Shown here: one piece after another, positions 1-64,000 of the stretch | How positions within the stretch are numbered: position 1 is the stretch's first letter | How the letters are laid out: each line of letters starts with the position of its first letter | Source: Patescibacteria group bacterium | GTDB taxonomy: Bacteria > Patescibacteriota > Patescibacteriia > XYB2-FULL-38-15 | DNA: 64,000 bases | NCBI GenBank assembly: GCA_041737355.1 | Contig: JBGSRW010000006.1 | Span: 3,246 to 67,245 of the forward strand | Direction of reading: 5' to 3' | Position numbers and translations under genes: made by a program | Notes under the pieces: model-generated | Told to the model about the DNA's origin: nothing | The model's database searches: none | Seen by the model: the letters and a program-made list of their open reading frames with translations, nothing else

Positions 1-378
1 GATACGCAAATCGTCTTCGACAAGAAACCGGAACCGACCAGGATTGAAATCCAAAACGGAACTAAAAAGACCGGGCTTGCCGGACGGACCTCCCAGATGC
101 TTACGGAGCTGGGCTATAAAGTTGTAAAAGTCGGTAATGCCAAAGAGCAAAATTACGAACGGACCGTCATTTACGACCTGACCGGCGGCAAAAAAAATGA
201 CGAACTTGGCCTTCTGATGGAAAAATTCGATGCCGATCTTTCCCTCTCCGTCCCCTCTTGGATGACAAGCGATGTCACGCCAAGCGAAGTAACTATTTCA
301 AATCCCCCCGAATCCGCCTCTACCGCCAAATACAGCTCGGATTTCCTGATTATTCTCGGACAAAACGCTAAATTTTAA
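1..378 (+). CDS. C-terminal fragment (LytR_C domain) of an LCP-family (LytR/CpsA/Psr) cell-envelope protein; the 5' end lies outside the window
   Basis: Frame 1 is open from base 1 (DTQIVFDKKPEPTRIEIQNGTKKTGLAGRTSQMLTELGYKV...NAKEQNYERTVIY). This matches the LytR C-terminal domain pattern. Confidence 0.55.
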   Translation, partial: DTQIVFDKKPEPTRIEIQNGTKKTGLAGRTSQMLTELGYKVVKVGNAKEQNYERTVIYDLTGGKKNDELGLLMEKFDADLSLSVPSWMTSDVTPSEVTISNPPESASTAKYSSDFLIILGQNAKF

Positions 379-382
379 AAAT

Positions 383-1789
383 ATGCCGGAACGCGAGGAA
401 ACAAAAAATAAAATCACCAAACCCAACGAACCGTCAATTGCCATTGTCGGAAGGGCCAATGTCGGAAAATCAACTCTTTTCAACCGTCTTTTGGAACGGC
501 CCAAGGCAATGGTTTCTCCGATTGCCGGAACAACCAGGGACAGAAATTACGGCCGCGCCCGCTGGCGCGGTATGGATTTAATAATGGTGGACACGGGCGG
601 TCTCGAGGATGCCCAACCGTTAACCCAGGGCATTAAAAAACAAGTCGACATCGCTATTGCCAAAGCCGACCTTATTTTTTTTCTGATTGATATGAAAAGT
701 GGGATCCTTCCCCAGGACAGGACTATCGCCAAATTTTTAAAAAAATTGGGGAAACCCGTAATCCTGGTCGGGAATAAAGCCGACTCCCCTGAAATCATGG
801 ACCGCGCGGTGGAAAAGGAATGGCTAAAATTAAATTTTGGAAAACCTATCCCTGTATCCGCGGCTAACGGCGCCGGAACGGGCGATCTTCTGGATAAGGC
901 ATTTTCGGCCCTAAAAATAAAGTCGGCTAAAAAATCCGAAAATAATGACGTTGAGGCTATTCCTCCGATCAGAGTCGCGATTGTTGGAAAACCTAACGCG
1001 GGGAAATCATCTCTTGTTAATTCCCTCCTTGGCGAAGAGAGAGTTCTTGTAAGCGAAATACCCTTTACCACCCGCGAACCGCAGGACACTCTTTTGATTT
1101 ACGAAGATCAGCCTTTTCTTATTATCGATACGGTCGGGATGAGAAAAAACGCCAAAGTCGAGCCGGGCCTTGAAAGAGTCGGCGTCAAACGGAGTATCGC
1201 CGCCATGGAACGGGCCGATGTCGTGCTTTTTATTACCGAAGCCCAAAGCCAGATGACGGTCCAGGACAAACATCTCGCCCAGATGATTACTGAAAAAAAT
1301 ACCGGCTTAATCATTATCGCCAATAAATGGGATCTCGTAGAGGCCAAAGGTCCGGCAACGCCCAACCTATTTATAAATTATTACCGCGAATTTTTCCCAT
1401 CCCTGGCCTGGGCACCCATTCTTTTCGCCTCGGCCAAGACCGGAGAAAAAGTCCAAAAAATATTCGAAGCGATTTTAACCGTCAAAAAAGAACGGGAAAA
1501 ATTTTTGAGACAGGATCAACTGGGTAATTTTCTTCATCAAACCCTGGCCAAGCATTGGGCGGTTGTCCACCAAAGAAAAAAATCCGGCTTCGGCGCGCGG
1601 CCGTTCATAAAAAAAATCATACAAACCGGAATCCGTCCGCCCGCTTTCCAAATTGTTACGACCTCAAAAGAAAGAATTCCCGATGGTTTCATAAAATATA
1701 TTGAACGCCACATGAGAGAAAGCTTCGGATTCACAGGAACTCCGATCAGGATGGAAATAAAACAAGTTAAGGTGTCAAGGGATAAATAA
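383..1789 (+). CDS. der: GTPase Der/EngA (two tandem GTP-binding domains plus a KH-like C-terminal domain)
   Basis: Two G1 motifs (GRANVGKST, GKPNAGKSS), DTGG/DTVG and NKAD/NKWD motifs; 468 aa. Confidence 0.9.
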   Translation: MPEREETKNKITKPNEPSIAIVGRANVGKSTLFNRLLERPKAMVSPIAGTTRDRNYGRARWRGMDLIMVDTGGLEDAQPLTQGIKKQVDIAIAKADLIFFLIDMKSGILPQDRTIAKFLKKLGKPVILVGNKADSPEIMDRAVEKEWLKLNFGKPIPVSAANGAGTGDLLDKAFSALKIKSAKKSENNDVEAIPPIRVAIVGKPNAGKSSLVNSLLGEERVLVSEIPFTTREPQDTLLIYEDQPFLIIDTVGMRKNAKVEPGLERVGVKRSIAAMERADVVLFITEAQSQMTVQDKHLAQMITEKNTGLIIIANKWDLVEAKGPATPNLFINYYREFFPSLAWAPILFASAKTGEKVQKIFEAILTVKKEREKFLRQDQLGNFLHQTLAKHWAVVHQRKKSGFGARPFIKKIIQTGIRPPAFQIVTTSKERIPDGFIKYIERHMRESFGFTGTPIRMEIKQVKVSRDK

Positions 1790-1794
1790 ATTAT

Positions 1795-2352
1795 ATGAAA
1801 TTGGTTGTCGGCCTGGGAAACCCGGGCAAGGAATACGAAAAGACGCGGCACAACATCGGTTTTGAAATTGCCGAAATAATTGCCGAAGCCGCCTGGAAAA
1901 TAAATAAAAAATTCAGCGCGGAGATATCCGAAGGGAAAATCGGCCGGGAAAAAATTATTTTTTTGAAACCGCAAACTTTTATGAACGATTCCGGCAGAGC
2001 GGTTGCCGCGGCAGCCGGTTTTTACAAAATAAAACCTGCCGAAATTATCGTTATCCACGACGATATTGATTTGCCTCTCGGGAAAATAAGAATAAAAAAA
2101 GACGGCTCATCCGGGGGTCATCGCGGCGTGGAATCGATTATCACGGCACTCGGATCCCGGGATTTTCTTCGCCTCAAGATCGGCGTCGCTCCGGAGTCTA
2201 GGCCAAAAAATTTCAACGCAGCCAATTTTGTTTTAAAAAAATTCGGTAAAGCCGAAGACAAAACTCTGGAAAAAACAATCAAAAAAGCAACCGAAGCGGC
2301 TGCCTTGATTTTATCGGGAGAACCGGAGCGGGCGATGAATCTTTTCAATTAA
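1795..2352 (+). CDS. pth: peptidyl-tRNA hydrolase
   Basis: N-terminus MKLVVGLGNPGKEYEKTRHNIGF is the canonical Pth start; 185 aa. Confidence 0.9.
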   Translation: MKLVVGLGNPGKEYEKTRHNIGFEIAEIIAEAAWKINKKFSAEISEGKIGREKIIFLKPQTFMNDSGRAVAAAAGFYKIKPAEIIVIHDDIDLPLGKIRIKKDGSSGGHRGVESIITALGSRDFLRLKIGVAPESRPKNFNAANFVLKKFGKAEDKTLEKTIKKATEAAALILSGEPERAMNLFN

Positions 2353-2449
2353 TGCCCCGCCCATAACACTGCCTGCCAGCGTAAAGCCCATTCCGAAAAC
2401 GGAAAAAACTTTAACTTGTGGCTACTTGCGCTAGTCAGGAGGGTGACCG

Positions 2450-3643
2450 TTGCTTTCGCCGCTCGCAGGCAGAGGTATGGACAAGGATTCTTCCGAGTTT
2501 CCGATAATAAACTCTAACAAATTTAAAAATTTTGTCAACCCCATGATGCGAGAAGATGACCTAAAATATTGGGTCGCTATTTCCCGTAATCCAAAAATTG
2601 GCGCGACCCGTCTCGTAAGACTCTATAATTTTTTCCATTCCATGAAAGAAGCCTGGCAGGCTTCTTTTTCCGATTTAATAAGATCCGGGCTTGATGAAAA
2701 TATTATCCACGATTTTCTGGCGCAAAAAATGACAATTAATCCCGACGCTGAATGGGAAAAAATGGCTAAAGAAAATATCAAAGTTATAACCGTTAACGAT
2801 GAGCATTATCCAAAACTTTTAAAAGAAATCTGGAATCCGCCGGCCCTGCTTTATTTCTTAGGACATCTTCCGACGGACGAAGATTTTAATCTCGCCGTTG
2901 TCGGAACAAGAAAAATAAGCACTTACGGCCGGCAGCTGACCTCAATTCTTGTACGCGATCTCGTGCAAAACGGATTTACGGTTGTGAGCGGCCTGGCTTT
3001 GGGTGTTGACGCCCTGGCCCATAAAACAACGGTTGACGCCGGGGGAAAAACTATCGCCGTTCTGGGTTCGGGTATCGATTCGGAAAGTATTTATCCGGTA
3101 CAAAACCGCTATCTCGTTTCGCAAATTATCGATTCGGGCGGAGCAATAATCTCCGAGTATCCGCTTGGTTCAATCGCCCTGCCAACCAATTTCCCACAGA
3201 GAAACAGAATTGTCTCCGGCCTGTCGCTTGGCACCCTGGTAATAGAGGCGGCCGAAGAATCCGGCGCCTTGATTACCGCCAAATGCGCCCTTGAGCAAAA
3301 CCGCGAAGTTTTTGCCGTTCCCGGAAGTATTTTCAGCCCGACTTCGGCCGGACCGAACAAGCTCATCAAAATGGGCGCTAAAACCGTCACGACGGTTGCC
3401 GATATTTTGGAAACTCTTAATTTGTCGCAAGCCGCCGATTTTACCAGAAACCGAAAAACTCTTCCCGCCTCGCCGGAAGAAGAAAAAATCCTGACAAATC
3501 TATCACTTGAACCGACCCATGTCGACAAGCTGATTTTAACCTCGGGACTTGACGCGGCAAAAGTCGGTGCTATACTAACCCTCATGGAAATGAAGGGAAT
3601 GATCAGGAATCTCGGCGGAATGAACTATGTTTTGATGAAATAA
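2450..3643 (+). CDS. dprA: DNA processing protein DprA (Smf)
   Basis: DprA Rossmann core (GLALGVDALAHKTTVDAGGKTIAVLGSGID) and a C-terminal winged helix. TTG start preceded by AGGAGGGTGA; an alternative ATG at 2478. Confidence 0.8.
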   Translation: MLSPLAGRGMDKDSSEFPIINSNKFKNFVNPMMREDDLKYWVAISRNPKIGATRLVRLYNFFHSMKEAWQASFSDLIRSGLDENIIHDFLAQKMTINPDAEWEKMAKENIKVITVNDEHYPKLLKEIWNPPALLYFLGHLPTDEDFNLAVVGTRKISTYGRQLTSILVRDLVQNGFTVVSGLALGVDALAHKTTVDAGGKTIAVLGSGIDSESIYPVQNRYLVSQIIDSGGAIISEYPLGSIALPTNFPQRNRIVSGLSLGTLVIEAAEESGALITAKCALEQNREVFAVPGSIFSPTSAGPNKLIKMGAKTVTTVADILETLNLSQAADFTRNRKTLPASPEEEKILTNLSLEPTHVDKLILTSGLDAAKVGAILTLMEMKGMIRNLGGMNYVLMK

Positions 3644-3663
3644 AAAATTTTTATAAATATCTT

Positions 3664-5898
3664 ATGAATCTCGTCATCGTCGAGTCCCCCACTAAAGCCA
3701 AGACTATTTCCCGTTTTTTGGGGAAAGATTTTGTAATTAAATCGTCCTTCGGGCATCTGCGCGACCTGCCGCAAAAAGAAATGGGCATTGATATAGAGCA
3801 CGATTTCGCGCCGCATTACGTCGTGCCGAGGAAAAACCAGAAGACGGTTACGGATCTCAAGAAATCCGCCGCCAAGGCAAAATACATTTATTTCGCTTCC
3901 GACGAAGACCGCGAAGGAGAGGCGATTTCCTGGCACCTCGCCCAGATTTTGAAACCAAAAAAAGAGCAGACGCGCCGTATCGCTTTTCATGAAATTACTA
4001 AAGACGCGATTTTGGAAGCCCTTGAGCATCCCCGGGAAATAGATTTGAATATGGTCGACGCCCAGCAGGCCCGCCGAGTTTTGGACCGCCTGGTCGGCTA
4101 CGAACTCTCGCCATTTTTATGGCGCAAGGTTGCCAAAGGCTTATCTGCCGGCCGCGTTCAGTCGGTCGCCGTCCGCCTAATCGTTGAAAGGGAACGGGAA
4201 ATCCAGAAATTCATCCCCCAGGAATACTGGGGCATTGAAGGTGAATTTGAGAAAGAAAGCGGTAAAGAAAAATTTTTGGCAAAATTGAATAAAATCGACG
4301 ACGAGGTCCTGGATAAATTCGCCATCAAATCAAAAAACGAATCGGATAAAATTTTAAAAGATCTGGACGGCCGGACTTATGAAGTAATTGATATCGACGA
4401 AAAAGAAACCAAGCGCACTCCTCCCCCGCCTTTTACGACGTCCACCCTGCAACAGGATGCCAACCGCCGCCTGGGATTTTCCGCCAAGCAAACGATGGTT
4501 ATCGCCCAGCAGCTCTACGAGGGCGCGGAACTCGGAGGCGATGGTTCAATCGGCTTGATCACCTACATGAGAACTGATTCGGTTAATCTCGCGGAAAAAT
4601 TCCTCTCCGAAGGCCGGGCGGTTTTGGAAAAAACTTTCGGAAAAAAATATCTCTCGCCCTCCCCCCGCCGTTTTGCCACAAAATCAAAACTCGCCCAGGA
4701 GGCCCATGAAGCCATCCGTCCGACCGAGGCGGCGCGTGATCCGGAATCGGTCCGGCCGTATTTGGACGACCATCAATACAAACTTTATAATCTTATCTGG
4801 CGGCGGGCCATGGCTAGCCAAATGGCCGACGCCTCGCTCTTGAGCACCGGAGTCGATATTGCCGCGATAAAAGCCGGAGCGAAAAAACTCTACACTTTCC
4901 GGGCCAACGGCCTGACAATAAAATTTGACGGCTTTTTGAAAGTTTACGGAACAAGCCAGGAAAATATCTTGCCGGTTTTCAAAGTCAAAGAACCGCTGGA
5001 ACTTTTGAAATTGAATCCGGCCCAGCATTTTACCGAACCGCCGGCCCGCTATTCCGACGCTTCGATTGTTAAAGCGTTGGAAGAATACGGCATCGGCCGG
5101 CCGTCAACTTACGCCCCGACCATTTCCACGATTATTGACCGCGGCTACGTTGAACGGATTGAGGCGCGGCGGCTTAAGCCGACCGAGATTGCTTTTATGG
5201 TAAATGATTTATTGGTTGCCCACTTCCCCAAAATTGTCGATTACAAATTCACCGCTGCCATGGAAAGCGACTTGGATGAAATCGCCGAAGGAAAAAAGAA
5301 ATGGGTCCCGGTGATAAAAGAATTTTACGGACCCTTCAAGGAAAACCTTGACCAAAAATACAAAGAAATAGACAAGAAGGAATTGACCGAAGAAGCTACC
5401 AAGGAAATCTGTGATAAATGCGGTTCGCCCATGGTAATAAAAATGGGGCGCTACGGAAAATTTCTCGCCTGCAGCGGTTTCCCCAAATGCCGGAATATCA
5501 AGTCACTCGCCAAAGAAGGCGAAGCGCTTGAACCGGAAACGACCAATGAAATCTGCGATAAATGCGGCGCGCCAATGATAATAAAACACGGCCGGTTCGG
5601 AAAATTCTTGTCCTGCTCAAAATATCCAGAATGCAAAAATATGAAGCCGCTTTTAAAATCGACCGGCGTTACTTGTTCCGAATGCGGTAAAGGTGAAATC
5701 GTTGAACGCCGCTCCAAACGCGGCCGGACATTTTATTCCTGCAACCGCTATCCGGATTGCAAATTCGCCCTCTGGTCAAAACCGACCGGCGAAAAATGTC
5801 CCAAGTGCGGAAAATTGTTGATCTACGGAAAAAAGGATACCATCGTCTGCTCCAACCAGGAATGTGATTTTAAAAAAGAAAATACCGCGTCATCCTAA
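3664..5898 (+). CDS. topA: DNA topoisomerase I with four C-terminal C4 zinc-ribbon repeats
   Basis: Toprim N-terminus (MNLVIVESPTKAKTI), an active-site Tyr region, and repeated CDKCG...CSGFPKC zinc ribbons. Confidence 0.92.
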   Translation: MNLVIVESPTKAKTISRFLGKDFVIKSSFGHLRDLPQKEMGIDIEHDFAPHYVVPRKNQKTVTDLKKSAAKAKYIYFASDEDREGEAISWHLAQILKPKKEQTRRIAFHEITKDAILEALEHPREIDLNMVDAQQARRVLDRLVGYELSPFLWRKVAKGLSAGRVQSVAVRLIVEREREIQKFIPQEYWGIEGEFEKESGKEKFLAKLNKIDDEVLDKFAIKSKNESDKILKDLDGRTYEVIDIDEKETKRTPPPPFTTSTLQQDANRRLGFSAKQTMVIAQQLYEGAELGGDGSIGLITYMRTDSVNLAEKFLSEGRAVLEKTFGKKYLSPSPRRFATKSKLAQEAHEAIRPTEAARDPESVRPYLDDHQYKLYNLIWRRAMASQMADASLLSTGVDIAAIKAGAKKLYTFRANGLTIKFDGFLKVYGTSQENILPVFKVKEPLELLKLNPAQHFTEPPARYSDASIVKALEEYGIGRPSTYAPTISTIIDRGYVERIEARRLKPTEIAFMVNDLLVAHFPKIVDYKFTAAMESDLDEIAEGKKKWVPVIKEFYGPFKENLDQKYKEIDKKELTEEATKEICDKCGSPMVIKMGRYGKFLACSGFPKCRNIKSLAKEGEALEPETTNEICDKCGAPMIIKHGRFGKFLSCSKYPECKNMKPLLKSTGVTCSECGKGEIVERRSKRGRTFYSCNRYPDCKFALWSKPTGEKCPKCGKLLIYGKKDTIVCSNQECDFKKENTASS

Positions 5899-5912
5899 AA
5901 ATCTCCGACAAA

Positions 5913-5941
5913 AAACACCCCGGTCTTCGCCGGGGTGTTTC
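5913..5941. terminator. bidirectional rho-independent terminator between topA (+) and the 515-aa gene (-)
   Basis: Perfect hairpin aacaccccgg-tcttcg-ccggggtgtt flanked by A/T runs on both sides. Confidence 0.75.
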
Positions 5942-5964
5942 GATTCAATCTCCGGAAATATTAT

Positions 5965-7512
5965 TTATTTTTTCCCCTTCTTTTTTCTCTCTTCTTCTCC
6001 TAATATCCTCAAAGCTTCGTCCAACATATCGTCAGGGAAAGCCTCGTCGAGCGCAGCTCGTCTGCCCCACCAAGCTTTTTTATTAAATTCTTCACTCTTT
6101 ACGGACATGTCTTCGTCTATTAAATATTCGTAAGTCTTGCGATCAGTAAACAGAACTGCTTCTCCGTAAGGCTCTAGCGCCTTGTCAGATTTCTCTAGCG
6201 CATTTTCTAATTCCTCAGATTGCAACATCTTACTTGCTCTTTCCAACGCAATCCTTGCTCCCAGCGCATCTCTAACCCAGGCTATTATATTGTCCATTTC
6301 GTCTTCATCGAGTTCCTCTCCGCTTGCAAAAAGTTCAGATGCCTTTTTGATATTTGCTAGCCATTCTCCCTCCGTCAATCGGCGTGCTATTGCAGATGCA
6401 ACGGGAACAGCTCTGTCTCCCCCCCTACCCCTTGCTATCTCACACGCCGTAGAAAAAGCTTTTCGGGCTTCTTGCCGGGGGGAAAGTACGCCAAATTCTA
6501 TTGGCATTTCTAGCGATCCGGTAATATCGTCTCCGACCTCGACTCTCAAGCTTTGTCTTTTAACACCCCTTTTAACGGGTACCAAAACTTCCGGTTTACC
6601 CGGCCAACACAATTTTATACCTTTTTCCGTCGACTTTACCTCTAGCTTTGCTTCGGGTCCGAGGTGCGGAAGGGGAAATCTCATTTCAACCCGCTCACCA
6701 TCAAGGGAGAGACTAGAATCTCCTAAGTATAGATAGTGCGTCCTTGAAATCCACTCTGCCCTTTCTTTCCTGTAAGTCTCTCTCCACTCGCCGTCTTCCC
6801 TAACTTTTTCTTGCAAAAAGGCCTCATCTTCCGGATGTAGATTACTGCAGTGCCATTCCCACATTATTTTTTTTCTATCCGTCCCCTTTTCCTCAAACTC
6901 CCCGGTACGAGCCCCCGGTTGTATCGCACTCCAAGGAGCTATATCGGGGCCATATTTTTTTGTTGCCTCATAGGCTGCTCGGCCATGCACCCATGAATTT
7001 GGCATTTTCGCCGCTACCTCAGTTCTCTGCTCTACCGCTTCCCCTAAATCCTTTTTTATTCCGGTAATCCAGGGAAGATTTTCTTTAGAAAGATTGGCAA
7101 GAGTTCGCTGGGCTAAATCCAACTTAGCGGCTCTCTCTAGCAAATCTTTTTGCTCCTCTTCAATTTGCCATTCCTGAAGTCCTTTCTTCGAGTAATCTGA
7201 CTTGAATATAAGGTCTATATATTCTTTCAGATCCGATCTGCCAACTACTTCCGCAACTGCCTTTTCTTTTTCCTTAAAATACTGCTCGAGTTCCCGCAAC
7301 ATTTCTTGATTCAATTGTTTACTCTCTCCGTCATACCATGCTCCATAAGCTGATGCCAAAATTTCAATAAATTCGTTAGGTGTTCTAGGTCCTTCCTCCC
7401 TTACCATCCGATCGAAATCACCATAGCCTTCGAAAATTTCATCAAATTTTTTTGTTTTCTTTGTTCCCTGTCCAGCTGCTGATTCGGGAGAAAATCTTCC
7501 TTCTCCATTCAT
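5965..7512 (-). CDS. hypothetical 515-aa highly charged (E/K/R/D-rich) protein with no recognisable domain (module copy A gene)
   Basis: Long ORF, purine-rich coding strand, terminator downstream and the conserved (AG)n leader module upstream. No motifs recognised. Confidence 0.6.
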   Translation of the reverse strand: MNGEGRFSPESAAGQGTKKTKKFDEIFEGYGDFDRMVREEGPRTPNEFIEILASAYGAWYDGESKQLNQEMLRELEQYFKEKEKAVAEVVGRSDLKEYIDLIFKSDYSKKGLQEWQIEEEQKDLLERAAKLDLAQRTLANLSKENLPWITGIKKDLGEAVEQRTEVAAKMPNSWVHGRAAYEATKKYGPDIAPWSAIQPGARTGEFEEKGTDRKKIMWEWHCSNLHPEDEAFLQEKVREDGEWRETYRKERAEWISRTHYLYLGDSSLSLDGERVEMRFPLPHLGPEAKLEVKSTEKGIKLCWPGKPEVLVPVKRGVKRQSLRVEVGDDITGSLEMPIEFGVLSPRQEARKAFSTACEIARGRGGDRAVPVASAIARRLTEGEWLANIKKASELFASGEELDEDEMDNIIAWVRDALGARIALERASKMLQSEELENALEKSDKALEPYGEAVLFTDRKTYEYLIDEDMSVKSEEFNKKAWWGRRAALDEAFPDDMLDEALRILGEEERKKKGKK

Positions 7513-7600
7513 AAATTTAAAAAATAATAATTAACTCCTCCAATTAAAATAGTACTCTCTCTCTCTCTCTCTCTCTGGTTTTTGCAATTGAAAAAAATGA
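7513..7600 (-). promoter_or_regulatory. conserved leader/promoter module copy A: TTGCAA ... (AG)11 ... TACTAT ... GGAGGAG ... TAATTATTATTTTTTAAATTT ATG
   Basis: (CT)11 at 7555-7576 on the + strand. Near-identical architecture at 20692-20770. Confidence 0.6.
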
Positions 7601-7654
7601 CTTTTTGTCAAGGGTTATTTACAAAACCACCATTTTTATATAAACTTAATCGGT

Positions 7655-9142
7655 ATGGCCACGGTTGATGATTTAATCCAACGCATCAAATCTTACGCTC
7701 CGAATTCCGATACGGATTTGGTCCGCTTGGCTTTTGATTACGCCAAAAAAGCGCATAGCGGACAAAGGCGGCTTTCCGGCGAACCGTATATCAACCATCC
7801 GCTCGCGACCGCCATGAATCTGGCGGAAATGAAACTGCACCAGGATATTATTATTGCCGGCCTCCTGCACGACATTCCCGAAGATACCCATCCGGAAAAT
7901 CCGGAAATCGCCCTCAGGGAAATAAAACACAATTTCGGCGAAGAAGTCGCTTTCATGGTCAGGGGTATTACCAAACTCGGAAAAATAAAATACCGCGGCA
8001 TGGAACGGTATTTAGAAAATCTGCGCAAGATGTTTGTTGCTATGGCCGAAGATGTCCGGGTTGTTTTTATCAAATTCGCTGATCGGCTTCATAATCTGGA
8101 AACGCTGGATGCCCAGCCGCCGGCAAAACAGAAAAGGATTGCCATGGAGACCATGGAAATTTACGCCCCGATCGCCAACCGCCTTGGCATGTTTGACATC
8201 AAGGGACGGCTTGAAGATTTATCTTTCCAATATCTTTACTCTAAAGATTTTGAGGAACTAAAAAAAGAAGTTACTCCCCGCTTCAGGACCAAGGAAGATT
8301 ATTTGAAAAAAATCCGGGTAAAACTTTTGAAAACCTTGTCCACTTTTTCCCTGGGCGCGCCCGGAGAAAAAGGCGAACCGCAGCGGATTAAAGTTTATTC
8401 GATCCACGGCCGGACAAAACGCCTTTGGAGCATTTACCAAAAATTACAGACTAAAGGGCATGAGGATATTTCAAAAATTTATGATATCGTCGCCCTGCGC
8501 GTTATTGTTGAAACGGTCGCCGAATGCTACACTGTTTTGGGAATTATCCATCAGATATGGAAGCCCTTAAAAGGCCGGATCAAGGATTATATCGCTCAGC
8601 CAAAACCGAACGGCTACCAGTCGCTTCATACAACCGTTTTCTGCGACGAGGGAGAAATCGTCGAATTCCAGATCAGAACAAAAAAAATGCACGACGAAGC
8701 AGAATACGGTATTGCTGCCCACTGGTATTACGACGAAGACGGATCAAAACCGATCAACCGCGAAGTAAAATGGGTCAAGGAGCTTACGAAGTGGAAAAAA
8801 GAATTTGAGGAAAACCAGAGATATTTGGAATCCTTGAAAATAGACGTTTTTCAAAACCGCATCTTCGTTTTTACCCCCAAAGGCGACGTTATTGATCTGC
8901 CGGAAGAGGCCACGCCGGTAGATTTTGCCTATACCCTGCATACAGATTTGGGAGACAAATGCATGGGAACAAAAATAAATGAACAAATGGCCAAGCTTGA
9001 TACGAAATTGCATTCCGGCGACGTGGTGGAAATCGTTATTGACAAAAACCGTAAAACCCCTTCTTCCGACTGGCTAAAATTTGTCAAAACAAACGTTGCC
9101 AAACACAAAATAAAAAGCCGGATTAAAAACAGTAAAAAATAA
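7655..9142 (+). CDS. rel: (p)ppGpp synthetase/hydrolase Rel/SpoT homolog, short form (HD, synthetase and TGS domains; no C-terminal ACT/zinc-finger regulatory domains)
   Basis: HD motif HDIPEDT, a synthetase core (RVIVETVAECYTVLGIIHQ..YQSLHTTV) and a TGS-like C-terminus; 495 aa. Confidence 0.85.
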   Translation: MATVDDLIQRIKSYAPNSDTDLVRLAFDYAKKAHSGQRRLSGEPYINHPLATAMNLAEMKLHQDIIIAGLLHDIPEDTHPENPEIALREIKHNFGEEVAFMVRGITKLGKIKYRGMERYLENLRKMFVAMAEDVRVVFIKFADRLHNLETLDAQPPAKQKRIAMETMEIYAPIANRLGMFDIKGRLEDLSFQYLYSKDFEELKKEVTPRFRTKEDYLKKIRVKLLKTLSTFSLGAPGEKGEPQRIKVYSIHGRTKRLWSIYQKLQTKGHEDISKIYDIVALRVIVETVAECYTVLGIIHQIWKPLKGRIKDYIAQPKPNGYQSLHTTVFCDEGEIVEFQIRTKKMHDEAEYGIAAHWYYDEDGSKPINREVKWVKELTKWKKEFEENQRYLESLKIDVFQNRIFVFTPKGDVIDLPEEATPVDFAYTLHTDLGDKCMGTKINEQMAKLDTKLHSGDVVEIVIDKNRKTPSSDWLKFVKTNVAKHKIKSRIKNSKK

Positions 9143-9195
9143 ATTCGTATAATAAAAAATTGCTCCGGAGTGTACGAAGCAATTTTTTATATCTT

Positions 9196-10053
9196 CTATT
9201 TTTTGGAAAGTTTTTTTACCAAACTGTTCAATTCCTCGTCGCCGTAAAAATGGATCACTATCTGCCCGCCCGGGCCTCTTTTTTTAATTTCCACTTTTGT
9301 GCCCAGAACGCTCCGCAGAGTTTCTTCCTTGGCCGAGACAGCCGGGTTGGGAGTTGAGGCTTTGATCCCCCTGGCCCGCTTCACCGCCCCTTCGGCTTCC
9401 CTGGAAGTCATTTCGTTTTTTAAAATCTTGCTGAAATGTTTCAATTGTTCTTTTTCACTGTCGAGCCCAAGCAAACTTCTTGCGTGGCTTTCGGTCAATT
9501 TTCCGCTCCGCAGGGCTTTTTGTATCTCTTCGGGAAGCCCCAGAAGACGGAGCGTATTGGCTACAGCCGGACGGCTCTTCCCGACGCGCCGGGAAACTTC
9601 TTCCTGGGTTAAATTAAATTCGTCCATGAGTTGTTTGAAAGCCCTTGCTTCCTCAACCGGATTCAAATCTTTACGCTGTATATTTTCGATTAAGGCCAAT
9701 TCCAATTTTTCCTGATCGCGTACCGTCCGCAAAATCGCCGGAACGGTTTTCATATTGAGCATTTTGGCCGCCCGGAATCTCCGCTCACCGGCAATCAATT
9801 CGTAATTACCGCCGTCGATCTTCGAAACAACAAGCGGCTGAAGAATACCGTGTTCTTTTATGGAATTAATCAAATCCTCGAGATCCTGGTAATCAAAATT
9901 TTCCCTCGGCTGTTTCGGATTCGGCTTGATGCTCACCACGGGAATTTCCGCCAAGCGAACACCCGCCGGCATTTCAGTTTCGGCGGAAAGAGCTTGGATT
10001 ATTTTTTTAGGAGGAATCAAGGAATTCAATCCCCTGCCCAGACCGTAAGGCAT
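9196..10053 (-). CDS. parB: chromosome partitioning protein ParB/Spo0J
   Basis: ParB box GERRFRAAKMLN and an N-terminal GLGRGL motif. Confidence 0.9.
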   Translation of the reverse strand: MPYGLGRGLNSLIPPKKIIQALSAETEMPAGVRLAEIPVVSIKPNPKQPRENFDYQDLEDLINSIKEHGILQPLVVSKIDGGNYELIAGERRFRAAKMLNMKTVPAILRTVRDQEKLELALIENIQRKDLNPVEEARAFKQLMDEFNLTQEEVSRRVGKSRPAVANTLRLLGLPEEIQKALRSGKLTESHARSLLGLDSEKEQLKHFSKILKNEMTSREAEGAVKRARGIKASTPNPAVSAKEETLRSVLGTKVEIKKRGPGGQIVIHFYGDEELNSLVKKLSKK

Positions 10054-10071
10054 AATGATAAAATAAAATTT

Positions 10072-10836
10072 CTAAATTTTGTAATCAATAATTTCCCGGG
10101 CTAAACGCTCGTAGGCGTGAGCTCCTTTGCTTTTCGCGTCATACTGCAAAATCGAAAGACCGTGCGAAGGCGCTTCGGCCAGACGGATGTTTCTCGGAAT
10201 AACCGAACGAAAAATTTTATTCGGGAAATATTTATAAAGTTCATTCAGAATCGAATCGGAAAGGCCGACACGGCTGTCGTACATTGTAATAGCCGCGCCG
10301 AGAATTTTTAACTCCGGACGAAGGTTGTCCTGGACCAATTTAATTGTTTCCAAAAGCTGGCCCAATCCTTCAAGAGCGTAATACTCCGCCTGAACCGGAA
10401 TGAAAACTTGGTCTGCCGCCACCAGACTGTTGATTGTTAAAAGCCCCAAAGACGGCGGACAATCGATAAGAACATAATCAAAATCATTTCTTACTTCAAG
10501 CAGGGCGTCATAAAGACGATACTCCCGGCGGTCGACTCCGACCAGTTCGACATTGGCTCCGGCCAAAGAAACGGTTGCCGGAGCGACGCGGTAACCTTGA
10601 ATCGCCGTATTTACAATAACATCGCGGAAAGAAGACGTTCCGGCCAGAGTTTCATAAACCCCTTTAGGCAGTGAACGGTGATCAATTCCTAAACCCGACG
10701 TAGCATTGGCCTGGGGATCCATATCAACAAGCATGACGAATTTCCCGAGGCGGGCCAAATAAGCTCCGAGGTTAACGGCAGTCGTTGTTTTACCGACCCC
10801 TCCCTTTTGGTTGACAATAGCAATAATTTGCGCCAT
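10072..10836 (-). CDS. parA: chromosome partitioning ATPase ParA/Soj
   Basis: Deviant Walker A motif IVNQKGGVGKTTTAVNLGA. Confidence 0.9.
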   Translation of the reverse strand: MAQIIAIVNQKGGVGKTTTAVNLGAYLARLGKFVMLVDMDPQANATSGLGIDHRSLPKGVYETLAGTSSFRDVIVNTAIQGYRVAPATVSLAGANVELVGVDRREYRLYDALLEVRNDFDYVLIDCPPSLGLLTINSLVAADQVFIPVQAEYYALEGLGQLLETIKLVQDNLRPELKILGAAITMYDSRVGLSDSILNELYKYFPNKIFRSVIPRNIRLAEAPSHGLSILQYDAKSKGAHAYERLAREIIDYKI

Positions 10837-10865
10837 AATAAATTATCTGCGCTTTTAGTTTTATT

Positions 10866-10894
10866 ATTATACCTCAATATTGCTTTTTTGGCAA
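10866..10894 (-). promoter_or_regulatory. sigma70-like promoter for parA-parB (TTGCCA-N17-TATAAT on the minus strand)
   Basis: Read directly: RC of 10866-10894 is TTGCCA AAAAAGCAATATTGAGG TATAAT. Confidence 0.5.
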
Positions 10895-10921
10895 GATTGT
10901 TCTAAAATAGGAGTAAATTAC

Positions 10922-11008
10922 GCCGATGTGGCGGAACTGGCATACGCGTGCGACTCAAAATCGCATTCCCTTACGGGATTGTGGGTTCAACTCCCACCAT
11001 CGGCACCA
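10922..11008 (+). tRNA. tRNA-Leu (anticodon CAA) with a long variable arm
   Basis: Acceptor GCCGATG/CATCGGC, anticodon loop cTCAAaa, T arm GGTTCAACTCC, encoded ACCA. Confidence 0.8.
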
Positions 11009-11073
11009 TAGCCCTTGCCAAAAAATAAATTTTGGTGTATCTTTAAGGATAAAGCCGCAAAAAATAACATTAT

Positions 11074-11148
11074 AGCGGGGTGGAGAAGTAGCATCTCGCC
11101 TGGCCCATAACCAGGAGACCGCCGGTGCAAATCCGGCCCCCGCAACCA
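11074..11148 (+). tRNA. initiator tRNA-fMet (CAT)
   Basis: Near-identical to the E. coli tRNAfMet 3' half (GGTGCAAATCCGGCCCCCGCAACCA). Has a 1-72 mismatch and a CAT anticodon in CCCATAA. Confidence 0.75.
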
Positions 11149-11178
11149 AAATTTATAGGATTATCATAAAATGCCCAG

Positions 11179-11254
11179 GGCTGGGTAGCTCAGTTGGTAG
11201 AGCGTGGGACTCATAAGCCCGAGGTCGTGGGTTCAATCCCCACCCCAGCCACCA
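11179..11254 (+). tRNA. elongator-type tRNA with a CAT anticodon (Met or lysidine-Ile)
   Basis: GGCTGGGTAGCTCAGTTGGTAGAGC...CTCATAA...GGTTCAATCCCCACCCCAGCCACCA; perfect acceptor stem. Confidence 0.8.
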
Positions 11255-11265
11255 AAAGAAAAAAT

Positions 11266-11727
11266 ATGCTTCTTTCAATACATGCCGCCGCAGGAGCCCT
11301 GATCGGCCAACAAACCAATAATCCCATCCTTGCCTTTATTTTGGGCTTTGCTTCTCATTTCGCCTTAGACGCTGTCCCCCACGGCGACCAGGACTGGATT
11401 GAGGATTATAAAGGAGACGATAAATCCAGAGCCAAAAGAATAATCTTTCTTGTCGGTCTGGATGCCGTTATATTGCTCGGTCTCCTGGTTTCCCAATTTT
11501 TTTACAGATCCCTGACACCAACCCTGAATATTGCCTCCGGAATACTCGGCGGAATACTTCCCGATTTTCTTGTAGGGTGCCACGAATTATCGGACAAACT
11601 TTTCAAAAATTTCTATCAATTGCATTTTAAAATGCACGATCTGCTTAACATAAAACAGCCGTCGACAGTTCAGGGAATTGTTTTTCAGGCCGTAGTTTTG
11701 GGAATACTGCTTATCTTTGCATTTTAG
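11266..11727 (+). CDS. small hypothetical integral membrane protein
   Basis: The ORF-track start at 11194 lies inside the tRNA. The first ATG after the tRNA is at 11266; hydrophobic segments. Confidence 0.5.
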   Translation: MLLSIHAAAGALIGQQTNNPILAFILGFASHFALDAVPHGDQDWIEDYKGDDKSRAKRIIFLVGLDAVILLGLLVSQFFYRSLTPTLNIASGILGGILPDFLVGCHELSDKLFKNFYQLHFKMHDLLNIKQPSTVQGIVFQAVVLGILLIFAF

Positions 11728-11736
11728 ATCGGTGCG

Positions 11737-11768
11737 TAATAACAAAAAATCCGGATAATTTCCGGAAT
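11737..11768. terminator. bidirectional terminator (near-perfect palindrome aaaaatccggataatttccggaatttttt)
   Basis: Hairpin with T-runs on both strands between the convergent genes. Confidence 0.65.
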
Positions 11769-11787
11769 TTTTTATTATACAATAAAT

Positions 11788-12996
11788 TTATTTTACTGCC
11801 CGTTTGTAAACCTCCAATGTTTCCCGGGCGCACTTAGCCCAGCTAAACTCCTTCGCCTTTAACATTCCTTTCTCCCCGAGTTCCAGCCCAACGCTACGCT
11901 CCGACAAAACTTTTTTCATAGCCATTTCAATTGTTTTAATATTTATCGGATCGACGAGAATTGCTCCATCCCCCGCCAACTCCGGCAAGGAAGACGTATC
12001 GGAAGTAATTGTGGGAACTCCGAGCGACATAGCCTCAAGGACCGGCAAACCGAATCCTTCGTAGAGGGAGGGGAAAACAAAACACGAGGCATAACTGATA
12101 AGGGAAAATTTTTCCTGGCCGGGTATGTATCCTATATATTTAATCTTATTCTTTCCCCCCAAAATTTTGTTGCACTTTTCTATTTCTAAAAAAATTTTTT
12201 TGTATTTCCAGCCTTTCGCCCCAGCCAAAACAAGCTGATATTTTTCTCCAATCGCCTTGTTATTAGCGGCAAGACCGCAAAAAGCCCTAACCAGGGCGGC
12301 GATATTTTTTCTTGGCTCAACGGTTCCCAAAAATAAAATGTAATCTTCTTTCAACCCATATTTACTTTTAATATTTTTTGGACAAATTTTCCCTTCCGAT
12401 CCGCAGACGTCGTCATCTTTTGACGGCAGATTTTTGAATTCCACCCCTTCGTAAACCACGTCTACTTTGTCCGGCTTAATTTTAAAAATTTCCGCAATAT
12501 CTTTCTTGGTATTTTTTGAGACAGCGATAATCCTGGACGCCTTTTTCAAACTTTTTGGCACCAATATTTTTTTAGAAAATTCCTGCCCCGCTAAAAATTT
12601 TGAGGGGAACCATTCGGGATGTTTATAAATTGCCAAATCGTGTACGGTCACAACCGACTTTCCCTTGTAAGCCAGGGGAAGTGTGTAGGCCGGGGAATGG
12701 AAAATATCTAGTTTCTCCTTGTCCAGGGCGGCGGCGACCAGAATATGGGAAAAAGCAATCGGCAAATAATGTTTATAGCGGTGAAAGGGGAAAAATTTCG
12801 TCTCCGCGTTCGGGGCGACGGAGATAATTTCCCGAGCCGCTTCCCGGGATAATAAACTGTCAAAAAATAAAATATACCTATTTTTTTTATCCAGTTCGAG
12901 AAGATTCTTCACTAGATAATAGGTATAATGCCCGATTCCGGCGCCCTCTCCGTAGCCCGGATTTAAAATTGTACGGCAATCTATGCCAATCCTCAT
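11788..12996 (-). CDS. glycosyltransferase family 4 (GT-B fold)
   Basis: C-terminal EGFGLPVLEAMSLGVPTITSD motif. The likely start is MRIGIDCR (the ORF track extends to 13023). Confidence 0.8.
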   Translation of the reverse strand: MRIGIDCRTILNPGYGEGAGIGHYTYYLVKNLLELDKKNRYILFFDSLLSREAAREIISVAPNAETKFFPFHRYKHYLPIAFSHILVAAALDKEKLDIFHSPAYTLPLAYKGKSVVTVHDLAIYKHPEWFPSKFLAGQEFSKKILVPKSLKKASRIIAVSKNTKKDIAEIFKIKPDKVDVVYEGVEFKNLPSKDDDVCGSEGKICPKNIKSKYGLKEDYILFLGTVEPRKNIAALVRAFCGLAANNKAIGEKYQLVLAGAKGWKYKKIFLEIEKCNKILGGKNKIKYIGYIPGQEKFSLISYASCFVFPSLYEGFGLPVLEAMSLGVPTITSDTSSLPELAGDGAILVDPINIKTIEMAMKKVLSERSVGLELGEKGMLKAKEFSWAKCARETLEVYKRAVK

Positions 12997-13000
12997 AAAA

Positions 13001-13972
13001 TCATTGCCATTTGTAGTTTTCAAAAGTCCAGTCGGTTAATCCTTTTACTTCTTTGAACCTGTCTTCCGCCGAGGCGCTTCCCAGAACGACGGCGACAATC
13101 TTGTGCCCCTCCCTTTCGACTTCCACGGCTAAATTATATCCTGATTCTTCTATGTATCCGGTTTTTCCCCCAATAAGGGTGTAAGGCTCCTCGTTCAAAA
13201 AACTCCATAACAACTCGTTGGTGCTTTTAACGTAGTATGTATTGCTGCTTTTTCTCGGACTAAAAATATATTTTTTCTGTACGACGGCTTCCTTGATTTC
13301 CTCACGGTCAAGCGCGTTGGCTAAAAGTTTGGCGATATCTCGCGCCGTACTTTTATTCTCCGGGAGAAGACCTGTCGGGTCGACAAAAATGGTATTGTTC
13401 ATATCCAGCTCCCGGGCCTTGTTATTCATCTTCACGACAAAAGCTTCTTCGGTCATACCGGTTGAACGGGCGATCGCCGCAGCCGCGTTATTCACCGAAC
13501 CGACAAGCATCATCTTGAATAAATTTTCCATGGTTACTTCTTCCGGGGGCCGCGCGTATACGATACCCCCCTCCCTGTTATCGGCATATGCAAGTTTTAT
13601 ATATTTACCCCACTCCGGTTTCTCGTCCAAAATCACGAGCGCCGTCATAAGCTTGGTCAAACTGGCCAAAGAAAGTTTTTCCCCGGAATTTTTATCAAAT
13701 AAAATTTCTCCCGCGGCTTTGTCAAAAACCAAAGCCGCTCTCGCCGTAGTTTCTATCCCTAAACTTTTACTCTCCTCAATTTTTTGGGGAGAATGCGGCT
13801 CGGCGCGGGGCAAAAATGCTTTTGAAAAATCATTCTGTTCCGTCCCGACGATAGTTTCGTTACCGACCGCCGGTTTTTCTCTTCCCAGCCAATCAAAATT
13901 TACGCCCGTCGGAGAACTGGCGATTTGGGGAACAAGGAGAATAAAAAGACTTAGAATCAAAGAAAACATCAT
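13001..13972 (-). CDS. D-alanyl-D-alanine carboxypeptidase (serine peptidase S11, PBP5-like), secreted
   Basis: Signal peptide, SxxK motif (ASLTKLMT), SVNNAA and KTGY motifs. Confidence 0.8.
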   Translation of the reverse strand: MMFSLILSLFILLVPQIASSPTGVNFDWLGREKPAVGNETIVGTEQNDFSKAFLPRAEPHSPQKIEESKSLGIETTARAALVFDKAAGEILFDKNSGEKLSLASLTKLMTALVILDEKPEWGKYIKLAYADNREGGIVYARPPEEVTMENLFKMMLVGSVNNAAAAIARSTGMTEEAFVVKMNNKARELDMNNTIFVDPTGLLPENKSTARDIAKLLANALDREEIKEAVVQKKYIFSPRKSSNTYYVKSTNELLWSFLNEEPYTLIGGKTGYIEESGYNLAVEVEREGHKIVAVVLGSASAEDRFKEVKGLTDWTFENYKWQ

Positions 13973-14544
13973 ACACTTATTTTATCCTGGGGTTGCTCTT
14001 TTTCCGCGGACAGGTCTAAAATTTTTTCAAAAATTTCACTTTTGGATAATTTCTCGTAATCGGGCAATTCGCTTGTTTTTTTAATGCCAAGATATCTCAT
14101 AAAATCAAAAGTTATATTGTAAAGGGCTTCGCCCCCCTTGTCGGAAGCCTTAGCCTCGGCCAATCCCTTTATCATAAGATTACGGAGAATCAAGCTGCAA
14201 TTGACGCCGCGAATCTGTTCCAGATCCGGTTTTGAAATCGGCCCGCGATAAGCAACGATTGTCAGTGTTTCAAGGGCCGGCCGGGTAAGTTCGCCGGTTA
14301 TTTCATCTTTTAAAAATTCTTTTACCATTTTCGCCGTGTCGGGATTGGTAGACATCTGATACTCTCCGTCCACTTCCATAATCTGTATTCCTCTCCCTGC
14401 GGCGGCTCCTTCGCCGATCAGCTCATCAAGAGCATTTTTAACATCGTTTTTTTCCGCGCCAACTTCCTCGCCGATCTTTTTCAGGCTAAGCGGCCGGCTG
14501 GCGACAAAAAGTAAACTCTCAATTTTTGATTTTAGATTGGCCAT
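13969..14544 (-). CDS. scpB: segregation and condensation protein B
   Basis: ScpB-like N-terminal winged helix IESLLFVASRPLSLKKIGE; located directly downstream of scpA. Confidence 0.85.
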   Translation of the reverse strand: MANLKSKIESLLFVASRPLSLKKIGEEVGAEKNDVKNALDELIGEGAAAGRGIQIMEVDGEYQMSTNPDTAKMVKEFLKDEITGELTRPALETLTIVAYRGPISKPDLEQIRGVNCSLILRNLMIKGLAEAKASDKGGEALYNITFDFMRYLGIKKTSELPDYEKLSKSEIFEKILDLSAEKEQPQDKISV

Positions 14545-14547
14545 ATC

Positions 14548-15258
14548 CTATTGGGGCAAATTATCCCCCTTTTTAATATTTATTTCTCCGAACATTTTTT
14601 CCTGGGTTACTACTATATGCCGCTGCTTTAGAAGTTCGAGCACGGCTAAAAAATTTACGATTACTTCAACTTTATTTTTTGCCTTGGAAATAACGGTATG
14701 AAATTTTATTTCTATTTTTTCCCTTATTAAATTTTTTATGTGCTGTATTTTTTCCTGAATCGAAACGGTACTCTTGACCACTCCCCTGGGAAGACGGACG
14801 ATCGGTTCAAGGTCATCCAAGATTTCCTTGATAACCGCGGCCAATTTATCCGTGGTAAGCCACGGCGGAGGATTGAAAAAAATGTCTCCGGCCCCGAGCG
14901 GCGGACGTTCCCGCATAAAAGCGAATCGCTTTTTCAAAATCATTTTGTGAATCAAAAGCGAGGCATCCCTATACTCCTTATAAATTTTCAACTGTTCGGC
15001 CAAGTCGGAACCGTCCATGTTTTCTCCTTCAAGCGAAGGCAAAAGGGATTTTGATTTTATCCAAAGAAGTTTTGCGGCTACAACCAAAAAATCCGCCATT
15101 TCCGCGGGGTTAAGATTCTCCATCCCCTCAAGATATTCCACGTACTGATCGGCAATCCGGGCCAGTGAAACGTCCGAAATATTCATTTCTTCCCCTTCAA
15201 TCAAACGCAACAGCAGGTCCATCGGCCCTTCGAATTTTTCTATTTTTATTGTGTACAT
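14548..15258 (-). CDS. scpA: segregation and condensation protein A
   Basis: MDLLLRLIEGEEMNISDVSLARIADQYVEYL, typical of ScpA. Confidence 0.85.
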   Translation of the reverse strand: MYTIKIEKFEGPMDLLLRLIEGEEMNISDVSLARIADQYVEYLEGMENLNPAEMADFLVVAAKLLWIKSKSLLPSLEGENMDGSDLAEQLKIYKEYRDASLLIHKMILKKRFAFMRERPPLGAGDIFFNPPPWLTTDKLAAVIKEILDDLEPIVRLPRGVVKSTVSIQEKIQHIKNLIREKIEIKFHTVISKAKNKVEVIVNFLAVLELLKQRHIVVTQEKMFGEINIKKGDNLPQ

Positions 15259-15725
15259 TATTTCTTTTTACTGAAATCCCCCGTTACCCCTCCCGTGGCT
15301 TTAAAAAAATTTTTAGATGTCATCGTGACGGAATCCCGGTATGTCCCCGCTCCGGCAATAATATTTTTCACTCTCCCGAAACTTTTGTCAACAAAAACCG
15401 GGACTTTATAAATGGCTCCGAACGGAGTAACCGCCCCCGGCTTTATTTTAAAAAGTTTATTCATTATATTCTCCTTGGCGATTTCCACCTTTTTGGCTTT
15501 GGCAATTTTTTTTAACTTGCCCAAGTCAAGCCGGTGCGAAGCCGGGACTACCGCCAGAATATAAGCTTTATCGGCCTTTACTACAAGAGTCTTGGCAATT
15601 TCATTCAATTTAACCCCGAGCGTCTGTGCCGTATCGTAAGCGGTATAAACCGTTTTATGGTTTATTATTTTATACCCTGTCTTGGCGGTATCCAGATATT
15701 TTAAAATCTTTTTGGGAATAGCCAT
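15258..15725 (-). CDS. YbaK/ProX-type aminoacyl-tRNA deacylase domain protein
   Basis: 155 aa with a YbaK-like fold pattern (LGVKLNEIAKTLVVK...AGAG). Confidence 0.55.
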   Translation of the reverse strand: MAIPKKILKYLDTAKTGYKIINHKTVYTAYDTAQTLGVKLNEIAKTLVVKADKAYILAVVPASHRLDLGKLKKIAKAKKVEIAKENIMNKLFKIKPGAVTPFGAIYKVPVFVDKSFGRVKNIIAGAGTYRDSVTMTSKNFFKATGGVTGDFSKKK

Positions 15726-15751
15726 ACCTCTAAAGGATTAATAATCATACC

Positions 15752-17332
15752 TTATTTCTTTCTTTGACGCAAGATCTGCCAGACCATAATCCCGGCCATC
15801 GCGCCAACGAAGATCAGCCAGGCGACCATGCCGGCGGCAAAAATACTTTTGGTGTAAACCGAAGCCCAGTTGTAGGGAACCATTCCGTACCAGTTGGTTT
15901 CACCATAATGATACCACCCGGCAAGCCAAATAATCCCCACGCCGACCGTGATAATAAGTGCCAGACTCTGGAAAATCCAAGCGACTATATGGGCGGCCTT
16001 TGATTTGGTAAAAAATTGCAACAATGTACAGGCCGTGAATATCAGACCGGGCGGAGCTATGAATCCCAAGACGAGAATTATGCTTAGAACAACAAAGAAA
16101 ATAAGAACGCCGAGCAGTCCGCCTTGCCAATTGGACTCCCTCGCTCCCACTTTGTCGTTATTGGAAGCGGCGCGCGGATAAAGATCATAGGTCATTTCCG
16201 AAGGCTGCATATATCGAGACATCTTCGTAAGATAATTTTTCCCAGCCTGGGGCTTTACCCAAGGTTCACCGTTAGATTCCACGGCGAGCCTTTCAATATC
16301 TTTTCTTTTAACCCAATCCGCGTAATCGGTATTAAAGCCAGGCAATTCTTGTTTGCTGTCGGAAAAAACGTAAAGCATGATTGAAACGTTTTCCTGCCAA
16401 TAAGGACGCGGCGGCGCGATAGGATAAAGCTCTGGTTCGGTCGGTGCCGGCGCGGCCGCCCCGGTCCCACAATCGGATGGACCGCAGGTACACTGTCCGG
16501 AGATACAACAAGGGGTATCTTGACCGATAACTTGCGGGCAAAATAACCCGCCACATTGGTCGCTGCTCGCACAATTTTGCATTACTCGTGCTTCATCGGT
16601 TACTGCCACGCCCGAGGCTGAATTGCCCTCCTCCGTTAAAGGCACTGGCCATGGCTCTGATCCGGGCTGTTTAAGATATTCTGCGATTCCGGAAATTTTT
16701 AATGGATAGACTATTTTTGAAGATGAAAAAATAAATTTTAAAGGTACGGCATGGCCTTCTGCAAGCTGCGCCTCCACTCCGGCAGAAAGCGACCCCGTGT
16801 CTATTTTAATAGCCGTAAAATACCATTTATTGTCAATGTAGTCGTTCAGCAAATATTTCGCTTCTTCAGGAAAATTATATTTATTATCAGCAAGCCATTT
16901 TGTCAGAGCGTCGGGATTATCAGCCTCAAGGACGGTAATATCGTAATATTCGACTTTCTTGGTTTCAACCACTGTCACGCCTTTACCAACGGCCGCGCTT
17001 TCCGCTCCGCCGCTATACATCGGCATTACCCGGTTGTCGTATTGCGGTTCGGTTAATTTAGCCAGGGCGGTAAAAAGTTCATCGGTTGACTTGGAAACCT
17101 CGGGCCGGGCAGGTGTCGGGACAATCCAGCTAAACTTTTTTGCGTCACCCCGGAAAGTTATGGAAACAATCATGGTTTCCACATTTTTTTCATGAAAAAT
17201 TACTGCCTTTTGGTCGGTCTCCTGCATCCAGTAATCGGGCGGCGGGAAAATAACGCCGTCGGCGTAAGCGACGGCCGGAAAAACCAACGCGGCCAATCCA
17301 ATAACTGCAAAAAACTTTTTAAGGATTTTCAT
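15752..17332 (-). CDS. secreted DUF2330-family protein with a Cys-rich central segment and C-terminal transmembrane helices
   Basis: Signal peptide MKILKKFFAVIGLAALVFPAVAYA, a CASSDQCGGLFCPQ...CCISGQCTCGPSDCG cluster and 3-4 C-terminal TM helices. Confidence 0.6.
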   Translation of the reverse strand: MKILKKFFAVIGLAALVFPAVAYADGVIFPPPDYWMQETDQKAVIFHEKNVETMIVSITFRGDAKKFSWIVPTPARPEVSKSTDELFTALAKLTEPQYDNRVMPMYSGGAESAAVGKGVTVVETKKVEYYDITVLEADNPDALTKWLADNKYNFPEEAKYLLNDYIDNKWYFTAIKIDTGSLSAGVEAQLAEGHAVPLKFIFSSSKIVYPLKISGIAEYLKQPGSEPWPVPLTEEGNSASGVAVTDEARVMQNCASSDQCGGLFCPQVIGQDTPCCISGQCTCGPSDCGTGAAAPAPTEPELYPIAPPRPYWQENVSIMLYVFSDSKQELPGFNTDYADWVKRKDIERLAVESNGEPWVKPQAGKNYLTKMSRYMQPSEMTYDLYPRAASNNDKVGARESNWQGGLLGVLIFFVVLSIILVLGFIAPPGLIFTACTLLQFFTKSKAAHIVAWIFQSLALIITVGVGIIWLAGWYHYGETNWYGMVPYNWASVYTKSIFAAGMVAWLIFVGAMAGIMVWQILRQRKK

Positions 17333-17396
17333 AATTCTCTATATTTAATTTTTATATCCCTAATATTTTATTTTCCCGCCAAATACTGCGCGCCCG

Positions 17397-19745
17397 CTAT
17401 TTTTTATTCAAAGCCGCGTTCAAAACTTGGCCAACGTCGTCGGCAAAAATAAATTTGAGATCCTTGCGAACATTGTTCGGTATTTCCTCCAGATCTTTCT
17501 CGTTGTCCTTCGGCAGAATGATGGTTCTAACCTCGGCCCGGTGGGCGGCCAAAACTTTTTCCTTTACTCCTCCTATCTCAAGCGCTTTGCCGCGAAGAGT
17601 GACCTCTCCGGTCATCCCGACGTCTTTTTTGATTGACCGGCCGGTCAAAATAGAAATAATCGCCGTAGCCATAGCTACTCCGGCAGACGGACCATCTTTC
17701 GGAATAGCTCCCGAGGGAACATGAATATGAATATCGGAATTCTTATAAAATTCCCCTTTTATCCCGAGCGCTTTTGCCCTAGATCTCGCGTAAGAGAACG
17801 CCGCCTGGGCCGACTCCTGCATCACCTTACCAAGCTGACCGGTCAAAATTAAATTTCCCTTGCCCGGCATTTTGGTCGCCTCAATCAAAAGTATCTCTCC
17901 GCCCGCCTGTGTCCAGGCCAAACCAGTAGCTACACCGATCTCGTCTTTTTTCTCGGCCATAGTTGTATGATATCTTGGCTGCCCGAGAAATTCATGAAGA
18001 TCGGCTAAGCCGACTTTATAATGTTTCTTTTCCCCTTCGGCAAAACGTCGGGCTACCTTACGGCAAATGGCGGCTATATTTCTTTCCAGTTCTCTGACGC
18101 CGGCTTCTCTCGTGTATTCCCTCACAACCGTCCTGATCGCCGGTTCCGTAATTATTAATTTTCCTTCATCGTTCAGCCCATTTTCCCTTAACTGTTTTGG
18201 AATTAAAAATTTCTGGGCAATATGAATTTTTTCTTCCTCAACATATCCCGGAAATTCTATAACTTCCATTCTGTCCCGGAGCGGCGGAGGAATGGTATCT
18301 AAAATATTAGCGGTCGTTATGAACATCACGTCGGAAAGATCAAAAGGAACCTCAAGATAATGATCGGAAAAAGCGTAATTCTGTTCCGGGTCAAGCGCCT
18401 CAAGCAAAGCAGATGACGGATCGCCGCGAAAATCAGTCCCGACCTTATCTATTTCGTCGAGCATGAAAACCGGATTTTTTGTGCCTGCCGTGTTAACACC
18501 CTGAATAATTCTTCCCGGGAGAGCTCCGACGTATGTGCGCCGATGCCCGCGGATTTCGGCTTCGTCGCGGATACCTCCAAGTGACATTCTGAAAAATTTT
18601 CTGCCCAATGATTTGGCAATTGATTTTCCGATCGAAGTTTTGCCCGTGCCCGGCGGACCGGCAAAACAGAGAATCGGACCTTTTATTTTTCCGACTAATT
18701 TTTGCACCGCGAGATATTCCAGGACGCGCTCCTTTGCCTTATCCAGTCCGTAGTGATCTTCATCTAAAATATTCTTAGCTTTTTTTATATCAACCTTGCT
18801 TTCCGTCTTTTTCGACCAGGGAAGCATCAAGAGCCAATCAAGATAGGTTCTGATATAGGAAATTTCCGGGGAAAATGACGGCATTTTTTCGAGACGGGCA
18901 AGTTCTTTCAACGCCTGCTCTTTTGCCTCTTTGGGCATCCCGGCTTTTTCAATTTTTTCTTTTATTTCTTCTGTCTCGCTCCGTCCGCCGACGACACCCA
19001 GCTCTTTTTCGATTGTTTTCATCTGCTCGCGCAGGAACATCTCTTTTTCCATTTTGCCGAGTTCTTTGCCGGTTTCCGCCTGAATCTTCTGCGCCATCCG
19101 CAAAATATTAAGTTGCCGGCCTATTGCTACGGCTAATTTTTCCAGCTTGTCCTCTATATTTTCTGATTCCAGAATCGCCTGTTTCTCCTCAACTTTAAAA
19201 TCCAAATTAATGGCGATCAGGTCGGCCATTTCCCACGGATCGTTAACGCTTAGAATAACAAAGAAAACATCGAAGGGAACGTTCGCCCCCATTGTGACGC
19301 ATTCTTTGAACTGATTGACCAAACTTTTGGTCCAAGCCTCGATTCTCTCCGTTTTTTTGGAAACCGGTTCCGACATTGGTTCAACTTTCACTTTTAAAAA
19401 CGGCTCGGAGGAAACAATTTCGGAAATTTTTGCCCGTACCATTCCTTCGACGACAACCCTTACCGATCCGTCAGGCTGTTTGGTTGTTTCCCTGATTTTT
19501 GCGACGGTGCCAATAGAGTAAATGTCATCCCGTCCGACCTCGGTTAAAATTTCTTTTTTCTGCGCGACGCAAACCGCCAACTGATCGTGTTGCATGGCGA
19601 AATTAAGCGCCTGAAGCGTTTTTTCTCTTTTGATAACAAGTGTCAGCAAAACACGCGGAAAAACAACCACGTCAACCAACGGGACGAGGGCTAATTCTTT
19701 CTTAATTTTTCCGTCAAGATTTCCTAAAAATTTTTCTGCCTCCAT
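17397..19745 (-). CDS. lon: ATP-dependent Lon protease
   Basis: N-terminal Lon domain, Walker A GPPGTGKTS, and the catalytic Ser region DGPSAGVAMATAI. Confidence 0.92.
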   Translation of the reverse strand: MEAEKFLGNLDGKIKKELALVPLVDVVVFPRVLLTLVIKREKTLQALNFAMQHDQLAVCVAQKKEILTEVGRDDIYSIGTVAKIRETTKQPDGSVRVVVEGMVRAKISEIVSSEPFLKVKVEPMSEPVSKKTERIEAWTKSLVNQFKECVTMGANVPFDVFFVILSVNDPWEMADLIAINLDFKVEEKQAILESENIEDKLEKLAVAIGRQLNILRMAQKIQAETGKELGKMEKEMFLREQMKTIEKELGVVGGRSETEEIKEKIEKAGMPKEAKEQALKELARLEKMPSFSPEISYIRTYLDWLLMLPWSKKTESKVDIKKAKNILDEDHYGLDKAKERVLEYLAVQKLVGKIKGPILCFAGPPGTGKTSIGKSIAKSLGRKFFRMSLGGIRDEAEIRGHRRTYVGALPGRIIQGVNTAGTKNPVFMLDEIDKVGTDFRGDPSSALLEALDPEQNYAFSDHYLEVPFDLSDVMFITTANILDTIPPPLRDRMEVIEFPGYVEEEKIHIAQKFLIPKQLRENGLNDEGKLIITEPAIRTVVREYTREAGVRELERNIAAICRKVARRFAEGEKKHYKVGLADLHEFLGQPRYHTTMAEKKDEIGVATGLAWTQAGGEILLIEATKMPGKGNLILTGQLGKVMQESAQAAFSYARSRAKALGIKGEFYKNSDIHIHVPSGAIPKDGPSAGVAMATAIISILTGRSIKKDVGMTGEVTLRGKALEIGGVKEKVLAAHRAEVRTIILPKDNEKDLEEIPNNVRKDLKFIFADDVGQVLNAALNKK

Positions 19746-19783
19746 ATTATAAAAAATATTCTTTAATATTTAATACGAAATTT

Positions 19784-20080
19784 TTATTTAAAAGGTAACG
19801 GAACCTGTTCCCCCTGAAGCTTTTTCGCCGCCCGCCGGCCGTCCACTGTCAATTTTATTTCCCTAATAAACCACTTTTTCGGCGTTCGCATGCCGTAGCC
19901 GGTCAAAAATCCTTTGTCAATCAGGCGCTCCAGAGATTTAGTAACAATATTAACCTGGTCTTCTTTTTTTGGTTTCCATTTCTGCCGGTCGTAAAATTTC
20001 AATAATCGGCCGCGGCTGAATTTATCTTTTTCCCCGTAGCCGGCAAGCAAAATATGCTTCTGAAGTTGGGACAATTTCAT
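19784..20080 (-). CDS. small hypothetical basic protein, possibly a winged-helix DNA-binding protein
   Basis: 98 aa; the HILLAGYG...LERLIDKGFL pattern resembles a winged helix. Confidence 0.4.
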   Translation of the reverse strand: MKLSQLQKHILLAGYGEKDKFSRGRLLKFYDRQKWKPKKEDQVNIVTKSLERLIDKGFLTGYGMRTPKKWFIREIKLTVDGRRAAKKLQGEQVPLPFK

Positions 20081-20167
20081 AGCTTCATTGTACCAAAAAT
20101 AAGGCTTGGTGTAAACCCCGTTAAAAGTGTGTTTTCAAGGACAAAATTACTCTATTTCGGTATCAAA

Positions 20168-20196
20168 AAACCCCGCCATTTCTGGCGGGGTATTTC
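20168..20196. terminator. rho-independent terminator downstream of the 156-aa gene
   Basis: Hairpin ccccgcca-tttc-tggcgggg followed by a T-rich tail on the minus strand. Confidence 0.7.
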
Positions 20197-20220
20197 GATA
20201 TAAGTTGACGGAAATTATTT

Positions 20221-20691
20221 TTAAAGTTTCCCGAGAGCGTTCGAGATTTTTTCAAGCCCTTCTTGTGCCCTCTGAATCTGTTCTTGATAAATTTTTTCTC
20301 CTTTTTCCAATATTTTTTTTGTTTCCCCGATTCCGGGTATATCATATGTTTTATGCCAGTCCTCATCTGCTATAGAAAAATGAGAGATCGAATGCAGCGC
20401 CTCTCCGGAGTCAAGGATTCTAATTTTTTCAATTGTCTCCCAATTGATTGGAATTTTTAGTGTTGAGGGACTATCCAAAAAATCTTCACATTCATCGAAT
20501 ATCTTTGCCGCCCTTTCTTGCGTGCCTTGCCTTCTTGCCTTGTCCCACACCTGTCTTTCCCCAGTCGCGCCAAAGTGCTCTTGCAGCCAACGGATTTCTT
20601 GTGCCAGTCTCTGAAAAATAGCTGGCTCTGATTCGGTCTTATCTCCCTGAACTCCCTCGGGAGCCCCTCCTCTTTCCATATTTTTTCCCAT
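20221..20691 (-). CDS. hypothetical 156-aa acidic protein (module copy B gene)
   Basis: ORF preceded by the conserved (AG)10 leader module. Its N-terminus (MERGGAPEGVQGDKTE) loosely resembles the copy-A protein N-terminus (MNGEGRFSPESAAGQGTKKT). Confidence 0.55.
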   Translation of the reverse strand: MGKNMERGGAPEGVQGDKTESEPAIFQRLAQEIRWLQEHFGATGERQVWDKARRQGTQERAAKIFDECEDFLDSPSTLKIPINWETIEKIRILDSGEALHSISHFSIADEDWHKTYDIPGIGETKKILEKGEKIYQEQIQRAQEGLEKISNALGKL

Positions 20692-20770
20692 ATTTTAAAA
20701 ATTAATAATTATCTCTTCCGCTTCCTATAGTACTCTCTCTCTCTCTCTCTCTGATTTGCAAGCCCCAATT
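20692..20770 (-). promoter_or_regulatory. conserved leader/promoter module copy B: TTGCAA ... (AG)10 ... TACTAT ... GGAAG ... TAATTATTAATTTTTAAAAT ATG
   Basis: (CT)10 at 20733-20752 on the + strand; same flanks as copy A. Confidence 0.6.
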
Positions 20771-20793
20771 TTACTTAAATATGGAACAAAAAA

Positions 20794-20815
20794 GCGGCCG
20801 TTCCGGCCGCCCTAA
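20794..20815 (-). terminator. terminator after the HD-hydrolase operon
   Basis: Minus-strand hairpin gggcggccggaacggccgc followed by tttttt. Confidence 0.6.
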
Positions 20816-20833
20816 ATTAAACTAAATTTCGCC

Positions 20834-21478
20834 CTATATCTTACCCTGGACCTCGCTATTCAATCTTCCGAAAAAATTGACCATAAATAGGTGTCTTTTC
20901 TTAGCAATACGCTTACCCTCTTTTGTTAACATCTTATCTTTAATTTTACTTAATTTAACAAGGAATTCGCGATATGCGGTGTCTTCCCGGCTGTATTCTT
21001 TTGTCTTACTGATATCCACATTGATGTCGTGGACCCTGGCACCAACTTCGCCGGAAAACACGAAAGCTCTCCCTATCCCTATCGCGCCGATAGCATCAAG
21101 CTTATCGGCATCGAATAAAACTTTTGCCTCTTTTGACTCAGGGATATTTTTGCCACGGAACCGATGGCATTTTATACAATGAGCAATTTTTTCTATTTTT
21201 TCTTCCGAAAAACCATATCTTTTTAAAAAAATTCCAGCTATTTCCGCGCCTTTTTCGGCATGACAAATTTTTCCGCCAACTTTATCCTGGTGCCCCCTTG
21301 CTATATCATGGAGCAAGGCGGAAATTTCTATAATTTCCAAATCGGCTTTTTCTTTTCTGCCAATATGAAGCGCGAGATTACAGACTCTTTCCGTATGGTC
21401 CCAGTTATGACAACCTTTGGAATTATGAAAAAATTTCTTTGCCTCTTTTTTTATTTGCTCTAGAATCTTTTTGTTCAT
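20834..21478 (-). CDS. HD-domain phosphohydrolase
   Basis: H..HD (ALLHDIARGH) ... D (FDADKLDAIG) metal-binding motifs. Confidence 0.8.
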   Translation of the reverse strand: MNKKILEQIKKEAKKFFHNSKGCHNWDHTERVCNLALHIGRKEKADLEIIEISALLHDIARGHQDKVGGKICHAEKGAEIAGIFLKRYGFSEEKIEKIAHCIKCHRFRGKNIPESKEAKVLFDADKLDAIGAIGIGRAFVFSGEVGARVHDINVDISKTKEYSREDTAYREFLVKLSKIKDKMLTKEGKRIAKKRHLFMVNFFGRLNSEVQGKI

Positions 21479-21936
21479 TAATTTATTTTGTTCAAATCTC
21501 CGTCTAAAATAATCGGCTGCATGGCCAGCATTTCATCTTTATATCCCATCTCGGGTACCGGATTTAAAAGAAAAATCTTTTTATCTAGAACATGAGCGAA
21601 AGCCATTTCTAAAAAAGAATTCCCGCCGACATAGTTTGGTGCGCCGTGCCGCTCGCCGTTTAGAACTAAAATGGCATCACCTTGTTTTATCTCTTCAAAA
21701 TACTCCTTAATCAACCCGTATTTAACTTTATTGGCAGCCGACTCGTTGTGCATCTGTTCCAGGGTCGCCATTTCGGCGTATTCGTGGGTAAAGCGCGGCA
21801 AAATTACTTTATGGCCGAGATACAGTAATTCTTTTTCCGCTTCCACCATTTCCTTGGCAAAAGTCATGCTGCCGCAAACAACAATTTTCATATTTTTATT
21901 TAATTTCCTCCCACTCCACTCCTGAACTAAAAACAT
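21478..21936 (-). CDS. nucleoside 2-deoxyribosyltransferase-like (YtoQ/DNPH1-like) protein
   Basis: The MKIVVCGSMTF...ILPR pattern and short length resemble this family. The start may be the internal MKIVV at 21891. Confidence 0.45.
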   Translation of the reverse strand: MFLVQEWSGRKLNKNMKIVVCGSMTFAKEMVEAEKELLYLGHKVILPRFTHEYAEMATLEQMHNESAANKVKYGLIKEYFEEIKQGDAILVLNGERHGAPNYVGGNSFLEMAFAHVLDKKIFLLNPVPEMGYKDEMLAMQPIILDGDLNKIN

Positions 21937-21959
21937 TTAATTCCTGACTGTGTTGCTCT

Positions 21960-22208
21960 TTAGTTGCCCTCAATTGTGGCAAATCTTTTTTGCTCTATTG
22001 GTTTGCGTGGATCATCGAGAAAAGCTTTTAACTTTCTGGCGACGAATATATCTTTCCAGTCTATTTTGATAGCAAGCGCTGGCTCTTCTTTCAATGTCCT
22101 CAAAAAATCGTAAAAATCAATAGAATCCATTGCTAAAAATTCCGAGCTAATATCTTTCGGTTTAGATTCTTTTTCTGGCGTGAATCCCGCCTCTATTTTA
22201 TCTTTCAT
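21960..22208 (-). CDS. hypothetical 82-aa protein
   Basis: ORF only. Confidence 0.35.
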   Translation of the reverse strand: MKDKIEAGFTPEKESKPKDISSEFLAMDSIDFYDFLRTLKEEPALAIKIDWKDIFVARKLKAFLDDPRKPIEQKRFATIEGN

Positions 22209-22228
22209 AAATTTATTGATTAGCAGTA

Positions 22229-23086
22229 TTATTTCTCGACAAAAATCATCGCTTTTCTCCCGTTCTCCACGTCTCCCCCGTTCCAGTCGTGGACCGCGTT
22301 AATAAAAACATCCGGATCGTATAAATATCCCTCGCCGCGCTTTGTCCCCGGATCATTCGTAATAATCATCCCCTCTTTTGTCCAACCGCGGACAACAAGC
22401 ATGTGATAGAGCGGACCTGGCTGCTGAAAATATATGTTCCCAAGCAGCTGGCCGGCGGCCGGTAAAATTACCGGATGGCCGCTTGCCACTTCCTGCTTGA
22501 TATCATTTATATCTATGTCATAAACAACCCTGACATTTTGATAACCATATTTTTCGCGGAGAATTCGCGCCGTTTCTTCGGCGGTCGTATCAAGCCAATA
22601 ACCAAATGTTTGCAGTTCCCAATTCACGATGGCGTTAATTTCGTCGTCCGCGCTCTGCGGCGTAAAATTGCGGTTGGTATAAAAAGCGTCAATCATCATA
22701 ACCGATGCTTCCTCGCAGGCATCTTCGTGAATCTCGTCCCAAACCGCGAAAGGCGCCTGCGGAGTAAAGGGAACGGCAAGATTAAACTCGGCCGGCAAAC
22801 CTTCCGTATGGCCGGAAGTATTAGTGTTCGCTTCACCATCGCTACTAATAATTGGGATATTTGTGGCCTGATTTACGATCCATGATCCCTGACCGTTTCC
22901 CAACGCCTGTTTTATCTCGCTAAAATTCTGGGCCGGCGGCAAACTGCTTTGCCTTATTTTTTCCTCAATATAATTTTTTATGGGCACGCGGCAGAAAAAA
23001 ATAACCGCCCCCGCCAAAAGCAGGACGGCTAAAAAAATAGTTTTCTCTAAACTTAGCGAAAATTTTTTCTGGGATATTTTCGGCAT
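22229..23086 (-). CDS. membrane-anchored C39-like (papain-fold) peptidase domain protein
   Basis: N-terminal TM, then a domain with Cys/His spacing resembling peptidase_C39_2. Confidence 0.45.
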   Translation of the reverse strand: MPKISQKKFSLSLEKTIFLAVLLLAGAVIFFCRVPIKNYIEEKIRQSSLPPAQNFSEIKQALGNGQGSWIVNQATNIPIISSDGEANTNTSGHTEGLPAEFNLAVPFTPQAPFAVWDEIHEDACEEASVMMIDAFYTNRNFTPQSADDEINAIVNWELQTFGYWLDTTAEETARILREKYGYQNVRVVYDIDINDIKQEVASGHPVILPAAGQLLGNIYFQQPGPLYHMLVVRGWTKEGMIITNDPGTKRGEGYLYDPDVFINAVHDWNGGDVENGRKAMIFVEK

Positions 23087-23103
23087 GAACTTTAAAAACT
23101 TTT

Positions 23104-24495
23104 TTATTTTTCAACAACTTTTATGTGCGCATCTTTTAGCTGCGCCTCCGGCAATTCTGACGGCGCTCCCATTAGAATATCGCGAGCATCGGAAGTTTTC
23201 GGGAAAGCAATTACCTCGCGGATGTTCGGCTCGCCGGCCAGAATCATCGCCAGCCGGTCAAAGCCCGGAGCGATACCGCCGTGCGGCGGGGCGCCGTAAG
23301 CGAATGCTTCAAACATATGGCCAAAACGCGCCTCGGCATCGTCCTTGCTCACTCCGAGAAGACGGAAAATTTTTGCTTGCAAGCTCCGGTCGTGGATTCT
23401 GATACTGCCGCCTCCGACTTCATATCCGTTTAAAACAATATCATAGGCGTAGGCCCGGACATCGAGCGGATGTTCTTCTATGTCCTCTAAATCTTCTTTG
23501 TGGGGCATGGTAAAAGGGTGGTGCGAGGAAACCAGTTTCTTTTCCGACTCCGACCACTCAAAAAGAGGAAAATCAACTACCCAGCAAAAAGCCAGTTCGT
23601 TCGGATCGTTTTTATCTTTCCTCAAATCCGGCTTATCACTCTTATATTTTTTCATCGCCTCATCATAAGTCAGGATTGGAAAAGGAATTTTCTGAATTCT
23701 TTTCTCGGGCGCCACCTTCCCTACAAGCTCGATCATCATCTCTTCGGCCAATTTCATTACATCATCCTGCTCGACAAAAGACATCTCAATATCAATCTGG
23801 GTGAATTCCGGCTGGCGGTCTCCGCGCTGGTCTTCGTCGCGGAAACACCTGGCAATCTGAAAATATTTTTCGAGACCCGAGACCATTAAAAGCTGTTTAA
23901 ATTGCTGTGGCGACTGAGGCAGGACATAAAATTTTCCCGGGTGGAGTCTTGAGGGGACAACATATTCCCTCGCCCCTTCCGGCGTTCCTTTGGTAAGGTA
24001 AGGCGTCTCAACTTCGGTAAAATCGCGTTCGTGTAAAAATTTTCTAACCTCGTCGAGCATTTGGCTCCTCTGCGCAATATTTTTTCTCATCCGTTCGCTC
24101 CGCAAATCAAGATAGCGATATTTTAATCTCAATTCTTCATTCACGGCCCGCGTGTCTTTATCAATTTCAAAAGGCAGAGTTTTGGCCTCGTTCAAAATCT
24201 CCAATTTTTTCGCCTCGATTTCAACTTTTCCGGTGGCGAGATTCGGATTGACCATTTTTTCCGGCCGGGCATTAACTTTCCCGGTAATAGCTACGACAAA
24301 TTCCGAACGGAGTTTGTCGGCCTGGCTCATAAAATCCTTGTCTTTTGACACGAAGACAACCTGGATCAGGCCGGAAATATCACGCAGATCAATAAAAATA
24401 ATTTTCCCCATGTCCCGCCGGACATGAACCCAGCCCTTCAACAGAACCTCTTCCCCGACTTTATTAACCGTATCTTTAATTAAAGTCCGCTGCAT
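23104..24495 (-). CDS. aspS: aspartyl-tRNA synthetase, archaeal/eukaryal-type class IIb
   Basis: Motif 2 FRDEDQRGDRQPEFTQIDIEMSF and a class II motif 3 near the C-terminus; 463 aa. Confidence 0.8.
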   Translation of the reverse strand: MQRTLIKDTVNKVGEEVLLKGWVHVRRDMGKIIFIDLRDISGLIQVVFVSKDKDFMSQADKLRSEFVVAITGKVNARPEKMVNPNLATGKVEIEAKKLEILNEAKTLPFEIDKDTRAVNEELRLKYRYLDLRSERMRKNIAQRSQMLDEVRKFLHERDFTEVETPYLTKGTPEGAREYVVPSRLHPGKFYVLPQSPQQFKQLLMVSGLEKYFQIARCFRDEDQRGDRQPEFTQIDIEMSFVEQDDVMKLAEEMMIELVGKVAPEKRIQKIPFPILTYDEAMKKYKSDKPDLRKDKNDPNELAFCWVVDFPLFEWSESEKKLVSSHHPFTMPHKEDLEDIEEHPLDVRAYAYDIVLNGYEVGGGSIRIHDRSLQAKIFRLLGVSKDDAEARFGHMFEAFAYGAPPHGGIAPGFDRLAMILAGEPNIREVIAFPKTSDARDILMGAPSELPEAQLKDAHIKVVEK

Positions 24496-24499
24496 AAAA

Positions 24500-25792
24500 T
24501 TATGGTTTTAATCTGTTAATCATTCTCGGGAATGGAATTGTTTCCCTGACATGGTGTACGCCGCACATCCAGCCGACGATGCGCTCAAGACCATAGCCAA
24601 AACCCGAATGCGGCACCGAGCCGTATTTTCGGAGATCCAAATACCATTGGAAATCGGCAAGCGGCATTTTTTCTTCCTTCATCCGGGAAAGCAGCAAATC
24701 ATAATTGTCTTCGCGCTCCGAACCGCCGATAATTTCGCCGTGCCCTTCTGTCGCGATTAAATCCGAACCGAGCACTACTTCGGAATTTTGCGGATCGCGT
24801 TTCATGTAGAACGCCTTAATCTGCCGTGGCCACTTTTCCACAAAAACCGGCACGTCGGAATCCTGCGTCAATAAAGTTTCGTCATCGGCGCCCAAATCAT
24901 CGCCGTCTTTAATATCGGAGCCGAGCGATTGGACTTTTTTAATCGCATCATGATAAGTCATCCGGACAAACGGCGCTTTTATTTTTTCTAGCTTGCTTAT
25001 ATCCCTTTCCAAAATTTCTAATTCTTTTCTGTTCGTTTCCAGAACTTTTTTAACAATATGGCAAATTAATTCTTCCTGGATTTTCATATTCTCTTCGTGA
25101 TGCACAAATGCCGCCTCGGCGTCCATCATCCAGAATTCGGTAAGGTGCCTACGGGTTTTTGATTTTTCTGCCCGGAAAGTCGGGCCAAAATCAAAACACC
25201 GGCCGAAACTCATAGCCGCGGCTTCAAGATAAAGTTGCCCTGACTGCGCAAGATATGCCTTGCCCAAATCAAAATATGGAACCTCAAACAAAGTTGTTGT
25301 TCCCTCGCAGGCAGTAGGCGTCAGAATCGGCGTATCAATTTTTATAAAACCGTTCTGGTTAAAATATTCGTAAGTCGCGTTAATTACCGTATTACGGACG
25401 CGCATGGTTGCCCATTGTTTTGAAGAACGGAGCCAGAGGTGGCGTTCGTCCAACAAAAATTCCGGACCGTGCTCCTTTTTCCCGATCGGGTATTCCTCGG
25501 CAACCTGGACGATTTTTAAATTTTTTACCTGCAGTTCGTATTCTTCTTTTTTCGGGTGCTTGCTGACTGTGCCAACAATTTCCACCGAGGTCTCGATGGT
25601 GATTTTTTGGCAGGCCTCCCAAGCTTCAGCCGGCGCTTCGTTTTTCGAGACAATTGCCTGGATAAAGCCCGAACCGTCGCGGACCTGCAAAAAGAAAATG
25701 CTCCCCGAGGAACGGAAATTATAAATCCAGCCTCGAACCGCGACTTCCTGGCCTAAAAATTGGCTGATATCTTTCAATAAAATGGTTTGCAT
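24500..25792 (-). CDS. asnS: asparaginyl-tRNA synthetase
   Basis: FRAEKSKTRRHLTEFWMMDAEAAF is characteristic of AsnRS; 430 aa. Confidence 0.8.
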   Translation of the reverse strand: MQTILLKDISQFLGQEVAVRGWIYNFRSSGSIFFLQVRDGSGFIQAIVSKNEAPAEAWEACQKITIETSVEIVGTVSKHPKKEEYELQVKNLKIVQVAEEYPIGKKEHGPEFLLDERHLWLRSSKQWATMRVRNTVINATYEYFNQNGFIKIDTPILTPTACEGTTTLFEVPYFDLGKAYLAQSGQLYLEAAAMSFGRCFDFGPTFRAEKSKTRRHLTEFWMMDAEAAFVHHEENMKIQEELICHIVKKVLETNRKELEILERDISKLEKIKAPFVRMTYHDAIKKVQSLGSDIKDGDDLGADDETLLTQDSDVPVFVEKWPRQIKAFYMKRDPQNSEVVLGSDLIATEGHGEIIGGSEREDNYDLLLSRMKEEKMPLADFQWYLDLRKYGSVPHSGFGYGLERIVGWMCGVHHVRETIPFPRMINRLKP

Positions 25793-25842
25793 ATAATTGT
25801 ATAATTATAGATTATTTCTCGGATAAAATCAAGATAAAAAAG

Positions 25843-25868
25843 ACCGACTGGCTTGGCCAATCGGCGTG
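25843..25868 (-). terminator. terminator at the left edge of the GC-rich island
   Basis: Hairpin ccgactggc/gccaatcgg followed by a T-run on the minus strand. Confidence 0.5.
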
Positions 25869-25879
25869 TGTCTCCCCTC

Positions 25880-26074
25880 CTAATGTACTGCCTTCTTCTT
25901 ACCTTGCCGCTCAGCCCGGGCCCTGCGGATGGTGTCAATTGCCACCCAGCCCAGAAAACAGAGCGGAACGACGGTAGCGACCGCAACACCAGGCGTCTCG
26001 GAGAGCGCCAGACCGATTGTGGCGGCGACTCCGCCAAGAAAGAACAAGCTGATCAGAATGGCCAAGACCTTCAT
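25880..26074 (-). CDS. small 2-TM membrane protein with a basic C-terminal tail (GC-rich island)
   Basis: 64 aa, two hydrophobic helices, and an AAGAGAGGG SD. Confidence 0.5.
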   Translation of the reverse strand: MKVLAILISLFFLGGVAATIGLALSETPGVAVATVVPLCFLGWVAIDTIRRARAERQGKKKAVH

Positions 26075-26085
26075 TCTGCCCTCTC

Positions 26086-26385
26086 TTACTCCGCAGCTTC
26101 CGCGCGGTCATTTTCCGCCTTGATCGCTGCCAGTTCTTGTTTAAATTCATCGAGCCAACGCTTGGCCTTGAAGCTCGCCTTCACGAGCAAAATCAGCCAC
26201 GCACCAACAAAAGCGATTGGAAGGGTGATGACCAAAAATAACCACCAGCCCATTCCCCCGACGATGAAATCCCAACCGGCGATCCCAACGCACGCCCAGA
26301 TAAGCGCGGCCAGAATAAGCGCGAGCCACGGCGGGAAAAGCATGCCAATGTTCAGCTCGAGATCCTCTTTCTCGTTATCCATCAT
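26086..26385 (-). CDS. small 2-TM membrane protein with an amphipathic charged C-terminus (GC-rich island)
   Basis: Start chosen at ATGATGG behind GGAGGGG (the ORF track extends to 26451). Confidence 0.5.
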   Translation of the reverse strand: MMDNEKEDLELNIGMLFPPWLALILAALIWACVGIAGWDFIVGGMGWWLFLVITLPIAFVGAWLILLVKASFKAKRWLDEFKQELAAIKAENDRAEAAE

Positions 26386-26436
26386 CCCCTCCTTCTGTCT
26401 AAACCTTACCAAAAAATTACAAAAAGTCAACGTCTC

Positions 26437-26465
26437 TTGACGAAAAGGCATAAAAGTAATAATCT
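26437..26465 (+). promoter_or_regulatory. sigma70-like promoter TTGACG-N17-TAATCT for the 399-aa gene, overlapping a short inverted repeat
   Basis: Read directly from the sequence. Inverted repeat: GTCAACGTCTCTTGAC. Confidence 0.5.
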
Positions 26466-26534
26466 AAAAAATACTGTATCTGAAGATAGCTACTCGGGAT
26501 TTGGCAGGTATGGGGGCAAAAAGGAGGGAGTTCT

Positions 26535-27734
26535 TTGAAAAAGCAGATCGTTACGGCTTATGGTAAAACTTCTCTTGATGTAAGGCAGCTTCCCGGGGCG
26601 AACATCTTCGTCTCGCTGGAAAAAGCCATTTTCCCGACGGAAAAGAAAAAGCCCGGAGAAAAACAGCAAAGGGCGGAAATCCCGGCGGGAGCCATTCTCC
26701 TGCCCCATTGGAGCGGTTCCGGTTTCAACGCCCAGCGAGGTTACGTTGTCTACGCAAACGGCCTGTACGAGGCCCTGCGGGCGACAACGCACATCTTCTT
26801 CGGCTACGGAACTCGCGGCAACAAAGGAGAACTCCAGACGCTCGAAACGATGTCGAGACAACTAATCGACATCGTTTCCGTTCTGACTGCTGGCAAGGAA
26901 GCCGGGAGCAACCGGCTAACGGCGGTCCAGACCGAACTTGCGGTTATGGCCGAAGAAATGGCCGCGGTCCTGAACCAGACAAAACGCGAGGCCAGGGACA
27001 AAATCGACGCCTCTAAGGCGCTCGAAGTTTCCCATCCTTCCGGAAAGATGGTTCAAAATCTTCCGGCCAACGCGGTACGTCTTGCGGCCGCCCAACGGCG
27101 CATCGAACGGCGCCAAGACGAGGTGCGGAGAATCGCCGCCCGGCTCGTTTCTTGGGAACAGGTTCTGGCCTCAGAAATCGGCCGGACGTGGGATGCCCTG
27201 AATTGGTTTCGCAAGATGATCGACTCCGAAACGAAGCGCCTCTCGGGCCGATGGACGGACAGGGAGAGGGATGTTTTCCTCAACCGCGCCGGCTGGGCCA
27301 AGGCGCATCTTCTCCCGAGCATCGATGCCGAACCTTTCGTCAAAACCGCGCGCCTCATCCGGCGCGATCTTGGCCAGGCCATGTCTGCCGCTGGCGAGCA
27401 GGAGAAGGATAAGGTGGCCGTGGCGCTGAACCGCATCCTCGCCTCGCTCCGCTTCAAGGACGCTCAGCGAGCCTTTGAAGAAAAAATCCTTCTGCCTTTT
27501 TCCGTCCGACAGGAACTCGGTATTTTGACGCAAAACGACATGAGGCATTTTCGGGGCTGCACCGAAAACTTCCGGGAACGCCTGACCGTTTTGTCGGACC
27601 AGGGTTTCGCGAGTCCGCGCAAAGAGGAAATCATCATCCGCCTGAAACTCGCCGTGATCGAAATTGACCGGCTTGGCGTTGACGGTGCCGAGATCGTAAA
27701 AGACGCGCTGAAACGCGCTTCTCATCTGCTTTAG
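26535..27734 (+). CDS. hypothetical 399-aa GC-rich orphan protein
   Basis: TTG start 6 nt after AAGGAGGGAG; about 58% GC; terminator downstream. No motif recognised. Confidence 0.6.
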   Translation: MKKQIVTAYGKTSLDVRQLPGANIFVSLEKAIFPTEKKKPGEKQQRAEIPAGAILLPHWSGSGFNAQRGYVVYANGLYEALRATTHIFFGYGTRGNKGELQTLETMSRQLIDIVSVLTAGKEAGSNRLTAVQTELAVMAEEMAAVLNQTKREARDKIDASKALEVSHPSGKMVQNLPANAVRLAAAQRRIERRQDEVRRIAARLVSWEQVLASEIGRTWDALNWFRKMIDSETKRLSGRWTDRERDVFLNRAGWAKAHLLPSIDAEPFVKTARLIRRDLGQAMSAAGEQEKDKVAVALNRILASLRFKDAQRAFEEKILLPFSVRQELGILTQNDMRHFRGCTENFRERLTVLSDQGFASPRKEEIIIRLKLAVIEIDRLGVDGAEIVKDALKRASHLL

Positions 27735-27744
27735 CCAAAAATAC

Positions 27745-27830
27745 GCAGCACCCTAAAAAGTGCTGTTTTTTTATAAAAAAAGACCCAACTATGCTTGGTT
27801 GGGTCGAGAAACGTTAACACCTTACCCGCT
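27745..27830. terminator. pair of convergent terminators (cagcac...gtgctg-T7 on the + strand; gacccaacc...ggttgggtc-T7 on the minus strand)
   Basis: Two hairpins, each with a T-run in its own orientation. Confidence 0.7.
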
Positions 27831-27834
27831 CTTT

Positions 27835-28827
27835 CTAGAGCGGTGTCCTCACTCCTCCGAAAGGATCGTCTTCCCAGAGGAGATAATACAGCAGAGCTGT
27901 CCTCATCCACATGCCATTCCGTTCCTGACGCCAGATTTTGATGCGAGGGTCACGGTCGCAGGCCGGCTCAAGCTCTCCCCGCCTCGGCAGAGGATGCATG
28001 ACAATCGAGTGCGGCCTGAGAATCTTAAGATGTCGCTCCTGAAAAAAGAAGGGGGTAGCCCCTTTCTCTTTGTCAAAATCATCCTGGACGCGAGTCATAT
28101 AGACCGCGTCAGATACCGCCACGGCTGCCTCAAGATCTTCCGTTTCCTCAAACAGGATATTGTGCTTGCCGAGGAAATCCTTGATGTCTCCCTCCATACG
28201 ATAGGCTGGGGGAGAAACAAAGATAAGACGAACACCGGGGTAGTGCTTCATGAAGTAAGCGAGAGACCGGACTGTCCGGCCACGCTTCAGGTCCCCGGCC
28301 ATGGCAATAGTCTTGCCTTCAATCCCGCCCAACTCACGAAACTCACGATGCAATGTGTAAATGTCAAGCAGAGCTTGTGTCGGGTGCTGATCCTGGCCTG
28401 AACCGCCATTCACAATATGAGCCGCATGCCATGATTGGCGCACCCTCTCCCGGTCGAAGTACTCAGCTGCTTCCTTGGCAAGACCAGCATGAGGCGAACG
28501 CATAATGATGACGTCCGCATAAGACGCAAAAGTCGCCAGAGAATCAAGAGGCGTCTCGCCCTTAACTTCCGACGAAGTATTCGCGTCACGAATCTCAACA
28601 CAGTCCATCCCCAAATTCTGACAGGCAGACATAAACGAAACAAATGTCCGCGTCGAAACTTGGGTGAAGTACAGCGCTGCCCGCCTGTTTGGGAAAAGCT
28701 TCTTCAGTCGCAAAGCGCCGTCAGTTGTCTGAAATGCCTCCCTGATCTTCGTGGTCAGATTGCAAAGGTAGTCGAGTATTTCGCGGTCAAATTGCTGAGA
28801 TTCAAGAACATGGTAGAGACGCTTCAT
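27835..28827 (-). CDS. pyrB: aspartate carbamoyltransferase catalytic-chain-like transcarbamylase
   Basis: STRTFVSF (carbamoyl-phosphate loop, variant of STRTR), HPTQ, GDLKRGRTVRSL, TRVQ and HPLPR motifs. Start at MKRLYH behind GGAGGA. Confidence 0.7.
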   Translation of the reverse strand: MKRLYHVLESQQFDREILDYLCNLTTKIREAFQTTDGALRLKKLFPNRRAALYFTQVSTRTFVSFMSACQNLGMDCVEIRDANTSSEVKGETPLDSLATFASYADVIIMRSPHAGLAKEAAEYFDRERVRQSWHAAHIVNGGSGQDQHPTQALLDIYTLHREFRELGGIEGKTIAMAGDLKRGRTVRSLAYFMKHYPGVRLIFVSPPAYRMEGDIKDFLGKHNILFEETEDLEAAVAVSDAVYMTRVQDDFDKEKGATPFFFQERHLKILRPHSIVMHPLPRRGELEPACDRDPRIKIWRQERNGMWMRTALLYYLLWEDDPFGGVRTPL

Positions 28828-28867
28828 CGCCCGTCCTCCTTTCCTCCCCTTGCTCGGGTGCAAAAAA

Positions 28868-28900
28868 ACGGCGGAGGATTCCTCCACCGCCGCTTCGTGT
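28868..28900 (-). terminator. terminator after recO at the right edge of the island
   Basis: Minus-strand hairpin cggcggtggagg/cctccgccg followed by ttttttt. Confidence 0.55.
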
Positions 28901-28922
28901 CAACGTTCTAAAAAGAAGAATA

Positions 28923-29684
28923 TCAAAGTTTCAAAACCCGTGTCAAATAATTTATCCACAAGCCGCTTTTCGGTTCACGGTCGCTGTGGACCGCTAAAAA
29001 GCAATCAATGATCGCGGCTGTTTCCTTAAGCTGTTTTTTACTAATTTTAATTGCCGGAAAATATCCCGAATCTTTTTTCAAAACAAAGCGTAAAATTTTT
29101 ATTCCCGCCGCAGAAATGGGAATCCCCTCTCTGCCGCATTTTTTGCAAAATAATCCGCCACGTGCTGCATCGAAAAAATTCCCCTCCGGAACTATTTTAT
29201 TTTTGCATTTTAGGCAACTGTAAAGTTCCGGTTCCCATCCCAGAATGGACATCAATTTTATAATAAAAAATTTTGATAAAGCATAATTATTCAAAAATTT
29301 TTTTTCTTCCGAACCGTTCAAGATATTTAAAAATTCCCCGATCAACGCATAAATTTTATAATCCGGATGTCCGGGTTTGGTAAAATTGTCGACCGCTTCG
29401 AGACAAAAGCTTCCGAGCACCGTCTTCGCCAGATCTTTTCGGATATTAATAAATTTTTTTCTCTGATCGGCTCCGGCAATCTGGTAGTATGTTTTCCCAG
29501 GCGCGACCATAAGGTCGATCTCGGAAAATAGATCAAGATGCCCGGCCATTTTACTTTTTATTTTTCTTACTCCTTTGGCAATCGCCTCTATTTTTCCGAA
29601 CTCATCGGTATAAATTATAAAAAGACGATCGTTTTCACGATAGTCATTTTTTTTCAAAATTATTCCTCTGGCTTGGCGGGTCAT
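28923..29684 (-). CDS. recO: DNA repair protein RecO
   Basis: N-terminal OB fold (GIILKKNDYRENDRLFIIYT) and C-terminal zinc motif CLKC...CKKC. Confidence 0.85.
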   Translation of the reverse strand: MTRQARGIILKKNDYRENDRLFIIYTDEFGKIEAIAKGVRKIKSKMAGHLDLFSEIDLMVAPGKTYYQIAGADQRKKFINIRKDLAKTVLGSFCLEAVDNFTKPGHPDYKIYALIGEFLNILNGSEEKKFLNNYALSKFFIIKLMSILGWEPELYSCLKCKNKIVPEGNFFDAARGGLFCKKCGREGIPISAAGIKILRFVLKKDSGYFPAIKISKKQLKETAAIIDCFLAVHSDREPKSGLWINYLTRVLKL

Positions 29685-30073
29685 TATTTTCTGTCTAGGT
29701 AACTTTGCAAAATTATCATGGCCGCTACGGCATCGCGCTCCTTCACTCCGGAGTCCGCCATCAAATTATCGACCATGGAACTAGAAAATCTTTCGTCTTC
29801 GGTTTCTACCGCTGCCGATAAATTCTTTTTCAAAAAATCAACAAAGAGTAAAACTTCTTCCGCCTGAGGACCTCTTTCTCCGGACAAGGTCAGGGGCAGA
29901 CCGACTACGATTGTCCCGACATCTTCTTCAAGACAAATTTCTTTCAATCCCCCCAAAACGAAATCTTTATTTTTGTTTTCCAAAATCCCGACGGGTGAAG
30001 CTATTTTTGTTTCATCGTCCCCGATTGCCATACCTATTCTTTTTTCCCCGTAATCGATACCTAATAATTTCAT
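29684..30073 (-). CDS. ruvX: Holliday-junction resolvase-like RuvX/YqgF
   Basis: MKLLGIDYGEKRIGMAIGD. Confidence 0.85.
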   Translation of the reverse strand: MKLLGIDYGEKRIGMAIGDDETKIASPVGILENKNKDFVLGGLKEICLEEDVGTIVVGLPLTLSGERGPQAEEVLLFVDFLKKNLSAAVETEDERFSSSMVDNLMADSGVKERDAVAAMIILQSYLDRK

Positions 30074-30858
30074 AATTTAGTCAAAATTTCATGCCCGTTT
30101 CCGGTAACCAGCACGGTATGCTCAAACTGAGCCGACAAGCTTCCGTCAACCGTCGCAACTGTCCATCCGTCATCCAGGGTTTCAACTTCCGAACTTCCGG
30201 CGCAAATCATCGGCTCAAGACAAATTGTCATACCCTCGACGAGCTCAACTTGTTTTTCATAACGGTCAAAAAAATTCGGAACCTTCGGAGGTTCATGGAC
30301 TTTTTTACCTACGCCGTGTCCGACTAAATCCCGTACGACCGAAAAACCCCTGCTTTCGGCGTATCCCTGGATAGCCCGTCCAATATCGCTTACCAAATTC
30401 CCCGATTTAACCTGGGCGATTCCGGCAAGAAGTGCCTCTGCCGTTACCCTGATTAATTTATCCGCCTCGGGATTTATTTTCCCCACCCCAACGGTGATCG
30501 CCGCATCGGTAAAAAGTCCCTCGGGCCCGGCCGGATACTTCAAACCCAAATCCAAACAAATAATATCTCCTTCATTCAAAACTCTCGACGGTATGGCCGG
30601 CGCGTGAACAACTTCGTCGTTTACCGAAGTGCAAAGGGTTGTTGGGAAAGGCGTGTCTCTCGGATCTGGCCGATAATTTTTAAACGCCGGAACAGCGCCA
30701 TTCTCTTCGATCAATTTTTCCGCTAAAGCGTTAAGCGCCCCGGTAGTAATCCCCGGCCTTACGGCTTTTTTTAATTCATCCAAAACGAACGCCAAAATTC
30801 TTCCGCTTTGGCGCATTATTTTTATTTCTTCGCTTGTTTTTATAATAACTTTTTCCAT
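30070..30858 (-). CDS. map: methionine aminopeptidase type I
   Basis: MetAP fold motifs (ICLDLG, HGVGKKVHEPP, ICLEPM). The likely start is MEKVIIK. Confidence 0.88.
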   Translation of the reverse strand: MEKVIIKTSEEIKIMRQSGRILAFVLDELKKAVRPGITTGALNALAEKLIEENGAVPAFKNYRPDPRDTPFPTTLCTSVNDEVVHAPAIPSRVLNEGDIICLDLGLKYPAGPEGLFTDAAITVGVGKINPEADKLIRVTAEALLAGIAQVKSGNLVSDIGRAIQGYAESRGFSVVRDLVGHGVGKKVHEPPKVPNFFDRYEKQVELVEGMTICLEPMICAGSSEVETLDDGWTVATVDGSLSAQFEHTVLVTGNGHEILTKL

Positions 30859-30862
30859 AACT

Positions 30863-31510
30863 CTATTTTTTCCCCTCCAGCTGCGCAATAATCTTATTGA
30901 AAACTTTTTCTATCGGAGGCCTGGCGTCTATTTTAATCAATTTTTTTTCTTTTGCATATTTACTCAAAATTGGCTCAGTTTGCCCATGGTATATTCCAAG
31001 TCTTTTTTTTATCGACTCCGGGCGATCATCGCTCCGGACAGCCAGTTTCGTCCCGCAGTTATTACATGCTCCGTCTTCCTTCGGGGGCTTATTTTCCAAA
31101 TGATAAATCGCCCCGCACTTTGGACAAATTCTTCTTCCGCCGAGTCTTTTAAGTACGGTTTTATCGTCAATATCCAGTTGGATGATTATATCTAACCCGA
31201 AATTTTTTTCTAAAAAATCCAGCTGATTGAGGTTGCGGGGATATCCATCCAAAATAAAACCCTTTGAATATTTATTTTGTTTCAATTCATCGAAAATCAC
31301 CCTGTTGGTCACAACGTCCGGAACAAGCCTTCCTTTTTCGATAAATTTTTTAGCGAGGTTGCCGAGATCGGAGCCCTCTCTTATTTCTTTACGAAAAAAA
31401 TCCCCCGTCGCCAAAATATTAAATTTATATTTTTTAGCCAGCATCTCCGTCTGAGTCCCTTTGCCCGAACCCTGTGGCCCGAATAAAACTATTTTTCTTA
31501 TTCCCCGCAT
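30863..31510 (-). CDS. adk: adenylate kinase (with a zinc-lid cysteines)
   Basis: P-loop GPQGSGKGTQ and lid CPKCG...CNNCG. Confidence 0.9.
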   Translation of the reverse strand: MRGIRKIVLFGPQGSGKGTQTEMLAKKYKFNILATGDFFRKEIREGSDLGNLAKKFIEKGRLVPDVVTNRVIFDELKQNKYSKGFILDGYPRNLNQLDFLEKNFGLDIIIQLDIDDKTVLKRLGGRRICPKCGAIYHLENKPPKEDGACNNCGTKLAVRSDDRPESIKKRLGIYHGQTEPILSKYAKEKKLIKIDARPPIEKVFNKIIAQLEGKK

Positions 31511-31544
31511 AAATTGATAAATCCCACGCAACTGATGTGTGGGA

Positions 31545-31826
31545 TTATTTGTAAATTAATTTCTTTAATTTCTGATAATCGAAAGATGATATTTCTCCCG
31601 TTCCGACCGATTTATAGAGCTCCGGAAGAATACGCGTTCTGAATTCCTCGACGCTTACTCCTCCCGAACCCATGAATTTCAATATTTTACTTTTTACAAA
31701 CATTCTCTCTTTGTCATTCAGGCCGGTATGAAACAAAACATGCTCTATTTCCGACGAGGTGGCAAAAAGAACTCCTTGTTTTTTTGCCTTGTCTTCTCCT
31801 GAAGAAAACAGGCCAAAAAGCCCCAT
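31545..31826 (-). CDS. hypothetical 93-aa protein between secY and adk
   Basis: ORF only. Confidence 0.35.
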   Translation of the reverse strand: MGLFGLFSSGEDKAKKQGVLFATSSEIEHVLFHTGLNDKERMFVKSKILKFMGSGGVSVEEFRTRILPELYKSVGTGEISSFDYQKLKKLIYK

Positions 31827-31848
31827 ATCTTGTATTTTAAATTATAAA

Positions 31849-33120
31849 TTAAAGACCCTCGTATTCACGCATGGTTAGTTGCGAATCGATTTGCCTTATG
31901 GTTTCAATCACTACGGAAACTACAATCAAAACGCTGGTACCTCCGAATTTCAAAACCTGTACCCCTGTTATATTTTGTAGAACCATCGGCAAGACGGCAA
32001 TGACCGCCAAAAAAAGCGCGCCAGCCAAGATAATTCTCGTTGTTGTGTTGGCAAGGTATTGGGCGGTATGCGCTCCAGGCCTGATGCCAGGAATAAATCC
32101 GCCGTTTTTCTGCAAATTATCGGCTATCTGCTGAGGATGAAAAATAACTGCCGTGTAAAAATAGGTAAATCCAAAAACCAAAATAAAATAAGAAACACCA
32201 TAAACAGTTTGGTTACGGAAAATATCAATAACCCACTGAGCCGCTCCGGAAATCCAGGCAGTTTTAGCTTGGACAAAAAATTGGGCAATCATTGGGGGGA
32301 ACAAAATAATGGAGATGGCAAAGATAATCGGTATCACGCCGGCCATGTTTACCCGGAGCGGAAGATGAGTTGACATCCCTCCGTACATTTTGTTGCCACG
32401 GACCTGTTTTGCATAAGAAACCGGCACTTGTCTCTGCCCTTCGGTAATAATTACCACTCCGACAATGGTTACAACGGCAATAACCGCAAAAATAACAAAA
32501 TTTAAAATTTGCGAAGGATCAAAGACGACCAAAGCTTGCTGCACCGCCCCGGGCAAGCCGGTGATAATCCCGGCAAAAATTATTAACGAGATGCCGTTGC
32601 CTATTTTTTTCTCGGAAATTAATTCCCCAAGCCACATCAAAAAAATCGAACCGGCTGTAACGGTCGTAATCGTAAAAAATAAACTCCACGCGGAGATGTC
32701 TGTAATAATCGGATTGGCGGATTGCCTGAACATGGCAATCATTCCGTATGCGTTAAGAGCGGCAAGCGGTACCGCCAAAAATCTTGTCCATTGATTTATT
32801 TTTTGTCTTCCATATTCTTCCTTGGAAAGATCCTCAAGGCGGGGAATAATCATTATCAGCAACTGGAAAATGATGGAGGCGGTAATGTAGGGAGCAACGC
32901 CCAACATCACTACGGAAAAATTTTCCATACTGCCTCCGGAAAAAACATTCAGAAGACCGAGCATCTGATTTGACTCAAAAAATTTCTTCAAATTCTCAAT
33001 ATTAATTCCCGGAACGGGGATATGGGCTGCTAAACGAAAAATGCCGAGCATGCACAAAATAAAAAGTATACTCTTTCTTAAGTCAGGGAGCTTCCAAATT
33101 TGAAGAAGTTTTTGCCACAT
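31849..33120 (-). CDS. secY: preprotein translocase SecY
   Basis: 10-TM SecY pattern; position after rplO. Confidence 0.92.
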   Translation of the reverse strand: MWQKLLQIWKLPDLRKSILFILCMLGIFRLAAHIPVPGINIENLKKFFESNQMLGLLNVFSGGSMENFSVVMLGVAPYITASIIFQLLIMIIPRLEDLSKEEYGRQKINQWTRFLAVPLAALNAYGMIAMFRQSANPIITDISAWSLFFTITTVTAGSIFLMWLGELISEKKIGNGISLIIFAGIITGLPGAVQQALVVFDPSQILNFVIFAVIAVVTIVGVVIITEGQRQVPVSYAKQVRGNKMYGGMSTHLPLRVNMAGVIPIIFAISIILFPPMIAQFFVQAKTAWISGAAQWVIDIFRNQTVYGVSYFILVFGFTYFYTAVIFHPQQIADNLQKNGGFIPGIRPGAHTAQYLANTTTRIILAGALFLAVIAVLPMVLQNITGVQVLKFGGTSVLIVVSVVIETIRQIDSQLTMREYEGL

Positions 33121-33182
33121 ATGTTTAATAAATTAATTAGCGAATTAGTCAATTCTCTAATCCGCAATCCGCTAATTATTCT

Positions 33183-33626
33183 TTATTTCTCTAAAATTTT
33201 TCCACCGGACTTTTCTACCGCTTGTCTGACACTCTCTGAAACGGCGCATCCCTCAATAACAATCTTTTTCTTGAGCTCGCCATTGCCGAGAATTTTTACC
33301 CTTTCCCCCATTTTACCAACTAATCCCTTTTCAAGCAACGTTTTGGGGGTAACCCTCTCCCCGTCCTTGAATTTTTTTTCCAAATTGGACAAATTGACTA
33401 CGGCAAATTTAGGATAATGACTTTTGAAACCGCGCAGCTTCGGGGTTGACTGGATCAATCTTTTAAGACCCATCAACTTCAAACCCTTTTTGCCGCCGGA
33501 TCTCGCGCGTTGGCCTTTCTGACCGCGTCCGCTGTAAGTACCAGTGCTGCCCAAACCCCTACCTACCCTTTTCACTTTTTTCCGGGATTTTGGGAAAGAT
33601 TTAATTGTATGTAGTGTTAACGACAT
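33183..33626 (-). CDS. rplO: 50S ribosomal protein L15
   Basis: GRGxGSxxGxxxGRGxKG pattern. Confidence 0.9.
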   Translation of the reverse strand: MSLTLHTIKSFPKSRKKVKRVGRGLGSTGTYSGRGQKGQRARSGGKKGLKLMGLKRLIQSTPKLRGFKSHYPKFAVVNLSNLEKKFKDGERVTPKTLLEKGLVGKMGERVKILGNGELKKKIVIEGCAVSESVRQAVEKSGGKILEK

Positions 33627-33655
33627 AATTTTAATTTATTTTTTACCAAGATTCT

Positions 33656-34153
33656 TTATTTTCTGGAATCAAGTCTTAATTTCAATAAAGCATTCAGCGT
33701 GGCCCGGCTATTATTGATTTTATTTTTTGAACCCAATATTTTCCCCACCACGTTAGGAATTCCCGCAAGCTCAAAAACGCTTCTCATAGCACCGCCGGCC
33801 TTAATCCCCGTTCCTCTCGGCGCAGGTTTTATCAAAACAACCGCCGCACCGAATTTTTCTTTTACTTCGTGCGGAATGGTGTCGTTGCGTAAAGGAACGG
33901 TAACTAAATTTTTTTCGGCTTTAATCGAGGCTTTAGCTACTGCTTGAGTCACGTCGATCCCCTTTGCCACGGCGCATCCGGCACGGCCCTTTTTATCTCC
34001 AACAATAACGCAGGCCCTGAATTTCATTCTCTTACCCCCCGAGGTAACTCTTGTAACGCGGGCTACTTCCAAAATTTTCTGTTCAAATTCTTTTTCTTTA
34101 TCAAATCCTCTGTCTCTCCCTCTTCCCCTTCCCTGGCCTTTATTGTTAAACAT
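33656..34153 (-). CDS. rpsE: 30S ribosomal protein S5
   Basis: S5 dsRBD plus C-terminal domain. It is directly followed by rplO, with no L30 gene between them. Confidence 0.9.
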   Translation of the reverse strand: MFNNKGQGRGRGRDRGFDKEKEFEQKILEVARVTRVTSGGKRMKFRACVIVGDKKGRAGCAVAKGIDVTQAVAKASIKAEKNLVTVPLRNDTIPHEVKEKFGAAVVLIKPAPRGTGIKAGGAMRSVFELAGIPNVVGKILGSKNKINNSRATLNALLKLRLDSRK

Positions 34154-34171
34154 ATTATTTATCCAAAAAAA

Positions 34172-34582
34172 TTAAAATTTAAGTCCGCCTTCCCGGGCTC
34201 CATCCGCGACAGCCTTGATTCTTCCGTGATATTTAAAACCCCGCCGGTCAAAAACAACTTCTGCAATTCCAAGATCCTTCGCTTTTTTCGCTATCAATTT
34301 ACCGATTTCAAAAGCAACAGCGACTTTGGTTGTCATTTCGCCGGAATCCTTGGGCCGGACTGCTACCGTTCTCTTTCTTTTACCTACGATTTTTTTCCCC
34401 GTTGATAAATCGGAAATAGTGGCAAGGACACGGCCTTTCACATCATCAACTAATTCGACCATCACATGCTTAGCGCTTCTTGAAACGCAAAGTCTGGGCC
34501 TTTTTTCAGTACCAGATATTTTTGCCCTTATCCTCGCGTTTCTCAGCTTTTTTTTCTCCTGTTTAATTTTCTGAAGATTCAT
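34172..34582 (-). CDS. rplR: 50S ribosomal protein L18
   Basis: RPRLCVSRSAKHVMVELVDD. Confidence 0.9.
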   Translation of the reverse strand: MNLQKIKQEKKKLRNARIRAKISGTEKRPRLCVSRSAKHVMVELVDDVKGRVLATISDLSTGKKIVGKRKRTVAVRPKDSGEMTTKVAVAFEIGKLIAKKAKDLGIAEVVFDRRGFKYHGRIKAVADGAREGGLKF

Positions 34583-34605
34583 ATTTTATAAAACTTTTTC
34601 TTTAA

Positions 34606-35166
34606 TTAGGCTCCCGCCCCAGCTCCCGCCGCCTTAGCCGCCTTGCCGGCTTTCTTAATAATCGTTTCTTCAACATACTTAATCCCTTTTCCTTTGTAAG
34701 GCTCTGGCGGTTTTAAGTTTCTCAATCTCGCAGCCGTTTCTCCGACCAACTGTTTATCAACTCCGGCGATAGAGACAATATTCTTCTCAACCTTCGCGGT
34801 TATCCCTTTTGGTAAATCAAAATCAACTTGGTGGGAAAATCCCAAACTCAGCGCAATCTTTTCTCCTGATACCTGTGCCTTGAAGCCGACCCCATTAATT
34901 TCAAGCTTCTTCTCAAAACCAGAGGTAACGCCGATCACCATATTTTTTATCAAGCTCCCGTAGAGACCCCATAAGGCTTTATTCGCCTTAACTTCGGGAT
35001 CTTTAACCGTTACATTAATCTCGTTATTTTCTATTTTTAAAAAAACATTAGGATGAATTTTAACGGATATTTCTCCCTTTGGTCCTTTTATGGCAATAGA
35101 AAAATTGTCGATTTTTACTTCGACTCCCTTCGGTATGACAATTGGTTTTTTCCCTATTCTTGACAT
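34606..35166 (-). CDS. rplF: 50S ribosomal protein L6
   Basis: MSRIGKKPIVIPKGVEV. Confidence 0.92.
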   Translation of the reverse strand: MSRIGKKPIVIPKGVEVKIDNFSIAIKGPKGEISVKIHPNVFLKIENNEINVTVKDPEVKANKALWGLYGSLIKNMVIGVTSGFEKKLEINGVGFKAQVSGEKIALSLGFSHQVDFDLPKGITAKVEKNIVSIAGVDKQLVGETAARLRNLKPPEPYKGKGIKYVEETIIKKAGKAAKAAGAGAGA

Positions 35167-35199
35167 TGTCGCGATTAATTAATTCAAATTATTTAACCT

Positions 35200-35598
35200 C
35201 TAGTAAATTTCACAAATAACTTCCCCGCCCAGGCCCTTTTTCTGCGCTTCCTTGCCGGTCATCAATCCTTGCGAGGTAGACACAATGGCAATGCCCATAC
35301 CACCCAAAACTTTAGGCAGTTTGTCTTTCGGGGAATAAACTCTTTTACCCGGTTTGCTAATCCTCTTTAAATTTCTGATCACTGAAGTTTTGTCGCCTCT
35401 GTATTTAAGAAATACTTTGAATTTATTTTCCTTTTCAATGACCTCCATGCCGGATATAAATTTTTCCCCCTCCATTATTTTCGCAATTTCAAGTTTTATC
35501 CTTGATAAAGGAATCACAACCTCGGCCTTCCTGACGAGAACCGCGTTTCTGATTCTGGTTAGCATGTCTGAAATGGGATCCATAGTATTTTGTTGCAA
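35200..35598 (-). CDS. rpsH: 30S ribosomal protein S8
   Basis: DPISDMLTRIRNA. Confidence 0.92.
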   Translation of the reverse strand: MQQNTMDPISDMLTRIRNAVLVRKAEVVIPLSRIKLEIAKIMEGEKFISGMEVIEKENKFKVFLKYRGDKTSVIRNLKRISKPGKRVYSPKDKLPKVLGGMGIAIVSTSQGLMTGKEAQKKGLGGEVICEIY

Positions 35599-35628
35599 TA
35601 GTTTAAATGGTTTTAGATATTCAAAAAA

Positions 35629-35814
35629 TTACCAGCTGGATTTTGTAACTCCGGGGATTTCTCCTCGGTTTGCCAATTCCCTAAAACAAATCCGGCAAAG
35701 CGCAAATTTACGCATATATCCCCTTTTCCTTCCGCAACGCCAACAACGCCGCACGACGCGGGATTTAAATTTCGGTTTTTTAAGCGACTTGGAAATTTGA
35801 GCTTCAGTAGCCAT
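35629..35814 (-). CDS. rpsZ: 30S ribosomal protein S14 type Z (zinc-binding)
   Basis: 61 aa, [23 protein letters not shown]. Confidence 0.92.
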
Positions 35815-35817
35815 ATA

Positions 35818-36375
35818 TTATTTTTGTCCCTCCCTGAACGGGAAGCCAAGCAATTTTAATAATTCCAAACCCTCTTCCTTACTTTTTGCGGTTGTCCTGA
35901 TGGTAACTTGCAGTCCGTGCATTTTTTCTATTTCTTCAGATTTAATTTCCGGGAAACAAATATCGTCCTTGAACCCAACCGACAAATTTCCTGATTTGTC
36001 CATGAGCTCGGAGGAAAGACCTCTAAAATCACGAACACGCGGAAAAGTTATATTAATTAGCTTATCAAGAAAATCGTACATTCTGCTTCCCCTCAAGGTA
36101 ACCACCATTCCTACCGGCATACCCTGCCTGATCTTAAAATTGGCGATGGATTTTTTAGCCAATGTCTTAATCGGTTTCTGGCCGGTGATTTTTCTCAAAG
36201 TCTCCTCGACTATATCCAAAAATTTAGCGTCCTTCAGCCCTTGCGAGAGCCCTGCGCTAACAACGACTTTCTCGACTCTCGGAACGGCGAAAATATTTTT
36301 ATAACCAAATTTCGCTTCCAGCGCCGGAACCGATTCTTTTTGATATTTAATTTTTAATCTTGATTCGTTTTCCAT
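35818..36375 (-). CDS. rplE: 50S ribosomal protein L5
   Basis: L5 pattern and position. Confidence 0.9.
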   Translation of the reverse strand: MENESRLKIKYQKESVPALEAKFGYKNIFAVPRVEKVVVSAGLSQGLKDAKFLDIVEETLRKITGQKPIKTLAKKSIANFKIRQGMPVGMVVTLRGSRMYDFLDKLINITFPRVRDFRGLSSELMDKSGNLSVGFKDDICFPEIKSEEIEKMHGLQVTIRTTAKSKEEGLELLKLLGFPFREGQK

Positions 36376-36400
36376 AACTTTAAAGCTGCTGGCTTATTGT

Positions 36401-36712
36401 TTAATCTATTACCTCGCCGCACTGTTTGCACATCCTGACCTTTTTTTTATTTTCCAAAATTTTATACCCTACTCTCGTAGGTTTATTGCATTTGCTGCAA
36501 ACCAAAAGTATATTGGACGCGCGCATTGAAGAAGGAAACTGGATACGCTGTCCTTTTTCTCCGCTCCGACGGGGCCGCATATGCTTAACAACCAAATTCA
36601 ACCCTTCCACCGTAAGTCTTTCTTTTTCGGGGAAAATAACGAGGACCTTACCTTCTTTACCCTGGTCCTTACCAGCAATAATTTTTACTTTGTCGCCTTT
36701 CTTAATTTTCAT
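36401..36712 (-). CDS. rplX: 50S ribosomal protein L24 with a C-terminal Cys4 zinc ribbon
   Basis: KOW motif GDKVKIIAGKDQGKEGKV, then CSKC...CKQC. Confidence 0.88.
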   Translation of the reverse strand: MKIKKGDKVKIIAGKDQGKEGKVLVIFPEKERLTVEGLNLVVKHMRPRRSGEKGQRIQFPSSMRASNILLVCSKCNKPTRVGYKILENKKKVRMCKQCGEVID

Positions 36713-36746
36713 ATTTCCTTCTGTGTTTTAATTTATTTTCCGTTCT

Positions 36747-37118
36747 TTAAAGCACTTCCGGGGCTAATGAAATAATTTTCATGAAACCCTTGCCGCGAAT
36801 CTCTCTGGCTACTGGACCGAAAATTCTGGTCCCCTTCGGCTCTTTACTTTTTTTATCGACAATTACGGCCGCGTTATCATCAAACCTTACATACGTTCCG
36901 TCCGGACGGCGAGTTTCCTTGTGCGTTCTTATAATAACGGCGTGGACAACATCGCTTTTCTTCACCATGCCGTGCGGAACCGCTTCTTTCACTACGCAAG
37001 TAATAATATCTCCCAACCGGGCATATCTTTTTTTGTATCCGCCCAAAACCCTGATGCATTGAAGTTTCTTTGCACCGGTATTGTCTCCGACTTTTAGCAT
37101 TGTGCGATGTTGAACCAT
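36747..37118 (-). CDS. rplN: 50S ribosomal protein L14
   Basis: [17 protein letters not shown]. Confidence 0.92.
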
Positions 37119-37157
37119 ATTAAGATAAATTTTATCAGTTATGCTCGTCTTTTCTTC

Positions 37158-37421
37158 TTAACTCTCCTTTGTCCCAATCCTGCCGGTTAAACGCCATCTT
37201 TTTTCTTTAGAAATCGGCCTGCATTCTTCAAAAATAACTGCATCTCCGGTTTTACATTCATTCTTTTCATCGTGGATCTTGTATTTTTTGCTGACGCGAT
37301 AGCGCTTCCCGTATTTTGAATGCGCCTTTATTCTATCTACCACAACGACAGCCGTTTTGTCCATCCGGTGGGAAACGACTACGCCTCTGAACTTCTTGTT
37401 ATTTTTAATTTTTTCCGTCAT
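37158..37421 (-). CDS. rpsQ: 30S ribosomal protein S17
   Basis: S17 OB-fold pattern. Confidence 0.9.
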   Translation of the reverse strand: MTEKIKNNKKFRGVVVSHRMDKTAVVVVDRIKAHSKYGKRYRVSKKYKIHDEKNECKTGDAVIFEECRPISKEKRWRLTGRIGTKES

Positions 37422-37429
37422 AAATAAAA

Positions 37430-37639
37430 TTATTTTGCTTTATCGTTTGTTTCACTTTTCCTCTGTTTTTTCAGAGTCAGTATCTGGGCTATTTGCATTT
37501 TTTGAACCCTGATCTCCCGGACATCCTTCATTTGCTTCGCGGCAATCTTAAATTTCAAAACCTGCAAACCCTCTCTAGCCGCAACGAGCATCGCTTCCAG
37601 TTCTTTGTCATTTTTATTTTTTAATTCTTTGAACTTCAT
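37430..37639 (-). CDS. rpmC: 50S ribosomal protein L29
   Basis: 69 aa helical protein; position. Confidence 0.85.
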   Translation of the reverse strand: MKFKELKNKNDKELEAMLVAAREGLQVLKFKIAAKQMKDVREIRVQKMQIAQILTLKKQRKSETNDKAK

Positions 37640-37644
37640 ATTTT

Positions 37645-38055
37645 TTATTTAACGACAACTTTAGTTTTAACCGGCAATTTATAGCCGGCCAATCTCATCG
37701 CTTCCTTGGCGGCATCGGCGGGAACTCCATCCATTTCAAAAAGAACCGTGCCGGGCTTTACCGGAACCACGTAATGGTCAACCGCTCCTTTGCCTCCGCC
37801 CATCGGGATTTCGTTGCCCTTGGTTGTTATCGGTTTATCGGGAAAAACCCTTATCCATATCTTTCCGCCTTTTTTCATGGCTCTTATTAAAACTCTCCGG
37901 ACCGCTTCGAGCTGCCTCGAAGTAACCCAGGCGTAGCCCAACGAACGCAAGCCAAAACTTCCGAAACTTATTTCGGTCTTCCTGGTAGCGCTCCCTTTGC
38001 CTCTCCTTCTTCCCTTGAAGGATTTTCTGTGTTTTACTTTTTTGGGCATCAACAT
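37645..38055 (-). CDS. rplP: 50S ribosomal protein L16
   Basis: MLMPKKVKHRKSFKGRRRG. Confidence 0.92.
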   Translation of the reverse strand: MLMPKKVKHRKSFKGRRRGKGSATRKTEISFGSFGLRSLGYAWVTSRQLEAVRRVLIRAMKKGGKIWIRVFPDKPITTKGNEIPMGGGKGAVDHYVVPVKPGTVLFEMDGVPADAAKEAMRLAGYKLPVKTKVVVK

Positions 38056-38061
38056 ATATTT

Positions 38062-38718
38062 TTATGCAGCTACTTTTGATTTAAAAACTTCCCCTTTATA
38101 AATCCAAACTTTTATTCCTATCGCTCCGTAAATCGTGAAAGCCGGGCTGCTCGCATAATCTATATCCGCGCGCAAAGTATGAAGAGGAATTTTACCCCAG
38201 CTCAGCATTTCTTCCCTGGCAATCTCCGCTCCATCAAGCCTGCCAGAACAAACAACTTTTACGCCCTGGGCCCCGGCTCTTTGAACTCTCAAAATCGACT
38301 GCTTCATGACTCTTCTGAAGGGAATTCTTTTTTCAATGTCAGAAATCATACCCTGTATAACAATCTCGGCGGAAAGACTCGGGCTTTGAACTTCCTGAAC
38401 ATTCAGGTTAAAAGCCGTCTTTTTATCCAAAAATTTTTCTTTTATTTTTTTCTTCAAATCTTCTATCCCCGTACCGGCGTGTCCGATAATAAGGCCCGGT
38501 TTAGCGGAATGGATAATAACCGTCACGGCATTGGCTGTTCTTTCTATTTCAATTTTCGCAACTGCGGCTTCTTTCAGTGTTTTTTGTAAAAATAAGCGCA
38601 ATAAAACATCCTGTCTTAATCTGGCAATATAATCTTTTTTGGCAAACCACTTAGAATTCCAAGTATAAATTTGGCTCTGCCCTGTTCTGAAAATTTTTGG
38701 ATGAACTTTTTGTCCCAT
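38062..38718 (-). CDS. rpsC: 30S ribosomal protein S3
   Basis: MGQKVHPKIFR, KH domain. Confidence 0.92.
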   Translation of the reverse strand: MGQKVHPKIFRTGQSQIYTWNSKWFAKKDYIARLRQDVLLRLFLQKTLKEAAVAKIEIERTANAVTVIIHSAKPGLIIGHAGTGIEDLKKKIKEKFLDKKTAFNLNVQEVQSPSLSAEIVIQGMISDIEKRIPFRRVMKQSILRVQRAGAQGVKVVCSGRLDGAEIAREEMLSWGKIPLHTLRADIDYASSPAFTIYGAIGIKVWIYKGEVFKSKVAA

Positions 38719-38750
38719 TGTCTTCTATGATTAGTTTTTAATTCTTTATT

Positions 38751-39293
38751 TTATCCTGAACCAGTTTTTCTTTGCAAAATTTTCTTTAAAAAACCTTTCG
38801 ATTTTTTAACCTCTTTTCCTCTAGATTCCGATTGTCTCCTGTCCTTCTCGTCGATATTCTTTTCTTCCTTGGATTTTTCTCTGGTGTAGGCTTTCAGGGT
38901 TTCTGCCATTTTCGGTTTTTCAAGAACATCGTTATGTTTTTCGCCTGCTCTCTGGGTCGGGACCTTTTCGGCCAAGACAATCGAGATATGGGAAGATCTT
39001 TTACGAATCGGCGTGGCCCGGCCGAAAGCTCTGGGTTGCCATCTCTTCAAAACAGGCCCCCCATCAACCGTAATCGCCTTGATATACAAATTATCCTTTT
39101 GCAATTTAAGATTATTAACAGCATTAGCAATGCCCGAATTCAACAATTTCAAAACCAAACCTGCCGCCACTTTAGGCATAAATTGAAGTTGGCGGGACGC
39201 TTCCTCAACGTCCAATCCCCTGATCAGATCTATGACCAGTCTTGCTCTCCTTGGGGATGTTCTCACGAATTTTGCTTGCGCTTTAATTTCCAT
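38751..39293 (-). CDS. rplV: 50S ribosomal protein L22 with a roughly 70-aa lysine/glutamate-rich C-terminal extension
   Basis: L22 core followed by a long charged tail; 180 aa. Confidence 0.88.
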   Translation of the reverse strand: MEIKAQAKFVRTSPRRARLVIDLIRGLDVEEASRQLQFMPKVAAGLVLKLLNSGIANAVNNLKLQKDNLYIKAITVDGGPVLKRWQPRAFGRATPIRKRSSHISIVLAEKVPTQRAGEKHNDVLEKPKMAETLKAYTREKSKEEKNIDEKDRRQSESRGKEVKKSKGFLKKILQRKTGSG

Positions 39294-39314
39294 AAAATTT
39301 TATTTTCCGAACGT

Positions 39315-39638
39315 TTATTTTTTCGCCGCCGTTGTTTCGGCCTTAGCCGCTTCGGCTTGTTTCTGCTCAATCTCTTTCTGCATTCTTCCGCCGTGACGAA
39401 TAAATTTTCTCGTCGGTGAAAATTCACCAAGTTTATGGCCGACCATATCTTCAGTTATCAAAACCGACACATGAATCCTACCGTTATAAACTCCGATTGT
39501 AAAACCAACCATCTCGGGGGTAATTGTCGAAGCCCGAGACCAAGTTTTAATTATTGTCTTATCTCCGGCTTTCAGTTTTCCAACCTTGGCTAACAATCTC
39601 AGATCAACAAACGGGCCTTTTTTTAAACTTCTTGGCAT
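39315..39638 (-). CDS. rpsS: 30S ribosomal protein S19
   Basis: [12 protein letters not shown]. Confidence 0.92.
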
Positions 39639-39655
39639 ATTTAATAAATAATTTT

Positions 39656-40483
39656 TTATCTTCTCCTTTTCAGAATAAATTTATCTGACCATTTATTCGG
39701 TTTTCTTGTCTTGACACCGAGAGCGTGTTTGCCCCATTTGGTTTTGGGATATTTTAAACCGATTGGCGAAAGACCTTCACCGCCGCCGTGCGGATGATCG
39801 ACCGGATTCATGGCCTTACCGCGAACAGTCGGCCGCCAACCGCGGTAGCGCATTCTCCCCGCTTTGCCCCAACGAATCAAACGTCTATCCTTAGCCCCCA
39901 CTTCTCCAACCGTTGCCGCACACTCCTTTTTCACCAATCTCGCCTCTTTGGACGGGAGTTTCAATTGGGCATAATCTCCTTCAACTGCTAAAAGCTGAGC
40001 GCCAAGCCCGGCCCCCCGCACCAATATACCACCCATTCCCGGCTGTAGTTCTATATTGTGGACAACCGTTCCGACCGGCATAGCCTCCAAGGGCATCCTG
40101 TTACCCGCTTTTATCTCAACCTGTTTTTTTGAAGAAACAATTTCATCGCCCACTTTAAGACCCAATGGAGAAATAATATAACTTTTTTCTCCGCCGGGAT
40201 ATTGCAGTAAGGCAATGCGAGCAGTCCGGTTCGGATCGTATTCTATAGCTAGAACCTTCCCCGGTACATCAAATTTATCCCGTTTAAAATCAACTAAACG
40301 GAGGTATCGTCTTGTCCCGCCCCCGCGGTGTCTGGTCGTTATCTTGCCTCCCGCGCGTCCGGATTTCTTTTTCTTGACGATTATCAAAGATTTCTCCGGT
40401 TCAATTTTTGTTATATCCTCAAAAGTGTCAACCGATGAGTTTCGGCGACCAGGACTGGTTGGTTTGTAAATTCTAATCGGCAT
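39656..40483 (-). CDS. rplB: 50S ribosomal protein L2
   Basis: L2 signature GGGxxRxxRxxDF...HPHGGGEG. Confidence 0.93.
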
Positions 40484-40514
40484 AAATTAATTGTTTTGAT
40501 TGCTATTTTTACCG

Positions 40515-40931
40515 TTAAACTCCTTCGTGAATCTCTATTTTTTCTCCCGGCTTCAGGGTAATAACCGCCTTTTTCCTTTTTTTAGTTTGTCCAAGGGTTT
40601 TTCCGTACCTTACTTGTTTTCCCCGGGTGCGGATTATATTGATACTAATCGGCCTGACTCCGTAGATACTTTCAATGGCCTTGGCAATTTCAATCTTGTT
40701 AGCCTTGCAGGAAACCTCAAAAATGTATTGCCCGTATTGGCCGATAAAAGCGGCTTTTTCGGTAACCAATGGTTTAACCAAAACACCGACAATCTTTTTG
40801 TTGTTTTTCCTTTTCGAAACCGCCTGAGGTTTCCGCGCCGCCTGTGGTTTTTCTTCCATGGCAGGCGCCTTCTCCTTGGCGTTTTCTTTCGGTTTTTCTT
40901 CTTTACCTTTTAATTTATCCAAAATAGACAT
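40515..40931 (-). CDS. rplW: 50S ribosomal protein L23 with an N-terminal lysine-rich extension
   Basis: L23 core (LVKPLVTEKAA...) behind an extension of about 40 aa. The true start is uncertain. Confidence 0.85.
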   Translation of the reverse strand: MSILDKLKGKEEKPKENAKEKAPAMEEKPQAARKPQAVSKRKNNKKIVGVLVKPLVTEKAAFIGQYGQYIFEVSCKANKIEIAKAIESIYGVRPISINIIRTRGKQVRYGKTLGQTKKRKKAVITLKPGEKIEIHEGV

Positions 40932-40938
40932 AATTCTT

Positions 40939-41568
40939 TTACTTAAGGTGCTGCTCCATAAAACGTAACGCGGCTATGGGCAACATTATATATTCATTCT
41001 GCAACACGTCTGCTACATTCAGCCCCCTGGCTTCGATCGTTTTGATCTGGGGTAAATTTGCGGCTGATTTCACTATTTTTTTATCGTTACCGGCTAAAAC
41101 TACCAGAGTTTTCTTTTCCTTCAACGGAAGCTTATTAATAATTTCAGCGAATTTTTTAGTTTTAAAATTTTCCAGTTCCAGCTTGTCAACCAGAACTATC
41201 TTCTCTTCCCTGGCTCTGTCGGAAAGACACATCAGGAGGGCTTTTCTTTTCATTTTCTTATTAATTTTTTGCGTAAAATTTCTATCGTTTCTCGGCCCGA
41301 AAACAACACCGCCACCGACCCAAAGAGGAGATCTTATGGATCCTTGACGGGCCCGGCCAGTACCTTTTTGTTTCCACGGCTTTATACCGCCGCCGCTGAC
41401 TTCGCCCCGGTGCTTGGTGTGGGCGACAACTTGCCTGCGATTTGCGAGCTGCGCGGTTGCGGCCTGGTGGACCAAGCCGACTTTTACTTCGATATCAAAT
41501 AACGCCGGGTCAAGATTCTCTTCCCCAACCACTTCGCCGGACATATTGTAAATTTTAGCTTTCAGCAT
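40939..41568 (-). CDS. rplD: 50S ribosomal protein L4
   Basis: L4 pattern (KPWKQKGTGRARQGS). Confidence 0.92.
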   Translation of the reverse strand: MLKAKIYNMSGEVVGEENLDPALFDIEVKVGLVHQAATAQLANRRQVVAHTKHRGEVSGGGIKPWKQKGTGRARQGSIRSPLWVGGGVVFGPRNDRNFTQKINKKMKRKALLMCLSDRAREEKIVLVDKLELENFKTKKFAEIINKLPLKEKKTLVVLAGNDKKIVKSAANLPQIKTIEARGLNVADVLQNEYIMLPIAALRFMEQHLK

Positions 41569-41576
41569 AATAAATT

Positions 41577-42182
41577 TTATTTCTGGCTAATCATTAATAA
41601 CGCCCCACGAGCTCCCGGAACCGCTCCCTTCAAGGCCAAAATATTATTTTTTTCGTCTATCTCAACGACTTCAAGATTTTTAACTGTTACTCTGTCTCCG
41701 CCCATTCTTCCGGCCATTCTCATCCCTTTAAAAACCCTCTGCACTCCGCCAGCGCCTATTGAACCAGGCATTCTCAGGTTGTCTTTGTGGCCGTGGGAAG
41801 CCGGACCGCCATGGAAACCATGCCTCTTAACCACTCCAGCAAATCCTTTTCCTTTTGAAAAACCCATAACCTCTACTTTTCCGCCAACCGTAAATTCGGA
41901 AACCTTTATTTCCTGACCGCGTTTGTATTCTTCCGGTTTTTCAACCTCAAATTCGACCAGGTGTCTAAAATTTTCTAGCTCTTTCAGATGACCGGCCATG
42001 GGTTTGGAAATTTTTTTCTGTAACCCAAAGCCGACTTGAACGGCGTCGCAGTTGTCCTTTCCTTTCGTTTTAACCTGAGTAACTTTGCACGGACCAGCGG
42101 AAACCAAAGTAACCGGAACCACGGTTCCGTCTTCCTTGAACTTTTGCGACATTTCTATTTTTTTACCAAGTATAAACTTCAT
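41577..42182 (-). CDS. rplC: 50S ribosomal protein L3
   Basis: MKFILGKKIEMSQ... Confidence 0.92.
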   Translation of the reverse strand: MKFILGKKIEMSQKFKEDGTVVPVTLVSAGPCKVTQVKTKGKDNCDAVQVGFGLQKKISKPMAGHLKELENFRHLVEFEVEKPEEYKRGQEIKVSEFTVGGKVEVMGFSKGKGFAGVVKRHGFHGGPASHGHKDNLRMPGSIGAGGVQRVFKGMRMAGRMGGDRVTVKNLEVVEIDEKNNILALKGAVPGARGALLMISQK

Positions 42183-42443
42183 AATGGTTTGTAACGCAAA
42201 CTTTTTACTATCTTTTTACCATGTTTTACAATTAATTCTTCCTTTCAAAACAAAAAACCGAACTTAAAGCCGGCTTCCGTTTTCCCGGATTCTAAGTTTT
42301 CTCGATTTGATGGTTAATTGTAAAACCTTTCAAATAATCAGGGGCAAATAGAGGTTTTATCCAGCCCTTTTGGCGAAGAACGATTATTCATTCTCCATCA
42401 AAAGGGCCTGACATCTTTCTTTACTCTCCCCTAACTAATTAAA

Positions 42444-42788
42444 TTACATTTTGATCTCCACATCCACACCGGCCGGAAGATTCAAGTTTGTTAAGGCGTC
42501 TACAGTTTTGGACGTTGGCTCCAAAATATCAATCAATCTTTTGTGCGTTCTCATTTCGTATTGCTCCCGAGCGTCCTTATGGACAAAGGTGGAGCGGTTG
42601 ACGGTATATTTTTTGATTTCCGTCGGGAGAGGCGTAGGACCGGAGATTGATGCGCCGGTTCTTATGGCCGTCTCAATAATGGTACGCGCCGATTGATCAA
42701 TTATTTTGTGATCATAGGCCCTGATTTTTATTCTTATTCTGGGCCGCGCATCTTCTTTTTCCACTTTTTCAGGATTTTTAGTTTCCAT
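42444..42788 (-). CDS. rpsJ: 30S ribosomal protein S10
   Basis: [17 protein letters not shown]. Confidence 0.92.
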
Positions 42789-42796
42789 TTTGTTTT

Positions 42797-42830
42797 GTAA
42801 GCCCCGTTAGCAGTTAAAACTGCTAACGGG
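42797..42830 (-). terminator. perfect 12-bp hairpin between tuf and rpsJ (attenuator or partial terminator)
   Basis: ccccgttagcag-ttttaa-ctgctaacgggg, with no strong T-run downstream. Confidence 0.5.
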
Positions 42831-42844
42831 GTAAGAACGATAAA

Positions 42845-44035
42845 TTATTTTATAATTTTTGTCACAACTCCGGCACCAACGGTTTTACCGCCTTCACGGA
42901 TAGCGAATTTCATCTTCTCTTCGAGAGCAACCGGAACGATCAATTTAATCTTCAAATTAACCGTATCGCCAGGCATAACCATTTCGGTGCCCGCGGGCAA
43001 TTCTACTTCACCGGTAACGTCTGTAGTTCTGATATAAAACTGCGGTTTGTAGCCCTTGAAAAAAGGTTTATGGCGTCCGCCCTCTTCCTTGGTCAAAGCG
43101 ATGATTTCCGCTTCGAACTCGGTATGCGGATTAACCGAACCCGGTTTAGCCAAAACCTGTCCGCGTTCGACATCCTCTTTCTTTGTACCGCGAAGCAAAA
43201 TACCGGCATTATCACCAGCCCGGCCTTCGTCCAAAGATTTATTGAACATTTCAATGCCGGTCACGACAGTTTTTTGCGTATCGCGCATACCGACAATTTC
43301 CATTTCGTCGTTCAATTTAACTATGCCTCTCTCAATTCTTCCGGTTACAACCGTACCGCGACCTTCGATTGAGAATATGTCTTCAATCGGCATCAAGAAC
43401 GGCTGATCCGTAGCGCGCTGCGGTTCGGGAATATATTCATCCAAAGTTTTAACTAATTCCATGATCGGCTTTGAGGCTTCCTCGTCTCCCGGATTCTGGA
43501 CAGCCTTCAGGGCTGAACCTCTGATAATCGGAGTCGTATCACCAGGAAAATTATATTTTTTAAGCAAATCTCTAACTTCTTCCTCGACCAAATCGATAAG
43601 CTCCTTGTCTTCAACCATGTCGCATTTGTTCAAAAAAACAACGATGTAAGGAACACCTACTTGGCGAGCTAAAAGAATATGCTCTCTGGTTTGAGGCATC
43701 GGACCGTCGGTCGCTGAAACAACCAAAATAGACCCGTCCATCTGGGCTGCGCCCGTAATCATGTTTTTAATATAATCGGCGTGGCCGGGGCAGTCGACGT
43801 GGGCATAGTGTCTTTTTTCCGTCTCATACTCAACGTGAGCGGTAGCAATAGTAATGCCTCTGGCTTTTTCTTCCGGGGCGGAGTCGATCTGGTCAACATT
43901 TTTGTCGGAAGCTTTCATGCCGTGCGCCCGAAGAACCGCCAAAATAGCTGCGGTTAAAGTTGTTTTGCCATGGTCAACGTGGCCGATTGTTCCCACGTTA
44001 ACATGGGGTTTTGCTCTTTCGAATTTTTCTGCCAT
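42845..44035 (-). CDS. tuf: elongation factor Tu
   Basis: [21 protein letters not shown]. Confidence 0.95.
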
Positions 44036-44130
44036 ATTAAAACTCCTTACGCGACCCCCTCCGAAGGATTTCGGAAGAGTTTTATCCAGCCGCTAATTTA
44101 TTATTTATTATTTTTTAAAACTCAATTTCT

Positions 44131-44158
44131 ATTATAGCACTGCCTATTTTTTTTGCAA
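44131..44158 (-). promoter_or_regulatory. sigma70-like promoter for tuf (TTGCAA-N16-TATAAT)
   Basis: Read on the minus strand; followed by a small leader hairpin and an AAGGAG SD. Confidence 0.55.
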
Positions 44159-44161
44159 CCC

Positions 44162-44473
44162 TTACTCCACCGGCTCGAAATAAAACTGGCTTTCCTCTTC
44201 CGCCGGCTTTTCTTCCACCGGCAAAAGAGCGGGAGGCTCGCTTTCTGTTTTTGTCGCTTCTTCCCGCCAAAGGGCAATGTCCTGATTAATTTTATCTATT
44301 TTATCGGGCGCCCTTTCTTCTGTCAAGCCCCGGTCGCTAACCGCTCCAACCATCTTCTCGTAATCCCTAAAATCCATTACCGCATAGGCAGTTTGGTCTT
44401 TTGGATCAACGACAATAACTTTATCCCCGGTTTTCTTGATTAAATTAAGCGCTCTTTCCAATATTTCCCTCAT
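44162..44473 (-). CDS. hypothetical 103-aa acidic protein inserted between fusA and tuf
   Basis: ORF with native GC content; no motif recognised. Confidence 0.45.
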   Translation of the reverse strand: MREILERALNLIKKTGDKVIVVDPKDQTAYAVMDFRDYEKMVGAVSDRGLTEERAPDKIDKINQDIALWREEATKTESEPPALLPVEEKPAEEESQFYFEPVE

Positions 44474-44522
44474 ATTCTGGTGTTCTTATTATAGATAAAT
44501 GACCTAAAAAGTCAACCCCCCC

Positions 44523-46604
44523 CTATTTCTTGCCCTTTTCTCCGACGATAGTCTCCGACACGTTTCTCGGAACTTCGGCGTAATTTGCAAATTCCATATT
44601 GTAACTTGCCCGACCCTGGGACATCGATCTTAGAGAAGTAGCATAGCCGAACATTTCGGCAAGCGGTACCATAGCATCAATTACTTTAATCCCGGCCCGG
44701 TCGCGCATTTCCTGGATCTGGCCTCGCTTGGAATTCAAATCTCCGATAACCTCGCCCATAAACTGCTCCGGAGTCAAAACCTCGACTTTCATCATCGGCT
44801 CCAGCAAAACCAGATTGGCTTTTTTAGCGGCCGCCTGTACTGCCATTGATCCGGCAATTTTAAAGGCTGCTTCGGAAGAATCGACTTCATGATACGAGCC
44901 ATCATAAACCGTAGCCTTGACGTCAATAACCGGATAACCGGCCAAAATTCCTTTTTCTAAAGCCTCTTTAGCGCCTTTGCCGATTGGAGCTATGTACTCT
45001 TTTGGAACCACGCCACCTTTTATCTCGTCCGCAAATTCAAAACCCTTTCCTCTTTCCAAGGGTTCAACTTTAATCCAACAATGGCCATATTGACCACGGC
45101 CACCGGATTGTTTGATGTATTTTCCTTCCGCTTCAGCGGTTTTCAAAATTGTTTCTTTGTAAGCAACCTGCGGTTTGCCGACATTGGCTTCCACTTTAAA
45201 TTCTCTTTTCATGCGATCAACGATGATATCCAGATGCAATTCACCCATACCTCCGATAATGGTTTGCAAAGTATCTTCATCGGTGCGGACTTTGAAAGTC
45301 GGATCCTCTTCGGCCAATTTCTGGAGGGCAACTCCCATTTTTTCCTGGTCGGCCTTGGTTTTCGGCTCAATGGCAATATGGATAACCGGCTCGGGAAACA
45401 CAATGGACTCGAGCATCATCGGATGATCCGGATCGCACAGGGTGTGCCCGGTAAAAGTATTCTTGAAACCTACCGCGGCGGCTATTTCTCCAGCAAAAAC
45501 TTCATCTACGTCTTCGCGATGGTTGGCGTGCATCCGGACAATACGGCTGATTCTCTCGCGTTCACCGGTTGAAACATTCAAAACGTACGATCCCGCTTTT
45601 AAGGTTCCTGAATAAACTCTGAAAAAACAAAGTTTGCCGACAAAAGGATCGGAAGCTACCTTAAATGCCAAAGCCGTAAAAGGTTCTTCGTCTGATGCCC
45701 GGCGGGTTATTTTTTTATCCTTGTTTTTGGAATCAAAACCTTCCGTCGGCGGAACGTCGAGCGGGGAAGGCAGGTAGTCGGCTACCGCGTCCAACATAAA
45801 CTGTACACCCTTATTTTTCAAAGCGCTGCCACAAAGAATTGGGACGATATTATTAGCAATAACCGCCTTGCGCAAAACTTTTTTCAAATCGGCTACCGGG
45901 ATATCTTCGCCGGCCAAATATTTATTCATCAAGGACTCGTCATTTTCCACTATGGCTTCTATCAGTTTCGCCCGATATTCCTCAACTTTTTCTTTCATGT
46001 CGGCCGGGACATCTTCTTCGGAAATATCCTTGCCCATCTCGTCATGATAAATATAGGCCTTGCGGGTGAACAAATCTATAATTCCTTTAAAATTAGCTTC
46101 TGTTCCGATCGGCAATTGCAAAGGATGAGCATTGAGAGTAAGTCGATCGTGAATGGATTTAACATCGTTATAAAAATCGGCGCCCATCCGGTCAAGTTTA
46201 TTGATAAAACACATGCGCGGAACATTATATCCGTCAGCGTAGCGCCAGTTGGTTTCCGATTGCGGCTCGACCCCGGCTACTCCGTCAAAAATAACAACAG
46301 CGCCGTCCAAAACGCGCAGGGATCTTTTAACTTCCACGGTAAAATCAATGTGGCCTGGAGTGTCAATCAGGTTGATGCGGACGTCTTTCCAAAAACAGGT
46401 TGTGGCCGCGGCAGTAATTGTAATACCGCGCTCTCTTTCCTGTTCCATCCAGTCCATTTCCGCCGCACCCTCATGAACCTCGCCGATTTTATGTTTTTTC
46501 CCGGTATAGTAGAGAACACGCTCGGAAACAGTTGTTTTACCGGCATCGATATGGGCAATGATGCCGATATTTCTCGTTTGTTCCAAGGAATATTGTCTAG
46601 GCAT
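44523..46604 (-). CDS. fusA: elongation factor G
   Basis: [20 protein letters not shown] domains IV and V. Confidence 0.95.
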
Positions 46605-46619
46605 AAATATTTAAAAAAA

Positions 46620-47090
46620 TTAAAATCTCGCGAAATGGGCAAAGGCCCGGTTGGCTTCGGCCATGCGGTGCACATCCATTCTCTTTTTTACGGCATCACC
46701 CTGGTTCTGGTAAGCTTCCATCAATTCGTTGGCCAATTTTTCAGCCATCGGTTTGCCTTTTTTGTGCCTGGCCGCGTCCAAAATCCAGTGGCAGGCCAGG
46801 GAAAGCTTGCGCTCGCCTCTGACCGGAATCGGAATCTGGTAGTTGGCGCCGCCGACTCTCCGGCTTTTAACTTCAAGCGCCGGAGTCACATTTTTCAAGG
46901 CCTGGTCAAAAACCTCGAGCGGATCCTGTTTGGTTTTTTCTTTGACAATATCAAAAGCTCCATAGACAATCGATTGAGCTATGGTTTTTTTACCACCAAT
47001 CATTACATAATTGATAAATTTGGCAATGTTGGTGCTTTTGTATTTGGGATCCGGCAATAATTTTCTTTTAGGTGCTCTCTTGCCTCTCAT
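46620..47090 (-). CDS. rpsG: 30S ribosomal protein S7
   Basis: S7 pattern. Confidence 0.92.
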
Positions 47091-47120
47091 ATGATTATTT
47101 TTGTTTTAAACAAATTAAAA

Positions 47121-47540
47121 TTATTTAGGCGCTTTAGCCCCGTATAGCGACCGGCCGCGTCTCCGCCCGTCAACGCCCTGGGTATCGTAAACCCCTCGGA
47201 CAATATGATATCTGACGCCAGGCAAATCCTTAACGCGTCCGCCGCGGATCATAACAATCGAGTGCTCCTGCAAATTATGCCCGACGCCCGGAATATAGGC
47301 CGTAACTTCCATGCCGTTGGATAACCTGACCCTGGCGATTTTACGCAAGGCCGAGTTTGGCTTTTTCGGAGTAACAGTTGTCACTTTAAGACAAACGCCG
47401 CGCTTGAAAGAACTCCCCTTTGCCAAATCTCTTCTCTTTCTATGGAGCGTATCCAAAGTAGACTGAAGAGCCGGCGTCTTGGTCTTTTTCAAGAGTGGTT
47501 TTCTTCCTCTTTTGATAAGTTGGTTGATTGTAGGCATATG
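47121..47540 (-). CDS. rpsL: 30S ribosomal protein S12
   Basis: [13 protein letters not shown]. The ORF-track extension upstream of this Met is 5'UTR. Confidence 0.92.
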
Positions 47541-47682
47541 CCTTTTAACTAATTTTTTGTAAATTAAAAATGACAAAAAAATAAAAAATTTTGTCATCCT
47601 GATGCAGGGCAAAGTTTTAGCCACGCTTCGCCCTATTGATGTGGAACTCCTTCAAGATGAACCTCTTTTTCTTACAATTTGA

Positions 47683-47711
47683 ATATTACACAAAAGCTTT
47701 TTTGTCGTCAA
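47683..47711 (-). promoter_or_regulatory. sigma70-like promoter TTGACG-N17-TAATAT for the str operon (rpsL), followed by a structured leader of about 140 nt
   Basis: Read on the minus strand; leader hairpin tgacaaaa...ttttgtca. Confidence 0.5.
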
Positions 47712-47719
47712 GCCCCCTG

Positions 47720-48367
47720 CTAAAAAATAGGCGGAAGCCCTAAAATCCGATCAATTAAGGATAAAATCGGATCAATGAGATAACTAAAAATGGAAATATT
47801 GGCCACCCAGCTCAAGAGAACCAAACCAAGCAAAATCTGCGGCCCATAAACATCCATAAAGCGGCTGATATTTGGCCAGCGCCGGTCAACCGCAAGGTGA
47901 AGCAAATAAGAACCATCAAGCGGCGGAATCGGCAAAAGGTTGAAAACCATCAAGACGCCGTTAAAACCAACGAGAGCTCCGAGGAAAATCGTCAAATAAT
48001 TCATCGGCCCCAAAATAGGGTAAAAAATTTTCAGAATCAGCCCGAAGACAATAATTAAAATCAAATTTGACGCCGGGCCGCCGAGCGCAACGAGAGTCGG
48101 CCCATATTTCTGGTTTTTAAGATTATATGGATTAAACGGCGCCGGATTTCCCCAGCCAAAACCAATAAATAAAATCGCCAAGGTCCCCCAGAGATCAAGG
48201 TGGACTAGCGGATTCAATGTTAACCGCCCCATTCTCTCTCCCGTATGATCCCCCAAAAGACGCGCCACGAGAACGTGGCAAAATTCATGAAAAGTAATGG
48301 AAATAACGAGAGCGAGAAAGACGGCGAAAAAAAGGATTGGTTCGGAAAAAAGCAGACTAATCAGCAT
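47720..48367 (-). CDS. site-2 protease family (peptidase M50) membrane metalloprotease
   Basis: HEFCH zinc motif within a TM helix; multiple TM segments. Confidence 0.75.
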   Translation of the reverse strand: MLISLLFSEPILFFAVFLALVISITFHEFCHVLVARLLGDHTGERMGRLTLNPLVHLDLWGTLAILFIGFGWGNPAPFNPYNLKNQKYGPTLVALGGPASNLILIIVFGLILKIFYPILGPMNYLTIFLGALVGFNGVLMVFNLLPIPPLDGSYLLHLAVDRRWPNISRFMDVYGPQILLGLVLLSWVANISIFSYLIDPILSLIDRILGLPPIF

Positions 48368-48373
48368 ATTTTA

Positions 48374-48402
48374 TTGACACTTTAATTTATCTTTGTTAAT
48401 CT
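48374..48402 (+). promoter_or_regulatory. promoter TTGACA-N17-TAATCT for rpmB
   Basis: Read directly from the sequence. Confidence 0.5.
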
Positions 48403-48436
48403 AAAAATACTAACTATTTGTTATAAAATACTTTAT

Positions 48437-48610
48437 ATGTCAAGACGCTGTGATGTTTGCGGCAAGGGACCGCTAAGTTCCGCCTCGAGAAGCCACTCCA
48501 ACATTAAAACCAAGAGACGGCTTTATTTGAATTTACAGACCAAAAGGCTTGACGGTAAAAAAACTAAAATCTGCGCCAATTGCCTTAAAACAAGAAGCAA
48601 AACCAAGTAA
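48437..48610 (+). CDS. rpmB: 50S ribosomal protein L28 (57 aa), absent from the ORF track because it is under 60 aa
   Basis: Manual translation gives MSRRCDVCGKGPLSSASRSHSNIKTKRRLYLNLQTKRLDGKKTKICANCLKTRSKTK, which matches the L28 pattern (MSRxCxVxGK...NRSHA.N.TKRRF.PNL). Confidence 0.8.
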   Translation: MSRRCDVCGKGPLSSASRSHSNIKTKRRLYLNLQTKRLDGKKTKICANCLKTRSKTK

Positions 48611-48639
48611 TCAAATTATACCTTAATCTAGCCAAAAAA

Positions 48640-48720
48640 TAAACTCCGCCTTTTCGGCGGAGTTTTGATTTATAAAAATAAAAAAGCGGGATGTGACGTT
48701 TAATCGCATTCCCGCTTGAA
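48640..48720. terminator. two hairpin terminators (ctccgcc-ttttc-ggcggag for rpmB on the + strand; gcgggaatg...catcccgc for the GC-rich minus-strand gene)
   Basis: Hairpins with appropriate T-runs. Confidence 0.6.
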
Positions 48721-48730
48721 CGTAGGCGGA

Positions 48731-49315
48731 TTACTTCTTCTTGTGCAAGACAAGCCAGGCGATGAGACCGGAATGGAACAACCCCTCGATTGGGTGCAGC
48801 CTCACCACGCGCAGAGGGTTGTGGCAATCCCAGTAGCCGTTTCTCCCAAAGACCGGGACGACTGATTGTTCGGAGCGGCGCCATTCCGTGGGAAGGACGA
48901 GCGAACAGCGGGTCTGGATATCGGGATTTTTGGAGATGAACTGCATGCCCCGACGCGGGCCGCACCTTCGATATCCCTCATTATTCAGCCGGCGAACAAT
49001 CTCGTCTCCATGGAGACCGAGAGCCAAATTTGCAAAACTATACTGATGAACTTCCCAGTCGTCTTCGTCCGGCGCGATTGGCTCCAGAGGAAAACGCGAT
49101 TCGTTGAAATCGGCGTCGATTTCGTCCTGCCGGCAAGCGTCAAAAAGTCTTTGCCAGGCTGAAGGAACCATCTCGCTAATGAGCGCACGCCGAAGTCCGT
49201 CGGCCAGATCCTGCGGCCGATGAAGCCAGTGCTGAACCCGCTCAGACGAAAGATCGCGTGGCAAAGCGCGGAGCACTGCCTGCTCAAACTCCTCCCCTCG
49301 AGATTCTTCACTCAT
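48731..49315 (-). CDS. hypothetical 194-aa GC-rich orphan protein
   Basis: About 55% GC; own promoter TTGACA-N16-TAAAAT at 49338-49365; an AGGGAG SD. Contains a weak Rx4H motif (RVVRLH). Confidence 0.55.
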   Translation of the reverse strand: MSEESRGEEFEQAVLRALPRDLSSERVQHWLHRPQDLADGLRRALISEMVPSAWQRLFDACRQDEIDADFNESRFPLEPIAPDEDDWEVHQYSFANLALGLHGDEIVRRLNNEGYRRCGPRRGMQFISKNPDIQTRCSLVLPTEWRRSEQSVVPVFGRNGYWDCHNPLRVVRLHPIEGLFHSGLIAWLVLHKKK

Positions 49316-49371
49316 TTTTTACTCCCTATCTGTCTTCATTTTATTCATCTTTAAAATTTTGTCAAAAAAAC

Positions 49372-49397
49372 AAACCCCGCCAAACGGCGGGGTTTTC
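49372..49397 (-). terminator. terminator after eno
   Basis: aaaccccgcc-aaac-ggcggggttt followed by a T-run on the minus strand. Confidence 0.65.
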
Positions 49398-49418
49398 AGC
49401 TACACGTTACGTTATAAA

Positions 49419-50669
49419 TTAAGCTTTCAATTTATCTTCAATCCACATCAACCGATTATATTTGCAAATTCTTTCGCTGCGCGAGAGCGAGCCGGTTTTG
49501 ATGTAAGGGCAACCGAGACCGACAACCAGGTCGGCAATGAATGGATCTTCGGTTTCGCCGGAGCGATGCGAGACAACCGCCGACCATCCTTGTTTTTGTG
49601 TCATCTGGATCGCATCAATTGTTTCAGAGAGCGAGCCGATTTGATTTAATTTGATGAGCACGGAATTTACGGCGTCGCGGTCAATCGCCGTTTTTATTCT
49701 TTCGATATTGGTCACAAGCAAATCGTCGCCAACAATTTTAATTTTTTTGCCGAAAATTTTTGTCATCTCGGTAAAGGCCGCCCAATCATCTTCGGCAAAC
49801 GGGTCTTCAACTAAAACAATCGGGTATTTTGCCAATAATTTTTTATACCAGACCAAGAGCTCGTTGCTTTTTAATTTCTTCTCCTTACCGTTGATTTTTA
49901 ATTTATAAATTCCTTTTTCAAAGAAACTTGAAGCGGCCACATCCATCCCGATTTTTACTTTGCCGGTATAGCCGGCTTTTTTAATTGCTTCCACAATTAA
50001 ATCCAGCGCCTTCTCGTTTGACGGCAATCGCGGAGCAAACCCGCCTTCGTCGCCCACTCCGGTCTGATAGCCTTTCTTTTTTAAAATATCTTTCAGGGTA
50101 TGAAAAATTTCTGCCCCGGCCCGCAGACGTTCGTGAAAATTTGTAAATCCAACCGGCAAAATCATGAACTCCTGGGGATCAAGGCCGCTGTCGGCGTGTT
50201 TTCCGCCGTTTACGATATTCATCATCGGCACCGGAAGTTTTAAATCTTTGTTGCCCACTAAACCGCCGAGATATTCGTACAATTCCACACCGCCTACAAA
50301 TGCCGCAGCGCGGCCAAAAGCCAGCGACACTCCCAAAATTGCATTTGCTCCGAGACGCGATTTATTTTTTGTTCCGTCCAGTTGAATTAAAAAATTATCC
50401 AAACCGCGCTGGTCAAAATCTTTGCCGACGATAGCAGAGGAAATCGTTTCATTTACATTACGAACCGCTTTCAGCACGCCTTTACCCAGATATCTTTTTT
50501 TGTCTCCGTCGCGAAGTTCGAGGGCTTCATGAATTCCGGTTGAAGCGCCGCTCGGTACTGAAGCAATACCTCTCCCACCCTCAAGATTTAATTCCACTTC
50601 AATTGTCGGATTTCCCCGTGAATCCAAAATTTCCCTTGCTTGGATTGAAATAATTTTTGCCATAGTCAA
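49419..50669 (-). CDS. eno: enolase
   Basis: Enolase signatures ([11 protein letters not shown]..., SHRSGETED). Confidence 0.95.
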
Positions 50670-50754
50670 AAAAATTTATAATTTTATTACTTAATCATAC
50701 CATAAATCAGACAAACAAAAAAACCGCGCCGGCCGGCGCGGTTTTGGAAAATTA

Positions 50755-51348
50755 TTATTGTTGTTTTTGCACAACCTCTACCGTTTTATCTTTAACGAGA
50801 TAGCCGACCAATCTTTTTACCTCATCTTGCGTTTTTTGATTGGCGTTGGCCATCATCTCGGCCGTTGTCGAGTTTTCCTCGGCCTGTTTAATCATCTCTA
50901 CCACCGCCTGATTGTAGCCGTCGTTGTTCTCAAAAATTCTCTTAAGGAGTCCCTGCTTATTTTCCAGATTGATATCACCGACTATCCTTGAATTAAAAAT
51001 CTCTGCGGCCGGAATTGCAACAACTACTTTATCGGTTTCTATTTTTATATCCTCTTCTCCAAGTTTTGCCAAATCAACTCCCAAATTTACTTCGGCCACA
51101 CCATACGCTTTTATCGCCTGGCCCCAGAGAATTTTTCGCCAAAAACTTTCCGCATCGTTAGCAATTGTTATCACCTCGTTGAAAACATTCGTCTGCGTCA
51201 CCAGGAATCCCCGATCGCGAAGGGCCGACAAAATTACCTGGCTTGTTACCTGCGGCGCCACAACCCTCTTTGTCCCCCACCACCCGGCAATAATCCCGAC
51301 CGCAAAAATCACGACGGCGATACCGACATACCAAAAAACTTTCTTCAT
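50755..51348 (-). CDS. DUF4230-family membrane-anchored protein
   Basis: N-terminal TM followed by a DUF4230-like pattern. Confidence 0.5.
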   Translation of the reverse strand: MKKVFWYVGIAVVIFAVGIIAGWWGTKRVVAPQVTSQVILSALRDRGFLVTQTNVFNEVITIANDAESFWRKILWGQAIKAYGVAEVNLGVDLAKLGEEDIKIETDKVVVAIPAAEIFNSRIVGDINLENKQGLLKRIFENNDGYNQAVVEMIKQAEENSTTAEMMANANQKTQDEVKRLVGYLVKDKTVEVVQKQQ

Positions 51349-51354
51349 AGAATT

Positions 51355-51669
51355 TTACAAAATCCAATTAGTAATAAAACCTATAATTATGCCTCCCGTT
51401 ACTCCAATCCCAATAATCGGCACATAAGCCCGCGTAATAATTGCCGACGGCAGACTAAGCCCCAGTCCAAAAATTGCGCCCGTCATGGCTGGGTGGATTC
51501 CTAAACTCATAACCGGAACCAAAAATCCAAGCATAAAACGATCGACGAAAGCGCTTATCAAAGCTTCCTGTTTTTTTCTTTTGTCTTCGATTTTAATCGG
51601 CAGCATTACTAACACATCAAGAACCCCAAAAACTAATCCGCAAATTAAACCTAAGGTTATAGCGCTCAT
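51355..51669 (-). CDS. small integral membrane protein (104 aa)
   Basis: Three hydrophobic helices. Confidence 0.45.
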   Translation of the reverse strand: MSAITLGLICGLVFGVLDVLVMLPIKIEDKRKKQEALISAFVDRFMLGFLVPVMSLGIHPAMTGAIFGLGLSLPSAIITRAYVPIIGIGVTGGIIIGFITNWIL

Positions 51670-51675
51670 AAAACT

Positions 51676-52176
51676 TTATTCAACTTGTGCGAAAAGAACC
51701 ACATAATTTTTCCCGTAGACCTTGGCGCATTTAGGACAGGTTGTATAGGAAAAATAAAGTTTTTTCATTGTCCTACCTTTTGCTTTTACATACTCCGCCA
51801 TTTCCGCAGCCCATTTCCCCGCATTCTGATACGGCCCTTCAAAAACTTTTGTAAAAAATGTCCCGGAAAGAGTTACCATCTTGGCGCCGGGCACGTCACG
51901 TGTCGCATCAATATAAATATCCGCGCCCCAAAGCGACTTTTCGTCGGTGAGCATCAATTGTTCGCCTTTCGCTCCCGCTTTTTCTATCAATGCCATGTTT
52001 TTGACAACCTTTCTGCCCATATTGAGAGGCATATGCAAGAAACTTGTCACATGGTCTTTGGCAAATAACTTCTTTTCCCACTTGATTTCTTTGTCCTTCC
52101 ACGGTTCCGGACTGAACGGTTCGCAGCAGCCGGTTCTCTTGATGTTTTGTTCGGTCATAAATTTTAAATTATTCAA
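51676..52176 (-). CDS. hypothetical 166-aa protein
   Basis: ORF; Cys motifs CCEP and CPKC; no confident family assignment. Confidence 0.4.
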   Translation of the reverse strand: MNNLKFMTEQNIKRTGCCEPFSPEPWKDKEIKWEKKLFAKDHVTSFLHMPLNMGRKVVKNMALIEKAGAKGEQLMLTDEKSLWGADIYIDATRDVPGAKMVTLSGTFFTKVFEGPYQNAGKWAAEMAEYVKAKGRTMKKLYFSYTTCPKCAKVYGKNYVVLFAQVE

Positions 52177-52205
52177 AATTATTTTAATTCCTATCGCGGC
52201 CTTAG

Positions 52206-52276
52206 TCGGGGTGCCGGGAATTGAACCCGGATCACACCCACCCCAAGGGTGCGTCCTGCCGTTAGACTACACCCCG
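52206..52276 (-). tRNA. tRNA-Pro (anticodon GGG); CCA not encoded
   Basis: RC reads CGGGGTG-TA-GTCTAACGGCAGGAC-G-CACCC-TTGGGGT-GGGTG-TGAT-CCGGG-TTCAATT-CCCGG-CACCCCG-A. Confidence 0.7.
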
Positions 52277-52487
52277 ACCAAAGCCACGATTGAATTCTTT
52301 CAGTATAAAGGAATTACAAATAACCCGCAATCATCCTTCTCTATCGGCGCTCGCTCGGAAATGAAATTAAAATTTCATTTCTCTCGCTCGCTTGATAATA
52401 AAAAAGCGGGCCAAACGCAACTGCGTCAGGCCCACAATCTCTTTTTTCGCGCGTTCCTCCTTAAGCGCGAAAGTGTTCGGCCACAAG

Positions 52488-52802
52488 CTAGCAGCCGTGG
52501 CCAGTCACCTTTCCCCAGCCGGAAACTTCTTCGTTGGTAAGTGGTGGCGAGTTGCTCACTTTCCCCTCAGAGCCTGCCTCAGGCTCTGCGCGTTTGGTTG
52601 TCTCGCTCTCGCCAGCCGACGTAGGGGGGATACCAAGAAAATTCATATCGTGCCCAATCGGCTCGGCAAAGATTCTGCCGAGAAGATCAACCTCTTCGTC
52701 TTTCGTCATCTCGTGCTTGCCAAGTTTTCTCTCTCTCGCTTCCCGCCGTAGACGGTCCGCCCGCAGTTCAATAGGCCGCTTTTCTTTCCCTATCCCGCTC
52801 AT
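52488..52802 (-). CDS. hypothetical 104-aa GC-rich orphan protein
   Basis: AAGGAGGAG SD 4 nt before the ATG; about 55% GC. Confidence 0.5.
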   Translation of the reverse strand: MSGIGKEKRPIELRADRLRREARERKLGKHEMTKDEEVDLLGRIFAEPIGHDMNFLGIPPTSAGESETTKRAEPEAGSEGKVSNSPPLTNEEVSGWGKVTGHGC

Positions 52803-52867
52803 TCTCTCCTCCTTTTGTTAAAACCTCAAATTCGACGGCTAGGGAAAAAATCCTTTCCTCAGCCGTC

Positions 52868-52900
52868 GAACCAAAAACCGCTCCGATTTTCGTCGGAGCG
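52868..52900. terminator. bidirectional terminator ccgctccga-ttttc-gtcggagcgg
   Basis: Perfect hairpin with flanking A/T runs. Confidence 0.65.
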
Positions 52901-53030
52901 GTTTTAATCAATTTATTTTAGACTAAAAACCTTTCCGACGATTCGGAGTAAAAAAGAAAAAAGTAAAATATTTCCAAACGGCTGTGTTCATACTTTTTTA
53001 TTTTACCGCTAATCAAAATTTGGCCAGTAA

Positions 53031-53636
53031 CTATTCTTTGATGCCGTCGACGTTAACGTCGTACAGCATCTTATCCTGCACGAGATTGTATTTGAAAACT
53101 TCTTCCGGCCGGAACCAGATGGCTATTTCTTTTTCCGCCTCGTCAACGCTTCCCGAAGCGTGGATCAAATTTCTGATAGCCCGTTCGTCAAGGTCGCTCA
53201 TATCGTAGGAATCAACCGTAAAATCGCCGCGGATTGTCCCGACATCAGAGGTCAGGGGCTCTGTCCCGCCGGTAATTTTTCTCACAATACCAACCGCCTT
53301 GTTTCCCTGCCAAACCATGGCAATTACCGGACCGCTGGTCATATATTTTTTAAGACGCCCCAAAACCGCCCGTCCGCAATCTTCCGGATTTTTAAATGGA
53401 GCCTCGAGACCCTTGCCTTGATAAGAGGCAATTGATTTTTCCCCTACTTTTCTTATCCAGGCCGGATCAACCGTGTAATGTCTTTCGACAAAATCTTCCG
53501 TGGGGATAGTCATTTTAAGAGCTGCGAGCTTAAGCCCGGTTCTTTCATAACGCCTGACGATTTCACCGATAAGGGTTCTCTGTATCCCGTCTGGTTTTAT
53601 AATTACGAGCGTTCGTTCTTTTTTGGGGTGTTCCAT
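53031..53636 (-). CDS. ndk: nucleoside diphosphate kinase (long form with a C-terminal extension)
   Basis: RTLVIIKPDG, NxxHGSD-like core; 201 aa. Confidence 0.85.
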   Translation of the reverse strand: MEHPKKERTLVIIKPDGIQRTLIGEIVRRYERTGLKLAALKMTIPTEDFVERHYTVDPAWIRKVGEKSIASYQGKGLEAPFKNPEDCGRAVLGRLKKYMTSGPVIAMVWQGNKAVGIVRKITGGTEPLTSDVGTIRGDFTVDSYDMSDLDERAIRNLIHASGSVDEAEKEIAIWFRPEEVFKYNLVQDKMLYDVNVDGIKE

Positions 53637-53719
53637 AAATAAAAACTATTTTAATGAATAATTAGGCTATCATAACAAAAGATATAAAAAAAACAATACT
53701 GCCGATGTTTATCCCCTCC

Positions 53720-54592
53720 TCATTTATTTTTTACCTCTATTTTTGTTCCATCGCTTATAATTTTAATATCTCCGTTTTTATCGGTCCTCAATATTTTCAC
53801 ACCCGCCTTGGTGAGTCTCTCCAATGTGAGCTCGCTCGGATGGCCAAAAGTGTTTTTTTTCCCGACCGAAATAACGGCAATCTCCGGTTTAACTTTTTCC
53901 AAAAAATTCTGGCTGGTGGAGTATTTGCTGCCGTGGTGCGCGACTTTGAGAACATTCGCCGCCAAATTGTCTGACTTTATCAATTGTTTTTCTTCCTCGT
54001 TTTCCGCATCACCGGTAAAGAAAAAAGAAGTTTCGCCAAAATCCAACCTAAAAACGATGGAAGTATTGTTCAGAGAATCAGCTTTCTTACCGGTTAAATC
54101 ATCCGCGGGAGAAAGTATTTCTAGTTTAATTTTTTCTCCGAGATTTATCTTTTGTCCCGCCCTTGCAATATCCATCGGAATTTTTTGTTTCTTAATTTCT
54201 TCAAGCCATTTTATATACTCTGAAGTCGTGTGTAGAACGCCCGTTGATAAAACTTTTTTTACTTTGTATCTTTTTAAAACTTCGATTAACCCGGTCAGGT
54301 GATCGGCGTGCGGATGGGTCAAAATAACAAGGTCAATATTTTTGTCGTAAAATGGCAGATTCTCCCCGAGCTTTGTCACGACTTTGTTATCTGGACCGCC
54401 GTCAACCAGAATTCTTTGATGTTCCGGCGTCTTAATCAGAATTGAATCACCCTGTCCAACATCGAAAAAATCAATCTCAAGACCCTTGCTCTCTCCGGAA
54501 AATTGAAAAAAGGAAATACCAGCCAAAACCAAAAGGGCGGAAAAAAATCCAATGAGCCGGACGGTCAATTTTTTATATTTTGATTCAAGCAT
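53720..54592 (-). CDS. ComEC/Rec2-related metallo-beta-lactamase domain protein (equivalent to the C-terminal part of ComEC)
   Basis: N-terminal TM, then MBL motifs (DVGQGDS, THPHADH, HHGS). Confidence 0.8.
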   Translation of the reverse strand: MLESKYKKLTVRLIGFFSALLVLAGISFFQFSGESKGLEIDFFDVGQGDSILIKTPEHQRILVDGGPDNKVVTKLGENLPFYDKNIDLVILTHPHADHLTGLIEVLKRYKVKKVLSTGVLHTTSEYIKWLEEIKKQKIPMDIARAGQKINLGEKIKLEILSPADDLTGKKADSLNNTSIVFRLDFGETSFFFTGDAENEEEKQLIKSDNLAANVLKVAHHGSKYSTSQNFLEKVKPEIAVISVGKKNTFGHPSELTLERLTKAGVKILRTDKNGDIKIISDGTKIEVKNK

Positions 54593-54613
54593 TAGTTTTT
54601 AAATTATTGCTTT

Positions 54614-56077
54614 TCATTTTTTCCCCTGTCGCCAGACGAACCATGCGATTATTAAATATGTCACAACGACGACGATCCAATGTATCTGGCCGAGATTGAA
54701 AGCGGCAAAAGGAATTTCCGCCAAAATCTCCGCCGCCTTTATTATATAACTTAGGGAAAACCATGCCAACCAAGCCAGAACCTGGCCCAACCCGGTATAA
54801 ATCAGCCCGCCCAGCACGGCAATAAAACCGAGCGCCATTGTCAGGGGAATTACCGGCAAAATCAAAAGATTAGCTATTGGCGCGATAAAAGAGATTCTGC
54901 CAAAATTGTATAAAATCAGAGGCAAGGTCATGACGATTGCTGATAGAGTTGTGGTAAGCGATTCTTTTATACCAAAAAACGACGGTGCCTTGGCTAAATA
55001 TTTTTCCAAAATCGGCGAAAGAAAAACGAGGCCAACGGTGGCGGCAAAAGACAATTGAAATCCCACGTCAAATGCCAAAATTTTCGGATTTAAAAATAGC
55101 ATGGCCGCGGCGGTGAGCATTAGCGCATTTGTTATTTTACTTACCCGCCCGACTTGGGAGGCAAGAAGAACCAGGCAGCCCATTATGGCGGCCCGTACTA
55201 CCGAAGCGGAAGCGCCGGTTAAAATAACGAAAAAAATTATCCCGGAAAGAGCAACCCAGAAAGATTTTTTTCTGGCGAGGCCGAGCCCTTTCGCAAGCTT
55301 CATCAAGAGAGCTGCCAAAATTGTGATGTTGTATCCGGAAATGGCGATGATATGCGTCGTGCCGGTGATATTAAATTTTTCCATCAAATCCTGCGGGATG
55401 CCGCGCCGCGCACCGTAAAGTAAGCCGCCAAGAAACGCCGCCTGCGGTTCCGGCAAAATCCGGTTAACCGTAAAAACTAATTTTTCTTTAACCAATAGAA
55501 TTCCGATCACGATCCAATTACCCTCCCCGCCGCCCAGCAACTTAATTTCCGGCCAATAACAAAGTGAGTAAATATTTTCCTTGGCCAGATATTTGTCGTA
55601 AGCGAATTCTTCAATCGGTTCGGGTTTTTTAAGCTCGCATTTTATTTCGAGTTTGTCACCGTATTTATAATCGGGATAGAGTTTGGCGTTCACTAAAACT
55701 TTTCCGCTAATATTTTTCCGCCCGCCGCCGGTTACCAGCCCAGAACTTTCCACTATCAATTTCACGCCGCTATCTCTCGTATCCGGTTCTGCGGCTACAA
55801 CCCCGACAAAAGTTTGCTCCCACCCATTGTAGAAGCTGATTTGATTTTCGTTTTGCGGAACGATACTGGCCTCATAACGTAAAATCCCAAAAAATAAAAA
55901 AACTCCTCCCAGTCCGGCAACAATAAAAATTTTCTTAGGCCAGCCGAAAAACAAAAAACCGCATCCGGCTAAAAATACTCCGAACGCGGCCCAAAGCGGC
56001 AGTGGCAAATATGAAGCTATTCCCACGCCTAAGATAAAAAATAAACAGGAATAGAAAAATATTTTGGACTTTGTCAT
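54614..56077 (-). CDS. comEC: ComEC/Rec2 competence channel domain protein (DUF4131 plus competence domain)
   Basis: Multi-TM protein with a ComEC-like topology. It is separated from the MBL ORF by a single in-frame TAA. Confidence 0.75.
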   Translation of the reverse strand: MTKSKIFFYSCLFFILGVGIASYLPLPLWAAFGVFLAGCGFLFFGWPKKIFIVAGLGGVFLFFGILRYEASIVPQNENQISFYNGWEQTFVGVVAAEPDTRDSGVKLIVESSGLVTGGGRKNISGKVLVNAKLYPDYKYGDKLEIKCELKKPEPIEEFAYDKYLAKENIYSLCYWPEIKLLGGGEGNWIVIGILLVKEKLVFTVNRILPEPQAAFLGGLLYGARRGIPQDLMEKFNITGTTHIIAISGYNITILAALLMKLAKGLGLARKKSFWVALSGIIFFVILTGASASVVRAAIMGCLVLLASQVGRVSKITNALMLTAAAMLFLNPKILAFDVGFQLSFAATVGLVFLSPILEKYLAKAPSFFGIKESLTTTLSAIVMTLPLILYNFGRISFIAPIANLLILPVIPLTMALGFIAVLGGLIYTGLGQVLAWLAWFSLSYIIKAAEILAEIPFAAFNLGQIHWIVVVVTYLIIAWFVWRQGKK

Positions 56078-58488
56078 TAAACCACAATATTGACGAGCTT
56101 ACCTTTAACAAAAATAATTTTTTTGATTTCCTTGCCCTCAATCCACTTTTTAACCTTCTCGCTCCCGATCGCAAATTTTTTCGCATCATCCTCGCCGATA
56201 TCCGCCCTTGCCTTTACCGTATCACGTACTTTTCCGTTTATTTGAATAACTAAATCTATTTCTTCTTCTACTACCAACTTGGAATCATGCTCCGGCCATT
56301 TTTCAAGATGAATACTTTTTTTCCCACCAGCTTTTTCCCAAAGCTCTTCAACCAAATGCGGGGCAAAAGGCGCTAATATTCTCAAAAATAATTTCCAAAC
56401 ATCCGGAGAAATTTTTTCTTCACCGCTCATAGCGTTCATTAAAATCATCATCTGGGAAACAGCCGTATTGAATTTCATTGCTTCGATATCTTCTCCGACT
56501 TTCTTGACCGTTTGGTGCAATATTTTTTCAATTTCTCTGTTTGCGTTTTTCCCGCTTACCTTTTCCTGCAGCCGCCAAACTCTCTCCAAAAATCTGTAAA
56601 CTCCGACCACTCCCTTTTCATCCCAGGGAATGGCCTGATCAAACGGCCCCATGAACATTTCGTAAATCCGCAAAGTATCGGCGCCGAAACGGGTTACTAC
56701 GTCATCGGGATTGACGACATTTCCGCGCGATTTTGACATTTTTTCTCCGCCCTCGCCCAAAATCAAACCGTGCGAAGTTCTTTTTTTGTACGGTTCATCG
56801 CCGCACTCTTTGGGAATAACGCCGATATCATATAAAAATTTATACCAAAAACGCGAATACAAAAGATGAAGAGTGGTATGCTCCATTCCCCCATTGTACC
56901 AATCAACCGGCATCCAATATTTTAAATTCTTGCCGTTGGCAAATTCTTTTTTATTTTTCGGATCGGTGTAGCGCATGAAATACCAGGACGATCCGGCCCA
57001 ATTTGGCATGGTGTCCGTCTCACGCCGCGCCGTGCCATTACACTTCGGGCATTTTGTCTTGACCCATTTTTCCATTGCCGCAAGCGGCGACTCGCCTGTC
57101 TCGGTCGGCTCATATTTTTTAACTTTCGGCAACTCAACCGGCAAGTCTTTTTCCGGCACCGGCACCCAGCCGCATTTTTCACAATAGATAAGCGGAATCG
57201 GCTCGCCCCAATATCTTTGCCTAGAAAAAACCCAGTCGCGCAATTTATAATTCACGGCTTTTTTGCCAATCTTTTTTTCCAGAAGCCACGCTGTCATTTT
57301 TTCAATCGCTTCGCTTGGCTTCAGACCGTTTAAAAATTCTGAATTGACCATTATCCCCTTATCAATTTCGGTAAAAGCTCCCTTACTAATGTCACCACCA
57401 CTGATCACTTCTCGAATTAGCAAATCAAATTTTTTAGCGAAAGCAAAATCCCGTTCGTCGTGGGCCGGGACAGCCATAATCGCGCCAGTGCCATAACCGG
57501 TCAAAACATAATCGGCCACCCAAATGGGAATCTCCTCATTATTCACCGGATTAATTGCCTTGATACCCCCCAACTCCACGCCAGTTTTTTCTTTTTGTAA
57601 TTCCGTCCGTTCCAAATCAGACTTTCTTTTTGCTTTGGCAATATATTTTTCCACTTCGACCCAATTAGAAATTTTTGATTTTAATTTTTCCACCATCTCG
57701 TGTTCCGGCGCCAAAACCATGTAAGTAGCGCCAAACAAAGTATCCGGTCTTGTTGTAAACACCTTAATCTTTAATTCTGAATTCTTAATTCCAAATTCCA
57801 CCTCCGTGCCTTCCGATTTTCCAATCCAATTTACCTGCTGATCCTTTATCCGCGGGGCGTAATCAACTTTTTCCAAACCCTCGAGCAGCCGCTCGGCGTA
57901 TTTGGTAATTTTTATCATCCACTGCTCTTTCGTCTTTTTTTCCACTATGCCACCACAGCGCTCGCAAACGCCGTTCACCACTTCTTCATTCGCCAGACCG
58001 ATTTTGCATTTTGTACACCAGTTGATAGCGATTTTATCTTTGTAGGCCAGGCCGTGTTTGAAAAATTGTAGAAACATCCATTGCGTCCATTTGTAATATT
58101 CGGGATCGGTTGTATTTATCTCCCGCGACCAATCGAAAGAAAGGCCAAGCGATTTCAACTGCCTAGTAAAATTTTTAATATTTTTGGCAGTGGCAATTGC
58201 CGGCTGAATCCCGGTTTTTATGGCGTAATTTTCCGCGGGTAAACCAAAAGCGTCCCAACCGATTGGGTACAAAACATTTTTCCCCTGCATCCGATGTTTT
58301 CGGGCAACGATGTCCAGAGCCGTATAACTTCGCGGGTGGCCGACGTGCAGCCCTTCGCCGGACGGATAGGGGAACTCAATCAGGCAATAAAACTTCTCCT
58401 TTTTGGAATTTTCTTTAACTTCGTAAATTTTCCCTTTTTCCCATTTTGCCTGCCACTTCTTCTCAATTTTCTTGAAATTATAATCCAT
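56077..58488 (-). CDS. leuS: leucyl-tRNA synthetase
   Basis: HIGH (HVGHPRSY) and KMSKS motifs, plus the CP1 editing domain. Confidence 0.95.
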   Translation of the reverse strand: MDYNFKKIEKKWQAKWEKGKIYEVKENSKKEKFYCLIEFPYPSGEGLHVGHPRSYTALDIVARKHRMQGKNVLYPIGWDAFGLPAENYAIKTGIQPAIATAKNIKNFTRQLKSLGLSFDWSREINTTDPEYYKWTQWMFLQFFKHGLAYKDKIAINWCTKCKIGLANEEVVNGVCERCGGIVEKKTKEQWMIKITKYAERLLEGLEKVDYAPRIKDQQVNWIGKSEGTEVEFGIKNSELKIKVFTTRPDTLFGATYMVLAPEHEMVEKLKSKISNWVEVEKYIAKAKRKSDLERTELQKEKTGVELGGIKAINPVNNEEIPIWVADYVLTGYGTGAIMAVPAHDERDFAFAKKFDLLIREVISGGDISKGAFTEIDKGIMVNSEFLNGLKPSEAIEKMTAWLLEKKIGKKAVNYKLRDWVFSRQRYWGEPIPLIYCEKCGWVPVPEKDLPVELPKVKKYEPTETGESPLAAMEKWVKTKCPKCNGTARRETDTMPNWAGSSWYFMRYTDPKNKKEFANGKNLKYWMPVDWYNGGMEHTTLHLLYSRFWYKFLYDIGVIPKECGDEPYKKRTSHGLILGEGGEKMSKSRGNVVNPDDVVTRFGADTLRIYEMFMGPFDQAIPWDEKGVVGVYRFLERVWRLQEKVSGKNANREIEKILHQTVKKVGEDIEAMKFNTAVSQMMILMNAMSGEEKISPDVWKLFLRILAPFAPHLVEELWEKAGGKKSIHLEKWPEHDSKLVVEEEIDLVIQINGKVRDTVKARADIGEDDAKKFAIGSEKVKKWIEGKEIKKIIFVKGKLVNIVV

Positions 58489-58578
58489 ATTATTAATATC
58501 TTAACATAAACGTCCTAATAAAAAAAGCTCCGCGGTTGGCCTTTAAACCATGCACACGGAGCATGTCTCTCTCCAAAA

Positions 58579-59571
58579 CTAACCCGAGAGCCGGACCGAC
58601 GGAACGAGCCGGCGGTACCTTGCCCGAAGCTTACCGTTCAGTGCGGCATTCCGGGGAAGGCCTCGGACCAAGAGTTCGATTCTCCCGCTTACAACGTGGC
58701 TTCTTACCTGGAGCACTTCGTTGGAGCCCTCTCTTTCGTTGTAGGCAGTCCGGAGACAGACCGGTTCGTCCTGATCGAGGATGTCGCAGGAGATCTCCTT
58801 CATGACTACCCAGGCAAGCAGATACTCCTCAAGCGAGAGCACCTCCCAACCAGCGGGCGCCTGCCGCTCGAATTCGCTGAAGTTCTTACCATGCCGCGGC
58901 GCGCTTCCGCCGATCTCCGCCCAGAACCAGTAGCCTTCGCTTGTGGGAGAGAAGGCAATCCAGCTCCTGTCTCCCTCCCGCAGGGTCGAATGGCCTCCGA
59001 GGCCGATGGCCTCCATCAGTCGGCCGTAGGAAACCTTGACCTCTGGCGGCCGGTAGATCAGCTGTTTGTTTTCCCCGCAGCCGGTCTCGAATTCCTCGGC
59101 CGTAATCGCCGCCCTGGGTACCTCGATACCGTTGAAGTCGTAGAGGCGGAAGAGATTCTCCGCGGTCTGCCGCCAGTTTTCCACGGGGTCATCAGTTGCC
59201 GCAGAGGGCGGAACCGACGGACATATCCGCCTGGCCACCGTAGCCGTTTTGGGACGAACATCTTCCGACTCGCCCACGAACTGTGCCGCCGCAAGCTGGA
59301 TATCGAGCTCCGCTACACGCGTGCGGAGAAGCTCGAGTTCCTCGCGCTCTTCCGGCTTGAGCTCCGGACAGACGAGCCTCGTCGATTCGGAATCGGAGGT
59401 GTTGCCCTCCAGAGCCGCTTCGATTGCCAACTTGAAACCGCGAAGCGCGATCTCCGCCGTCATTTCCTTACGTTCAACCAAGTCGCAAAGACGCTGCCAC
59501 CTGCCGGCCATCCGCTCCATAAGAGCGAGATCGGCAAGAAGCTTGTCGATTCTCTTCGGGTCTCTTTCCAT
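58579..59571 (-). CDS. hypothetical 330-aa GC-rich orphan protein
   Basis: GGAGGAGGAAGG SD; a TTGACA promoter at about 59640-59674; about 58% GC. Confidence 0.55.
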   Translation of the reverse strand: MERDPKRIDKLLADLALMERMAGRWQRLCDLVERKEMTAEIALRGFKLAIEAALEGNTSDSESTRLVCPELKPEEREELELLRTRVAELDIQLAAAQFVGESEDVRPKTATVARRICPSVPPSAATDDPVENWRQTAENLFRLYDFNGIEVPRAAITAEEFETGCGENKQLIYRPPEVKVSYGRLMEAIGLGGHSTLREGDRSWIAFSPTSEGYWFWAEIGGSAPRHGKNFSEFERQAPAGWEVLSLEEYLLAWVVMKEISCDILDQDEPVCLRTAYNEREGSNEVLQVRSHVVSGRIELLVRGLPRNAALNGKLRARYRRLVPSVRLSG

Positions 59572-59720
59572 CTGCCTTCCTCCTCCCCCGCTCTCGGAGG
59601 TTTTTATTATATTTGACGATCATCCACAAATTTGGAGATCTCATTATCTAAATACTTTTTTTCAATTTTGTCAACCCTGATAAAATAAAAAGGGCTGGCT
59701 TGATCCAACCCTCCGCCTCC

Positions 59721-60158
59721 TTACTTTCTTTCGATCTGCTTCCGGCCGGAAGCCCTTGCCCAGCTGCCGCTCGAGATCTCCCCGCCGACCGCGTTGCCGG
59801 CCTTTTTCCTCGGCAAAATCTTTTTCCTAATATACCCCAGGCAATGCTCACTCATTTCGCGCTCAAATTCCTGCCGTCGGGCGGGAAAATTTCTCCACTC
59901 GGCAATGACTCTATCGCATGGCCAACAGAGCTTGTCCGTATTGTACATTGCAAGAGTCGCTCCGCAGCATTCGCATCTCCGTCTACCCGGAATAGTTGGA
60001 AGCGACTGAACGGTCTCGGAGATTTTGTCCTCGCCGTCCGTCTCAGTAAGAGACGCTGTTTCGGGCAAATTTTTCTCCGATGAAACGGGCTCGACGGACG
60101 TCTCGACCGTCTTCGGCTTTTTGGAAAACCCTTCTTTGTCTTTTATTTTTCTCGACAT
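59721..60158 (-). CDS. hypothetical GC-rich protein with a CxxC...CxxC zinc ribbon
   Basis: Start at MSRKIK behind GGAGGAG. Motif CECCGATLAMYNTDKLCWPC. Confidence 0.5.
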   Translation of the reverse strand: MSRKIKDKEGFSKKPKTVETSVEPVSSEKNLPETASLTETDGEDKISETVQSLPTIPGRRRCECCGATLAMYNTDKLCWPCDRVIAEWRNFPARRQEFEREMSEHCLGYIRKKILPRKKAGNAVGGEISSGSWARASGRKQIERK

Positions 60159-60212
60159 TTTCTCTCCTCCGTCTAACTTTAATGATTCTGCCCGAAAAGT
60201 CAATTCAACAAA

Positions 60213-60241
60213 AAATCCGCCTCTCCGGCGGATTTTTTAAT
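60213..60241 (-). terminator. terminator after gdhA
   Basis: aaaaatccgcc-tctcc-ggcggatttttt. Confidence 0.7.
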
Positions 60242-60251
60242 TTTTTATATT

Positions 60252-61520
60252 TTATGCCCAACCTCTAGTCTTAATCGCTTTTTCCAACCGTCCGAGCGCC
60301 AAGGCAAAAACCGCAGTCCGGAAATCAGTTTTATTCTTTTCTTTTATTTCCCATGCCGCGTCAAAATTTTCCACCATGATTTTTTTTAATTTTTCAAAAA
60401 CTTCCTTTTCCGCCCAATAATAATTGGCCAAATTCTGCACCCATTCAAAATAAGAAACCGTCACCCCGCCGGCGTTGGCCAGGACATCAGGAACGATAAG
60501 GGTTCCCTTTTTAAATAATTTTTCATCGGCCTCGGGGGAAGTCGGACCGTTGGCGAGCTCAACGACAACTTTTGCCTTAATTTTCCCCATGTTCTTTTTA
60601 GTAATCTGGTTTTCCAAAGCCGCTAAAATTAAAATATCGCAATCGGTTTCCAAAAGCTTATCGTTTGTAATGTGGACATGATTTTTGCAGGAACATTTTA
60701 TTTCGCTGCACTCACAGACATCAACCATTCCTTTTTGTTCCTTTATTTTGGCGATAACATGGGAATCGAAGCCCTTACCGGTTTTATCTATAATCGCGGT
60801 TTGCGAATCGGAAATACCAATGATTTTATAGCCAGCGTGAAAACATAAATCGGCCATGTTGTAACCGGCGTTGCCAAAACCTTGGATGACAATTTTTGTT
60901 TTTTGGGGGTCAATTTTTAATTTTTTTACCACTTCTTCCAAAATATAAAATCCTCCTTGGGCCGTTGCCGTCCCCCGCCCGGCCGAACCGCCGAGCTCAA
61001 GGGGCTTTCCTGTAACGACACCCGGAACATTATATCCTTTTATTTTGGAAAATTCGTCCATTATCCAGGCCATGATTTGGGGTGTGGTATAGACGTCAGG
61101 CGCCGGAATATCTTTTTCCGGACCAATATCGTTTTGCAGTGCTTGAGTATATCCCCGGGCCAATCTCTCGATTTCACCACGGCTCAACTTTTTCGGATCA
61201 ACCGTAACTCCGCCCTTTCCCCCGCCGTAAGGAATCCCGACTGCGGCGCATTTGATCGTCATCCAAAAAGACAATGCCTCCACTTCATTCAAGTCGGTTT
61301 GCTGATGAAAACGGATTCCGCCCTTGAATGGCCCCCTGGCGTTGTTCCACTGGACTCGATAGCCGTCAAAAACTCTCGTTTCACCGCTGTCCATTTTGAC
61401 CGGAATGGAAAATTGCAAAATCTTTTTCGGTTTTTTCAAAATTTCTAAAACTGCCGTATCAAGTTTTATAAGTTCGGCCGCCTTTTTCAATTGCGCGAGA
61501 GCGTTTTGTAACGGGCTCAT
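60252..61520 (-). CDS. gdhA: NAD(P)-specific glutamate dehydrogenase
   Basis: GDH catalytic motif (GGGKGG) and a Rossmann fold (GFGNAG). Confidence 0.9.
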   Translation of the reverse strand: MSPLQNALAQLKKAAELIKLDTAVLEILKKPKKILQFSIPVKMDSGETRVFDGYRVQWNNARGPFKGGIRFHQQTDLNEVEALSFWMTIKCAAVGIPYGGGKGGVTVDPKKLSRGEIERLARGYTQALQNDIGPEKDIPAPDVYTTPQIMAWIMDEFSKIKGYNVPGVVTGKPLELGGSAGRGTATAQGGFYILEEVVKKLKIDPQKTKIVIQGFGNAGYNMADLCFHAGYKIIGISDSQTAIIDKTGKGFDSHVIAKIKEQKGMVDVCECSEIKCSCKNHVHITNDKLLETDCDILILAALENQITKKNMGKIKAKVVVELANGPTSPEADEKLFKKGTLIVPDVLANAGGVTVSYFEWVQNLANYYWAEKEVFEKLKKIMVENFDAAWEIKEKNKTDFRTAVFALALGRLEKAIKTRGWA

Positions 61521-61523
61521 AAA

Positions 61524-62444
61524 TTATTTGTTAATTTTCGTTTTTTGCAAATAAGCGTAAGCTGAAAGGGCGGCTTTTGCTCCTTCCCCGGCGGCAATGA
61601 CAATTTGTTTGTAAGGAACGGTCGTTGCGTCGCCGGCGGCGAAAACTCCGGAAAAATTGGTTTCATTCTTTTGGTTGATAATTATCTGCTGGTTTTCATC
61701 GAGTGCCACAAGCTTTTTCACAAAATCAGATTCAACAATATGGCCGATTTCGACAAACACTCCGTTAACCTCGACCTCACGCTTCTCCCCTCCGGAAACA
61801 CTCTCAACGGCAAGGCTACATATTTTTTTATCACCGCCCAACCCTTTGACTTCCGAACTTAGAACGATCTCGACATTCGACAGGGATTTTATCTCGTTGA
61901 TTCTTGCCTCTTCGGCCCGAAAACCGTCGCGCCGATGGATAAGATAAACTTTCTTGGCAAACTTGGACAAGAGAATCGCGGCATCAAGCGCGGCGTTCCC
62001 TCCGCCTACTACGGCAACGACTTTATTTTTATAAAACGGGGCATCGCAAGTCGCGCAATAAGAAATTCCGCAGCCCTTGAATCTATCCTCGTCTGGGATA
62101 CCAAGCTTCCGGGGAACGGCGCCGAAAGCGAGAATAACCGCCCTCCCTTCAAAAACTTCTCCGTCTTTATCTTTTATTTCAAATTTTTCACCGTCTTTCA
62201 GGATTTCCTTGGCTTCAGTCGCGATAATTTCCGCCCCGACCGTTTTTGCCTGCTCGGCTATCTTCTGCATCAATTCAAAACCCGGGACCAGACCGAGGCC
62301 GGGGTAATTCTCGACCTTGGAAGCGTAAACAGCTTGGCCTCCTGTTTCTTTTCCCAAAACCAAAACTTTAAGCGCCCGGCGCGCTGCGTAAATCGCTGCT
62401 GTGAGGCCAGCTGGACCGGACCCGACGATAATTAAGTCGTACAT
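61524..62444 (-). CDS. trxB: thioredoxin reductase
   Basis: GSGPAG FAD motif and redox CATC. Confidence 0.92.
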   Translation of the reverse strand: MYDLIIVGSGPAGLTAAIYAARRALKVLVLGKETGGQAVYASKVENYPGLGLVPGFELMQKIAEQAKTVGAEIIATEAKEILKDGEKFEIKDKDGEVFEGRAVILAFGAVPRKLGIPDEDRFKGCGISYCATCDAPFYKNKVVAVVGGGNAALDAAILLSKFAKKVYLIHRRDGFRAEEARINEIKSLSNVEIVLSSEVKGLGGDKKICSLAVESVSGGEKREVEVNGVFVEIGHIVESDFVKKLVALDENQQIIINQKNETNFSGVFAAGDATTVPYKQIVIAAGEGAKAALSAYAYLQKTKINK

Positions 62445-62447
62445 AAA

Positions 62448-62774
62448 TTATTTTTTCGCTTTTTCAAGACGATTTTTAATTTCTTCCTTGTTTTGAATTC
62501 CGACAAACTCGTCGACGACTTGCCCACCCTTAAAAATTTTAAAAGTTGGTATACTCATCACATTATATTTTTCCGCTGTCGCCGCCGCCTCGTCAACATT
62601 AAGTTTCGCCACTTTCACCGGCTGGCCCTCAAGCTCTTTAGCTACCTCCTCGACGATCGGCCCCATCATTTTGCATGGTCCGCACCAAGGCGCCCAAAAA
62701 TCAACTAAAACCGGCACCTCCGATTTTAAAACTTCATTCTCAAAATTTTGATCGTTCAAGATAATTTCCGCCAT
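62448..62774 (-). CDS. trxA: thioredoxin
   Basis: WCGPC active site. Confidence 0.95.
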   Translation of the reverse strand: MAEIILNDQNFENEVLKSEVPVLVDFWAPWCGPCKMMGPIVEEVAKELEGQPVKVAKLNVDEAAATAEKYNVMSIPTFKIFKGGQVVDEFVGIQNKEEIKNRLEKAKK

Positions 62775-62839
62775 AAAATTAAGCTTAATAATTATTTACC
62801 CATTATAACAGCAAATGACGCGAAAAACAAAAAACAGAG

Positions 62840-62868
62840 ACAAAAATACCGGACAAACCCGGTATTTT
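62840..62868 (-). terminator. terminator after infB
   Basis: ataccgg-acaaa-cccggtat followed by ttttt. Confidence 0.6.
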
Positions 62869-62882
62869 TTACTTTATCAAAT

Positions 62883-64000
62883 TTATTCTAATTTTCTGAT
62901 TCTTTTTTCTTCTTTATACATCGCCAGAACATCTCCAACCTGAATAATCGGTTTGCCCTTGTATTTTATTCCGCATTCCTGCCCGGCCGCGGCCTCTTTT
63001 ATTTCCGCTTTGGCCGACTGCAACTGAATTAAAATTCCTTCACCAATCTCTTCCTGTTTCCTCAAAATTTTTATCTTTGTCTGGCCAGCCTTAGGGTCAA
63101 AAACAATTTTTCCCTCCCTGACCTTCCCGCCAACAATCATGCTAGCCGGCTCCGTCCGGAAAATCGCGGCAACCTCCATTTTCCCAAGTTCTGTCCGGAT
63201 AATTTCAACGTCAAGCAGGGCTTCGAGTCCATTTTTAACTTCATCGATAAGATTGTATATAATATTGAAAATTTTTATTTCTACTCCCTTATCGCGGGCC
63301 AGTTCTTCAATATTCGGCCCCATCAAAACATTGAAACCAAAAATTTTTGCCCCGATAGCCTCGGCCTGTAGAACTTCCGCTTCGGTGATATTCCCCAATC
63401 CGCGGCTGACTATTTCAAGACTTACTGTCGGATAATCCATTTTTTCAAAAGACGCTAAAAGCGCTTCAAGCGATCCCAAAACATCGGTTTTCAAAATAAC
63501 ATTCAGTTTTTTCTTTTTCTTTTCCTCTTCATCGCCGGTTTTTTTAACTACAACCTGGTCACGGCGTGCATAGGTCGGTTTTATTTTCCTTTGGCACTCG
63601 CTCAAATCTCCCTTAACTTCCAAAATATCCCCGACTTGAGGAGCCGCCTTAAGGCCTAAAATTTTTACCGGCGTGCCTGGGGTTGCTTCGTCAACAACTT
63701 CGCCACGAAAATTTTTCATTGCCCTTGTCCGGCCATATAAAACATTATCAACGGTCAAATTATCGTTACGATTAAGAGTTCCGGCCTGGACCAAAACCGT
63801 AGCTACCGGTCCCTCACCTTTATCTATATGTGATTCAATAACCGTACCCAAGGCACAACGATCGGGGTTTGCCATAATTTTCTCCTTCTCCATGTCGGCA
63901 AGAAGAAGAACCATGTCCAAAAGGTCGTCTATCCCAGTCATCTGTTTGGCGGAAATCGGCACACAGATGGTTTTGCCTCCCCAGTCTTCGGGAATCAAGT
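62883..64000 (-). CDS. infB: translation initiation factor IF-2, C-terminal portion (the gene continues past the window end)
   Basis: IF-2 domains II through C2; the ORF is open to position 64000. Confidence 0.88.
   Translation of the reverse strand, partial: LIPEDWGGKTICVPISAKQMTGIDDLLDMVLLLADMEKEKIMANPDRCALGTVIESHIDKGEGPVATVLVQAGTLNRNDNLTVDNVLYGRTRAMKNFRGEVVDEATPGTPVKILGLKAAPQVGDILEVKGDLSECQRKIKPTYARRDQVVVKKTGDEEEKKKKKLNVILKTDVLGSLEALLASFEKMDYPTVSLEIVSRGLGNITEAEVLQAEAIGAKIFGFNVLMGPNIEELARDKGVEIKIFNIIYNLIDEVKNGLEALLDVEIIRTELGKMEVAAIFRTEPASMIVGGKVREGKIVFDPKAGQTKIKILRKQEEIGEGILIQLQSAKAEIKEAAAGQECGIKYKGKPIIQVGDVLAMYKEEKRIRKLE

Follow-up and report, generated by a model that had tools for sequence, protein, structure and literature searches.

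The gene at positions 27835..28827 (minus strand) of the stretch of 64,000 nucleotides analysed here (the window), which is DNA of a Patescibacteria group bacterium, most likely encodes, judging from its sequence, a genuine aspartate carbamoyltransferase (ATCase) from a divergent, widespread and under-recognised subfamily. It is quite probable that the product of 330 amino acids is a catalytically competent ATCase catalytic chain and that its gene was horizontally acquired; its activity, trimeric state and role in the cell we infer from the comparisons given below. The enzyme would carbamoylate L-aspartate at its amino group with carbamoyl phosphate as the donor, the products being N-carbamoyl-L-aspartate and phosphate. 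The subfamily is marked by Gln at position 50 and a residue other than Arg at position 234 (E. coli PyrB numbering). The assignment is based on the open reading frame and its ATG start, on the Pfam and TIGR00670 matches, on the fold predicted by AlphaFold2 and on the ligand residues.

Gene and expression signals

The reading frame ends with its stop at position 27835. In its longest form it begins with a GTG at 28887 (350 amino acids), and from the ATG at 28827, which has the Shine-Dalgarno-like sequence AGGAGGA 6 nt to its 5' side (28834..28840, minus strand, read from the sequence), it yields the 330-amino-acid protein, of which the protein database holds an exact copy. A terminator-like hairpin with a T-run (28867..28891, minus strand, consensus scan) separates the stop of recO from the start of the ATCase gene. 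Since this hairpin probably stops transcription from recO, expression of the ATCase gene may depend on a separate promoter or on read-through. Directly past the ATCase stop follows an intrinsic-terminator-like hairpin, GACCCAAC...GTTGGGTC with seven T (27782..27805, minus strand), found in the sequence and by the consensus scan.

Assignment to the aspartate carbamoyltransferases

The translation contains FTQVSTRTFVSFM, HPTQ, GDLKRGRTV, TRVQDDFD and HPLPR, and thus every motif of the PyrB signature set that had been listed in the preliminary description. Pfam recognises both domains (OTCace_N, E = 6e-28, and OTCace, E = 2e-22). The top four NCBIfam models are all aspartate carbamoyltransferase models, the best one being TIGR00670 with 218.7 bits, which is just below its cut-off of 236.95. 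Members with the same motifs straddle this cut-off (217-258 bits), and a canonical ATCase scores 318. The models for OTCase, PTCase and YgeW give 18-90 bits against cut-offs of 281-545. A sequence search among solved structures returned Arabidopsis PYRB first (E = 2e-55) and then the human CAD ATCase domain, followed lower in the ranking by archaeal, fungal CAD-type, Moritella and E. coli ATCases, with OTCases far behind. The AlphaFold2 model, built with 25 relatives, has a pLDDT of 89 and a pTM of 0.89, and in a Foldseek comparison with the PDB all 50 of its top 50 fold matches are ATCases, led by PALA-bound Arabidopsis ATCase (TM 0.85 normalised to the query and 0.90 to the target).

With the ATC II-type PyrB enzymes (EC 2.1.3.2; Arabidopsis PYRB, human CAD, E. 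coli) the protein shares the two-domain fold (TM 0.85-0.90), the SxRT, HPTQ and HPLP motifs and all contact residues for carbamoyl phosphate and aspartate; it is 35-40% identical to the Arabidopsis and human ATCases, and it has relatives in pyr operons. It differs from them in an insertion of about 10 residues ahead of the NGGSG segment and in that its gene has no pyrI or pyrC partner nearby.

Several look-alike enzymes were considered and rejected by their motifs and model scores. OTCases have HCLP and not HPLP, and their DxxxSMG is absent from the protein (TIGR00658, 62.5 bits, cut-off 280.85), so that the earlier classification as ATCase-type and not OTCase-type holds with HPLPR present and TIGR00670 as the best model. 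The YgeW-type knotted enzymes have a proline-rich loop, an extended 120s loop and about 390-400 residues, whereas the window protein has 330, and TIGR03316 matches it with 31.9 bits (cut-off 500) in the N-terminal domain only. The comparison with the PyrB, ArgF and YgeW families, which had been proposed as a check, is in favour of PyrB. PTCase resembles the window protein in the Gln at the third position of Fx(Q)xSTRT but belongs to the OTCase branch; its motif is HCLP, its 240s loop is different and it is extended at the C-terminus (TIGR04384, 53.8 bits, cut-off 500). Burkholderia and relatives have second ATCase-like proteins, PRK08192 (about 340 residues) and PRK11891 (about 430 residues), paralogues whose role is unproven and which have been discussed as possible catabolic ATCases; unlike the window protein they retain FxExSTR and RxQxER, and their models give 162.2 and 172.3 bits against cut-offs of 512 and 560. 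[quoted passage not shown] Its H(T/S)LP and its Ser258/Lys261 in the 240s loop, at the place of R229 and Q231 in ATCases, are absent from the window protein, which has HPLPR, Arg229 and Gln231.

Ligand residues and the variant loop

The protein was aligned with E. coli PyrB by MAFFT, the reference sequence being identical to that of PDB 1ekx. All 16 contact residues of E. coli ATCase are kept (S52, T53, R54, T55, S80, K84, R105, H134, Q137, R167, R229, Q231, P266, L267, P268 and R269). The carbamoyl-phosphate site is identical to that of E. coli, both in the residues of the same chain (S52, T53, R54, T55, R105, H134, Q137 and P266-L267 of HPLP) and in those contributed by the neighbouring chain (S80 and K84). 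These contact positions are near-invariant across 156 ATCase-branch sequences: for example, the aspartate-site residues R167, R229 and Q231 are conserved in 156, 155 and 153 of them.

The carbamoyl-phosphate loop had been described as a variant, STRTFVSFM, with an Arg-to-Phe and a Glu-to-Met change. Both changes are present (Phe56 and Met60 where E. coli PyrB has Arg56 and Glu60), but they are not private to this protein; they are a trait of a large clade. Among database proteins the 120 closest share 52-100% identity with the window protein, and nearly all of them have F(T/V)QPSTRTF(L)SF(x), GDLKRGRT, R(I/V)QDE(H/Y)D and HPLPR. Representatives after clustering at 50% show the same split, with a query group having these motifs on the one side and canonical ATCases with FYEPSTRTRLSFE, GDLK(N/H/Y)GRT and RIQKERF on the other. 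STRTF(x)SF(x) marks the clade in Patescibacteria, Fibrobacteria, Elusimicrobia, Ignavibacteria, Desulfobacterota, Bdellovibrionota, Proteobacteria and one DPANN archaeon. Positions 56 and 60 do not contact the ligand and vary in solved ATCases (STRTSSSFA in human CAD, STRTRLSFE in E. coli). They act pairwise: Arg and Glu occur together in 45 of the 156 sequences, and the two clade members that have regained Arg have also regained Glu. In the proposed subfamily the Arg56-Glu60 pair would be replaced by Phe56 and a variable residue. It should be noted that the loop had been taken as a possible sign of a different substrate; this does not follow, because both positions are non-ligand positions, because the Phe is found clade-wide and because the aspartate-binding residues are all intact. 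As a trait of a whole branch the loop variant makes the finding a fairly ordinary one.

Covariation of residues 50 and 234

Relative to E. coli PyrB the window protein also carries Glu50->Gln, Arg234->Phe, Tyr165->Arg and Lys232->Asp. Positions 50 and 234 covary strictly among the 156 sequences: Glu50 is combined with Arg234 in 71 of them, and none of the 79 with Gln50 has Arg234. In these 79 sequences residue 234 is Tyr (31), His (25), Trp (14), Leu (6), Phe (1) or one of two others, Leu being found in the nearest relatives of the window protein. The hallmark of the clade, as read from the alignment, is the loss of the Glu50-Arg234 pair, which is more telling than the loop and had been missed in the preliminary description. 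In E. coli the Glu50-Arg167-Arg234 salt bridge stabilises domain closure and thereby the closed active state (PMC6981877), and the E50A exchange lowers the activity about 15-fold and abolishes cooperativity (PMC6056424). In the subfamily the inter-domain bridge between residues 50 and 234 would be replaced by Gln50 and an aromatic residue, His or an aliphatic residue at 234 (Phe in the window protein). Since Phe234 (or Leu) cannot hydrogen-bond to Gln50, the activity could be low, or closure could differ.

The two exchanges also explain why the clade fails both published ATCase signatures, FxExSTR and RxQxER (reviewed by Shi et al., 2015, PMC4581275): the window protein reads FTQVSTRT in the first and, in the 240s loop, RVQDDF in the second, where the clade consensus is RIQDE(H/Y/W).

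Phylogeny and genomic context of the clade

A neighbor-joining (NJ) tree was calculated from 161 sequences, rooted with OTCases and evaluated with 200 bootstrap replicates. In it a single clade inside the ATCase branch, with weak bootstrap support (24/200), unites 67 of the 79 Gln50 sequences. The inner CPR clade is solid: the window protein groups with five database proteins (P0002, P0004, P0006, P0008 and P0010) in 199 of 200 replicates, and in 191 of 200 when P0013 is added. The smallest clade that joins the window protein with P0066 (Fibrobacteres) and P0116 (Desulfobacterota-type) has 46 tips, 44 of them with Gln50, and includes all members for which the genomic context is informative (also L094 and L091, see below). 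Some Gln50 lineages outside the clade retain Arg56/Glu60, from which it appears that the 50/234 switch may have arisen more than once. Clustering inside a bona fide PyrB clade had been named as one half of what would speak against an orphan gene or a transcarbamylase with a different substrate; this placement was found, the NJ clade of the window protein including a member from a pyrR-pyrB-pyrC operon.

A scan of 185,579 species genomes yielded 80 loci with a gene of the clade, which span Patescibacteria, Fibrobacteria, Oligoflexales/Bdellovibrionota, Desulfobacterales, Elusimicrobia, Ignavibacteria, Alpha- and Gammaproteobacteria, Auribacterota and one Micrarchaeia archaeon. Clustering of the open reading frames of 94 loci revealed no universal neighbour; even the most frequent clusters of neighbours are limited to 11 loci or fewer and reflect synteny at the level of lineages. 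Some of the loci point to pyrimidine synthesis. In L094 the order is pyrR, clade gene, pyrC, with an overlap of 4 nt with pyrR and with pyrC starting 3 nt downstream. The flanking genes are recognised by NF003549 (pyrR, 203.6 bits, cut-off 138) and TIGR00857 (pyrC, 406 bits, cut-off 279), and the clade protein between them, with FTQPSTRTFLSF, RIQDEHD and HPLPR, is 49% identical to the window protein. In L091 a DHOase gene (TIGR00857, 296 bits) lies directly downstream of the clade gene, and in the CPR-like genome L013 one lies 7 kb away from it.

Other loci contain genes of carbamoyl-phosphate metabolism. Carbamate kinase is encoded within the fetched flanks of 12 loci from three phyla. Its gene is directly adjacent in L037, L048 (in the order clade gene-carbamate kinase) and L081, and in L056, an Elusimicrobiota MAG, it overlaps with the clade gene by 8 nt. 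The arrangement in Ignavibacteria is carbamate kinase-[OTC]-clade gene, and clusters in Desulfobacterota include argG and genes for OTCase, carbamate kinase, an arginase-family protein and an ArgA-like acetyltransferase. In 11 Oligoflexales/Bdellovibrionota loci purM is found directly upstream. The Oligoflexales operon was considered as a special pathway, but its partners (purM, a Nit-like CN-hydrolase and an RNase Z-like protein) are housekeeping genes. The downstream genes in Ignavibacteria, considered as pyrD, pyrE and pyrF, are instead fabD, fabG-type genes, DUF3109 and TerC. Further tightly linked neighbours (EF-G, an EngB-type GTPase, endonuclease III and response regulators) are uninformative, being housekeeping genes as well. 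Taken together, the context of the clade is the pattern that is to be expected of a housekeeping PyrB using carbamoyl phosphate. In the literature we found neither a characterised member of the clade nor a paper on pyrimidine synthesis in Falkowbacteria.

Origin and age of the gene

The ATCase gene lies with variable cargo in a GC-rich patch between asnS and recO (25793..28922), which was recognised by its composition. The G+C of 26-29 kb is 0.51-0.57, compared with about 0.40-0.47 in the flanks; the raised G+C for which the patch had been called compositionally foreign is thus real, and the high G+C of the ATCase gene relative to its flanks supports a foreign origin. The cargo includes ORF399 (26535..27734, plus strand), a GC-rich orphan of 399 amino acids (GC 0.574, GC3 0.67) that is part of the variable insert, runs convergent with the ATCase gene and has its own terminator-like hairpin at 27745-27766 (consensus scan). 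Pfam and NCBIfam searches with ORF399 gave no match, and four homologues were found among 5.8 billion proteins. A small GC-rich frame of 121 amino acids (26086..26451, minus strand, GC 0.511, GC3 0.62), also in the insert, encodes an apparent membrane protein, as read from hydrophobic stretches in its translation; its family matches in Pfam and NCBIfam are sub-threshold, and in the related loci there are none. A common origin of ORF399, the 121-amino-acid frame and the other GC-rich orphan frames of the window was considered and rejected, there being no similarity among them. A phage origin of the island was likewise rejected: the matches of the ATCase protein are distant (at most 35% identity) and to ordinary ATCase genes, and several of the records are bacterial contigs and not phages; a search with ORF399 gave no match.

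The assignment of the island to a CPR genome was borne out, since the gene order matches that of a Candidatus Falkowbacteria MAG (GCA_016214745.1, L001) and the flanking proteins are 53-90% identical to those of that MAG. The order recO-ATCase-asnS is kept in this MAG and in three further relatives, namely a Patescibacteria MAG (L015) and two JGI contigs (L095 and L096). Common to the window and these four is the order ribosomal-protein operon, secY, adk, map, ruvX, recO, ATCase gene, asnS, aspS. The flanking proteins of the two MAGs are 41-90% identical to those of the window, and the ATCase proteins of the four relatives are 67-78% identical to the window protein. In all four the GC3 of the ATCase gene is 0.51-0.73 versus 0.29-0.52 in the flanks. 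Between the ATCase gene and asnS the GC-rich cargo differs: there is none in L001 and L095, there is a gene for an RNase J-like protein of 512 amino acids in L015, and in the window there are ORF399 and the 121-amino-acid frame. In another locus, L099, a 59% identical ORF399 homologue and an RNase J-like gene stand beside asnS. In the CPR or CPR-like loci L097, L007 and L013 the composition of the clade gene is near-native.

The ATCase orthologues have a dN/dS of 0.07-0.08, with dS from 1.3 to saturation. The acquisition had been supposed to be recent; that four diverged relatives have the gene at one and the same place between recO and asnS, and that synonymous divergence is near or past saturation, speaks against this. 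The acquisition is old, having taken place before these genomes diverged, and purifying selection on the gene is strong. We picture an ancestor of the Falkowbacteria-like lineage that would have gained the gene horizontally at the site between recO and asnS, with or beside other GC-rich cargo; purifying selection has kept the gene ever since.

Physiological role

The most likely role in the cell would be the first committed step of pyrimidine synthesis, the remaining pyr steps and the source of carbamoyl phosphate (carbamate kinase or CPSase) presumably being encoded outside the window. The gene is indeed stand-alone in the window, as had been stated: no pyr or carbamoyl-phosphate gene was found within the 64 kb. 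A tblastn search of the window, for which the carbamate kinase, OTCase, DHOase, purM and argG sequences of related loci were used, gave no match, there is no frame in the window long enough for carB, and among the scanned window frames of about 150-160 amino acids none has a PyrI domain. As pyrI is absent, the enzyme is probably an unregulated trimer. According to a preprint, de novo nucleotide synthesis is lacking in about 93% of Patescibacteria genomes, and such genes are phylogenetically scattered (bioRxiv 10.64898/2026.06.21.733656). This frequency makes an orphan role, including that of a catabolic ATCase, possible at a low probability.

The Gln50/non-Arg234 clade could be a mechanistically distinct ATCase that closes without the Glu50-Arg167-Arg234 bridge and that in this CPR lineage, if the other pyr steps are absent, is retained for another purpose; we consider this rather unlikely. 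Within such a reading the enzyme might catalyse the phosphorolysis of carbamoyl-aspartate and feed carbamate kinase for ATP, or it might be a sink for carbamoyl phosphate. A catabolic ATCase, which is listed as possible but unproven in a review of the transcarbamylases (PMC4581275), would use the same chemistry in the opposite role and convert N-carbamoyl-aspartate and phosphate to aspartate and carbamoyl phosphate, from which carbamate kinase would form ATP; alternatively, an orphan ATCase would drain carbamoyl phosphate produced by a pathway of the arginine-deiminase type. Such a function, which we regard as unlikely, would suit a cell without the de novo pathway, and it fits the lack of pyr genes in the window and of the pathway in most Patescibacteria, the loss of the salt bridge for closure, to which the high affinity for aspartate is due, and the carbamate kinase in the flanks of 12 clade loci, adjacent or overlapping in the four named above. 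A carbamate kinase beside OTCase and ATCase is, however, equally consistent with kinase-supplied carbamoyl phosphate for biosynthesis, an arrangement known from Pyrococcus. Moreover, neither the window nor the four syntenic loci contain a carbamate kinase gene, members of the clade occur in pyrR-pyrB-pyrC and pyrB-pyrC arrangements, and we know of no common pathway that would bring carbamoyl-aspartate to such a cell.

That the second substrate is one other than aspartate, as in unknown-substrate/YgeW-like enzymes or in a UGTCase-like enzyme of the ATCase branch, is very unlikely. UGTCase shows that enzymes of this branch can switch substrate, the protein fails both signatures and the TIGR00670 cut-off, and its 240s loop (RVQDDFD; among clade members RIQDEHD) is unusually acidic. 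Yet there is no variation in R167, R229, Q231 and K84, which hold both aspartate carboxylates; the protein lacks the UGTCase markers, its scores with the YgeW, PTCase and OTCase models stay far below the cut-offs, and clade members stand in for pyrB in pyr operons. Scarcely credible is a decaying, functionless leftover of horizontal transfer, as the foreign composition, the lone position and the orphan neighbours might suggest, because the selection analysis contradicts it (dN/dS of 0.07-0.08 at near- or past-saturated synonymous sites) and because the frame is intact, a ribosome-binding site and a terminator are present and every catalytic residue is retained. Pyrimidine synthesis by a divergent PyrB remains the preferred reading.

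Implications

The main value of the finding is for annotation: FxExSTR, RxQxER and the TIGR00670 cut-off miss or barely catch a large and phylogenetically broad clade, which its operon context supports as PyrB. The strict covariation of Glu50/Arg234 versus Gln50/aromatic-or-His is a natural experiment on the textbook mechanism of domain closure in ATCase. Were the enzyme retained for the synthesis of ATP, it would be the long-postulated catabolic ATCase. For the biology of the CPR the gene is another horizontally acquired gene of nucleotide metabolism that has been retained in a reduced genome, and in this respect it would become interesting only if the other pyr steps are missing from the full genome.

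Covariation of positions 50 and 234

When E. coli positions 50 and 234 were counted in an alignment of 156 proteins of the aspartate carbamoyltransferase (ATCase) branch, they were found to covary strictly between two states. Glu50 together with Arg234 is present in 71 of the 156 sequences; Gln50 is present in 79 of the 156, and in all 79 of these residue 234 is other than Arg, mostly Tyr, His or Trp. The window protein belongs to the main Gln50 clade, which has Phe56 in its STRTF loop. Some Gln50 lineages outside this clade (e.g., the database proteins P0203 and P0244) have retained Arg56 and Glu60, so the 50/234 switch possibly has more than one origin.

Composition and neighborhood of the ATCase gene

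The ATCase gene (27835-28827, minus strand) was compared with its orthologues from the relatives L001, L015 and L095, in which it also lies between recO and asnS. Synonymous sites are near or past saturation (dS from 1.3 to infinity), and the GC3 of every copy, the window's included, is 0.51-0.73 versus a genome GC3 of approximately 0.3-0.5. At such dS, simple amelioration should have removed this gap; its persistence could possibly be due to codon selection, repeated replacement or recombination. A strong hairpin of 11 pairs with a T-run (28867-28891, minus strand) directly follows recO and precedes the ATCase start codon by about 40 nt; it is probably the recO terminator.

The ATCase gene and asnS are separated by an insert whose content varies across the genomes compared. 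In the window the slot is held by ORF399 (26535-27734, plus strand), a GC-rich frame of 399 amino acids with its own terminator-like hairpin and without a match to any family. A search among 5.8 billion proteins yielded only four homologues (39-59% identity, each 399-402 amino acids), one of which adjoins asnS in the related genome L099. ORF399 seems to be a genuine gene, and a very rare one. In L015 (9076-10614) and L099 (1878-3002) the slot is occupied by a GC-rich RNase J/beta-CASP-like gene beside asnS, the two being 65% identical. Two further GC-rich frames of the window, both on the minus strand, have no Pfam hit (58579-59571, GC 0.605, and 48731-49315, GC 0.564); they show no similarity to each other or to ORF399. 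Orphan genes thus form a number of small patches in the window that look foreign.

Beside an M20 peptidase gene, L095 carries a second ATCase-like frame of 309 amino acids and native GC (19240-20169, plus strand); this frame has no counterpart in the window. FFQPSTRT and KGE are retained; HPTQ (here EHALAA), GDLKxGRT and HPLP are lost. The product may be a pseudo-enzyme.

Clade members in other genomes

The clade is bacterial except for one member from a Candidatus Micrarchaeia (DPANN) metagenome-assembled genome (L054, 10001-10954), with a gene for a B12-binding radical SAM protein on one side and one for an AdoMet decarboxylase-like protein on the other. Either a transfer between domains, into another symbiont with a reduced genome, or a binning error may account for its presence there. 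On L097 (11613-16059), another CPR contig, tmk, a nucleoside deoxyribosyltransferase gene, thyX and dut, a pyrimidine-salvage and dTMP cluster, lie within about 5 kb of the clade gene on the opposite strand. In Desulfobacterota the clade gene sits in a recurrent cluster (L009, L033, L039, L045, L046) with genes for an ArgA-like acetyltransferase, an arginase-family protein, a sigma-54 activator, OTCase and carbamate kinase, with argG, and with genes for two conserved proteins without a family hit, one of about 386-466 amino acids and the other of about 446. The cluster resembles a module for arginine and carbamoyl phosphate, with some components of no assigned family.

Follow-up and report, generated by a model that had tools for sequence, protein, structure and literature searches.

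Background

CPR bacteria are obligate episymbionts and constitute the bacterial group richest in diversity-generating retroelements (DGRs); to our knowledge, the means by which they recognise hosts and phages are largely obscure. In a Patescibacteria group bacterium (assembly GCA_041737355.1, contig JBGSRW010000006.1), two adjacent genes of unusual composition lie between gdhA and leuS, one encoding a zinc-ribbon protein and the other a protein of 330 aa (p330), and the locus raises the question of what kind of system such a pair represents, where it came from and how it evolves. The DNA analysed, referred to below as the window, is a stretch of 64,000 nucleotides of this contig. A preliminary description of it, made from the sequence alone, had regarded the two genes as a GC-rich cassette, p330 as a large orphan, and the arrangement as a layout seen in some regulatory and defence modules.

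Results

Architecture and composition of the cassette

Both genes are on the minus strand, as had been described, and each is preceded by its own SD of the GGAGGAG type (Table 1). The zinc-ribbon gene starts at the ATG at 60158, which is used by all homologues, and the protein read from this codon has 145 aa instead of the 146 aa first given. A 160-aa reading of the same ORF, from a TTG at 60203, was rejected as a mechanical ORF, the homologues all starting at the ATG. The GC-rich character of the cassette was likewise borne out, with a GC content of 0.61 in the p330 gene and 0.49-0.52 in the zinc-ribbon gene against 0.40-0.47 in the flanks, and an abrupt step; GC3 reaches 0.72 and 0.62 in the p330 and zinc-ribbon genes, respectively.

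Table 1. Features of the cassette and of its boundaries, in window coordinates
Feature	Position	Strand	Remarks
gdhA intrinsic terminator, upstream boundary of the cassette	60210..60238	-	Perfect 12-bp palindromic hairpin; found by scan
Promoter-like site of the zinc-ribbon gene	60176..60203	-	TTGACT-16-TAAAGT; 9/12 matches; consensus match only
Zinc-ribbon protein gene	59721..60158	-	145 aa; SD GGAGGAG at 60170-60164
CxxC-x12-CxxC zinc knuckle	59916..59975	-	C62, C65, C78, C81; weak similarity to ribosomal protein uS14 type Z
Intrinsic terminator of the zinc-ribbon gene	59681..59714	-	Hairpin (59714-59689) and T run; scan and conservation
Promoter-like element of the p330 gene	59643..59674	-	TTGACA-N18-TAGATAAT; TTGACA at 59674-59669, 18-nt spacer, TAGATA(AT) at 59650-59643; conservation and sequence reading
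p330 gene (330-aa protein)	58579..59571	-	SD GGAGGAGG at 59586-59579
p330 N-terminal helical (coiled-coil-like) region and linker with CPSVPPSA motif	59191..59571	-	Residues 1-127; 17-27% mean identity, most variable part
p330 C-terminal 203-aa domain	58582..59190	-	Motifs GYWFWAE, LEEY, LRT, G-x-R; AF2 pLDDT 95.9
Terminator 3' of the p330 gene	58520..58562	-	GCUCCGUG...CGCGGAGC and U7; stem 58562-58527
leuS promoter-like site, downstream boundary of the cassette	58477..58504	-	TTAAGA-16-TATAAT; 10/12 matches

Transcription signals

The gdhA terminator does bound the cassette, at the position given by the scan (Table 1). The hairpin and T run noticed downstream of the zinc-ribbon gene were recovered by the scan as well; 9 loci retain the hairpin, and 4/9 of its pairs show compensatory changes. 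The TTGACA hexamer with a -10-like sequence seen upstream of the p330 gene is also present, and TTGACA-N18-TAnATa is kept at this place in most of 7 aligned relatives; the consensus scan missed this promoter because its -10 element is imperfect. A further terminator, overlooked earlier, follows the p330 gene (-24.7 kcal/mol, z about -3.77). The intergenic DNA that carries this promoter and the first terminator is rich in AT and conserved. These signals, together with the strong second terminator and the good leuS promoter downstream of it, point to a cassette of two monocistronic units, in which the zinc-ribbon and p330 genes would be transcribed separately.

The pair is fixed between gdhA and leuS in one CPR clade

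Nine other distinct alleles, taken from independent assemblies, show the order gdhA, zinc-ribbon gene, p330 gene, leuS, and so does one separately assembled contig, whose 100% identity to the window extends over 11,645 nt and across both junctions. A zinc-ribbon gene followed by a p330 relative of 308-354 aa was found at every locus that was looked up with downstream DNA (L001-L004, L006, L027, L028, L029/L030, L031, L032 and L034/L035), with gdhA and leuS as flanks wherever the contig is long enough. At one more locus, L005, and only there, an IS110 fragment stands in place of gdhA at the contig end, the GC-rich transposase fragment being directly upstream of the pair. In the window copy, neither flanking direct or inverted repeats longer than expected by chance nor an att site were found at the cassette, no transposase or integrase was found in the window, and no recombinase in the cassette. 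We regard the two genes as specific to one CPR lineage, in which they hold a fixed place between gdhA and leuS; the co-occurrence elsewhere, which it had been proposed to look for, shows them to be a genuine two-gene module.

The abrupt GC step might also arise if a GC-rich piece of another organism had been joined to a CPR contig during assembly. However, both junctions recur in independent assemblies from different samples, the 11.6-kb stretch of the separately assembled contig runs across both of them without a single mismatch, and conservation extends to the AT-rich regulatory DNA within the cassette. An assembly chimera, a doubt raised with the preliminary description, is effectively refuted.

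p330 carries a domain of an unannotated family

Scans of both cassette proteins against Pfam, PHROGs, PADLOC and NCBIfam returned nothing usable, the PADLOC defence models giving no match for either protein at E<=1, and in these curated libraries neither protein matched a housekeeping family. Remote homology and structure prediction, both suggested at the outset, were applied to p330. It has 6 close homologues among 5.8 billion proteins, and its last 203 residues are conserved even in a homologue of 238 aa; a profile was therefore built on the C-terminal part. Searched against 1.84 billion cluster representatives, this profile retrieved 117 clusters (94 at E<=1e-10 and 39 at E<=1e-30), whose members are mostly proteins of 190-260 aa. 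The statement that p330 has no recognisable motif is right as far as the curated libraries go, yet the protein can be assigned to a definable family and is not an orphan. The domain shared by the family, of about 200 aa, is marked by the motifs VPxP, LFYRP, GYWFWAE, LEEY(V/L)(I/L)xW (as in LEEYVIVW), LD..T..LRT and a C-terminal GGR..EVV (G-x-R), and p330 of the window retains W88, L120, E122, Y123, D139 and R191 of the near-invariant columns. When 85 or 13 family members were scanned against Pfam, NCBIfam and PHROGs, no matches were obtained, and a profile search of the PDB sequences with the domain family gave only a spurious match to a Fab.

AlphaFold models the p330 domain with high confidence (Table 1). 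Foldseek searches with this model found no convincing match, the best being at E 0.26 in the PDB and 0.085 in BFVD, and a human C-type lectin superposes on it with a TM of only 0.32/0.42, which does not confirm a C-type-lectin fold. The p330 subclade shows divergence in its C-terminal strands. Neither a signal peptide nor a membrane segment that would hint at surface display was found, and a search of the IMG/VR viral contigs with two conserved peptide patterns found no family member. Relatives of p330 usually occur alone, without a zinc-ribbon gene, and in the wider family no neighbouring gene recurs across loci. Positional orthology of the wider family beside an aminoacyl-tRNA synthetase was considered and rejected, there being no recurrent neighbour; judged by its motifs, the synthetase that follows in L024 seems to be a paralogue of IleS/ValS type and not LeuS.

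Relatives of p330 are targets of DGRs

In one 39%-GC genome (L009), a family member of 259 aa is followed by a 124-nt copy of its own 3' end, an accessory gene of the bAvd family (E 2.8e-12) and a reverse transcriptase (RVT_1, E 5.4e-22). Between the two 124-nt copies, 13/14 mismatches fall at adenines of the TR, i.e. the downstream copy. These elements amount to a complete diversity-generating retroelement whose target is the family member. The variable codons occupy alternating positions in the last ~40 residues, which form the final three beta-strands of the model. Another group of relatives, L013, L023 and L024, are ~99% identical to one another apart from a cluster of ~20 sites within the last ~110 nt; at several of these sites each of the three sequences has a different base. 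When 20 other family loci were searched for DGR parts, only L009 had them. As DGR signatures were seen in just two of the lineages examined (L009 and the L013 group), the family may have DGR-independent roles as well. DGRs, for which CPR bacteria show an enrichment, are able to act on targets at a distance; the CPR targets are typically without a recognisable domain, and new CLec variants have been expected there (PMC8144416).

The window copy appears fixed and under purifying selection

Searched by tblastn, the RT and Avd of L009 have no match in the 64-kb window at E<=1, and no TR-like repeat of any part of the p330 gene lies within it. The p330 genes of the window and of L006 are 91.7% identical in nucleotides, and their 82 differences are evenly spread and mostly transitions; of the 78 changed codons, 55 are synonymous and 23 non-synonymous, with a dN/dS of 0.11. 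In an alignment of 14 pair-clade members, conservation of the VR-equivalent stretch equals that of the remaining domain (40% against 44-47%), and the most variable parts are the N-terminal helices (27%) and the linker (17%). The site-restricted hypervariation of the VR between near-identical copies, as seen in L013, L023 and L024, is absent from p330 of the window. A look-up of the p330 cluster for natural VR variants returned a singleton. These comparisons indicate that p330 of the window, including its VR-equivalent stretch, is under purifying selection, and that it is currently not diversified by a DGR.

The zinc-ribbon protein

The zinc-ribbon protein consists of four parts, i.e. a disordered N-terminus, a zinc knuckle, a fast-evolving linker and a basic tail. 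The K/E/S-rich character ascribed to a long disordered region before the ribbon was found at the N-terminus, and the spacing of the cysteines, reported as x15, is x12. Short forms of 114-116 aa do without the disordered N-terminus. The linker region (59776-59875) is 74% identical to L006, against 90-97% around it, and the tail GGEISSGSWARAxGRKQIERK is conserved, its part SSGSWARAxGRKQIERK being almost invariant. There are 4 close homologues of this protein among 5.8 billion proteins, and 19 were found by profile search.

The protein weakly resembles ribosomal protein uS14 type Z, which has the same cysteine spacing, shares the motif C-x-x-C-G...Y....LC..C.R..A, and is the best PDB sequence match (E 0.03; probability 84% in a pairwise hhalign comparison), although just 38 residues align and the likeness could reflect a generic zinc knuckle. 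The protein differs from uS14 type Z in its length, its long disordered N-terminus, an insert of ~40 residues and another tail. In the Pfam scan it did not match Ribosomal_S14, and a match to the S14 model over ~61 aa including the C-terminal GxIPGVxKASW is absent; the genome keeps its own normal uS14-Z at 35632-35814. The zinc-ribbon protein presumably binds nucleic acid, probably RNA, and may act with or regulate p330.

Divergence, shuffling and GC history of the alleles

The flanking genes are well conserved in all genome pairs, with 87-95% identity over the N-terminal 130 aa of LeuS and 87-97% over the C-terminal 70 aa of GdhA. Between the same genomes, p330 varies from 26 to 93% identity and the zinc-ribbon protein from 42 to 83%, and neither bears a relation to the distance of the flanks. 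Between the window and L006, dS is 0.23-0.30 in the cassette, compared with 0.69 in gdhA and 1.47 in leuS. Furthermore, the two genes do not share one history: the zinc-ribbon protein of L001 groups with that of the window (72%) and its large protein does not (34%), and the zinc-ribbon protein of L005 groups with L029 and L032 and its large protein with L034 and the window. Conserved flanks, a pair ranging from 26% to 93% and incongruent allele histories together suggest a recombination-shuffled hypervariable locus. Its pattern is that of divergent alleles of long standing that recombination has moved about, possibly with a breakpoint between the zinc-ribbon and p330 genes.

GC3 is 0.59-0.76 in every allele of both genes versus about 0.5 in the neighbours, and many other family members likewise exceed their own genomes in GC, e.g. 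L009, L010, L011 and L021. In addition, two Deltaproteobacteria MAGs of 73% GC, JACRCX01 and JACRCZ01, encode full-length homologues with 45-48% identity over the C-terminal domain; these match their genomes in composition (GC3 0.91 in L007), and no zinc-ribbon gene lies next to them. In a neighbour-joining tree with 200 bootstraps they nest in the CPR pair clade with 96-100% support. Transfer of p330 homologues between phyla is well supported by these sequences, but its direction is not. It would run from high-GC bacteria to CPR if judged by composition, whereas the topology of the tree favours a transfer from CPR to Deltaproteobacteria or repeated exchange; as the Deltaproteobacteria sequences lie inside the CPR clade, the donor direction would not simply be from high GC to CPR. 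Alternatively, the high GC3 may stem from biased gene conversion towards GC at a hot spot of recombination.

Discussion

The cassette seems, from these comparisons, to be a DGR-target scaffold in a DGR-less, coiled-coil-fused and zinc-ribbon-paired version. p330 is probably a fast-evolving binding protein, and not a housekeeping or known defence gene, because its C-terminal domain is a DGR target in other CPR bacteria. The protein would join a variable N-terminal helical region, probably oligomerising, to a C-terminal domain of ~200 aa that is the scaffold of DGR variable proteins in other CPR bacteria, where the last ~40 residues, three beta-strands, are rewritten by adenine mutagenesis. p330 of the window may then be a DGR-less relative of fixed specificity, which would bind or recognise a ligand through the same C-terminal face. 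Its diversity would come from divergent alleles swapped by homologous recombination instead of retro-mutagenesis, the exchange proceeding through the conserved flanking genes and the AT-rich intergenic promoter and terminator. The zinc-ribbon protein, with its uS14-like knuckle and basic tail, would bind nucleic acid and act with or regulate p330. The comparisons show the structures of the genes, their conservation, the family to which p330 belongs, the targeting of its relatives by DGRs, the lack of DGR parts in the window, purifying selection and the shuffling of alleles. Ligand binding, oligomerisation, nucleic-acid binding and a functional coupling of both proteins are what we infer from this material, and the whole reading, i.e. 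a fixed-specificity relative of a DGR variable protein with a nucleic-acid-binding partner, evolving by allele exchange, stands in our judgement at about an even chance of being right.

The incongruent histories of the zinc-ribbon and p330 genes argue against tight co-evolution of the two. The elevated GC3 in every allele is not accounted for by a model of p330 as a recognition protein. A bolder reading, which we consider fairly unlikely, takes the locus as a case of DGR-independent diversification, in which a DGR-type scaffold, maybe of a new fold, exists as ancient and highly divergent specificity alleles swapped via the gdhA and leuS flanks and the AT-rich promoter and terminator; the exchange would reach a 73%-GC Deltaproteobacterium, possibly the host of the episymbiont, the pair would be a determinant by which CPR bacteria recognise hosts or partners, and the high GC3 would be the footprint of GC-biased gene conversion and not of foreign origin.

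Other readings start from the same locus. Hypervariability between conserved flanks and a foreign composition are often met in defence loci, and with no housekeeping family match the pair might be thought an anti-phage defence or toxin-antitoxin-like module, made of a zinc-ribbon sensor or regulator and an effector; yet PADLOC found nothing in it, every allele has these two families at the site with no other system swapped in, the pair lacks any nuclease, ATPase or further effector domain, and separate transcription units, incongruent allele histories and the solitary occurrence of most p330 relatives also speak against this. Neither a PADLOC match nor an association with defence genes stands behind the regulatory or defence layout envisaged in the preliminary description, and we regard such a module as unlikely. 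It is quite unlikely that the cassette is cargo or a remnant of a mobile element (e.g. an IS110-associated one), inserted upstream of leuS from a high-GC donor. The GC3 of all alleles compared with host genes, the GC-rich IS110-family transposase fragment directly upstream in L005, and the homologues in 73%-GC Deltaproteobacteria MAGs would fit such an origin, but the window carries neither transposase nor integrase and no direct or inverted repeats that flank the cassette, all alleles keep to one position, the promoter and terminator look native and are both AT-rich and conserved, the Deltaproteobacteria sequences nest in the CPR clade at 96-100% bootstrap, and IMG/VR viral contigs yielded no member.

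That p330 is an active remote target of a DGR encoded outside the 64-kb window is a thought invited by its relatives, which are DGR targets, and by the remote action of DGRs and their enrichment in CPR bacteria (PMC8144416). We judge it decidedly improbable: the differences from L006 are not clustered in the VR-equivalent region, transitions and synonymous changes predominate among the substitutions, the VR-equivalent strands stay conserved from allele to allele, and the 64 kb contain no TR, RT or Avd. A translation-linked module, in which a diverged uS14 paralogue and its partner are tied to leuS, appears highly improbable in spite of the zinc knuckle resembling that of uS14 type Z and the constant position upstream of leuS, since a normal uS14-Z is encoded at 35632-35814, the similarity spans 38 residues only, the terminators and the leuS promoter set the units apart, and the pair evolves far faster than leuS.

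The locus connects DGR targeting with a domain family that has no annotation yet is modelled confidently, and it presents a sister lineage that diversifies this scaffold by another route, allele exchange, beside a conserved zinc-ribbon partner. It offers a natural comparison of retro-mutagenesis and recombination in diversifying one protein family, a new and compact candidate for a binding scaffold, of use in display or structural work, and a possible marker of gene flow between CPR and high-GC bacteria. Should p330 bind no ligand, the finding shrinks to a clade-specific pair. Current understanding is not overturned by the cassette. Its population genetics are unusual and its GC signature is unexplained; the domain family, with its confident model and lack of annotation, is worth a structure.

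Comparison with known systems

The DGR variable proteins known from other systems include Mtd of a Bordetella phage, TvpA of Treponema, TaqVP of Thermus and AvpA of Nanoarchaeota, and p330 has no sequence similarity to the solved ones. They combine a variable N-terminal module with a conserved C-terminal scaffold, as p330 does, and the DGR targets within the p330 family have their variable region at the extreme C-terminus, on alternating residues of beta-strands. The C-type-lectin fold of these proteins is not confirmed in p330 (Foldseek E 0.26 in the PDB), and p330 is paired with a zinc-ribbon gene, unlike other members of its family, which have no such partner. Comparable as well are the unannotated 'clade 2' DGR targets of CPR bacteria (Roux et al. 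2021, PMC8144416); like p330, CPR targets are reported to be without a transmembrane or other recognisable domain.

The manner in which the alleles have diverged invites comparison with a second kind of system. Recombination-shuffled hypervariable loci between conserved housekeeping flanks are, for example, surface-antigen, receptor or specificity-subunit loci kept by diversifying selection. The cassette departs from them in having no surface-localisation signal, and in the elevated GC3 of all its alleles, which is atypical there. In other respects it is alike: flanks of about 90% identity in all pairs enclose an insert of 26-93%, the dS of the insert is below that of the flanks in one pair, and the histories of its genes are incongruent.

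Members of the 330-aa protein family in a retroelement and in another phylum

The unannotated C-terminal 203-aa domain of the 330-aa protein defines a family that has members at loci outside the cassette context, one of which (L009, 9797-12537) is a complete diversity-generating retroelement (DGR) in a genome of 39% GC. The target gene of this element is GC-rich as well, with a third-position GC (GC3) of 0.73. Another family member is represented by three metagenomic copies (L013, L023 and L024), which are ~99% identical outside ~20 sites clustered within the last 110 nt; these clustered differences are hypervariation of the variable region (VR) type. No template region (TR) or reverse transcriptase (RT) was found near the three copies in the locus DNA retrieved.

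Two groundwater Deltaproteobacteria MAGs of 73% GC (L007 and L008) carry full-length homologues of the 330-aa protein; these are native in composition to their genomes and have no zinc-ribbon neighbour. In a NJ tree they are nested inside the clade of the ultra-small Patescibacteria-type bacteria (CPR) with bootstrap values of 96-100%, which indicates that the family has moved between phyla. A 248-aa member stands alone in a Parcubacteria MAG of 53% GC (L010, 9836-10582; GC3 0.86), inserted into a run of glycosyltransferase genes on the opposite strand, and is a further singleton of compositionally foreign character.

Features in the window and at related loci
Feature	Locus	Position	Strand
uS14 (type Z)	window	35632-35814	-
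DGR target gene	L009	9797-10576	
VR	L009	10448-10571	
TR	L009	10941-11064	
Accessory protein (bAvd)	L009	11098-11511	-
RT	L009	11434-12537	
Family member, metagenomic copies	L013	10172-10570	
	L023	2-400	
	L024	2-400	
330-aa protein homologues	L007	9506-10609	
	L008	~9500-10609	
121-aa membrane-like ORF	window	26086-26451	-
399-aa ORF	window	26535-27734	+
Aspartate/ornithine carbamoyltransferase family	window	27835-28887	-
LeuS	window	56077-58488	-
LeuS of relatives	L001	11577-15173	
	L005	2557-5610	
	L027	11790-15065	
	L029	2374-5946	

Variation of the cassette and its surroundings

The zinc-ribbon gene has an overall dN/dS of 0.56. Substitutions are clustered in its linker (window 59776-59875, minus strand), where identity to the cassette locus L006 is 74% vs 90-97% around it; they lack adenine specificity. 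The window encodes a canonical zinc-binding ribosomal protein uS14, and its second-best S14 match is the zinc knuckle of the cassette.

At L005, a GC-rich (64%) IS110-family transposase fragment (PF02371; 25-684) adjoins the zinc-ribbon gene directly upstream at the contig end, in the place of gdhA. The large gene of L028 (10495-11556) is called as 221 + 107 aa owing to an in-frame stop codon, possibly a pseudogene or a sequencing error; its near-identical relative in L027 is intact. LeuS has 803 aa in the window, and in close relatives carries an extra 214-395 aa inserted past the conserved 'PLIYCE.C' motif, with Ser_hydrolase/abhydrolase domains (and additionally NUDIX in L029), the remainder being 86-92% identical.

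Another GC-rich island lies at ~25900-28900 of the window (GC 0.51-0.57 vs ~0.44), with three genes including a 399-aa ORF that has no Pfam match; this second island suggests that high-GC DNA entered the genome repeatedly.
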